Positions 1-11,860 of a stretch of DNA of 11,860 nt are shown piece by piece. Origin of the DNA: a virus (taxonomy: Duplodnaviria; Heunggongvirae; Uroviricota; Caudoviricetes). Under the pieces are notes generated by a model. That model was not told the DNA's origin. It saw only the letters and a list, made by a program, of their open reading frames with translations, and made no database searches. The stretch spans positions 1 to 11,860 of the IMG/VR virus record IMGVR_UViG_2703718842_000002; one strand, given 5' to 3'. Both the position numbers and the translations under genes were made by a program. How positions within the stretch are numbered: position 1 is the stretch's first letter; the number at the start of each line of letters is the position of its first letter.

Positions 1-237
1 CGTGTTGAGGCCAACGCCCATAATGCGGGCTGTTGCCCGGCATCCAACGCCATTCATGGCCATATCAATGATTTTCTGGTGCGTACCGGGTTGAGAAGCG
101 GTGTAAGTGAACTGCAGTTGCCATGTTTTACGGCAGTGAGAGCAGAGATAGCGCTGATGTCCGGCGGTGCTTTTGCCGTTACGCACCACCCCGTCAGTAG
201 CTGAACAGGAGGGACAGCTGATAGAAACAGAAGCCAC
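1..237 (-). CDS. insA: IS1 InsA (transposition regulator / N-terminal part of the InsAB' transposase), 3'-partial in window
   Basis: Minus-strand frame beginning at the GTG whose reverse complement is 235-237 translates [79 protein letters not shown] with no stop before the window edge. This frame is missing from the supplied ORF track because it has no in-window stop. It contains the zinc-finger-like CxxC...CxxC pair of InsA. Confidence 0.85.
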
Positions 238-269
238 TGGAGCACCTCAAAAACACCATCATACACTAA

Positions 270-292
270 ATCAGTAAGTTGGCAGCATCACC
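270..292 (-). repeat. IS1 terminal inverted repeat (insA-proximal end)
   Basis: Window 270-292 atcagtaagttggcagcatcacc is the reverse complement of the ~23-bp IS1 terminal repeat GGTGATGCTGCCAACTTACTGAT. Confidence 0.8.
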
Positions 293-1484
293 GGATGCCT
301 GGCGAAATAACCAGGCAAATAAACCCAAAGCGCATAAAAAGACCGAAGCGGAAAAAACAGAAGATATTTATAAACGGCTGATTAAACAGCAAAAAGAACA
401 AATAGCACTGGCAGGGCAGAATACTGAACTGGCTAAGATGAAATATCAGGTCAGTCAGGGCGAATTATCAACCCTGTCAGAAGCGCAGAAAAAAACGCTT
501 TTGCAGAATGCAGCACTCATCGACCAGAAAAAGATTCGTGAGCAGCTTGCTGCGTATGAAAGCAGCCTGGCGGACAGTAATGCCAGTACCCGGGCGTCTA
601 ACGACGCGCAGTTACTGGGATATGGTGAAGGCTCACGGATGCGTGAACGACTCCAGGAAATGTGGAGTATCCGGCATGAGTTTGAGCAGAAAAATAACGA
701 GCTGCTGAGACAGTATCAGGCCGGAGAAATTGAAGAAGCCCTGTGGAAACAGGAGAAAGAACTGAATAAAAAATATCTGGAAGAGCGTCTCAGCGATCAG
801 CAGGATTATTATGCAAAGGCCGATGCTTTACGTAATAACTGGAATGCAGGACTCCAGGAGGGGCTGACCAACTGGGCAGACAGTGCCACCGATTATGCTT
901 CGCAGGCGGCAGATGCTGTCGTTTCCACTATGGACGGACTGGTATCAAATATTTCCGATGCACTGGCCGGAAATGTTGTGGACTGGAGAAACTGGGGGAG
1001 TTCAATTCTCCAGGAAGTTTCAAAAATTCTGATGAATGCGGCCATTGTTAACGGACTGAAGTCACTCTCCGGTGCCGGAGGGTGGCTTGGTACGGTCGGC
1101 GGATGGATTTCGGGGGCGGTGGCAAACGCAAAAGGTGGTGTTTACACATCAGCAAATCTGAGTGCTTACAGTAACACTATTGTGGATACACCGACGTATT
1201 TTGCTTTTGCGAAAGGTGCCGGGTTGATGGGCGAGGCCGGGCCTGAAGCAATCATGCCACTGACACGGGCAGCGGACGGCTCTCTTGGGGTCAGGGCCAT
1301 TGGAAATGTGAATGGTGGCGGTGGATTTGTTTATTCTCCCGTGTATCACATCAGCATTCAGAATCAAGGGAGCAATGGCGAGATAGATGCGCGCTCAGCC
1401 AGGGGACTGGTGGATCTGATCGACAGCAGGGTTGTGTCAATTATGCAGTCATCGCGTCGGGATGGAGGATTGTACAGTGCCTGA
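293..1484 (+). pseudogene. H: Tail tape-measure protein (lambda H-like), C-terminal ~397 codons, 5'-truncated by the IS1 insertion
   Basis: Track ORF 279-1484; its first 14 nt lie inside the IS1 inverted repeat and it uses a TTG directly after an in-frame TAA at 267-269, so the true N-terminus is absent. The translation has a tape-measure C-terminus (...TPTYFAFAKGAGLMGEAGPEAIMPLTRAADGSLGVRAIG...) and sits immediately upstream of M-L-K-I-J. Stop TGA at 1482-1484. Confidence 0.8.
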
Positions 1485-1818
1485 GCCTGAAGTTTTTAAC
1501 TGGATCCCCCGTGAGGGGATGGAGACGACACGAAAGCCATCAGTTATTACGGTAAAGTTTGGTGACGGATATGAACAGCGACGGGCTGGTGGCCTGAATG
1601 CGGATCTGAAAACGTTTAAACCGGTATTTCGTGTCACAGATGAATATTCCCGTGCCGCGCTGGACAGTTTTTTATCCCGTCATGCCGGGATTCGTGCTTT
1701 TTTGTGGCGTCCGCCAAAACACAACAGGACTGTCCGGGTTGTCTGCAGGGAGTGGAGCATTTCGGATAATGCCATGTATACCGATTTTAACTGTACCTTT
1801 GAAGAGGTCACTCACTGA
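1477..1818 (+). CDS. M: Minor tail protein M (lambda gpM-like)
   Basis: Translation ...EVFNWIPREGMETTRKPSVITVKFGDGYEQRRAGGLNADLKTF...AFLWRPP... aligns with lambda gpM (MKTFRWKVKPGMD...VRFGDGYSQRAPAGLNANLKTY...). Start chosen at GTG 1477, preceded by GGAGGA at 1464-1469 with 7-nt spacing. ATG 1462 and the track's TTG 1432 are in-frame alternatives. Overlaps the H stop and ends in an ATGA overlap with L. Confidence 0.85.
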   Translation: MPEPEVFNWIPREGMETTRKPSVITVKFGDGYEQRRAGGLNADLKTFKPVFRVTDEYSRAALDSFLSRHAGIRAFLWRPPKHNRTVRVVCREWSISDNAMYTDFNCTFEEVTH

Positions 1819-2516
1819 TGCAGGATATACAGCAGGAAACACTCAATGAGTGCACTAAAACGGAGCAATCCGCGCTGGTCGTGCTCTGGGAAATTGATCT
1901 GACAGAGGTCGGCGGAGAACGTTATTTTTTCTGTAATGAGCAGAACGAAAAAGGTGAGTCGGTCACCTGGCAGGGGCGACAGTATCAGGCGTACCCTATT
2001 CAGGGAAGCGGATTTGAGATGAACGGCAAAGGAGCCAGTGCAAGACCAACGCTGAAAGTCTCTAACCTGCACGGCATGGTCACCGGCATAGCGGAAGACC
2101 TGCAGAGTCTGGTCGGCGGAACGGTGGTCAGGCGTAAGGTTTACGCCCGTTTTCTGGATGCGGTGAACTTCGTCAACGGAAACAGTGACGCCGATCCGGA
2201 GCAGGAGGTAATCAGCCGCTGGCGCATTGAGCAGTGCAGCGAACTGAGCGCGGTCAGTGCCTCCTTTGTACTGTCCACGCCGACGGAAACGGACGGCGCT
2301 GTTTTTCCGGGCCGCATCATGCTGGCTAATACCTGCACCTGGACCTATCGCGGTGATGAGTGCGGTTATCACGGTCCGGCGGTCGCGGATGAATATGATC
2401 AGCCGACGTCCGATATCACGAAGGATAAATGCAGCAAATGCCTGAGTGGCTGTAAGTTTCGCAATAACGTCGGCAACTTTGGCGGCTTCCTTTCCATTAA
2501 CAAACTTTCGCAGTAA
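1818..2516 (+). CDS. L: Minor tail protein L (lambda gpL-like), tail-tip protein with a C-terminal cysteine cluster
   Basis: 232-aa ORF, the same length as lambda gpL, with a near-identical N-terminus (MQDIQQETLNECTKTEQSALVVLWEIDLTEVGGERYFFCNEQNEKGE...). C-terminal Cys residues (CTWTYRGDECGYHG...DKCSKCLSGCKF) match the known Fe-S-binding cluster of gpL. Its ATG overlaps the TGA of M. Confidence 0.92.
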   Translation: MQDIQQETLNECTKTEQSALVVLWEIDLTEVGGERYFFCNEQNEKGESVTWQGRQYQAYPIQGSGFEMNGKGASARPTLKVSNLHGMVTGIAEDLQSLVGGTVVRRKVYARFLDAVNFVNGNSDADPEQEVISRWRIEQCSELSAVSASFVLSTPTETDGAVFPGRIMLANTCTWTYRGDECGYHGPAVADEYDQPTSDITKDKCSKCLSGCKFRNNVGNFGGFLSINKLSQ

Positions 2517-2521
2517 ATCCC

Positions 2522-3265
2522 ATGACAGAGACAGAATCAGCGATTCTGGCGCACGCCCGGCGATGTGCGCCAGCGGAGTCGTGCGGCTTCGTGGTGAGAA
2601 CGCCGGAAGGGGAAAGATATTTTCCCTGCGTGAATATCTCCGGTGAGCCGGAGGCGTATTTCCGGATGGCTCCGGAGGACTGGCTGCGGGCAGAAATGCA
2701 GGGTGAGATTGTGGCGCTGGTCCACAGTCACCCCGGTGCTCTGCCCTGGCTGAGTGAGGCCGACCGGCGGCTGCAGGTGCAGAGTGATTTGCCGTGGTGG
2801 CTGGTCTGCCGGGGGGCGATTCACAAGTTCCGCTGTGTGCCACATCTTACCGGGCGGCGCTTTGAGCACGGGGTGACGGACTGTTACACGCTGTTCCGGG
2901 ATGCTTACCATCTGGCGGGAATTGAGATGCCTGATTTTCATCGTGAGGATGACTGGTGGCGTCACGGTCAGAATCTCTATCTGGATAATATGGAGGCAAC
3001 GGGGCTGTATCAGGTGCCGTTGTCAGCGGCGCAGCCGGGCGATGTGCTGCTGTGCTGTTTTGGTTCATCGGTGCCGAATCATGCCGCTATTTACTGCGGC
3101 GACGGCGAGCTGCTGCACCATATTCCTGAACAGCTGAGCAAACGAGAGAGGTATACCGACAAATGGCAGCGACGCACACACTCCCTCTGGCGTCACCGGG
3201 CATGGCACGCATCTGCCTTTACGGGGATTTGCAACGATTTGGCCGCCGCATCGACCTTCGTGTGA
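2522..3265 (+). CDS. K: Tail assembly protein K (lambda gpK-like); MPN/JAMM-type domain plus NlpC/P60-type cysteine peptidase domain
   Basis: 247-aa ORF beginning 6 nt after the L stop. JAMM-like motif E...HSHPGALPWLSEAD (H-x-H-x7-S-x2-D) lies at about 2722-2763. C-terminal half carries an NlpC/P60-like Cys/His pair (GVTDCYTLFRDAYH...NHAAIYCGDG). The true start could be an internal Met (e.g. M49). The 3' end overlaps I by 103 nt in another frame. Confidence 0.85.
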   Translation: MTETESAILAHARRCAPAESCGFVVRTPEGERYFPCVNISGEPEAYFRMAPEDWLRAEMQGEIVALVHSHPGALPWLSEADRRLQVQSDLPWWLVCRGAIHKFRCVPHLTGRRFEHGVTDCYTLFRDAYHLAGIEMPDFHREDDWWRHGQNLYLDNMEATGLYQVPLSAAQPGDVLLCCFGSSVPNHAAIYCGDGELLHHIPEQLSKRERYTDKWQRRTHSLWRHRAWHASAFTGICNDLAAASTFV

Positions 3266-3810
3266 AAACGGGGGCCGAAGCCATCCGGGCGCTGGCCATG
3301 CAGATCCCGGCGTTTCGTCAGAAACTGAATGAGGGCTGGTATCAGGTGCGCATTGCCGGGCGTGATGCAGGCGAAAACGAATTATCAGCCCGTCTTAATG
3401 AGCCGCTGAAAAATGGTGCCGTGATCCACATCGTTCCGCGTCTTGCGGGAGCAAAAAGTGGCGGTGTGTTTCAGGCGGTGCTGGGGGCGGCGCTGATTGC
3501 GGTGGCATGGTGGAACCCTGTGGGCTGGCTGGGTGCCGCGGCTGTATCGGGCATGTATGCGGCAGGGGCCAGTATGATCCTGGGCGGAGTGGCGCAGATG
3601 CTGGCACCGAAAGCCAGGACGCCCACGGCAGCAAGTACAGATAACGGCAAACAGAACACCTATTTCTCGTCACTGGATAACATGGTTGCCCAGGGCAATG
3701 TTCTGCCTGTTCTGTACGGGGAAATGCGCGTGGGGTCACGCGTGGTTTCTCAGGAGATCAGCACGGCAGACGAAGGGGACGGTGGTCAGGTTGTGGTGAT
3801 TGGTCGCTGA
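3163..3810 (+). CDS. I: Tail assembly protein I (lambda gpI-like)
   Basis: Translation MAATHTLPLASPGMARICLYGDLQRFGRRIDLRVKTGAEAIRALA...NGKQNTYFSSLDNMVAQGNVLPVLYGEMRVGSRVVSQEISTADEGDGGQVVVIGR closely matches lambda gpI at both termini. The Gly/Ala-rich hydrophobic middle is also typical. Confidence 0.88.
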   Translation: MAATHTLPLASPGMARICLYGDLQRFGRRIDLRVKTGAEAIRALAMQIPAFRQKLNEGWYQVRIAGRDAGENELSARLNEPLKNGAVIHIVPRLAGAKSGGVFQAVLGAALIAVAWWNPVGWLGAAAVSGMYAAGASMILGGVAQMLAPKARTPTAASTDNGKQNTYFSSLDNMVAQGNVLPVLYGEMRVGSRVVSQEISTADEGDGGQVVVIGR

Positions 3811-3828
3811 TGCAAAATGTTTTATGTG

Positions 3829-3856
3829 AAACCGCCTCCGGGCGGTTTTGTCGTTT
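3829..3856 (+). terminator. Stem-loop with a U-rich tail between I and J (terminator-like hairpin or RNA-stabilising structure)
   Basis: aaaccgcc (3829-3836), loop tccg, ggcggttt (3841-3848), then tgtcgttt. An 8-bp perfect stem. Because J lies downstream in the same operon this is more likely a partial terminator or processing/stability element than a full stop. Confidence 0.35.
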
Positions 3857-3870
3857 ATGGAGCGTGAGGA

Positions 3871-6800
3871 ATGGGTAAAGGCAGCAGTAAGGGGCATACC
3901 CCGCGCGAAGCAAAGGACAACCTGAAGTCCACGCAGTTGCTGAGTGTGATCGATGCCATCAGCGAAGGGCCGGTTGAAGGTCCGGTGGATGGATTAAAAA
4001 GCGTGCTGCTGAACAGTACACCGGTGCTGGACAGTGAGGGGAATACCAATATCTCCGGCGTCACGGTGGTGTTCCGGGCCGGTGAGCAGGAGCAGACACC
4101 GCCGGAGGGATTTGAATCCTCCGGCTCCGAGACGGTGCTGGGTACGGAAGTGAAATACGACACGCCGATCACCCGGACCATCACGTCGGCAAACATTGAC
4201 CGACTGCGCTTTACCTTCGGCGTGCAGGCACTGGTGGAAACCACCTCAAAGGGGGACAGGAATCCGTCGGAAGTCCGCCTGCTGGTTCAGATCCAGCGTA
4301 ATGGCGGCTGGGTGACGGAAAAAGACATCACCATTAAGGGCAAAACCACCTCGCAGTATCTGGCCTCGGTGGTGGTGGGTAACCTGCCGCCGCGCCCGTT
4401 CAATATCCGGATGCGCAGGATGACGCCGGACAGCACCACAGACCAGCTGCAGAACAAAACGCTCTGGTCGTCATACACCGAAATCATCGATGTGAAACAG
4501 GGCTACCCGAACACGGCACTGGTCGGCGTGCAGGTGGATTCGGAGCAGTTCGGCAGCCAGCAGGTGAGCCGTAATTATCATCTGCGCGGGCGCATTCTGC
4601 AGGTGCCGTCGAACTATAACCCGCAGACGCGGCAATACAGCGGTATCTGGGACGGAACGTTTAAACCGGCATACAGCAACAACATGGCCTGGTGTCTGTG
4701 GGATATGCTGACCCATCCGCGCTACGGCATGGGGAAACGTCTTGGTGCGGCGGATGTGGATAAATGGGCGCTGTATGTCATCGGCCAGTACTGCGACCAG
4801 TCAGTGCCGGACGGCTTTGGCGGCACGGAGCCGCGCATCACCTGTAATGCGTACCTGACCACACAGCGCAAGGCGTGGGATGTGCTCAGTGATTTCTGCT
4901 CGGCGATGCGCTGTATGCCGGTATGGAACGGGCAGACGCTGACGTTCGTGCAGGACCGACCATCAGATAAGGTGTGGACCTATAACCGCAGTAATGTGGT
5001 GATGCCGGATGATGGTGCGCCGTTCCGCTACAGCTTCAGCGCCCTGAAGGACCGCCATAATGCCGTTGAGGTGAACTGGATTGACCCGGACAACGGCTGG
5101 GAGACGGCGACAGAGCTTGTTGAAGATACGCAGGCCATTGCCCGTTACGGTCGTAATGTCACGAAGATGGATGCCTTTGGCTGTACCTGCCGGGGGCAGG
5201 CACACCGCGCCGGGCTGTGGCTGATTAAAACGGAGCTGCTGGAGACGCAGACCGTGGATTTCAGCGTGGGTGCCGAAGGGCTTCGCCATGTACCGGGCGA
5301 TGTCATTGAAATCTGTGATGATGACTATGCGGGGATCAGCACCGGCGGGCGCGTGCTGGCGGTGAACAGCCAGACCCGGACGCTGACGCTCGACCGTGAA
5401 ATCACGCTGCCATCCTCCGGCACCACGCTGATAAGCCTGGTTGACGGAAGTGGCAATCCGGTCAGCGTGGAGGTCCAGTCCGTCACCGACGGCGTGAAGG
5501 TGAAAGTGAGCCGGGTTCCTGACGGCGTTGCCGGATACAGCGTGTGGGGGCTGAAGCTGCCGACGCTGCGCCAGCGCCTGTTCCGCTGTGTGAGTATCCG
5601 TGAGAACGACGACGGCACGTATGCCATCACTGCCGTGCAGCATGTACCGGAGAAAGAAGCCATCGTGGATAACGGGGCGCACTTTGACGGTGACCAGAGC
5701 GGCACGGTGAATGGTGTCACGCCGCCAGCAGTGCAGCATCTGACCGCCGAAGTCACCGCAGACAGCGGGGAATATCAGGTGCTGGCGCGATGGGACACGC
5801 CGAAGGTGGTGAAGGGCGTGAGCTTTATGCTTCGCCTGACCGTGGCAGCGGATGACGGCAGTGAGCGGCTGGTCAGCACGGCCAGGACGACGGAAACCAC
5901 TTACCGCTTCACACAACTGGCTCTGGGGAACTACAGGCTGACAGTCCGGGCAGTAAATGCATGGGGACAGCAGGGCGATCCGGCGTCGGTATCGTTCCGG
6001 ATTGCCGCACCGGCAGCGCCGTCGCGGATTGAGCTGACGCCGGGCTATTTTCAGATAACCGCCACGCCGCATCTTGCCGTTTATGATCCGACGGTACAGT
6101 TTGAGTTCTGGTTCTCGGAAACGCGGATTACCGATATCAGGCAGGTTGAAACCACAGCCCGCTACCTTGGTGCGGGGCTGTACTGGATAGCCGCCAGTAT
6201 CAATATCAAACCGGGCCATGATTATTACTTTTATATCCGCAGTGTGAACACCGTTGGCAAATCGGCATTCGTGGAGGCTGTTGGTCAGCCGAGTGATGAC
6301 GCATCCGGCTATCTGGATTTTTTCAAAGGCGAGATAGGGAAAACCCATCTGGCTCAGGAGCTGTGGACGCAGATTGATAACGGTCAGCTTGCGCCTGACC
6401 TGGCTGAAATCAGGACGTCCATTACGGATGTCAGCAATGAAATCACACAGACCGTCAATAAGAAACTGGAAGACCAGAGTGCGGCAATTCAGCAGATACA
6501 GAAGGTTCAGGTTGATACAAATAATAACCTGAACAGCATGTGGGCTGTGAAGCTGCAGCAGATGCAGGACGGACGCCTTTATATCGCGGGTATTGGTGCC
6601 GGTATTGAGAACACCCCTGACGGCATGCAGAGTCAGGTGCTGCTGGCGGCGGACAGGATTGCGATGGTTAATCCTGCGAATGGCAACACAAAACCGATGT
6701 TTGTTGGTCAGGGCGATCAGATATTCATGAACGACGTGTTCCTGAAACGCCTGACGGCTCCCACCATTACCAGCGGTGGAAATCCACCGGCATTTTCCCT

Positions 6801-7353
6801 GACACCGGACGGGCGACTGACGGCGAAAAATGCGGATATCAGTGGCAGTGTGAATGCGAACGCCGGGACGCTCAACAATGTCACGATTAATGAGAACTGT
6901 CAGATTAAGGGGAAACTGTCAGCCAATCAGATTGAAGGCGATATTGTCAAAACGGTCAGCAAGTCTTTCCCCCGCACGAACAGTTATGCCAGTGGCACCA
7001 TCACGGTAAGAATCAGTGATGATCAGAAATTTGACCGGCAGGTCATGATACCGCCAGTGTTATTCCGCGGTGGTAAGCATGAGAATTTCAACAGTAATAA
7101 CCAACAGTCATACTGGTATTCAACCTGCCGGTTAAGAGTGACCCGCAATGGTCAGGAGATTTTTAATCAGTCCACGACGGATGCTCAGGGCGTATTTTCC
7201 TCCGTTATAGATATGCCTGCCGGACAGGGGACGCTGACACTGACATTCACCGTATCTTCATCAGGAGCGAATAACTGGACACCAACAACCAGTATCAGCG
7301 ATCTGCTGGTTGTGGTGATGAAAAAATCCACAGCAGGTATCAGTATCAGCTGA
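3871..7353 (+). CDS. J: Host-specificity / central tail-fibre (tail tip) protein J (lambda gpJ-like)
   Basis: 1160-aa ORF. N-terminal ~800 aa are near-identical to lambda J as I recall it ([34 protein letters not shown]...). GAGGA precedes the ATG. Stop TGA at 7351-7353. An internal patch and the C-terminal ~150 aa are diverged and lower in G+C (see findings). Confidence 0.95.
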
Positions 7354-7370
7354 ATTTTATAACCCAGAAC

Positions 7371-7397
7371 GGGCGTCAGAAATGACGCCTTTTTTAT
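7371..7397 (+). terminator. Rho-independent terminator-like hairpin downstream of J
   Basis: ggcgtca (7372-7378), loop gaaa, tgacgcc (7383-7389), followed immediately by tttttt (7390-7395). Confidence 0.6.
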
Positions 7398-7419
7398 TGC
7401 AGAAAAGCGAGAGGTAATT

Positions 7420-8019
7420 ATGCGTAAAGTTTGTGCAGCAATTTTGTCCGCAGCCATCTGTCTGGCCGTATCCGGTGCGCCTGCATGGGCGTCTGAACAT
7501 CAGTCCACGCTGAGCGCGGGGTATCTTCATGCCCGGACGAACGTTTCCGGCAGCGATGATCTGAACGGGATTAACGTGAAATACCGTTATGAGTTTACGG
7601 ACACGCTGGGAATGGTGACGTCATTCAGCTATGCAGGAGACAAGAATCGCCAGCTTACCCGTTACAGCGATACCCGCTGGCATGAAGATTCCGCGCGTAA
7701 CCGCTGGTTCAGCGTGATGGCGGGGCCGTCTGTGCGCGTGAATGAATGGTTCAGCGCGTATGCGATGGCGGGTGTGGCTTACAGCCGCGTGTCGACTTTC
7801 TCCGGGGATTATCTCCGCGTAACTGACAACAAGGGGAAAATGCACGATGTGCTGACCGGAAGTGATGACGGTCGCCACAGCAACACGTCTCTGGCGTGGG
7901 GGGCTGGCGTGCAGTTTAACCCGACCGAATCCGTGGCCATTGATATTGCTTATGAAGGCTCCGGCAGTGGCGACTGGCGCACTGACGGTTTCATCGTGGG
8001 GGTCGGTTATAAATTCTGA
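7420..8019 (+). CDS. lom: Lom-family outer-membrane beta-barrel protein (Ail/Lom/PagC/OmpX family), moron gene
   Basis: 199 aa. N-terminal signal peptide [24 protein letters not shown] followed by S. C-terminus ...[29 protein letters not shown] essentially matches lambda Lom. Conserved [14 protein letters not shown] and SAYAMAGVA strands are present. RBS GAGAGG lies 5-6 nt upstream of the ATG. Located between J and stf as in lambda. Confidence 0.9.
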
Positions 8020-8045
8020 TTAGCCAGGTAACACAGTGTTATGAC

Positions 8046-8073
8046 AGCCCGCCGGTTAAGGCGGGCTTTTTTG
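8046..8073 (+). terminator. Rho-independent terminator-like hairpin downstream of lom
   Basis: agcccgcc (8046-8053), loop ggttaa, ggcgggct (8060-8067), then ttttt (8068-8072). Confidence 0.6.
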
Positions 8074-8083
8074 TGGGGTGAAT

Positions 8084-11000
8084 ATGGCAGTAAAGATTTC
8101 AGGTGTACTGAAAGACGGCACAGGAAAACCGGTACAGAACTGCACAATCCAGCTGAAAGCAAAACGTAACAGCACCACGGTGGTGGCGAACACGGTGGCC
8201 TCAGAAAATCCGGATGAAGCCGGGCGTTACAGCATGGACGTTGAGTACGGTCAGTACAGCGTTATTCTGTTGGTGGAAGGCTTCCCGCCATCGCATGCCG
8301 GGACCATCACCGTGTATGAAGACTCACAACCGGGTACGCTGAATGATTTTCTCGGTGCCATGACGGAGGATGATGTCCGTCCGGAGGCACTGCGCCGTTT
8401 TGAACTGATGGTGGAAGAGGTGGCGCGTAACGCGTCCGCGGTGGCACAGAACACGGCAGCCGCGAAGAAGTCAGCCAGCGATGCCAGCACATCAGCCCGT
8501 GAGGCGGCAACCCATGCGACTGATGCTGCAGGCTCAGCACGCGCAGCCAGCACGTCAGCCGGACAGGCCGCGTCGTCGGCTCAGTCAGCATCTTCCAGCG
8601 CAGGAACAGCATCAACAAAGGCCACTGAAGCATCAAAAAGTGCTGCCGCCGCAGAGTCTTCAAAAAGCGCGGCAGCCACCAGTGCCGGTGCAGCGAAAAC
8701 GTCAGAAACGAATGCCGCAGCATCACAAAAATCTGCGGCCACTTCTGCATCCACCGCGACCACGAAAGCGTCAGAAGCTGCCACCTCAGCCCGGGATGCG
8801 TCGGCTTCAAAAGTGGCGGCAAAATCATCAGAAACGAGCGCAGCCTCGAGCGCCGGCATTGCAGCTTCCTCGGCAACGGCGGCAGGAAATTCCGCGAAGG
8901 CCGCAAAAACGTCTGAGACGAATGCGGATAACAGCGCACAGGCGGCAGCAGACTCACAAACTGCATCGGCAAACTCCGCGACAGCAGCCAAAAAATCAGA
9001 AACCAACGCGAAAAATAGTGAGGCAGCAGCAAAGGTCAGCGAAACCAACGCTAAAGCGTCAGAGAACAAGGCGAAAGAATATCTCGACAAGGTCGGGGGA
9101 CTCGTCAGCCCGATGACGCAATACGATTGGCCTGTTGTTACTGCTAGTGAGTCTCTTTACATCAAGATCGCGAAACTTTCCGATCCTGGAACCAGCAGAA
9201 GTCATGTAACGCTAATGGTTACTAACGCTGGTAACTACGGCTCCCCTTACGGAAACATTGACTTTATCGAGATCTCGGCGCGCGGTCTGCCTTCTTTGCT
9301 TAGTGCGGATAATGTTTCTCGTCATCTGAGTATACGCCGCTTAGGGTCAACCGGGCTGACCGATAACAACCAGATGCGTTACGGCCTGGTTAAAGGTGAC
9401 GGCTTTATTGAGGTTTGGGCATTCCAGGGTGCGTTTATTAACGACGCAAAGGTTGCGGTGCTGGCGCAGACGGCACGCACGGAATTATACATTCCAGACG
9501 GATTTGTTAAGCAAACCGCCGCGCCTTCTGGATATATTGAAGGCAACGTTGTAAGGATTTACGACCAGGTAAACAAGCCGACTAAAGCAGATTTGGGTCT
9601 TTGTAATGCTATGCTTACAGGCGCTTTCGGTCTTGGCGGTAGCGGGATAGCAACAAACGGCAAGATGAGCGATGTAGAGATCTTAAAAGCTCTGCGTGAC
9701 AAAGGTGGTCATTTCTGGCGCGGTGATAAGCCGACCGGAAGCACGGCGACCATTTATAGCCACGGTTCTGGTATATTCTCGCGGTGCGGCGATACGTGGT
9801 CAGCGATCAATATCGACTACTCAACCGCGAAGATTAAGATCTATGCCGGCAACGATGCCCGGTTTAACAACGGGACTTTTAGCGTCAATGAGCTATACGG
9901 CTCGGCAAACAAGCCGTCGAAATCGGATGTTGGACTTGGCAACGTAACGAACGATGCGCAGGTAAAAAAAACCGGCGATACAATGACCGGTGACTTGACA
10001 ATCAAAAAAGGTACACCGTCAGTCTTCCTGCGGGCAGACAGTGGAGTCACCGCTTTGCGGTTTTATACTGGCGATAACACAGAGCGCGGCATAATCTATG
10101 CTGGTCCTAACACTGATTCGCTTGGCGAAGTTCGCATCAGGGCAAAGACAGCAGGGGGGACATCAGGAGGGGATCTTGTTGTTCGTCACGACGGGAGGGT
10201 TGAAGTCCGTGATCTCACAGTAGCGTATAAAATTAAAAGCAGAACGATTGAGATTGCAAATACCGACACTGACTCATCGGCAACTACGCTCAGCATCTAT
10301 GGAGTACAGCACACGCCATTGGTTTTAACGCGTTCTGGTTCTTCTGAAAATGTGTCCATTGGGTTTAAGTTAGACAATGTGAACCCAAAGTATCTTGGAA
10401 TTGATACTAATGGGGATCTGGCTTTTGGTGAGAGTCCTGATCAGAAACAAAACAGCAAATTGATCACGCAAGCGAAACTCGACAAGGGATTAACGATTGG
10501 TGGTCAACTGGCTTTCAAAGGTACGACAGCGTTTTCAGCCGCTGCTACGTTCAGTGCCGGGATAGCAGGAGCCATCGAGCCGGAAGCCATTGACGGCCGG
10601 ACTATTGATTTAAACGACTTGATTATTGCTAATACAGAAGCTGGATCCGTTAAATACTATCAATGCAAAACTGTCGCAGGTGGTGCAAATATTACCAATA
10701 AGCCTGACGGCGTAAGCGGTAACTTTTTGGTTCGTGTAGAGTCGATTCGTAAGACTACGGGATCAGATTATGCGAACATGCAAACGCTGATTAACAGCGA
10801 CACAAAACGTATATACGTTCGCTTTGTTGTTAATGGAAACTGGACAGCGTGGAGTCAGGTTGTTGTTTCCGGATGGAATCAGGATGTAACCGTCAGGTCG
10901 TTAACCTCGACGACTCCATCAAAATTAGGTGGCGGGCGGATTGATGTGCTTGGAAGTACGTCAGATTATGGCAGCATGAATTGTACCGTTCGTGGTGTTG

Positions 11001-11860
11001 ATAGCACTGGAACCAATTCGGCGTGGTCGGTAGGCACATCAGAAAGCACAGGCAAAATGTTGTTCCTGAAAAACCACAGAAGCAGCGCTCAAGTGCTGTT
11101 AAATGGCGATGATGGAGCGGTTCAACTACTAAGTGGCACTGTTAACGGTGCTACAGCGCAGGCGCTAACCATCAACAAAGATGAGGTTAACTCAACTGCC
11201 GATTTAGTAATTAGAAAACAAACAGGGACTGGCAATCGTTTTGCTTTACTTAATTCAGGTAATTCAGAACTACCAGTTAGTATCAGGGTGTGGGGTTCCA
11301 GTACTCGACAAAACGTTTTTGAGGTTGGCACGTCTGCTGCGTATCTGTTTTATGCGCAAAAAACAACAGACGGGCAAAACCTTACTGTAAACGGAAGTGT
11401 TAACTGCACCACACTGAATCAGTCATCAGACCGCAGACTGAAAGAAAATATCGAGATTATCGATAACGCGACTGACGCAATCCGCAAAATTAATGGATAC
11501 ACATACACGCTCAAGGAGAATGGGGCACATTGCGCCGGGGTTATAGCCCAGGAAGTTGAAGAGGCCATCCCGGAGGCCGTTGGTTCATTCATCCATTACG
11601 GTGAAGAGTTGCAAGGTCCGACCGTTGACGGCAACGAGCTACGCGAAGAAACGCGCTATCTTAATGTTGACTACGCCGCCGTGACGGGCTTACTTGTTCA
11701 GTTCGCCCGTGAAACAGATGATCGCGTTACCGCGCTGGAAGAGGAAAACACAACGCTACGTCAAAATCTGGCAACAGCAGACACCCGGATCAGCACTCTG
11801 GAAAATCAGGTAAGCGAACTGGTTGCACTTGTCCGGCAGTTAACAGGAAGCGAACATTGA
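8084..11860 (+). CDS. stf: Side tail fibre protein: lambda Stf-like N-terminal anchor + Ala/Ser-rich repeat stalk + divergent distal fibre module + C-terminal intramolecular-chaperone (peptidase S74-type) domain
   Basis: Track ORF 8078-11860 begins at a GTG; ATG at 8084 gives MAVKISGVLKDGTGKPVQNCTIQLKAKRNSTTVVANTV...SMDVEYGQYSVIL..., which matches the lambda Stf N-terminus, and GGGG sits 6 nt upstream. Stop TGA at 11858-11860 is the last codon in the window. Confidence 0.9.
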   Translation: MAVKISGVLKDGTGKPVQNCTIQLKAKRNSTTVVANTVASENPDEAGRYSMDVEYGQYSVILLVEGFPPSHAGTITVYEDSQPGTLNDFLGAMTEDDVRPEALRRFELMVEEVARNASAVAQNTAAAKKSASDASTSAREAATHATDAAGSARAASTSAGQAASSAQSASSSAGTASTKATEASKSAAAAESSKSAAATSAGAAKTSETNAAASQKSAATSASTATTKASEAATSARDASASKVAAKSSETSAASSAGIAASSATAAGNSAKAAKTSETNADNSAQAAADSQTASANSATAAKKSETNAKNSEAAAKVSETNAKASENKAKEYLDKVGGLVSPMTQYDWPVVTASESLYIKIAKLSDPGTSRSHVTLMVTNAGNYGSPYGNIDFIEISARGLPSLLSADNVSRHLSIRRLGSTGLTDNNQMRYGLVKGDGFIEVWAFQGAFINDAKVAVLAQTARTELYIPDGFVKQTAAPSGYIEGNVVRIYDQVNKPTKADLGLCNAMLTGAFGLGGSGIATNGKMSDVEILKALRDKGGHFWRGDKPTGSTATIYSHGSGIFSRCGDTWSAINIDYSTAKIKIYAGNDARFNNGTFSVNELYGSANKPSKSDVGLGNVTNDAQVKKTGDTMTGDLTIKKGTPSVFLRADSGVTALRFYTGDNTERGIIYAGPNTDSLGEVRIRAKTAGGTSGGDLVVRHDGRVEVRDLTVAYKIKSRTIEIANTDTDSSATTLSIYGVQHTPLVLTRSGSSENVSIGFKLDNVNPKYLGIDTNGDLAFGESPDQKQNSKLITQAKLDKGLTIGGQLAFKGTTAFSAAATFSAGIAGAIEPEAIDGRTIDLNDLIIANTEAGSVKYYQCKTVAGGANITNKPDGVSGNFLVRVESIRKTTGSDYANMQTLINSDTKRIYVRFVVNGNWTAWSQVVVSGWNQDVTVRSLTSTTPSKLGGGRIDVLGSTSDYGSMNCTVRGVDSTGTNSAWSVGTSESTGKMLFLKNHRSSAQVLLNGDDGAVQLLSGTVNGATAQALTINKDEVNSTADLVIRKQTGTGNRFALLNSGNSELPVSIRVWGSSTRQNVFEVGTSAAYLFYAQKTTDGQNLTVNGSVNCTTLNQSSDRRLKENIEIIDNATDAIRKINGYTYTLKENGAHCAGVIAQEVEEAIPEAVGSFIHYGEELQGPTVDGNELREETRYLNVDYAAVTGLLVQFARETDDRVTALEEENTTLRQNLATADTRISTLENQVSELVALVRQLTGSEH
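8430..9090 (+). repeat. Low-complexity Ala/Ser/Thr-rich coding repeats within stf (degenerate K-x-SETNA-type units)
   Basis: Translation is dominated by A/S/T/K with recurring KTSETNAAASQKSAATSAS, KTSETNADNS, KKSETNAKNSE, KVSETNAKASENKAKE. G+C is very high (about 65% by hand count at 8461-8520). This bias also produces long spurious ORFs on both strands. Confidence 0.55.
11426..11857 (+). other. C-terminal intramolecular chaperone / auto-proteolysis domain of the tail fibre (endosialidase-chaperone type, peptidase S74-like)
   Basis: Domain starts at the motif S-D-R-R-L-K (Ser codon 11426-11428, Lys codon 11441-11443), matching the S-D-x-x-x-K Ser/Lys dyad signature. The following ~140 aa (ENIEIIDNATDAIRKINGYTYTLKENG...YLNVDYAAVTGLLVQFARE...LEEENTTLRQNLATADTRISTLENQVSELVALVRQL) end in a heptad-like coiled-coil segment. 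Confidence 0.7.

Follow-up and report, generated by a model that had tools for sequence, protein, structure and literature searches.

A single IS1 element very probably split the tape-measure gene of a lambdoid prophage of Escherichia coli in two, very recently, leaving neither piece able to nucleate a tail. The window (the whole stretch of DNA that was analysed, 11,860 nucleotides) comprises bases 1-11,860 of LOOI01000027.1 (L006), a 70,610-bp draft contig of assembly GCA_001575475.1. Its right end at position 11860 is the stop codon of the side tail fibre gene stf, and its left part consists of one end of IS1 followed directly by the 3′ part of the tape-measure gene, a homologue of lambda gene H.

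IS1 and the remnant of the tape-measure gene

The features at the left end of the window are as follows.

1-292, minus strand: IS1 left end of IS1A/IS1B type, 292 bp, truncated at position 1, where the contig ends
1-237, minus strand: insA from its GTG start at 237, the first 79 codons up to the window edge (translation and Pfam)
258-285, minus strand: promoter-like site in or beside the inverted repeat, pointing inward to insA (weak consensus match, 9/12)
270-292, minus strand: IS1 terminal inverted repeat IRL, 23 bp (plus strand atcagtaagttggcagcatcacc, minus strand GGTGATGCTGCCAACTTACTGAT; direct reading)
279-1484, plus strand: hybrid orf of 401 aa with a TTG start within IS1, as reported by gene callers (predicted, from the list of orfs)
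293-300 (293-301 if 9 bp), plus strand: right-hand copy of the target-site duplication, GGATGCCT (predicted, from protein look-ups)
293-1484, plus strand: C-terminal tape-measure remnant, consisting of the third base of codon 679, codons 680-1075 and the stop codon

IS1 copies in thousands of E. coli records match the whole of positions 1-292 at 100% identity, and a copy with at least 80% cover of this segment is present in 4,960 of 5,426 complete E. coli genomes; a chance match to IS1 is excluded. The segment aligns to one part (L017 701-992) of a complete 768-bp IS1A (L017 225-992), of which the inverted repeat at 270-292 is the tip (L017 970-992), and IS1 copies elsewhere that share these 292 bp are 768 bp long with a right inverted repeat (IRR) that begins GGTAATGACTCC. 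The part of insA that adjoins IRL encodes the zinc ribbon (PF03811 Zn_ribbon_InsA, E 1.2e-21) and the C-terminal helix-turn-helix domain (PF12759 HTH_Tnp_IS1, E 1e-23), both above the Pfam cut-offs, an arrangement that marks membership of the IS1 family. An earlier note, made from the sequence alone, had described an IS1 left end with an inverted repeat at 270-292 and a leftward insA, and each of these is present. The promoter-like site at 258-285 sits where the insA promoter is described; a consensus scan of the junction, which is a weak method, found no outward plus-strand promoter able to express the tape-measure remnant.

Comparison with relatives in which the gene is intact places the start of phage DNA at position 293 and the junction between IS1 and the tape-measure gene at 292/293, as the earlier note had it. 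Position 293 corresponds to nucleotide 2037 of the intact 3,228-nt (1,075-codon) gene, the third base of codon 679, and the remnant at 293-1484 is the 3′ 1,192 nt of that gene at 100% identity (L002, L004, L005 and L007). The whole native codons that are left number 396 (680-1075), in agreement with the count of about 397 C-terminal codons given previously, and a TAA at 267-269 inside IS1 is, on direct reading, in frame with the downstream reading frame as had been claimed. From 294 to 1481 the remnant matches PF09718 Tape_meas_lam_C (E 9e-15, 55 bits versus a cut-off of 23), a feature of the gpH family; the single long frame with N-terminal TMP_3 and HK97_TLTM regions that also belongs to that family is missing, the window having codons 680-1075 only. 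Positions 293-1484 are a gene remnant and not a functional member of the gpH family, and the right label for the orf at 279/293-1484 is tape-measure pseudogene fragment.

BLAST alignments of intact phages begin at window position 288, not 293, because four bases of the IS1 tip (tcac) are equal to the phage bases left of the target. This coincidence (window 288-292 versus L001 6001-6005) could shift junction calls by 5 bp.

The junction in other assemblies and the left side of the element

Since position 1 of the window is base 1 of the contig, leftward extension is impossible on LOOI01000027.1. The contig stops within IS1, a multicopy repeat of the sort that short reads fail to resolve, and its left edge is thus an assembly break rather than a biological boundary. 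The junction lies 292 bp from the contig end, where mis-joins are commonest, and the exact right junction is absent from the 5,426 complete E. coli genomes (BLAST, best cover 81%) as well as from GTDB species representatives and JGI metagenomes. The position near the contig end and the absence from complete genomes would suit a chimera, in which an IS1 read was joined to phage reads while the gene is intact in the real genome. Such a chimera is nevertheless scarcely credible, for the identical junction, with 0 mismatches to the window, was found on five other contigs (L012-L016) from independent samples, namely three ENA metagenome assemblies and two Logan run assemblies that include MEGAHIT, SPAdes-style NODE and Logan contigs, and matching N-terminal fragments of the protein end at the same site. 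One of these junction-bearing contigs was seen in 10 samples, and exact protein look-up found the 401-aa hybrid orf called on all five. The recurrence of the junction across assemblers and samples indicates that it is not an assembly artefact, and the contrary case raised in the earlier note, a tape-measure gene complete and in frame across the junction, is not what these five further contigs contain.

The lineage was seen in approximately 16 sample records from several continents, and the junction TCACC/GGATGCCTGG is usable as a marker of the E. coli sub-lineage that carries it. A search of the literature for the assembly accession GCA_001575475.1 found nothing relevant. Exact look-up of the 348-aa version of the remnant with an ATG start returned two contigs that merely start there and an unrelated nonsense allele, none of which spans IS1.

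Where a window opens at an assembly break within an insertion sequence, that window alone cannot tell simple insertion apart from rearrangement or from a composite element, and each of the five other junction contigs also breaks within IS1. The left junction was approached through its protein products, which were predicted for target-site duplications of 8, 9 and 10 bp and then looked up by exact sequence. IS1 makes target duplications of 8 or 9 bp (PMC12903888). An 8-bp duplication (GGATGCCT) followed by the IS1 right end GGTAATG... is predicted to read ..GCC TGG TAA and to yield a product of 682 residues, whereas a 9-bp duplication (GGATGCCTG) would yield 688 residues ending in ..DAWVMTPTY, and a 10-bp duplication 708 residues. 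The left junction would be expected to read ...CTGGATGCCT(G) followed by GGTAATGACTCC, its flank being ...AACTCACTGGATGCCT then GGTAATGACTCCAAC if the duplication is 8 bp, or ...GGATGCCTG then GGTAATGACTCCAAC if it is 9 bp.

The N-terminal fragment H[1..682] (P0001) is present on four contigs, the longest of them 117,020 bp, and belongs to a protein cluster whose representative is full-length; a 117,014-bp contig ends in a partial protein, H[1..681] (P0046). Native-sequence control lengths of 680, 683, 684 and 685 residues were absent from the protein collection by exact look-up, as were the 708-aa product of a 10-bp duplication, the 688-aa product of a 9-bp duplication and its truncated forms of 683-687 aa. 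The 9-bp duplication GGATGCCTG is less favoured on account of these last absences, and a duplication of 8 bp (GGATGCCT) appears likely from the look-ups, a call that is weakened by the label 'partial' given to the 682-residue protein by NCBI, since that copy may end at a contig edge and not at a stop codon. Of the 9-bp duplication proposed in the earlier note (ggatgcctg, 293-301), at least eight base pairs are implied, and the ninth is disfavoured.

To encode H[1..682], phage sequence is needed up to at least nucleotide 2044 of the gene, while the C-terminal side starts at nucleotide 2037, giving an overlap of at least 8 nt (2037-2044); the 681-aa partial fragment alone would give an overlap of nucleotides 2037-2043 only (7 nt). 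An overlap of 8 nt or more is the signature of simple transposition, not of deletion. It bears on the proposal that IS1 instead borders a deletion, inversion or other rearrangement that it mediated, with the N-terminal two thirds of the tape-measure frame, and possibly the genes for the head as well, absent or located elsewhere. It is true that the contig ends inside IS1 with nothing to its left visible, that IS1 promotes adjacent deletions and rearrangements (PMC12903888) and that the closest relatives contain at least 40 IS1 matches per chromosome, but a rearrangement is highly improbable given that the N-terminal fragments, carried on 117-kb contigs, not only share at least 8 bp with the C-terminal side but end exactly at the target, and that their listed sources (NCBI, Logan and ENA) match those of the 401-aa junction orf.

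The same N-terminal fragment is presumably present in this genome and would adjoin the same IS1. The earlier note had expected the N-terminal half of the gene to the left of the element; a fragment ending at the target was indeed found in public assemblies. The predicted left junction has no match in JGI metagenomes, a result that is uninformative given that these metagenomes lack the right junction as well.

A composite insert is another conceivable source of the same right-hand boundary: two directly repeated IS1 elements flanking a cargo, as in Tn9, with the window showing the right-hand IS1. Its interior would have gone unobserved, because none of the assemblies found passes through IS1 from either side. 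Composites are far rarer than single IS1 insertions, however; no cargo was seen, and the orientation of the ends fits a single element equally well, with IRL on the right and IRR implied on the left by the TGG/TAA stop, so that a composite is most unlikely. A single inserted element is the reading followed below.

Relatives, downstream genes and the age of the insertion

The genes that follow the remnant in the window are as follows.

1462-1818, plus strand: minor tail protein M homologue, intact (open frame; Pfam Phage_min_tail, E 1.2e-31)
1818-2516, plus strand: minor tail protein L homologue, intact (open frame; Pfam Phage_tail_L, E 2.4e-99)
2522-3265, plus strand: tail tip assembly protein K homologue, intact (open frame; Pfam JAB and NlpC/P60)
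3163-3810, plus strand: tail assembly protein I homologue, intact (open frame; Pfam Lambda_tail_I, E 3.6e-24)
3871-7353, plus strand: tip attachment protein J homologue, intact (open frame; six GpJ domain families)
7420-8019, plus strand: Lom/Ail outer-membrane protein gene, intact (open frame; Pfam Ail_Lom, E 2.2e-119)
8084-11860, plus strand: side tail fibre gene stf, 1,258 codons, open (Pfam phage_tail_N and Peptidase_S74)

The M, L, K, I, J, lom and stf genes are all open with the expected domains, which bears out their earlier description as intact, and the exact J protein was found on 14 contigs. The tape-measure protein of the intact relatives has TMP_3, Phage_HK97_TLTM and Tape_meas_lam_C regions, and its gene stands in the order chaperone, T, tape measure, M, L, K, I, J. 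The gene order of the gpH family is thus found in two parts, M-L-K-I-J following the remnant in the window and the chaperone and T genes preceding the intact gene in the relatives, whose shared part is 100% identical.

The uninterrupted homologous prophage with which the earlier note had proposed a comparison is available in two strains of the same lineage (L002 and L004), in which the 1,075-codon tape-measure gene is intact. Between these strains and the contig there are 0 mismatches over 7,791 nt from the remnant through lom, and 0 mismatches over 5,493 nt of flank, made up of 1,460 nt past stf and 4,033 nt of potB-potA-pepT-roxA; the sole differences across 17 kb are 15 substitutions in stf. 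Ecol_AZ147 (CP018995) has the same prophage tail region, with 58 differences in the chromosomal flank. The identity to intact strains of the same lineage indicates that the insertion is very recent and occurred within one lineage, and so supports the recent insertion that had been offered as one explanation for the intact downstream genes. The chromosomes of the closest relatives (hits H3-H12, genomes of approximately 4.7 Mb) have at least 40 IS1 matches each, from which IS1 is abundant and presumably active in the lineage.

Thirteen of the 15 stf substitutions are within 470 bp of the N-terminal part of the gene (window 8119-8590), the others being at 8859 and 9863; the cluster has the look of a patch recombined in from a paralogous tail-fibre gene, or of paralogues wrongly assembled. 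The annotation of stf is also in conflict: the contig's own gene calls include the last 800 codons only (L006 9458-11860), and in the stf of the same length in Ecol_AZ147 (CP018995 2067659-2071435) RefSeq splits the frame into an N-terminal pseudogene and an S74-peptidase protein. To the right of the window (L006 11861-13320; L018 2432-3611), the tail-fibre assembly gene consists of short fragments in all relatives, and these flank an oppositely oriented gene for a class I SAM methyltransferase, beside a DinI fragment. Owing to the fragmentation of the tail-fibre assembly gene, the side fibres may already be non-functional even where the tape-measure gene is intact.

A related allele of the tape-measure gene (L019 7820-11047, Logan SRR4046421), which differs by 45 substitutions, has GGA changed to TGA at codon 664; there the gene was inactivated separately, 15 codons away from the point at which IS1 lies here.

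The intact prophage of Ecol_AZ147 occupies approximately 42 kb between potB and potC (L018, CP018995 2066431-2108312) and encodes an integrase, an excisionase, an exonuclease gene, dicB, repressor-like genes, an antiterminator, lysis genes, iss, an HK97-type head and a lambda-type tail, along with lom, hokD and iraM; its intact tape-measure gene lies at 2078035-2081262 of CP018995, on the complementary strand.

Consequences for the prophage and comparison with known systems

In the proposed event, IS1 would have transposed into codons 679-682 of the H homologue of a lambdoid prophage of approximately 42 kb, in the orientation that places insA antisense to the phage late operon. Two pieces would result: the N-terminal 682 residues, probably ending at a TAA contributed by the right end of IS1 (..GCC TGG/TAA), and a promoterless, startless C-terminal remnant of 396 codons. 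In lambda, gpH forms an oligomer inside the tail tube and sets the length of the tube; gpI holds its C-terminal helix in the tip, and tail polymerisation is started by the tape measure together with chaperones (PMC10721106). Because the tape measure must be one chain, anchored in the tip by its C-terminus and templating the tube by its length, neither of the two pieces would be able to nucleate a tail. Tail assembly would be lost unless another prophage supplies H; failing that, induction of the prophage would be expected to give DNA-filled heads and no infectious particles.

Late transcription under Q antitermination tends to pass through terminators. With such read-through, polarity on the genes from M to J may be modest, and the main lesion would be the split protein. 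Predictions of completeness or induction should treat tail assembly as defective in the prophage of this lineage.

The iss, lom, hokD, dicB and iraM genes of the Ecol_AZ147 prophage could favour the keeping of a defective prophage. If the disruption were kept by selection rather than being neutral decay, the host would keep such cargo without releasing infectious phage, the cargo being lom on this contig and iss, hokD, dicB and iraM by analogy with the prophage of the intact relative. Retention of this kind, or alternatively a role of IS1 as one arm of a cargo-carrying composite parked in the prophage, is very unlikely. An IS1 hit in a structural gene of a prophage is a routine and well-known form of prophage inactivation, with nothing new in it, and its significance goes little beyond annotation.

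The element itself does not differ from known IS1 (IS1A/IS1B) in the part that is visible, which is the left 38% of the element up to the point where the contig ends: the 292 bp are 100% identical, the 23-bp IRL and the InsA zinc-ribbon and helix-turn-helix domains are present, and the implied duplication of 8-9 bp would fit that of the family. The tape-measure gene shares with lambda gpH and its HK97 and other lambdoid homologues the Tape_meas_lam_C region in the remnant. In the intact relatives it also has TMP_3 and Phage_HK97_TLTM regions and, as in lambda, a place between the G/T chaperone genes and M-L-K-I-J. Lambda gpH has 853 residues, compared with 1,075 in the intact homologue, and here the gene is split by IS1 at codons 679-682.

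The prophage of Ecol_AZ147 is 100% identical over window positions 293-8118 and has a full lambdoid gene set, but its tape-measure gene is uninterrupted. The same difference separates the present prophage from the closest deposited phage, Escherichia phage vB_EcoS-640R1 (ON470612.1), which has 96% cover and 96.3% identity over window positions 293-8080 and likewise an uninterrupted tape-measure gene.

When a resident lambdoid prophage decays, the classic first step is that one of its late or structural genes is inactivated by an insertion sequence. Among the cryptic lambdoid prophages of E. coli disrupted in this way, examples are IS5 in lomR of the Rac prophage of K-12 and IS629 in prophages of O157. 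The present case is of the same kind; it differs in the insertion sequence, in the gene affected and in its very early stage, with no further lesions in the window.

Follow-up and report, generated by a model that had tools for sequence, protein, structure and literature searches.

Gene order and features of the window

The window, by which we mean the whole stretch of 11,860 nucleotides that was analysed, is the tail-tip end of a lambda-like Escherichia coli prophage, with its open reading frames in the order H, M, L, K, I, J, lom and stf. The annotations of lambda, 640R1 and PhiR70_1 show the same arrangement. From position 288 onwards the window shows 99.9% identity with a prophage of E. 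coli Ecol_AZ147, for which the RefSeq annotation gives the same order, and the best phage match to the whole window is vB_EcoS-640R1 (ON470612). The first 292 nucleotides start within an IS1 element, the terminal repeat of which (...atcagtaagttggcagcatcacc) ends at nucleotide 292, and homology to the tape-measure gene H begins at approximately 288. Since IS1 lies inside H, upstream of J, the prophage may be defective, and a J copy from a prophage interrupted in this way might never reach a virion.

Gene J (3871–7353, + strand), defined from its open reading frame and translation, specifies the 1160 amino acid central tail fibre or tip attachment protein (gpJ). Just 3' of its stop codon a pattern scan located a terminator-like hairpin and T-run (7371–7396, + strand), in which the hairpin itself occupies 7371–7390 and has an 8-pair stem followed by TTTTTATTGC. 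In phages 21 and 434, terminators are annotated at the equivalent point 3' of J. The adjoining gene, lom (7420–8019, + strand), lies outside the receptor-binding module and codes for a 199 amino acid outer-membrane protein of the Ail/Lom type (Pfam Ail_Lom, E = 2e-119). It is a 434-type allele, with nucleotide identities of 94–99% to phage 434 and 53–59% to lambda. A second terminator-like hairpin with a T-run is found at 8046–8067, and the two hairpins bracket lom.

The side tail fibre gene (8078–11860) runs past the end of the window and codes for at least 1260 residues; the Stf of Ur-lambda has 774. The product contains a phage_tail_N domain and, at residues 1117–1168, a Peptidase_S74 intramolecular-chaperone domain, and its homolog carries the RefSeq name 'pyocin knob domain-containing S74 family peptidase'. 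The distal part of stf is the lowest-G+C stretch of the window (44–47%).

Mosaic structure of the central tail fibre gene

Six Pfam domains, FNIII-A_GpJ, Phage-tail_3, Ig_J, Ig_J_second, Phage_Tail_Tip and Ig_GpJ_C, were identified in J, all well past their cut-offs. By this series of domains and by the gene order, J belongs to the lambda-family gpJ central tail fibres. BLASTP gave 83% identity over the full length to lambda J (NC_001416, 15505–18903), and neither frameshifts nor internal stop codons were seen in this copy, the frame being intact across 1160 codons.

Identity along the protein was counted per 40-column alignment block against lambda J. Residues 1–800, which are about 97–100% identical to lambda J, match it at 36–40 of 40 positions per block, residues 801–920 at 22, 5 and 18 of 40 with 28 residues inserted, residues 921–1000 at 30 and 38 of 40, and residues 1001–1160 at 15–22 of 40. 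Over the last 155 residues (nucleotides 6886–7350) the identity to lambda is 42.8% (tblastn), and the loops contain indels of 4, 5 and 1 residues. An earlier, sequence-only reading of the window had described the first ~1000 residues of J as lambda-like and the last ~150 as diverged. The second part of that description is borne out by the 42.8% figure; the first holds for residues 1–800 but overlooked a second diverged block at residues ~806–935. The span which that reading had singled out, 6890–7353, begins within codon 1007, at its second base; this codon specifies the first N of NENCQIKG.

The second block (6286–6675, + strand), delimited from the block and nucleotide identities, carries the 28-residue insertion relative to lambda. 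Its lambda counterpart is the alpha-helical shaft together with the top of the straight fibre, the shaft helix comprising residues 809–840 and 841–861 (PMC11101478). At the nucleotide level it is 40–65% identical to lambda and 434 versus 95–99% to phage 21, 640R1 and PhiR70_1; this shaft allele, common to the latter three and not to lambda or 434, therefore assorts independently of the receptor-binding domain. Beneath it lies a conserved segment of the lower straight fibre (6676–6885, + strand; residues 936–1005), with 91% nucleotide identity to lambda and 30 and 38 of 40 amino acids per block, which serves as the homology arm 5' of the receptor-binding module. The fusion point of the engineered fibre A8, lambda residue 964 (PMC11338833), falls inside this segment at window residue 992.

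Sliding nucleotide identity to lambda stands at 90–100% up to ~6270, 40–65% in 6271–6720 and 91% in 6721–6870, then at 53–59% from 6871 through lom, returning to 89–100% from 7921. Against 640R1 it is 93–100% outside 6871–7320 and 56–75% inside, the dense mismatches being confined to ~6902–7288. This confinement to the receptor-binding stretch indicates that the domain has been exchanged independently. Phage 434 shares the lom allele with the window but neither the shaft nor the receptor-binding domain.

The G+C content of 6890–7353 is 47.2%, compared with 57.9% for 3871–6889, and at third codon positions the corresponding values are 53.5% and 70.1%. The equivalent stretch of lambda has 54.7% G+C, which makes the drop specific to the allele in the window. 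Two hand counts made in the sequence-only reading, about 40% at 7081–7140 and about 68% at 5341–5400, compare with computed values of 40.0% and 71.7%, the latter count being close. The low G+C of 6890–7353 was also considered as an anomaly and rejected as such, with z = -1.3 among all 464-nt segments of the window; the distal part of stf and the IS1/H end have a G+C content as low as this or below it.

The lower G+C relative to the rest of J, together with the sharp identity breakpoints, indicates that the receptor-binding domain is a horizontally exchanged cassette. It behaves as a unit of ~400 bp (~6900–7290), flanked on one side by the conserved lower fibre segment and on the other by the last ~20 codons of J, which are also conserved. 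The encoded protein was found at 99% identity or more in 19 phage records and at 95–99% in 25 more (tblastn). Most of these records are of Stx1a or Stx2a phages, with 2H10 and Turner also among them; many of the phages show 98–100% identity, and in the active phages 2H10, Turner and several Stx1a phages it is 100%. Among complete E. coli genomes, 1,022 records contain the DNA with an identity of at least 99%.

The receptor-binding domain and its predicted receptor

The receptor-binding domain (RBD; 6886–7350, + strand) comprises J residues 1006–1160 and, from its near-identity to A8 and phi330, is probably OmpC-specific. It includes Ig_GpJ_C, which Pfam describes as the "C-terminal receptor binding domain", at residues 1036–1160 (E = 5e-36). 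A phmmer search of the PDB matched "A8 gpJ 713" in entries 9wca and 9wcb (E = 2.5e-138). The whole RBD is identical in this chain and in the window, the sole differences being four residues upstream of it. Entry 9wca is entitled "Closed state of A8 gpJ 713 central tail fiber", and 9wcb, released on 2026-01-28, 'Open state of A8 gpJ 713 central tail fiber with OmpC G17 from E. coli EDL933'; the latter contains three 'A8 gpJ 713' chains and three OmpC chains. A literature search for 9WCA and 9WCB did not find a paper describing either entry. Single-sequence structure prediction of the RBD was poor (mean pLDDT 55) and served only as a route to PDB titles. With this rough model as the query, Foldseek gave 100% identity to 9wca/9wcb across 161 residues (window residues 1000–1160) and also matched the lambda structures 8xck and 8xcj at 44% identity. 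Its weaker matches (Cry toxins, birnavirus VP2 and others) were disregarded as meaningless.

In A8, lambda gpJ continues to residue 964 and is followed by the C-terminal part of gpJ from a natural E. coli prophage, a fusion made so that OmpC would replace LamB as the receptor (Brödel et al. 2024, Nature, PMC11338833). In MG1655 delta-lamB delta-ompC carrying K-12 OmpC, A8 gave 95% delivery at an MOI of 84, whereas wild-type lambda gpJ gave 1.9% at an MOI of 135 in the same cells (PMC11338833). Together with a second chimera, 1A2, it gave efficient delivery for 21 of 23 OmpC alleles, two not being efficiently reached by either; 1A2 uses EDL933 OmpC but not K-12 OmpC, while A8 uses both (PMC11338833). 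The 'GpJ A8' DNA in the supplement of that paper aligns to window positions 6781–7353 at 94%, machine-reading errors included. Since tblastn against the machine-read A8 and 1A2 sequences was fragmented by such errors, the PDB sequence provides the clean comparison.

The second line of evidence comes from vB_EcoS_phi330 (phi330; PV189401), a long-tailed Stx2a siphophage (PMC12502783). Among 54 Keio outer-membrane-protein knockouts its lysis was lost only on the ompC mutant, and plaquing on delta-ompC was restored by Plac-ompC (PMC12502783). Its RBD is identical to that of the window at 153 of 155 residues, only N1037S and S1038T differing. [quoted passage not shown] With an offset of 118, verified by residue letters, these map to window residues 1071–1080 (7081–7110, + strand), a hairpin predicted to enter the OmpC barrel, and to the hairpin ANNWTP at residues 1133–1138 (7267–7284, + strand), a predicted OmpC contact. 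Relative to lambda, the former has 5 inserted residues, and at 33% G+C its codons form the most A+T-rich spot; they are the ones on which the hand count near 7081 had fallen. Both of the differences from phi330 sit in a short loop, TNSY, predicted in the phi330 model to be clear of OmpC (PMC12502783).

Given these identities, we consider it very probable that 6886–7350 encodes a lambda-family gpJ receptor-binding domain of the natural allele known from A8 and phi330, with OmpC as its receptor and with the opening mechanism and cassette history proposed here. The sequence-only reading had suggested an altered or different outer-membrane receptor and had proposed alignment to lambda J as the check; the alignment places the RBD outside the variation of LamB binders (42.8% identity, with indels in receptor-facing loops), and the identity to A8/9wcb and near-identity to phi330 point to OmpC rather than LamB. 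The observation is thus confirmed and the interpretation supported, and the essentials were already known from published work, including a deposited OmpC complex with a fibre chain identical over residues 1000–1160. With the receptor of this J allele published and the complex in the PDB, there is little discovery value here.

In lambda, receptor binding begins when four loops at the bottom of the trimer's Ig-like domains enter the extracellular lumen of trimeric LamB; the bases of these domains then part, the beta-prism above them twists and the helical shaft flips, and in the final step the FNIII domains come apart and the tube is opened (PMC11101478). For the fibre in the window we propose that the Ig-like RBD would likewise form a trimer at the fibre tip, whose bottom loops, including the inserted hairpin 1071–1080 and ANNWTP at 1133–1138, would dock on the trimeric porin OmpC and not on the maltoporin LamB. 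By analogy with lambda and LamB, binding would spread the bases of the three RBDs, and this in turn would lead to a twist of the beta-prism, a flip of the alpha-helical shaft, release of FNIII, opening of the tail tip and ejection of the DNA. The lambda structures, together with the existence of a 'closed' A8 structure and an 'open' one with OmpC, suggest this opening mechanism, with the same order of events and OmpC as the trigger.

Other interpretations were weighed. Perhaps this copy, with its long shaft allele and its IS1-interrupted prophage, acts mainly as a recombination reservoir through which superinfecting lambdoid phages switch from LamB or other receptor types to OmpC, or the long shaft, compared with A8, shifts the threshold for triggering or the set of OmpC alleles that can be used; we regard this as improbable. 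Nothing apart from the mosaic pattern suggests either idea. Less probable again is that the native fibre, by way of its long shaft or of OmpC variants, uses another receptor such as OmpF, FhuA, BtuB or a polysaccharide, either besides OmpC or in its place. A8 was indeed assayed as a chimera with the shaft of lambda, delivery was uneven across the 23 OmpC alleles, with two not efficiently reached by A8 or 1A2 (PMC11338833), and lambda J itself gains the use of OmpF through a few point mutations (PMC11101478). Phi330, however, was assayed with its native fibre, and among the 54 knockouts only the loss of ompC stopped its lysis (PMC12502783), and the TNSY loop that holds its two RBD differences is predicted to lie off OmpC.

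It is very unlikely that the RBD still binds LamB and that its divergence is ordinary drift among LamB-binding J proteins. The domain does share its fold family with that of lambda (Ig_GpJ_C; Foldseek matches to 8xck and 8xcj at 44%) and has ~43% of its residues in common with it, but an identical RBD is functional when lamB is deleted, subject to which OmpC allele is supplied (PMC11338833), lysis by phi330 is lost on ompC only (PMC12502783), two receptor-facing loops carry indels relative to lambda, and the solved complex contains OmpC (9wcb). The idea of a decaying, functionless remnant of a defective prophage, its low G+C reflecting relaxed constraint, can be dismissed almost entirely, for although IS1 interrupts the upstream tape-measure gene, the J frame is intact over all 1160 codons, and the conservation of the RBD in 1,022 complete genome records (DNA identity of at least 99%) and, as a 100% identical protein, in active phages makes the low G+C a property of a functional allele.

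With OmpC as the preferred receptor, a prophage or Stx phage with this ~155-residue RBD can be annotated as OmpC-dependent. With a DNA identity threshold of 99%, such a label would apply to about one in five complete E. coli genomes, and it bears on host range, superinfection and the spread of stx genes. Lambdoid receptor modules swap as ~400-bp cassettes with conserved arms, a property that has also been exploited to retarget lambda particles.

Comparison with known systems

The RBD of lambda (PDB 8xcj, 8xck), a LamB binder, belongs to the same Pfam family as that of the window and has the same Ig-like fold. In each case the domain forms the tip of a trimeric fibre, beneath a conserved fibre segment that the two proteins share, and the triggering mechanism is presumably common to both. 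It differs in sequence (42.8% identity), in receptor (LamB rather than OmpC) and in base composition (54.7% versus 47.2% G+C). Judged by sequence similarity and by loop lengths relative to lambda J ~980–1132, the RBD in the window falls outside the lambda-type, LamB-binding class.

The gpJ of phage 434 and of lambda h434 is an OmpC binder (PMC11101478, PMC12502783). The 434 RBD thus shares with the window the receptor and the fold family, but at 43.2% identity (45.1% for lambda h434) it is no closer than that of lambda, and its loops differ in length and sequence. By similarity the window is not a member of the 434-type OmpC-binding class either, and its predicted use of OmpC is that of a separate allele class.

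The RBD of 640R1 is ~60% identical to that of the window, with flanks 93–99% identical. It resembles chimera 1A2, although this link is approximate, being drawn from a machine-read, error-laden sequence and a translation read by eye. Comparison of window 6871–7320 with ON470612 6600–7060 suggests that one OmpC-allele specificity has been naturally exchanged for another. In the classical phage 21 (OL657228, 4001–4465) the J RBD is 81% identical to that of the window, far above lambda or 434. A statement of its receptor was not found in the literature searched, including the paper announcing the genomes of phages 21 and 434, and literature searches likewise returned nothing on the receptors of PhiR70_1, Chlobot, mEp332 and mEp460. 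A 2026 receptor-prediction preprint has Drexlerviridae gpJ, not the A8-type RBD, as its scope.

The closest relatives are A8 and phi330, and near-identity (100% over residues 1000–1160 for A8; 153/155 for phi330) places the RBD in their class. A8 shares with the window residues 1000–1160 in their entirety and, as far as the window's receptor can be predicted, the use of OmpC. Its donor part, from lambda position 965 to the end, is identical at 167 of 168 residues, residue 998 being A in the window and S in A8. Unlike the natural J of the window, which has the long shaft allele (+28 residues), A8 is engineered on lambda residues 1–964 and has the short shaft. Phi330 has the same hairpins and is a natural phage in which OmpC dependence has been demonstrated genetically; the annotation of its fibre gene lacks 118 N-terminal residues relative to J of the window, it differs at ~14 positions just above the RBD and it carries stx2a. 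Andrews and Fields described the J of lambda_2H10 as only 40–60% identical to lambda over the last ~150 residues, with a host range of its own, and the RBD of 2H10 is 100% identical to that of the window.

Follow-up and report, generated by a model that had tools for sequence, protein, structure and literature searches.

The window, that is, the whole stretch of 11,860 nucleotides analysed here, belongs to a lambdoid tail operon. Its 99.86% correspondence with an annotated relative (L003) gives the gene order L, K, I, J, lom and stf, with the side tail fibre gene, stf, directly downstream of J (3871-7353) and lom (7420-8019), where a lambda-type Stf gene lies. The stf gene (8084-11860, plus strand, as are all features below except the insertion element) runs uninterrupted from an ATG at 8084 to a stop codon at 11858-11860. 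Its 1258 codons plus stop encode a protein of 1258 amino acids, one fewer than an earlier note on this DNA had counted, and a GTG at 8078 is in frame with the ATG. Between lom and stf is a terminator-like hairpin with a T-run (8046-8075), comprising a stem at 8046-8067 with seven G-C pairs followed by TTTTTGTGGG; a terminator is annotated at the equivalent position in phages Ayreon and mEp460. The locus is an intact prophage stf gene whose product joins a lambda-type attachment end to a T5-type shaft and a self-cleaving folding domain.

The attachment end is very close to that of lambda. Residues 1-134 (8084-8485) match the full length of the prophage tail fibre N-terminal domain profile PF08400 (E 7.2e-72, 240 bits), and within them residues 1-94 (8084-8365) match the solved collar domain of the lambda tail fibre, StfN (PDB 9e7m, E 6e-52), with 87 of 94 positions identical (about 93%, counted from the printed alignment). 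In lambda, the N-terminal domain of Stf forms a collar around the gpV/gpM junction (PMC12617516). By this identity with the cryo-EM structure, we infer that the protein would attach to the tail tip in the form of trimeric fibres. The collar is followed by an Ala/Ser/Thr-rich stalk (residues 102-348, 8387-9127), the equivalent of the proximal trimeric coiled coil of lambda according to the domain limits in PMC12617516; Ala makes up 33% of residues 135-348, Ser 21% and Thr 11%. BLASTP gives 75% identity to lambda orf-401 over residues 1-348, which bears out the suggestion of a lambda Stf-like N-terminus and an Ala/Ser-rich stalk. DNA similarity to lambda, at 87%, stops at 8925.

At about residue 348, close to the module boundary proposed earlier near residue 340, the protein homology to lambda ends. 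Past this point neither BLASTP nor tblastn detects similarity to the distal part of lambda Stf (orf-314) or to the assembly protein Tfa. The sole BLASTP alignment of orf-314 with the protein is weak and lies inside the stalk (21% identity, E 2e-5), Tfa has no BLASTP match in the protein, and a tblastn search of the whole window with both returned nothing significant. HxH motifs, the His-rich repeats that mark the rod of gp37-like, Tfa-dependent fibres, number eight in orf-314 and zero here, so that the protein has no rod homologous to that of lambda, as the earlier note had supposed. The lower G+C that it had seen in the distal part is also there: G+C falls from 0.571 (GC3 0.54) in the codons for residues 1-348 to 0.482 (GC3 0.465) for residues 349-1258, and the adjoining tail genes have a GC3 of 0.63-0.68. 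Lambda Stf is 774 amino acids long, against 1258 here.

The distal part was also called foreign. It is unrelated to that of lambda but is not an orphan: residues 234-958 (8783-10957) are homologous to the shaft of the L-shaped tail fibre pb1 of phage T5. They are 57% identical to residues 108-819 of a protein (P0124) that is pb1 itself or a near-identical relative, since it matches 4uw8 with 872 bits over 427 residues. The same region is 60% identical to the long tail fibre of the Salmonella Tequintavirus GEC_vB_N5 and 53% identical to the tail fibre of the Drexlerviridae phage K50PH164C1, and there is a match to phrog_24369 (E 5e-289).

Within and beyond the shaft several modules can be told apart. 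Two conserved modules come first: D1 (residues 349-505, 9128-9598), which is beta-rich and has the signature WPVxT...KIAKL...NIDFIE, and D2 (residues 521-608, 9644-9907), with the signature GHFWR...HGSGIFSRCGDT, for which the model confidence is low to moderate. The shaft then opens with the fibre motif NKPSKSDVGLGNVTNDAQVKKTGDTMTGDL (residues 609-835, 9908-10588). This stretch includes most of the block that varies most among the closest relatives (residues 641-840), in which identity to Ayreon and 640R1 is 38-65%. Next is a knob domain (residues 836-935, 10589-10888; DLNDL...NITNKP...W..W), which may be lectin-like; the reference for the lectin-like knob fold of R-type pyocin fibres was PA0620 (6CL6/6CU2). 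The AF2 models, made of the monomer, are of mediocre quality, with mean pLDDT values of 67 and 65. The model of the knob and tip (residues 836-1258) gave weak fold matches that include R-pyocin fibres, and the Foldseek E value never reached 1e-3 for any match to the AF2 models.

The distal tip (residues 941-1114, 10904-11425) is probably the receptor-binding end. Its last 55 or so residues carry a motif of the T4 gp34 type (WG..R..VFEV...FYAQ), and its profile matches residues 960-1016 of gp34 (E 2e-8); the top Foldseek match of the tip is likewise the C-terminal region of gp34, with E above 1e-3. No counterpart of the pb1 'bullet' (residues 970-1263) was detected in the tip: BLASTP aligns the protein with pb1 only as far as pb1 residue 819, and 4uw7 and 4uw8 were not returned for the tip in profile or fold searches. 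Another solved T5-type fibre, 8hqz_d, is matched by the C-terminal chaperone only.

That chaperone, which the earlier note had predicted, occupies the extreme C-terminus (residues 1115-1258, 11426-11857). Residues 1115-1166 match PF13884, Peptidase_S74, with a score of 60.1 bits (cut-off 22), and profile searches returned the solved domains 6f45 (1.9e-17), 7dc3 (5.7e-11), 8hqz_d (3.4e-6) and 3gud (0.006). The SDxxxK motif is aligned in all four, although the deposited chain of 7dc3 has a residue other than Ser in the first position and 8hqz_d one other than Asp in the second. Ser1115, Asp1116 and Lys1120, which correspond to S21, D22 and K26 in alignment A2, show little or no variation among 24 diverse homologues. 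The spacing of the catalytic pair, with Lys five residues after Ser, is that of Ser1264 and Lys1269 in T5 pb1, in which the S1264A substitution blocks cleavage (PMC4690869). A C-terminal coiled coil is present as a predicted helix at about residues 1197-1254 (residues 362-419 of the AF2 model), with coiled-coil Pfam matches on residues 1215-1256. From these features we suspect autoproteolytic release between Ser1114 and Ser1115 (nucleotides 11425|11426, between codons 1114 and 1115), together with trimerization. The predicted products are a mature fibre of 115.5 kDa and a fragment of 16.0 kDa, near the 15 kDa or so that had been anticipated. The similarity to lambda Stf, the composition of the stalk, the dissimilarity of the distal part, the S74 match and the drop in G+C are all far beyond chance.

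The window ends at the stf stop codon, and the downstream region was therefore read from relatives only. An intact tfa directly downstream of stf is absent from a genome with 99.86% identity and from the phages Ayreon, mEp460 and PhiR70_1. What they have is a 3' stump of the gene that lacks a start, is some 45-48 codons long, corresponds to Tfa residues 147-194 and begins 37 nt past the stf stop. The different downstream arrangement expected from a fibre with its own chaperone is thus seen in these four relatives, and the conserved stump marks the right-hand joint of recombination.

These relatives also place the protein in a family. Ayreon Stf is colinear with it over the whole length (82.7% amino-acid identity), and we regard the protein as belonging to a mosaic family that is already established, rather than as a one-off fusion, because of this colinearity with a natural fibre. 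The Stf of phage vB_EcoS-640R1 is 88% identical over residues 1-1101. In BLASTP comparisons the mEp460 and PhiR70_1 fibres share residues 1-410 (with near-identity confined to the first 320 or so), and they share residues 934-1258 (a tip module common to mEp460, at 77%) and 1083-1258, respectively; their middle modules are other than those found here. The differences between the window protein and all four of these phage fibres are block-wise only. No experimental characterization of the four was found in the literature searched. A copy covering at least 80% of stf is present in 304 of 5426 complete E. coli genomes. The nearest database relatives have at most one or two differences over the distal 910 residues, and full-length copies differ by 4-8 residues in all. 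The gene is annotated 'side tail fibre' in Ayreon, mEp460 and 640R1, and the E. coli prophage copies are named 'pyocin knob domain-containing S74 family peptidase'. RefSeq splits the intact gene into a 'pseudogene' and an 'S74 peptidase', which is an annotation error.

Taken as a whole, the protein is very probably a lambdoid side tail fibre built of exchangeable modules: collar, stalk, pb1-type shaft, tip and self-cleaving chaperone. In this scenario, the collar (residues 1-94) would clamp the fibre onto the tail tip, presumably as in lambda, in which twelve copies make four trimeric fibres, and residues 102-348 or so would form a trimeric coiled-coil stalk. A pb1-type shaft, with two beta-rich modules and a knob, would take the place of the lambda hinge and gp37-like, Tfa-dependent rod, and the distal tip would most likely bind a primary, reversible receptor. 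The last 144 residues may nucleate the folding of the distal beta-structure into a trimer before cutting themselves off, with Ser1115 activated by Lys1120. Folding would be self-contained, and therefore no Tfa would be needed; the recombination that installed the distal module may have deleted tfa except for its 3' stump.

With lambda Stf the protein has in common the position of the gene after J and lom, the collar and the proximal coiled coil, whereas past residue 348 lambda has the HxH rod, which is missing here, and a tfa gene, of which the relatives keep only the 3' stump. With T5 pb1 it has in common a coiled coil, D1, D2, the shaft, the knob and the S74 chaperone with its Ser/Lys pair, whereas pb1 starts with an attachment end of its own and has the bullet, which binds polymannose O-antigen and for which sequence and fold searches detected no counterpart here. 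The engineered lambda-K1F Stf chimera (Brodel et al. 2024) similarly joins the N-terminus of lambda Stf to a foreign, S74-bearing receptor-binding protein, and it is functional on lambda particles (PMC11338833). The chimera was fused at lambda Stf residue 528 and its distal part is an endosialidase, whereas the joint described here is natural, lies near residue 348 and leads into a non-enzymatic fibre.

Whether this particular copy still serves a phage is a separate question. The end of an IS1A element (1-287, minus strand), with 100% identity to the IS1A that thousands of plasmids carry, interrupts the tape-measure gene: the window matches L003 only from base 288, inside a tape-measure gene that is intact in L003, its nearest relative. 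Given this split, the prophage copy is probably defective and its Stf may never enter a virion. It is possible, if on balance doubtful, that stf is an intact-looking leftover that makes no functional fibre in the source genome, as might also be suggested by the position of the prophage at a chromosome end beside potB and by the fragmented genes that follow it, namely tfa stumps and a frameshifted DinI. However, the 3.8-kb reading frame is free of stops and frameshifts, the distal 910 residues are nearly unchanged from those of the nearest relatives, plaque-forming phages (Ayreon and mEp460) carry the same fibre, and the IS1 insertion may be recent. In any case, such a relic would bear on the status of the window copy and not on the identity of the gene.

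A further idea, which we think quite unlikely, is that the Stf of this defective prophage is used in trans, mounting on tails made by a different prophage that is inducible and widening its host range by phenotypic mixing. The number of Stf-like loci in an E. coli genome has a median of 2 and reaches 14, and many co-resident lambdoid prophages have collars and stalks (residues 1-320) with identities of at least 88-100%. The idea draws on three observations: the conserved collar, the intact reading frame and the IS1 in the tape-measure gene. If it is true, use in trans would explain why the fibre gene has stayed intact in a prophage that IS1 has inactivated.

As for what the modular fibre would bind, our leading guess is a glycan of the cell surface, for example O-antigen or LPS, by analogy with the fibres of T5 (pb1), Drexlerviridae and Webervirus. 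Non-depolymerase fibres of Webervirus with an S74-kind chaperone self-cleave and bind O-antigen (PMC13463945), and Drexlerviridae fibres with a coiled coil and an intramolecular chaperone have been linked to O-antigen (PMC11990801). The tip lacks similarity to the pb1 bullet, so the receptor class is not transferable from T5. A chaperone similar to S74 does not imply glycan binding either, given that S16 gp37 (6f45), one of the S74-like matches, belongs to a fibre in which a protein receptor is bound by a separate adhesin.

The same fibre could instead bind an outer-membrane protein through its tip, which we consider unlikely. Lambda Stf itself binds OmpC (PMC12617516), and no similarity of the tip to the mannose-binding domain of pb1 was detected. 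However, the fold matches of the knob and tip model include R-pyocin fibres, which bind LPS, and the coiled-coil and chaperone fibres discussed above bind O-antigen (Webervirus, T5) or are linked to it (Drexlerviridae); by these analogies a glycan would be favoured. It is unlikely that the receptor is recognised in the way that lambda recognises OmpC. That the protein is a tailspike-like depolymerase, of the endosialidase or lyase type, that degrades capsule or O-antigen seems to us very improbable indeed.

From the perspective of phage biology, the mosaic is real but already known: it is frequent in the prophages and phages of E. coli and has been annotated there. Both the swapping of modules in tail fibres and C-terminal chaperones that cleave themselves off belong to textbook knowledge, and the finding carries little weight as a discovery. 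Its practical value is modest but real: this is a natural and widespread union of a lambda Stf anchor with a chaperone-autonomous distal fibre, and the joint near residue 348 offers a ready-made point of fusion to those who engineer delivery particles based on lambda.

The side tail fibre gene stf had been described in the earlier note as a lambda Stf-type anchor fused to a foreign distal fibre with a built-in chaperone, and every descriptive element of that observation was borne out by Pfam, structure matches, BLASTP, tblastn and composition. The N-terminal end carries the prophage tail fibre N-terminal domain (PF08400, residues 1-134, E 7e-72), and residues 1-94 match the lambda Stf collar in cryo-EM chain 9e7m (E 6e-52, about 93% identity). 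BLASTP aligns residues 1-348 with orf-401, one of the two halves of lambda Stf, at 75% identity. Residues 135-348 form the expected Ala/Ser-rich stalk (33% Ala, 21% Ser, 11% Thr). The lambda-like part had been placed up to about residue 340, close to the left-hand joint relative to lambda near residue 348; at the DNA level, the match with lambda stops at window position 8925. Neither orf-314 (the other half of lambda Stf) nor the lambda fibre assembly protein Tfa has a meaningful BLASTP match in the protein, and tblastn of both against the six frames of the window gave nothing significant. The His-rich (HxH) repeats mentioned for lambda in the earlier note are indeed found in orf-314, which has eight, and are absent from the stf protein. 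The noted distal drop in G+C is also present (0.571 for residues 1-348 versus 0.482 for residues 349-1258), with GC3 values of 0.54 and 0.465, respectively, versus 0.63-0.68 in L, K, I, J and lom.

The gene lies in the distal portion of a lambdoid tail operon. Window positions 288-11860 share 99.86% identity with a prophage adjoining potB in E. coli Ecol_AZ147, where the annotated order is tape measure, M-like protein, L, K, I, J, Lom and then stf. By correspondence with this annotation, J occupies 3871-7353 and Lom 7420-8019. The stf ORF (8084-11860, plus strand) runs uninterrupted from an ATG at 8084 to a stop codon at 11858-11860 and, read from this ATG, encodes 1258 residues rather than the 1259 claimed; an in-frame GTG lies six bases upstream of the ATG. 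Terminator-like hairpins follow J (7371-7390) and lom (8046-8067, just upstream of the stf start), thus lom is flanked by terminators, as annotated in relatives, and the late transcript would presumably have to read through for stf to be expressed. Two antisense ORFs lie inside the stalk, at 8307-9032 (minus strand, 241 residues) and 8581-9090 (minus strand, 169 residues). In the lambda record a similar antisense ORF, 'orf206b', was historically annotated opposite stf; the two ORFs here are most likely a by-product of codon composition. Rfam and tandem-repeat scans gave no relevant matches.

Judged by its homologues, the 'foreign' distal part is no orphan. When 1.84 billion cluster representatives were searched, 89 proteins at E <= 1e-30 proved to contain pieces of the distal region, attached to five or more different N-terminal anchors. 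The first homologue search yielded 120 near-identical E. coli entries that were unfit for alignment, and profile queries were instead built from distant representatives. One homologue of 1396 residues, P0124, is T5 pb1 (the L-shaped tail fibre protein) or a near-identical relative, given that it matches the pb1 crystal chain 4uw8 with 872 bits over 427 residues. Residues 234-958 of stf share 57% identity with residues 108-819 of P0124, 60% with the long tail fibre of Salmonella Tequintavirus GEC_vB_N5 and 53% with the tail fibre of Drexlerviridae phage K50PH164C1. The sequence MAITKIILQQ is the N-terminus of T5-type pb1 and not that of a Stx podophage fibre. The pb1-like shaft contains a pair of beta-rich, conserved modules at residues 349-505 and 521-608, together with the classic fibre motif NKPSKSDVGLGNVTNDAQVKKTGDTMTGDL; it also includes a shaft stretch of variable sequence at residues 641-835 and a knob at residues 836-935. 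A profile of residues 349-610 had no significant match among PDB sequences, and the sole match in an NCBIfam scan of the protein was a spurious SMC hit.

A T5-like receptor-binding tip was sought and rejected. The alignment stops at pb1 residue 819, so the receptor-binding 'bullet' of pb1 (residues 970-1263) has no detectable counterpart in stf, and the pb1-like parts are the shaft and the chaperone only. Residues 934-1258 are instead of the same type as the Stf of phage mEp460 (77% identity), and a T4 gp34 motif occupies the last ~55 residues before the chaperone (profile match, E 2e-8).

The intramolecular chaperone proposed for the C-terminus was recovered as PF13884 (Peptidase_S74, chaperone of endosialidase) at residues 1115-1166, with 60 bits against a cut-off of 22. 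A profile built from 24 diverse homologues of residues 1095-1258 matches four solved chaperone domains, those of phage S16 gp37 (6f45, E 1.9e-17), human MYRF (7dc3, E 5.7e-11), a T5-type L-shaped fibre (8hqz_d, E 3.4e-6) and a Bacillus-phage neck appendage protein (3gud, E 0.006), and the SDxxxK motif aligns in all four. In the 24-homologue alignment Asp1116 and Lys1120 are invariant and Ser1115 is nearly so. In T5 pb1, the Thr1263-Ser1264 bond is cut, the serine is activated by Lys1269, and cleavage is blocked by S1264A (PMC4690869). The Ser-Lys spacing is equal in the two proteins (NTSDARLK in pb1, NQSSDRRLK in stf). Cleavage predicted before Ser1115 would yield a mature fibre of 115.5 kDa and an acidic fragment of 16.0 kDa, as computed.

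An assembly chimera can be dismissed, since the arrangement is colinear in 304 complete genomes and in independent phage genomes. The final base of the window is the last base of the stf stop codon, so downstream sequence is visible only in relatives. In Ecol_AZ147 an ORF fragment without a start lies 37 nt 3' of the stf stop; it shares 79% identity with lambda Tfa residues 147-194, and RefSeq labels it 'tail fiber assembly protein, incomplete, missing N-terminus'. The Escherichia phages Ayreon, mEp460 and PhiR70_1 have the stump at the same distance, which places the right-hand exchange joint inside tfa. An intact tfa is lacking in all three phages, in line with the suggestion that a separate tfa gene would be dispensable. 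Sliding identity across five fibres is 88-100% over residues 1-320; mEp460 and PhiR70_1 depart from stf at about residue 325, and conservation versus Ayreon and Escherichia phage 640R1 is lowest at residues 641-840. The chaperone is common to all complete fibre sequences compared. On these alignments, the joints follow the fine-grained mosaic pattern that is usual among tail fibres.

In the Ecol_AZ147 prophage (L003), positions 15826-17005, between stf and potB, hold two separate tfa 3' stumps, a frameshifted DinI fragment and, on the opposite strand, a class I SAM-dependent methyltransferase that is intact; this end of the prophage is a patchwork left by earlier rearrangements. Within the 3777-base stf, 13 of the 15 base differences from Ecol_AZ147 fall in the first 510 bases (window 8084-8590), a cluster that looks like the trace of gene conversion from another prophage gene of the Stf type; such loci number a median of 2 per genome, and up to 14. 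Base composition shifts in the 3' third of J (window ~6000-7250): across its last ~400 codons, G+C declines from about 0.62 to about 0.50, which suggests that the central fibre, too, has acquired its receptor-binding end by a module swap.

Window positions 1-287 are the end of an IS1A element and match the IS1A copies of thousands of plasmids at 100% identity. The element, with its junction at 287/288, interrupts the tape-measure gene; the nearest relative has this gene intact, so the prophage is probably unable to build tails alone, and this copy is probably defective despite its intact stf.

An exact look-up of the stf protein sequence found no record, the nearest entries differing by 4 residues, and NCBI proteins 4-8 residues apart are named 'peptidase S74' or 'prophage tail fiber N-terminal domain-containing protein'. 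Among 5426 complete E. coli genomes, 304 contain a copy that spans 80% or more of stf, and 5025 contain the conserved N-terminal part or more. Sequenced phages also carry relatives, annotated as side tail fibres. RefSeq/PGAP splits the ORF in L003 (12001-15777) and in a further relative, L004 (6001-9780), into an 'incomplete' N-terminal pseudogene and a separate 'pyocin knob domain-containing S74 family peptidase' CDS; given that neither record has a stop or frameshift, the split is an annotation artefact. The architecture and mechanism are well described for related fibres. Literature searches found no paper characterising a lambdoid Stf with an S74 domain.

In the Ur-lambda structure the collar sits at the gpV/gpM junction and three chains continue into a coiled-coil stalk (PMC12617516); by homology, the stf collar would dock at the same junction and its three chains would form such a stalk. 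An engineered lambda-K1F chimera shows that the lambda Stf N-terminus can bear a chaperone-carrying foreign distal protein (PMC11338833). Most likely, the C-terminal chaperone directs trimeric folding of the tip and the pb1-like shaft, and its subsequent self-removal would expose the tip for reversible binding of a primary receptor, with the irreversible step left to J. T5 pb1 binds polymannose O-antigen (PMC4690869), Webervirus non-depolymerase fibres with this S74-type chaperone are self-cleaving and bind O-antigen (PMC13463945), and Drexlerviridae fibres with a coiled coil and an S74-type chaperone have been linked to O-antigen (PMC11990801). These analogies make a surface glycan the leading guess for the stf receptor. 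Given that the tip is unrelated to the pb1 binding domain, we hold the chance that this fibre recognizes a surface glycan to be about even, or a little better.

What the first reader, a model, noticed from the sequence alone, without database searches (positions are those of the whole stretch)
9090..9130. Abrupt G+C drop inside stf marks a probable recombination junction
Hand counts over single 60-nt lines give about 65% G+C at 8461-8520 (lambda-like stalk) but about 42% at 9121-9180, about 52% at 10261-10320 and about 38% at 11221-11280. The change coincides with the point where the protein stops resembling lambda Stf (around ...KEYLDKVGGLVSPMTQYDWPVV...). This is the signature of a horizontally acquired distal fibre cassette joined in frame to a resident anchor.
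Basis: seen in the sequence. Interest (0 to 1): 0.5.

Follow-up and report, generated by a model that had tools for sequence, protein, structure and literature searches.

The report
Mosaic lambda/T5-type side tail fibre gene
The G+C drop is real but only marks the end of an alanine/serine-rich coiled-coil stalk; the true joins in this ordinary mosaic prophage tail-fibre gene lie 35-170 bases upstream, inside a conserved repeat.

Summary
The change point is near 8990, not 9090-9130. It sits entirely at codon position 2 (0.64 to 0.46). G+C at position 3 is 0.51 versus 0.49 across the proposed junction. G+C predicted from the amino acids alone reproduces the drop, and lambda and Rac stf have the same high-G+C stalk. 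So the drop marks the end of a stalk that is 67% Ala/Ser/Thr, not foreign DNA.

A cassette exchange is nevertheless real. Homology to lambda, Rac and most E. coli prophages ends at 8925|8926. Homology to mEp460-type fibres ends at 9057|9058. Both points lie in copies of an AAKxSETNA repeat spaced in whole heptads. None of 60 evenly sampled relatives ends in 9090-9130. From 8926 to about 10957 the gene is collinear with the T5 L-shaped tail fibre pb1, with no break across 9090-9130. Lambda stf and T5 ltf share a 116-nt block (8810-8925) that ends exactly at the first junction. The gene ends in a self-cleaving S74 chaperone domain. Just past the window, related loci keep only the last ~146 nt of tfa. 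This is a known kind of fibre mosaicism, and near-identical genes are already in public genomes.

The parts
8084..11860 (+). stf, the side tail fibre gene. It is an intact ORF of 1258 aa starting at ATG 8084, with its stop codon at the window end.
   Evidence: ORF list and translation. It lies downstream of J (3871-7353) and lom (7420-8019). It is 99.6% identical to an E. coli Ecol_AZ147 prophage.
8084..8485 (+). Lambda-type N-terminal anchor domain (aa 1-134).
   Evidence: Pfam PF08400 phage_tail_N, E=7e-72, 240 bits against a cut-off of 26.6. GC3 is 0.62, like J and lom.
8417..9094 (+). Ala/Ser/Thr-rich proximal coiled-coil stalk (aa 112-337). This segment is the source of the high G+C.
   Evidence: Composition is 35% Ala, 21% Ser and 11% Thr. 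GC2 is 0.76-0.86. SETNA motifs sit at aa 207, 249, 277, 305, 319 and 326, spaced in multiples of 7. AlphaFold2 predicts one long helix for aa 262-337, at low to moderate confidence. The equivalent part of lambda Stf is described as a proximal coiled coil (PMC12617516).
8810..8925 (+). A 116-nt block shared by lambda-type stf and T5 ltf. It is the likely crossover arm.
   Evidence: Lambda stf nt 727-842 match T5 ltf nt 349-464 at 82.8%. In this block the window is about 90% identical to Rac and 80% to T5, leaving out a 21-nt insertion that lambda and Rac carry at the junction. Upstream of the block (8760-8809) T5 is only 36% identical.
8903..8925 (+). The AAKTSETNA repeat copy whose 3' end is junction J1 (8925|8926).
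   Evidence: Repeat family D1/D2 has copies at 8462, 8693, 8819, 8903, 8987 and 9050, spaced in multiples of 21 nt. Identity to lambda and Rac collapses from 8926.
8926..9057 (+). Block between J1 and J2. It is shared with mEp460-type and PhiR70_1-type fibres, and with T5 at 76.5%.
   Evidence: It has a close match in 1932 of 5426 genomes.
9050..9072 (+). The repeat copy (AKASENKA) that contains junction J2 (9057|9058).
   Evidence: mEp460, PhiR70_1 and 118C_1 are 94-96% identical up to 9057 and unrelated after it. The repeat copy is listed.
9090..9130 (+). The reported interval. It encodes KVGGLVSPMTQYDW, the linker between the coiled coil and the first beta-rich domain. It contains an internal ATG at 9113.
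   Evidence: The predicted helix ends at aa 337 and strands begin at aa 344. The interval is 100% identical in five relatives carrying the same S74-ended distal part, and the first mismatches appear at 9133. It is continuous in T5 pb1 and in P0052. No promoter, terminator or Rfam match was found. PGAP uses ATG 9113 as a CDS start in Ecol_AZ147 although the ORF there is intact.
8926..10957 (+). T5 pb1-like (L-shaped tail fibre) shaft (aa 282-958).
   Evidence: BLASTP gives 54% identity over 805 aligned positions, aa 177-958 against pb1 34-819. DNA is 68% identical over 1687 nt, 8816-10472. PHROG 24369, profile length 1396, matches at E=2e-206.
10958..11425 (+). Distal tip that precedes the chaperone domain, and the probable receptor-binding end. 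It is not pb1-like.
   Evidence: There is no alignment to pb1 beyond aa 819. The enclosing segment 10553-11425 has the lowest GC3 in the gene, 0.40. Identity among relatives varies block by block.
11426..11857 (+). C-terminal S74 intramolecular chaperone domain (aa 1115-1258), with Ser1115 and Lys1120.
   Evidence: Pfam PF13884, 60.1 bits against a cut-off of 22. The SSDRRLK motif is at aa 1114-1120. It aligns to the chaperone domain of the S16 gp37 fibre, PDB 6f45. The Ser(i)/Lys(i+5) spacing equals T5 pb1 Ser1264/Lys1269 (PMC4690869).

Best explanation
stf is a mosaic side tail fibre gene. Its parts, in order, are:
- a lambda-type anchor (aa 1-134);
- an Ala/Ser-rich, heptad-periodic coiled-coil stalk (to aa 337);
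- a T5 pb1-like shaft (aa 282 to about 958);
- a different distal tip;
- a C-terminal S74 intramolecular chaperone that should trimerise, help the tip fold and then cut itself off at Ser1115.

The G+C drop has a simple cause. The stalk is 67% Ala/Ser/Thr. Those codons carry C or G at position 2, so G+C falls where the stalk ends.

The recombination joins are inside the stalk, at copies of the AAKxSETNA repeat. J1 is at 8925|8926, at the 3' edge of a 116-nt block shared by lambda-type stf and T5-type ltf. J2 is at 9057|9058. The right-hand join lies 1-38 nt beyond the window, where homology to the last ~146 nt of tfa resumes.

Shown here: the breakpoints, the shared block, the T5 collinearity, the tfa remnant and the origin of the G+C step.

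Inferred: the exchange happened by homologous recombination between a left arm (anchor plus stalk) and a right arm (the 3' end of tfa). Such recombination has been demonstrated experimentally for lambda crossed with Rac and Qin. A crossover between repeat copies keeps both the reading frame and the heptad register. Also inferred: the self-chaperoning end made tfa dispensable.
For: G+C step
- Change points for raw G+C and GC2 are both at 8990. GC3 is flat across 9091/9131.
- Expected G+C conditioned on the amino acids tracks the drop.
- The stalks of lambda, Rac and mEp460 show the same GC2 of 0.76-0.81 and GC3 of 0.44-0.50.

Breakpoints
- Pairwise BLAST and ungapped projections place them at 8925|8926 and 9057|9058.
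- In the sample of 60 records, 44 end at J1, 9 at J2 and none in 9090-9130.
- The number of genomes with a match falls from 3847 to 1932 to 417 across the two junctions.

Repeats
- Copies are spaced in multiples of 21 nt, and both junctions lie in copies.

T5 relationship
-. The lambda/T5 shared block ends at 8925.

Third anchor
- P0052 has no PF08400 anchor and sits in a different prophage with an 1813-aa J. It is 69% identical to aa 306-725, continuous across the interval.

tfa scar
-.

S74 domain
-.

Recombination mechanism
- Lambda recombines with Rac and Qin within the stf and tfa homology regions (De Paepe et al. 2014, PMC3945230).
Against: - T5 is only 68-80% identical at the DNA level. 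It is a relative of the donor, not the donor, so the direction and age of the exchange are inferred.
- Past J1, lambda and Rac can still be aligned weakly for about 60 nt after a 21-nt (one heptad) indel. J1 is therefore a sharp loss of high identity rather than an absolute end of similarity.
- Two breakpoints falling in repeat copies is only modestly beyond chance. I made only a rough mental estimate, not a calculation with any tool: copies cover roughly a sixth of the stalk, which would give p of order 0.02.
- The structure model has low confidence (mean pLDDT 52.8).
- Autocleavage and independence from Tfa were not tested.
- The endpoint sample is 60 records, not the full set of 8720 places.
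Confidence: 0.82

Rival explanations
1. The in-frame join between the resident anchor and an acquired cassette lies at 9090-9130 and is revealed by a drop in G+C caused by a foreign base composition.
For: - The raw G+C counts are correct.
- The Ala/Ser-rich resemblance to lambda Stf fades near aa 336-348.
- Among relatives with the same distal part, mismatches begin at 9133 after 230 identical bases.
Against: - GC3 is unchanged across the interval, p=0.89.
- The drop is predicted from the amino acids alone and also occurs in lambda and Rac stf.
- None of 60 sampled relatives ends there.
- T5 pb1 and P0052 are continuous across it.
- The differences at 9133-9202 sit in residues that also vary in P0052, P0115, P0072 and P0095.
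Confidence: 0.04
2. There was no exchange. The distal part diverged in place from a lambda-like ancestor, and the changes in identity reflect uneven selective constraint.
For: The stalk is low-complexity and repetitive, so alignments there decay easily. Weak similarity to lambda persists for about 60 nt past J1.
Against: - The distal 2 kb is collinear with the fibre of the unrelated virulent phage T5 and has no detectable similarity to the lambda or Rac distal parts.
- The same shaft occurs on three unrelated anchors.
- A truncated tfa lies downstream.
- Each segment is found in a very different number of genomes.
Confidence: 0.02
3. The exchange was made by site-specific recombination (a Pin/Gin/Cin-type invertase acting in fibre genes) or by illegitimate joining at a hot spot next to J1, not by homologous recombination.
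For: - De Paepe et al. attribute the old fibre exchanges among unrelated phages to invertases associated with stf.
- Rac and Qin carry pinR and pinQ next to tfa.
- Two unrelated rearrangement joints, J::stf in EC21Z-078 and an IS3-family element::stf in BL21 Qin, fall at TA|ACAGCG (8929/8930), within 5 nt of J1.
Against: - No recombinase gene is present in the window or in the 9 kb downstream in Ecol_AZ147.
- By eye, I saw no resemblance to a gix/hix-type site at J1. The comparison rested on my recollection of those sites and was not made with a tool.
- J1 sits at the edge of a 116-nt block of 80-90% identity, which is what a homologous crossover would leave.
Confidence: 0.1

Closest known systems
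Lambda Stf and Rac StfR side tail fibres (PF08400 anchor plus proximal coiled coil, assembled with Tfa)
   Same: - Same position after J and lom.
- The anchor and stalk are 88-95% identical at the DNA level up to nt 8925.
- The stalk has the same Ala/Ser-rich, GC2-rich composition.
   Different: - The distal 2.9 kb is unrelated.
- The gene ends in an S74 chaperone domain rather than depending on Tfa.
- Only a 3' remnant of tfa follows the gene in related loci.
[quoted passage not shown]
   Same: - Collinear shaft: aa 177-958 align to pb1 34-819 at 54% identity. This includes SETNA.NSAQAA...SENKAKEYLD..LVSP.TQYDWPV across J1, J2 and 9090-9130.
- C-terminal chaperone domain with a Ser/Lys pair at the same spacing.
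   Different: - The pb1 N-terminal attachment region is absent.
- The pb1 bullet-shaped receptor-binding domain (aa 970-1263) has no counterpart here.
- DNA identity is only 68-80%.
Stf of phages Ayreon, vB_EcoS-640R1 and mEp460, and the prophage alleles in Ecol_AZ147 and PSJ-07
   Same: - Ayreon (85%), PSJ-07 (94%) and Ecol_AZ147 (99.6%) are full-length relatives with the same architecture.
- 640R1 is 90.6% identical as far as its record extends, about window 11387.
- mEp460 shares the sequence up to J2 and again from 10892.
   Different: Internal blocks differ by 20-50% at about 9600-10550 and 10550-11300, in different combinations in each relative. The 'cassette' is therefore itself a mosaic.
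Recombination at conserved motifs in fibre genes (the stf and tfa homology arms used by lambda with Rac and Qin, De Paepe 2014; the His-box model for T-even fibres, cited from memory)
   Same: Short conserved segments flank variable receptor-binding parts, and the breakpoints fall in the conserved segments.
   Different: Here the conserved segment is a heptad-periodic AAKxSETNA coiled-coil repeat shared by three anchor types. I found no paper describing this particular motif as a crossover site, but my literature search was limited.

Membership tests
Lambda-type side tail fibre (Stf) | N-terminal PF08400 (phage_tail_N) anchor domain | tested here: met
   E=7.2e-72, 240 bits against a cut-off of 26.6, aa 1-134.
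Lambda-type side tail fibre (Stf) | Gene located after J and lom in a lambdoid tail module | tested here: met
   ORFs at 3871-7353 and 7420-8019 precede it. The 99.9%-identical locus is annotated with L, C40 peptidase, tail assembly protein, gpJ and Lom.
Lambda-type side tail fibre (Stf) | Proximal Ala/Ser-rich coiled coil after the anchor | tested here: met
   Heptad-spaced repeats, predicted helix for aa 262-337, and the lambda Stf domain description in PMC12617516.
Lambda-type side tail fibre (Stf) | Distal part homologous to lambda or Rac Stf, with an intact tfa chaperone gene downstream | tested here: not met
   No homology to lambda or Rac past 8925. Only a 135-nt tfa remnant follows the gene in Ecol_AZ147 and four other loci, outside the window.
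T5 pb1 / L-shaped tail fibre | Collinear homology to the pb1 shaft | tested here: met
   54% identity, aa 177-958 against pb1 34-819. DNA 68% over 1687 nt.
T5 pb1 / L-shaped tail fibre | pb1 N-terminal attachment region | tested here: not met
   pb1 aa 1-33 are unaligned. The N-terminus here is PF08400.
T5 pb1 / L-shaped tail fibre | pb1 bullet-shaped receptor-binding domain (aa 970-1263) | tested here: not met
   No significant alignment beyond pb1 aa 819. The PDB sequence search found only the chaperone domain of S16 gp37.
Peptidase S74 intramolecular chaperone domain | PF13884 match above the gathering score | tested here: met
   60.1 bits against a cut-off of 22, aa 1115-1166.
Peptidase S74 intramolecular chaperone domain | Conserved Ser and Lys five residues apart at the start of the domain | tested here: met
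   S1115-D-R-R-L-K1120. T5 has Ser1264 and Lys1269 (PMC4690869). The SSDRR(L/I)K motif aligns to 6f45.
Peptidase S74 intramolecular chaperone domain | Autoproteolytic release after trimer folding | not testable with these tools
   Needs expression of the wild type and an S1115A mutant.
Compositionally foreign (horizontally acquired) DNA segment starting at 9090-9130 | A step in synonymous-site composition (GC3 or codon usage) at the boundary | tested here: not met
   GC3 is 0.51 versus 0.49, p=0.89. The residual after conditioning on the amino acids is about 0.
Invertase-switched fibre segment (Pin/Gin/Cin type) | Adjacent serine recombinase gene | tested here: not met
   None among the ORFs of the window. 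None is annotated in the 9 kb downstream in Ecol_AZ147. Rac and Qin, by contrast, carry pinR and pinQ.

The most novel reading that the evidence does not exclude
The AAKxSETNA heptad coiled coil may act as a general in-frame, in-register recombination adaptor. It would let at least three unrelated virion-attachment domains (the lambda Stf N-domain, the T5 pb1 N-terminus and the P0052-type N-terminus) swap T5-like shafts and tips, including between temperate lambdoid phages and virulent T5-like phages. There may also be a preferred break site next to J1 (TA|ACAGCG, 8929/8930), where two unrelated rearrangement joints also map.
Probability: 0.25. Interest if true: 0.4.

Novelty: already known. 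Interest (0 to 1): 0.18.

Why it matters
Practically, raw G+C steps inside fibre genes should not be read as recombination junctions. Ala/Ser-rich coiled coils raise G+C through codon position 2 whatever their origin, so GC3 or homology breakpoints are the right test.

Biologically, the locus is a clear but unsurprising example of tail-fibre modularity. A lambda anchor carries a T5-like, self-chaperoning distal fibre, joined at a conserved coiled-coil repeat. The mapped joins (8925|8926 and 9057|9058) are natural, heptad-preserving fusion points. They could guide the design of chimeric lambda side fibres for host-range engineering.

Tried and rejected
- Structure. AlphaFold2 on aa 261-740 with a 16-sequence alignment gave mean pLDDT 52.8. 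I used only its helix-to-strand boundary and ran no fold search, because a model this poor gives meaningless matches.
- Annotation libraries. NCBIfam gave nothing useful, only a sub-threshold SMC hit on the coiled coil. The PDB sequence search found only the chaperone domain, plus spurious antibody hits.
- Regulatory and RNA features. No Rfam family was found in 7900-11860. No promoter-like site was found in 7900-9500. The only credible terminator there is the one after lom at 8046-8067.
- A small conversion patch starting at 9133. I considered that the identity change at 9133 among relatives with the same distal part marks such a patch. The 11-13 differences in 9133-9202 fall on residues that also vary in distant homologues. 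I read this as a variable loop, but a short patch is not excluded.
- An invertase crossover site at J1. I saw no resemblance to a gix/hix site beyond a chance GGATAA hexamer (comparison by eye from memory), and no recombinase gene is nearby.
- Literature. The engineered lambda-P2 STF chimera preprint gave no fusion-point detail that I could use.
Full report
**What the window holds.** It is the distal tail module of a lambdoid E. coli prophage. In order it contains the end of the tape-measure gene, genes for L, a C40 peptidase and a tail assembly protein, then J (3871-7353), lom (7420-8019), a terminator (8046-8067) and stf (8084-11860, 1258 aa). Positions 288-11860 are 99.86% identical to a prophage of E. 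coli Ecol_AZ147, whose annotation supplies these names. In Stf, Pfam finds the lambda-type anchor PF08400 at aa 1-134 and the S74 'chaperone of endosialidase' domain at aa 1115-1166.

**The observation.**
- The four 60-nt G+C values are exact.
- stf has a significant compositional step. The best change point is nt 8990, with G+C 0.584 to the left and 0.482 to the right, and 0 of 300 permutations reached it.
- The step is a decline over about 8900-9100, not an abrupt drop at 9090-9130.
- It is confined to codon position 2. The GC2 change point is also at 8990 (0.639 to 0.455).
- For 100 codons on each side of the proposed junction, GC3 is 0.51 versus 0.49 (p=0.89) and GC1 is 0.51 versus 0.53.
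- I computed the G+C expected from the amino-acid sequence alone, using the window's own codon usage. That expectation falls from 0.62 to 0.50 over the same stretch, and the residual stays within -0.025 to +0.005.

**The cause of the G+C drop.** Residues 112-337 are 35% Ala, 21% Ser and 11% Thr. Their codons have C or G at position 2. As a control, the same stalk in lambda, Rac and mEp460 stf has G+C of 0.60-0.61, GC2 of 0.76-0.81 and GC3 of 0.44-0.50, whatever distal part follows. The drop is therefore a property of the protein domain and not evidence of foreign DNA. A separate, weaker synonymous shift lies much further downstream. The GC3 change point is near 10097 (0.53 to 0.43, p=0.016), with a minimum of 0.40 in 10553-11425.

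**Where homology actually breaks.**
- Against lambda and Rac stfR, high identity (88% and 95%) ends at 8925. An ungapped projection shows the collapse starts exactly at 8926.
- Against mEp460, PhiR70_1 and prophage 118C_1, identity of 94-96% ends at 9057 and collapses from 9058.
- In a sample of 60 records taken evenly down the ranking of 4797 matching E. coli records, 44 alignments end at 8919-8925, 9 at 9055-9057, 6 span everything, 1 ends at 8566 and none ends in 9090-9130.

The number of complete genomes with a close match falls stepwise across the two junctions:

| Window segment | Genomes with a match (of 5426) |
|---|---|
| 8650-8925 | 3847 |
| 8929-9057 | 1932 |
| 9058-9400 | 417 |

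- At the protein level, real identity to lambda and Rac ends at aa 281 (AAKTSETNA).

**The junctions sit in a repeat.**
- The stalk contains a 23-26-nt repeat encoding AAKxSETNA. Copies lie at 8462, 8693, 8819, 8903, 8987 and 9050, with a further copy near 9029. All are spaced in multiples of 21 nt.
- The SETNA motifs lie at aa 207, 249, 277, 305, 319 and 326, which are multiples of seven apart. This is what a coiled coil predicts.
- The Ur-lambda cryo-EM paper describes the equivalent lambda segment as the proximal coiled-coil domain (PMC12617516).
- AlphaFold2 predicts one helix for aa 262-337 followed by strands from aa 344, at low confidence.
- J1 is the 3' end of copy 8903-8925, and J2 lies inside copy 9050-9072. 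A crossover between copies keeps both the reading frame and the heptad register.

**What the distal part is.**
- A sensitive DNA search of phage genomes showed that T5 ltf (pb1) matches 8929-9288 at 75.6%.
- A local alignment extends this to 8816-10472, at 68% over 1687 nt.
- At the protein level, aa 177-958 align to pb1 34-819 at 54%. The alignment runs through SETNA(D/G)NSAQAA...SENKAKEYLD..LVSP.TQYDWPV, so it is continuous across J1, J2 and the reported interval.
- Sliding identity to T5 is 72-85% over 8820-9090 and 65-67% over 9090-9180. That is a modest decline at a domain boundary, not a loss of homology.
- Lambda stf nt 727-842 match T5 ltf nt 349-464 at 82.8%. This 116-nt block is window 8810-8925. 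Left of it T5 is unrelated (36% identity), and right of it lambda is unrelated.
- A third anchor type uses the same shaft. P0052 (736 aa) has no PF08400 domain and sits in a prophage with an 1813-aa J and no lom. It is 69% identical to aa 306-725, skips aa 726-1101 and resumes at the S74 domain.

**The right-hand end.** The window stops at the stf stop codon. In Ecol_AZ147, PSJ-07, EC-14-2-9, EC21Z-078 and 118C_1, a tfa remnant of about 135 nt annotated 'missing N-terminus' follows directly. Homology to the last ~146 nt of lambda tfa resumes 38 nt after the stop codon. The incoming segment therefore replaced the distal part of stf and most of tfa. This fits a fibre that no longer needs Tfa. 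The S74 domain carries S1115-DRRL-K1120, the same Ser(i)/Lys(i+5) arrangement as T5 pb1 Ser1264/Lys1269. In T5 the domain folds the tip and then cleaves itself off. It also aligns to the chaperone domain of S16 gp37.

**The 'cassette' is not one unit.** Full-length or nearly full-length relatives (PSJ-07, EC-14-2-9, Ayreon and 640R1) switch between 95-100% and 50-80% identity at about 9600, 9950, 10550, 10900, 11300 and 11600, in different combinations. Segments 10553-11425 and 11426-11860 occur in 793 and 813 genomes respectively, more than the 417 that carry 9058-9400. Some homologues join the first part of the shaft to a collar-domain (PF07484) end instead of an S74 end (P0092-P0095).

**What lies in 9090-9130 itself.** It encodes KVGGLVSPMTQYDW, the linker between the coiled coil and the first beta-rich domain. 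It is 100% identical in all five relatives examined that carry the same S74-ended distal part, as part of a 230-nt invariant stretch (8903-9132). It has no promoter, terminator or Rfam match.

**Mechanism.**
- Shown here: the breakpoints, the shared block, the three anchors, the tfa scar and the origin of the G+C step.
- Inferred: exchange by homologous recombination between a left arm (anchor plus stalk, ending in the 8810-8925 block) and a right arm (the 3' end of tfa). De Paepe et al. showed experimentally that lambda recombines with Rac and Qin in exactly these stf and tfa homology regions (PMC3945230).
- Alternatives kept at low weight are invertase-driven exchange and a hot spot at 8929/8930. 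Two unrelated rearrangement joints also fall at that position.

**Verdict.** Mosaic tail fibres joined at conserved segments are well known, and near-identical genes are already in public genomes. Novelty is therefore low.

Noticed in passing
window 8926-8930; L004 about 2990-3001; L012 about 3990-4001: Two unrelated rearrangement joints fall within 5 nt of J1, both reading TA|ACAGCG. In EC21Z-078, J (window about 4503) is fused directly to stf. In the BL21(DE3) Qin prophage, the end of an IS3-family element abuts the stf remnant at the same position. This may be coincidence or a break hot spot.
   Followed up: partly
window 6100-7353 (the 3' third of J): J is 94.6% identical to lambda J up to about 6367 and then diverges (77% for 6537-6911, nothing after that). 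GC3 falls from 0.73 to 0.58 at about 6100. This looks like a genuine combined homology and synonymous-composition break in the receptor-binding end of J, which is the kind of signal the finding claimed for stf.
   Followed up: partly
window 8050-8600: Most of the 16 differences between the window and its closest relative, Ecol_AZ147, cluster in the stf anchor and the first part of the stalk. From about 8600 to 11860 only two differences were noted (nt 8859 and the codon for aa 594). This suggests a short conversion tract in the conserved arm.
   Followed up: partly
window 1-287: The first 287 nt, inside the tape-measure gene, have no homology to Ecol_AZ147, although the rest of the window is 99.86% identical. 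This is another mosaic boundary.
   Followed up: no
window 9061-9113; L001 10062-10114: RefSeq/PGAP splits the intact 1258-aa stf of Ecol_AZ147 into a 'pseudo, missing C-terminus' N-terminal part ending at window 9061 and a separate 'pyocin knob domain-containing S74 family peptidase' CDS starting at the internal ATG 9113. Translation shows no internal stop, so this is an annotation artefact. It recurs in several genomes.
   Followed up: yes
window 8307-9032 (-), 8581-9090 (-), 8481-9116 (+): Long antisense and alternative-frame ORFs (169-241 aa) cover only the Ala/Ser-rich stalk and stop where it ends. They are a by-product of GCN/TCN-rich coding sequence, like lambda's annotated orf206b inside stf.
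   Followed up: partly
L001 12910-13044 and 13916-14089 (downstream of the window): Two tfa 3' remnants lie in direct orientation about 1 kb apart. They flank a SAM-dependent methyltransferase gene and a DinI remnant. This suggests repeated replacement events at this arm.
   Followed up: no
window 10553-11425: The region just before the chaperone domain, the probable receptor-binding tip, has the lowest GC3 in the gene (0.40). Its residual after conditioning on the amino acids reaches -0.11. It is the most variable block among relatives.
   Followed up: partly
H168, NZ_AP045828.1 2745112-2745453: In one genome the 9058-9400 segment lies under a CDS annotated 'terminase gpA endonuclease subunit'. 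This is probably a mis-annotation or a rearranged prophage.
   Followed up: no

What the first reader, a model, noticed from the sequence alone, without database searches (positions are those of the whole stretch)
11426..11860. Predicted self-cleaving intramolecular chaperone domain with an S-D-x-x-x-K dyad at the fibre C-terminus
The sequence QSSDRRLKENIEIIDNATDAIRKINGYTYTLKENG... carries Ser and Lys at i and i+5 in the exact spacing of the catalytic dyad of endosialidase-type C-terminal chaperone domains (also found in T5 L-shaped tail fibre and K1F/K5 tailspikes), followed by a coiled-coil-like tail. These domains fold the trimer and then excise themselves, so the mature fibre would end at the Ser encoded at 11426-11428.
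Basis: partly seen in the sequence, partly recalled or inferred. Interest (0 to 1): 0.6.

Follow-up and report, generated by a model that had tools for sequence, protein, structure and literature searches.

The report
Self-cleaving chaperone domain on prophage tail fibre
The last 144 amino acids of this E. coli prophage side tail fibre are an ordinary, already-annotated "peptidase S74" intramolecular chaperone domain, which helps the fibre trimer fold and then most likely cuts itself off.

Summary
Window 11426-11857 encodes SDRRLKENIE..., the last 144 aa of an intact 1258-aa lambda-Stf-like fibre (ATG 8084, stop 11858-11860).

- **Family match:** Pfam Peptidase_S74 (PF13884) matches from exactly this Ser (64 bits against a cut-off of 22, E 1e-17).
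- **Catalytic residues:** Ser1115 and Lys1120 have the i/i+5 spacing of K1F endoNF S911/K916 and T5 pb1 S1264/K1269. In 238-239 homologous domains the Ser is kept in 237/238, the Asp in 238/238 and the Lys in 239/239.
- **Existing annotation:** RefSeq already names the identical domain "S74 family peptidase". About 800 of 5,426 complete E. coli genomes carry it.

By analogy with S16 gp37 (cut DLNVS^SDRRIKK), T5 and K1F, the cut should fall between Ser1114 and Ser1115. The mature fibre would then end one codon earlier (11423-11425), and the Ser at 11426 leaves with the chaperone.

Two differences from the K1F/T5 prototypes: the upstream Asp/Arg(-14) "folding sensor" motif is absent, and the preceding module resembles T4 gp34.

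Cleavage itself is inferred, not shown. An IS1 element interrupts the tape-measure gene, so the prophage is probably defective. This is an ordinary finding of low interest.

The parts
8084..11860 (+). Complete side-tail-fibre (Stf-like) gene, 1258 aa plus stop. Predicted precursor 131.5 kDa.
   Evidence: Uninterrupted ORF. PF08400 position 1 aligns to Met1. PGAP uses the same start in NZ_CP018995. Masses.
8084..8485 (+). Prophage tail fibre N-terminal domain (aa 1-134), the lambda-Stf-type virion attachment end.
   Evidence: PF08400 phage_tail_N, E 7e-72, 240 bits.
11279..11425 (+). Beta-rich module just before the cleavage site (aa 1066-1114, SIRVWGSSTRQNVFEVGTSAAYLFYAQKTTDGQNLTVNGSVNCTTLNQS). 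It resembles a segment of T4 gp34 and lacks the DN..LG....R motif of K1F/T5.
   Evidence: Profile match to T4 gp34 structures 4UXE/5NXF/5NXH, E 1e-7 to 4e-6. Foldseek hits to the same entries. Thr1101 stands at position -14 where K1F has Arg897 and T5 has Arg1250.
11423..11425 (+). Ser1114, the predicted last residue of the mature fibre. The scissile bond lies between 11425 and 11426.
   Evidence: Inference from S16 gp37 DLNVS^SDRRIKK (PMC7917993) and from T5/K1F, where the catalytic Ser is removed with the chaperone (PMC4690869).
11426..11428 (+). Ser1115, the predicted catalytic nucleophile and first residue of the released chaperone.
   Evidence: Profile position 1 of PF13884. Ser in 237 of 238 homologous domains. 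Invariant in alignments A1 and A2. Same register as T5 S1264.
11441..11443 (+). Lys1120, the predicted general base of the Ser-Lys dyad (i+5).
   Evidence: Lys in 239 of 239 homologous domains. Invariant in A1 and A2. Same spacing as K1F K916 and T5 K1269.
11426..11581 (+). Stretch matched by the Pfam Peptidase_S74 model (aa 1115-1166): loop, two short helices and two short strands.
   Evidence: Secondary structure from the model.
11579..11668 (+). Long beta-hairpin (aa 1166-1195), equivalent to the 'tentacle' that embraces the fibre tip in solved chaperone domains.
   Evidence: AF2 strands 64-77 and 83-93 of the 156-aa model. Topology as described for T5 and K1F (PMC4690869).
11672..11845 (+). 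C-terminal helix of 58 residues (aa 1197-1254), predicted to form the central trimeric coiled coil. It is longer than in T5 (24 residues).
   Evidence: AF2 helix 95-152 with pLDDT above 95. The length varies by heptad-sized indels among homologues.

Best explanation
Residues 1115-1258 of this lambdoid prophage side tail fibre are a C-terminal intramolecular chaperone domain of the peptidase S74 family (also called CIMCD, ICA or IMC).

**Inferred mechanism, taken from the solved family members.**
1. Three nascent chains are brought together by the C-terminal helices, which form a trimeric coiled coil.
2. The beta-hairpin 'tentacles' clasp the distal beta-structured fibre tip and template its folding from the C-terminal end.
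3. Once the trimer is formed, Lys1120 activates Ser1115, which attacks the peptide bond between Ser1114 and Ser1115.
4. The 16.0-kDa chaperone trimer is released. This leaves a 115.5-kDa mature fibre that ends ...TTLNQS and exposes the receptor-binding tip.

The domain takes the place of the separate Tfa assembly chaperone used by phage lambda's own Stf.

**Shown here:** family membership, conservation of the dyad, the predicted fold, and the lack of an intact Tfa gene downstream in related loci.

**Inferred:** trimerisation, cleavage, the exact cleavage bond, and unmasking of the tip.
For: - **Pfam:** PF13884 scores 60-64 bits against a cut-off of 22, starting on Ser1115. K1F endoNF and T5 pb1 hit the same model at about 40 bits; the T5 match starts at profile position 1 on Ser1264, while the K1F match covers profile positions 5-58.
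- **Dyad register:** window TLNQS-S1115-DRRL-K1120, T5 INT-S1264-DARL-K1269, K1F VT-S911-NGER-K916.
- **Conservation:** Ser 237/238, Asp 238/238, Lys 239/239 across homologous domains. All three are invariant in alignments of 26 and 48 sequences reaching down to 31% identity.
- **Sequence matches to solved structures:** S16 gp37, E 2e-23 over the whole domain; MyRF ICA, 6e-12; GA-1, 0.017.
- **Abundance:** 12,709 cluster representatives match at E <= 1e-3. PHROG tail-fibre families carry the domain at their C-terminal end.
- **No separate chaperone nearby:** lytically growing phage Ayreon has an 87%-identical domain and no Tfa gene downstream. In E. coli AZ147, where the domain is 100% identical, only truncated Caudo_TAP remnants follow the stop codon.
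- **Existing name:** RefSeq calls it 'S74 family peptidase'.
Against: - No experiment exists on this protein or on a close relative. None turned up in the paper library.
- The upstream Asp/Arg 'sensor' is absent. In endoNF this is Arg897 and in T5 it is Arg1250 of a neighbouring chain, 14 residues before the Ser; it forms the oxyanion hole and couples cleavage to folding. Position -14 here is Thr1101, and the only basic residues within 45 residues upstream are Lys1093 and Arg1075.
- The structure model is a monomer, so the trimer geometry and the active site were not assessed.
- An IS1 element interrupts the tape-measure gene of this prophage, so the fibre may never be built into a virion in this strain.
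Confidence: 0.88

Rival explanations
1. Intact by sequence but idle. The gene sits in a defective prophage and is not used to build fibres in this strain. The S74 domain persists only because the inactivation is recent, or because the module serves as recombination stock for other lambdoid phages.
For: Window 1-292 is the left end of IS1, abutting the 3' part of the tape-measure gene. The same prophage in AZ147 has an uninterrupted tape-measure gene and aligns only from window position 288 onward. A terminator-like hairpin lies 17 nt before the fibre start codon.
Against: The 1258-codon ORF has no stop, and L, K, I, J and lom are all intact. The window differs from the AZ147 copy by only 16 substitutions in 11.5 kb, and the chaperone part is 100% identical. 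This reading concerns use in this host, not what the domain is, so it is compatible with the main explanation.
Confidence: 0.35
2. An S74-like domain that trimerises the fibre but is retained rather than cleaved, because the upstream residues that complete the active site in K1F and T5 are missing.
For: The DN..LG....R motif is absent and Thr1101 stands at position -14. [quoted passage not shown]
Against: Ser, Asp and Lys are essentially invariant in this subfamily, which would be unexpected for a non-catalytic domain. S16 gp37 has the nearly identical junction DLNVS^SDRRIKK, also without an Arg at -14 in the aligned stretch, and does autocleave. MyRF cleaves without any stalk residue taking part (PMC8326128).
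Confidence: 0.06
3. A chance S-x4-K motif next to a generic coiled coil, with no chaperone domain present.
For: S-x4-K occurs 13 times in this Ser-rich protein, against about 7 expected.
Against: The profile, structure and conservation evidence all contradict this.
Confidence: 0.01

Closest known systems
Salmonella phage S16 long tail fibre gp37, C-terminal intramolecular chaperone (PDB 6F45)
   Same: Closest solved relative by sequence: E 8e-9 with a single sequence and 2e-23 with a profile, over the whole domain. The junction is almost identical: S16 DLNVS^SDRRIKK against TLNQS-SDRRLKE here. The released domain is of similar size (113 aa in S16, 144 aa here). S16 autocleavage between the two serines is reported in PMC7917993.
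   Different: S16 gp37 belongs to a T-even myovirus, and removing its chaperone exposes a docking site for a separate adhesin, gp38. No gp38-like gene lies next to this fibre or next to its Ayreon homologue. The host protein here is a lambda-Stf-type siphovirus side fibre.
[quoted passage not shown]
   Different: T5 has the upstream Asp1239/Arg1250 sensor, which is absent here. The T5 terminal helix is 24 residues against 58 here. Sequence identity in the structural alignment is about 11%.
Coliphage K1F endosialidase endoNF C-terminal intramolecular chaperone domain (PDB 3GW6), the founding member of S74
   Different: EndoNF is a tailspike enzyme with a triple beta-helix stalk, and its Arg897 takes part in cleavage (PMC8326128). 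Here the client is a fibre tip with a T4 gp34-like module and there is no Arg at -14. A profile built from close homologues does not align significantly to K1F.
Myelin regulatory factor (MyRF) ICA domain (PDB 7DC3)
   Different: MyRF is a eukaryotic membrane-bound transcription factor, and cleavage releases a transcription factor rather than a virion fibre.
Phage lambda Stf with its separate Tfa chaperone
   Same: Same N-terminal attachment domain (PF08400) and the same genomic position after J and lom.
   Different: Lambda's Stf needs the downstream Tfa (Caudo_TAP) protein; this is established knowledge, not tested here. In this fibre the assembly function is built into the protein, and related loci carry either no tfa gene or only 3' remnants of one.

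Membership tests
Peptidase S74 / C-terminal intramolecular chaperone domain (PF13884) | Significant match to the family profile, above the curated cut-off | tested here: met
   60.1-64.3 bits against a gathering score of 22, E 2.5e-16 to 1.2e-17. Profile positions 1-57 of 58 are covered, starting on Ser1115.
Peptidase S74 / C-terminal intramolecular chaperone domain (PF13884) | Catalytic Ser and Lys five residues apart, in register with endoNF S911/K916 and T5 S1264/K1269 | tested here: met
   Ser1115 and Lys1120. The register was checked on the K1F and T5 sequences themselves. Ser 237/238 and Lys 239/239 in homologous domains. Both are invariant in A1 and A2.
Peptidase S74 / C-terminal intramolecular chaperone domain (PF13884) | Characteristic fold: short helices and strands, a long beta-hairpin 'tentacle', and a C-terminal helix for a triple coiled coil | tested here: met
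Peptidase S74 / C-terminal intramolecular chaperone domain (PF13884) | Position at the extreme C-terminus of a fibre or tailspike protein, directly after a beta-structured distal domain | tested here: met
   The domain is the last 144 of 1258 aa and the stop codon is at 11858-11860. The preceding segment is predicted all-beta and resembles T4 gp34.
Peptidase S74 / C-terminal intramolecular chaperone domain (PF13884) | Upstream Asp and Arg (-14, from a neighbouring chain) forming the oxyanion hole, as in endoNF (Arg897) and T5 (Arg1250). This is a feature of the phage prototypes and is not universal, since MyRF lacks it. | tested here: not met
   Position -14 is Thr1101 and there is no DN..LG....R motif. 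The only basic residues within 45 aa upstream are Lys1093 (-22) and Arg1075 (-40). MyRF cleaves without stalk residues (PMC8326128).
Peptidase S74 / C-terminal intramolecular chaperone domain (PF13884) | Autoproteolytic release of the domain after trimer folding, abolished by Ser or Lys mutation | not testable with these tools
   This needs expression, SDS-PAGE and mass spectrometry. No published data on this fibre turned up.
Peptidase S74 / C-terminal intramolecular chaperone domain (PF13884) | No separate downstream fibre-assembly chaperone is needed | tested here: inconclusive
   The window ends at the stop codon, so this cannot be read in the window itself. In related loci, phage Ayreon has no Tfa-like gene downstream, and E. 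coli AZ147 has only truncated Caudo_TAP remnants covering profile positions 90-130 and 77-131 of 131. This is consistent with the feature but is indirect.
Lambda-type side tail fibre (Stf) | N-terminal prophage tail fibre domain (PF08400) and a gene position after J and lom in a lambda-like tail module | tested here: met
   PF08400, E 7e-72. The upstream genes match the tape-measure C-terminus, M, L, K, I, J and Ail/Lom families.
Lambda-type side tail fibre (Stf) | Distal part assembled with a separate Tfa (Caudo_TAP) chaperone encoded immediately downstream | tested here: not met
   Related loci have no intact tfa gene after the fibre gene. The fibre carries an S74 domain instead.

The most novel reading that the evidence does not exclude
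This subfamily of S74 domains follows a T4 gp34-like module through a ...LNxS^SDRRxK junction and lacks the Asp/Arg folding-sensor motif of K1F and T5. It may therefore couple cleavage to folding in a different way. The trigger could be trimerisation of the chaperone alone, as in MyRF, or a different oxyanion-stabilising residue could be used. As in S16, removal of the chaperone might also expose a docking surface for a separate, still unidentified adhesin rather than the receptor-binding site itself.
Probability: 0.12. Interest if true: 0.3.

Novelty: already known. Interest (0 to 1): 0.1.

Why it matters
It matters little beyond correct annotation. The domain marks where the mature receptor-binding fibre ends, at Ser1114 rather than at the stop codon. 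That is useful when designing recombinant fibres, chimeric phage or tailocin fibres, or host-range predictions. Constructs must keep the 144-aa chaperone for folding, and should expect a 115.5-kDa product plus a 16-kDa fragment. The locus is also one more example of lambdoid side fibres swapping a Tfa-dependent tip for a self-chaperoned one, with tfa remnants left at the junction.

Tried and rejected
- **First AlphaFold2 run.** I used the last 236 aa with 26 close E. coli homologues. The model was poor (pLDDT 69.8, below 50 around the cleavage site), and its Foldseek search found only T4 gp34 for the upstream part, with non-significant 3GW6 hits at E 0.2-0.6. A second run with 156 aa and a more diverse 48-sequence alignment fixed this.
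- **Single-sequence PDB search.** It found only S16 gp37. The profile from close homologues (A1) added MyRF and T4 gp34 but not endoNF or T5.
- **Direct HMM alignment to K1F and T5.** An HMM built from my 259 fetched domain matches does not align significantly to either. Only the SDxRLK stretch of T5 aligns, at a nominal E of 0.018 against a three-sequence database. The link to those two proteins therefore rests on the shared Pfam model and on fold comparison.
- **NCBIfam.** It gave no relevant hit.
- **Search for a gp38-like adhesin or Tfa downstream in phage Ayreon.** The 63-aa and 167-aa ORFs have no Pfam match, and the 167-aa product does not look like a gp38-type adhesin.
- **Suspected frameshift in the AZ147 copy.** RefSeq annotates that copy as two features, so I assumed a frameshift. 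This was wrong: the ORF there is also uninterrupted, so the split is an annotation artefact.
- **Tandem repeat search in the fibre gene.** It found nothing of note.
- **Literature searches.** They found no experimental work on lambdoid Stf proteins with S74 domains.

Full report
**What is in the window.** The window is the tail-tip end of a lambda-like prophage of Escherichia coli. Its ORFs match, in order:
- the C-terminal part of the tape-measure protein (293-1484);
- minor tail proteins M (1462-1818) and L (1818-2516);
- K, with JAB and NlpC/P60 domains (2522-3265);
- I (3163-3810);
- the tip attachment protein J (3871-7353);
- an Ail/Lom outer-membrane protein (7420-8019);
- a 1258-codon ORF from ATG 8084 to TGA 11858-11860.

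The first 134 residues of that last ORF are the prophage tail fibre N-terminal domain (PF08400, E 7e-72). It is therefore the side tail fibre (Stf) of this prophage. The same 11.5 kb, with 16 substitutions and no indels, is present in E. coli Ecol_AZ147, next to potB.

**Checking the observation.** The bare motif proves little. S-x4-K occurs 13 times in this Ser-rich protein, against about 7 expected by composition. SD-x3-K occurs once, against 0.39 expected. The decisive evidence is the profile match. Pfam Peptidase_S74 (PF13884, 'chaperone of endosialidase') matches residues 1115-1166, with profile position 1 on Ser1115. The score is 60.1 bits (E 2.5e-16) for the whole protein and 64.3 bits (E 1.2e-17) for the C-terminal 144 aa, against a gathering score of 22.

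**Comparison with the characterised members.** I fetched K1F gene 17 (endoNF) and T5 ltf (pb1) and read their sequences directly:

| Protein | Junction |
|---|---|
| K1F endoNF | ...IVT-S911-NGER-K916 |
| T5 pb1 | ...INT-S1264-DARL-K1269 |
| This fibre | ...LNQS-S1115-DRRL-K1120 |

Both reference proteins hit PF13884 at about 40 bits; the T5 match starts at profile position 1 on Ser1264, while the K1F match covers profile positions 5-58.

Conservation supports the dyad. Among the domain matches I collected from two database searches, Ser is present in 237 of 238, the following Asp in 238 of 238, and Lys in 239 of 239. The three residues are invariant in curated alignments of 26 and 48 sequences that reach down to 31% identity.

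The family is very large. The exhaustive representative search found 12,709 clusters at E <= 1e-3. A tblastn search found the domain in 1,409 phage records, including T5-like, T-even, Klebsiella, Vibrio, cyanophage and Streptococcus phages.

**Fold.** A first AlphaFold2 run with a shallow alignment was poor (pLDDT 69.8). A second run on aa 1103-1258 with 48 diverse homologues gave pLDDT 92.1 and pTM 0.72. That model shows:
- a short helix, two short strands and a second short helix;
- a long beta-hairpin (aa 1166-1195);
- a 58-residue terminal helix (aa 1197-1254).

This is the topology described for the T5 and K1F chaperones: a hairpin 'tentacle' that embraces the fibre tip, and a C-terminal helix that forms the central triple coiled coil (PMC4690869).

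**Where the cut should be.** Three published cases point one residue earlier:
- In S16 the cleavage is reported between the two serines of DLNVS^SDRRIKK (PMC7917993). The junction here is TLNQS-SDRRLKE.
- The same was seen for K1F (PMC4690869).

The best prediction is therefore cleavage between Ser1114 (11423-11425) and Ser1115 (11426-11428). That gives a 115.5-kDa mature fibre and a 16.0-kDa released domain. The phi29 appendage was modelled with the Ser retained, so a one-residue uncertainty remains.

**How it most likely works.** This mechanism is inferred from the family, not shown here.
1. The terminal helices trimerise.
2. The hairpins clasp and template the distal beta-structure.
3. Lys1120 activates Ser1115.
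4. The Ser1114-Ser1115 bond is cut and the chaperone trimer leaves, unmasking the tip.

In T5 the uncleaved form does not block adsorption, whereas the cleaved form does.

The domain would replace lambda's separate Tfa chaperone. Phage Ayreon is a lambdoid phage grown on K-12. Its Stf ends in an 87%-identical domain, and it has no Tfa-like gene downstream. In AZ147 the stop codon is followed only by two truncated Caudo_TAP fragments, both missing their N-termini. This looks like the scar of a module swap whose junction lay inside tfa.

**Differences from the prototypes.**
- *Missing sensor motif.* K1F and T5 share an upstream motif: PYNDNVTALGGPSNR897 in K1F and PMADNRYNLGWGSGR1250 in T5. Its Arg, 14 residues before the Ser and contributed by a neighbouring chain, completes the oxyanion hole and makes cleavage depend on correct folding (PMC4690869, PMC8326128). 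That motif is absent here: position -14 is Thr1101.
- *Different upstream module.* The preceding 49 residues (SIRVWGSSTRQNVFEVGTSAAYLFYAQ...VNG) match a segment of T4 gp34 (E 1e-7).

This does not argue strongly against cleavage. In the aligned stretch, S16 gp37 also has no Arg at -14 and does autocleave. MyRF cleaves with no stalk residue involved. It does mean the residue that stabilises the transition state is unidentified here. The terminal helix is also longer than in T5 (58 residues against 24), and it varies among close homologues by heptad-sized indels.

**Is it new?** No. RefSeq/PGAP already names the 100%-identical region 'pyocin knob domain-containing S74 family peptidase' or 'tail fiber domain-containing protein'. 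At megablast sensitivity the 435-bp segment occurs in 813 of 5,426 complete E. coli genomes, typically twice per genome. Homologous proteins in the large collection are already labelled 'peptidase S74' or 'chaperone of endosialidase'. I found no experimental paper on a lambdoid Stf with this domain. The specific protein is therefore uncharacterised, but the kind of domain, its mechanism and its annotation are all established.

**Context caveat.** Window 1-292 is the left end of an IS1 element, with insA on the minus strand. It abuts the tape-measure gene, which is uninterrupted in AZ147. The prophage in the source genome is therefore probably tail-defective, and the fibre may not be used there, although every gene in the window is intact.

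**Verdict.** This is an ordinary, already-annotated feature of low interest.

Noticed in passing
window 1-292 (junction at 292/293): The window starts inside an IS1 element. insA lies on the minus strand (ORF 54-266), and the terminal inverted repeat ends ...ggcagcatcacc at 292. The IS1 abuts the 3' part of the prophage tape-measure gene. The same prophage in E. coli AZ147 has an uninterrupted tape-measure gene and aligns only from position 288 onward. The prophage here is therefore probably defective.
   Followed up: partly
window 11279-11425 (aa 1066-1114): The segment just before the cleavage site (SIRVWGSSTRQNVFEVGTSAAYLFYAQKTTDGQNLTVNGSV...) matches a segment of the T4 proximal long tail fibre gp34 (about residues 960-1023 of the full-length protein; PDB 4UXE, 5NXF, 5NXH) at E 1e-7. 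This is a shared fibre building block between a lambdoid side fibre and a T-even fibre.
   Followed up: partly
L002 (NZ_CP018995) 9007-12783, equivalent to window 8084-11860: RefSeq annotates this fibre as two features: an 'incomplete, missing C-terminus' pseudogene and a separate S74 peptidase CDS from an internal start. The 1258-codon ORF is in fact uninterrupted there, as it is in the window. This is an annotation artefact, and other genomes in the hit list show the same two-feature split.
   Followed up: yes
L002 12832-12966 and 13838-14011 (downstream of the window's end): Two truncated tail-fibre-assembly (Caudo_TAP) fragments lacking their N-termini follow the fibre stop codon. They flank a methyltransferase gene and a DinI remnant. 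They look like scars of module exchange with junctions inside tfa.
   Followed up: partly
window 7371-7390 and 8046-8067: Intrinsic-terminator-like hairpins with T-runs lie after J and after lom. The second ends 17 nt before the fibre start codon, so fibre expression would need read-through, as with lambda late antitermination. Phage Ayreon's record annotates terminators at the equivalent sites.
   Followed up: partly
window ~8480-9110 (aa ~135-345): A long Ala/Ser/Thr/Lys-rich low-complexity stretch (…AAKKSASDASTSAREAATHATDAAGSARAAS…) follows the N-terminal domain. Most of the substitutions relative to the AZ147 copy fall in or just before it (8119-8859). No DNA tandem repeat was detected.
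   Followed up: no
window 11708-11857 (aa 1209-1258): The terminal coiled-coil helix reads as if it carries an internal repeat (DRVTALEEEN...TRISTLENQV...). Close homologues differ here by 7-residue and roughly 21-residue indels, so coiled-coil length varies within the subfamily.
   Followed up: no
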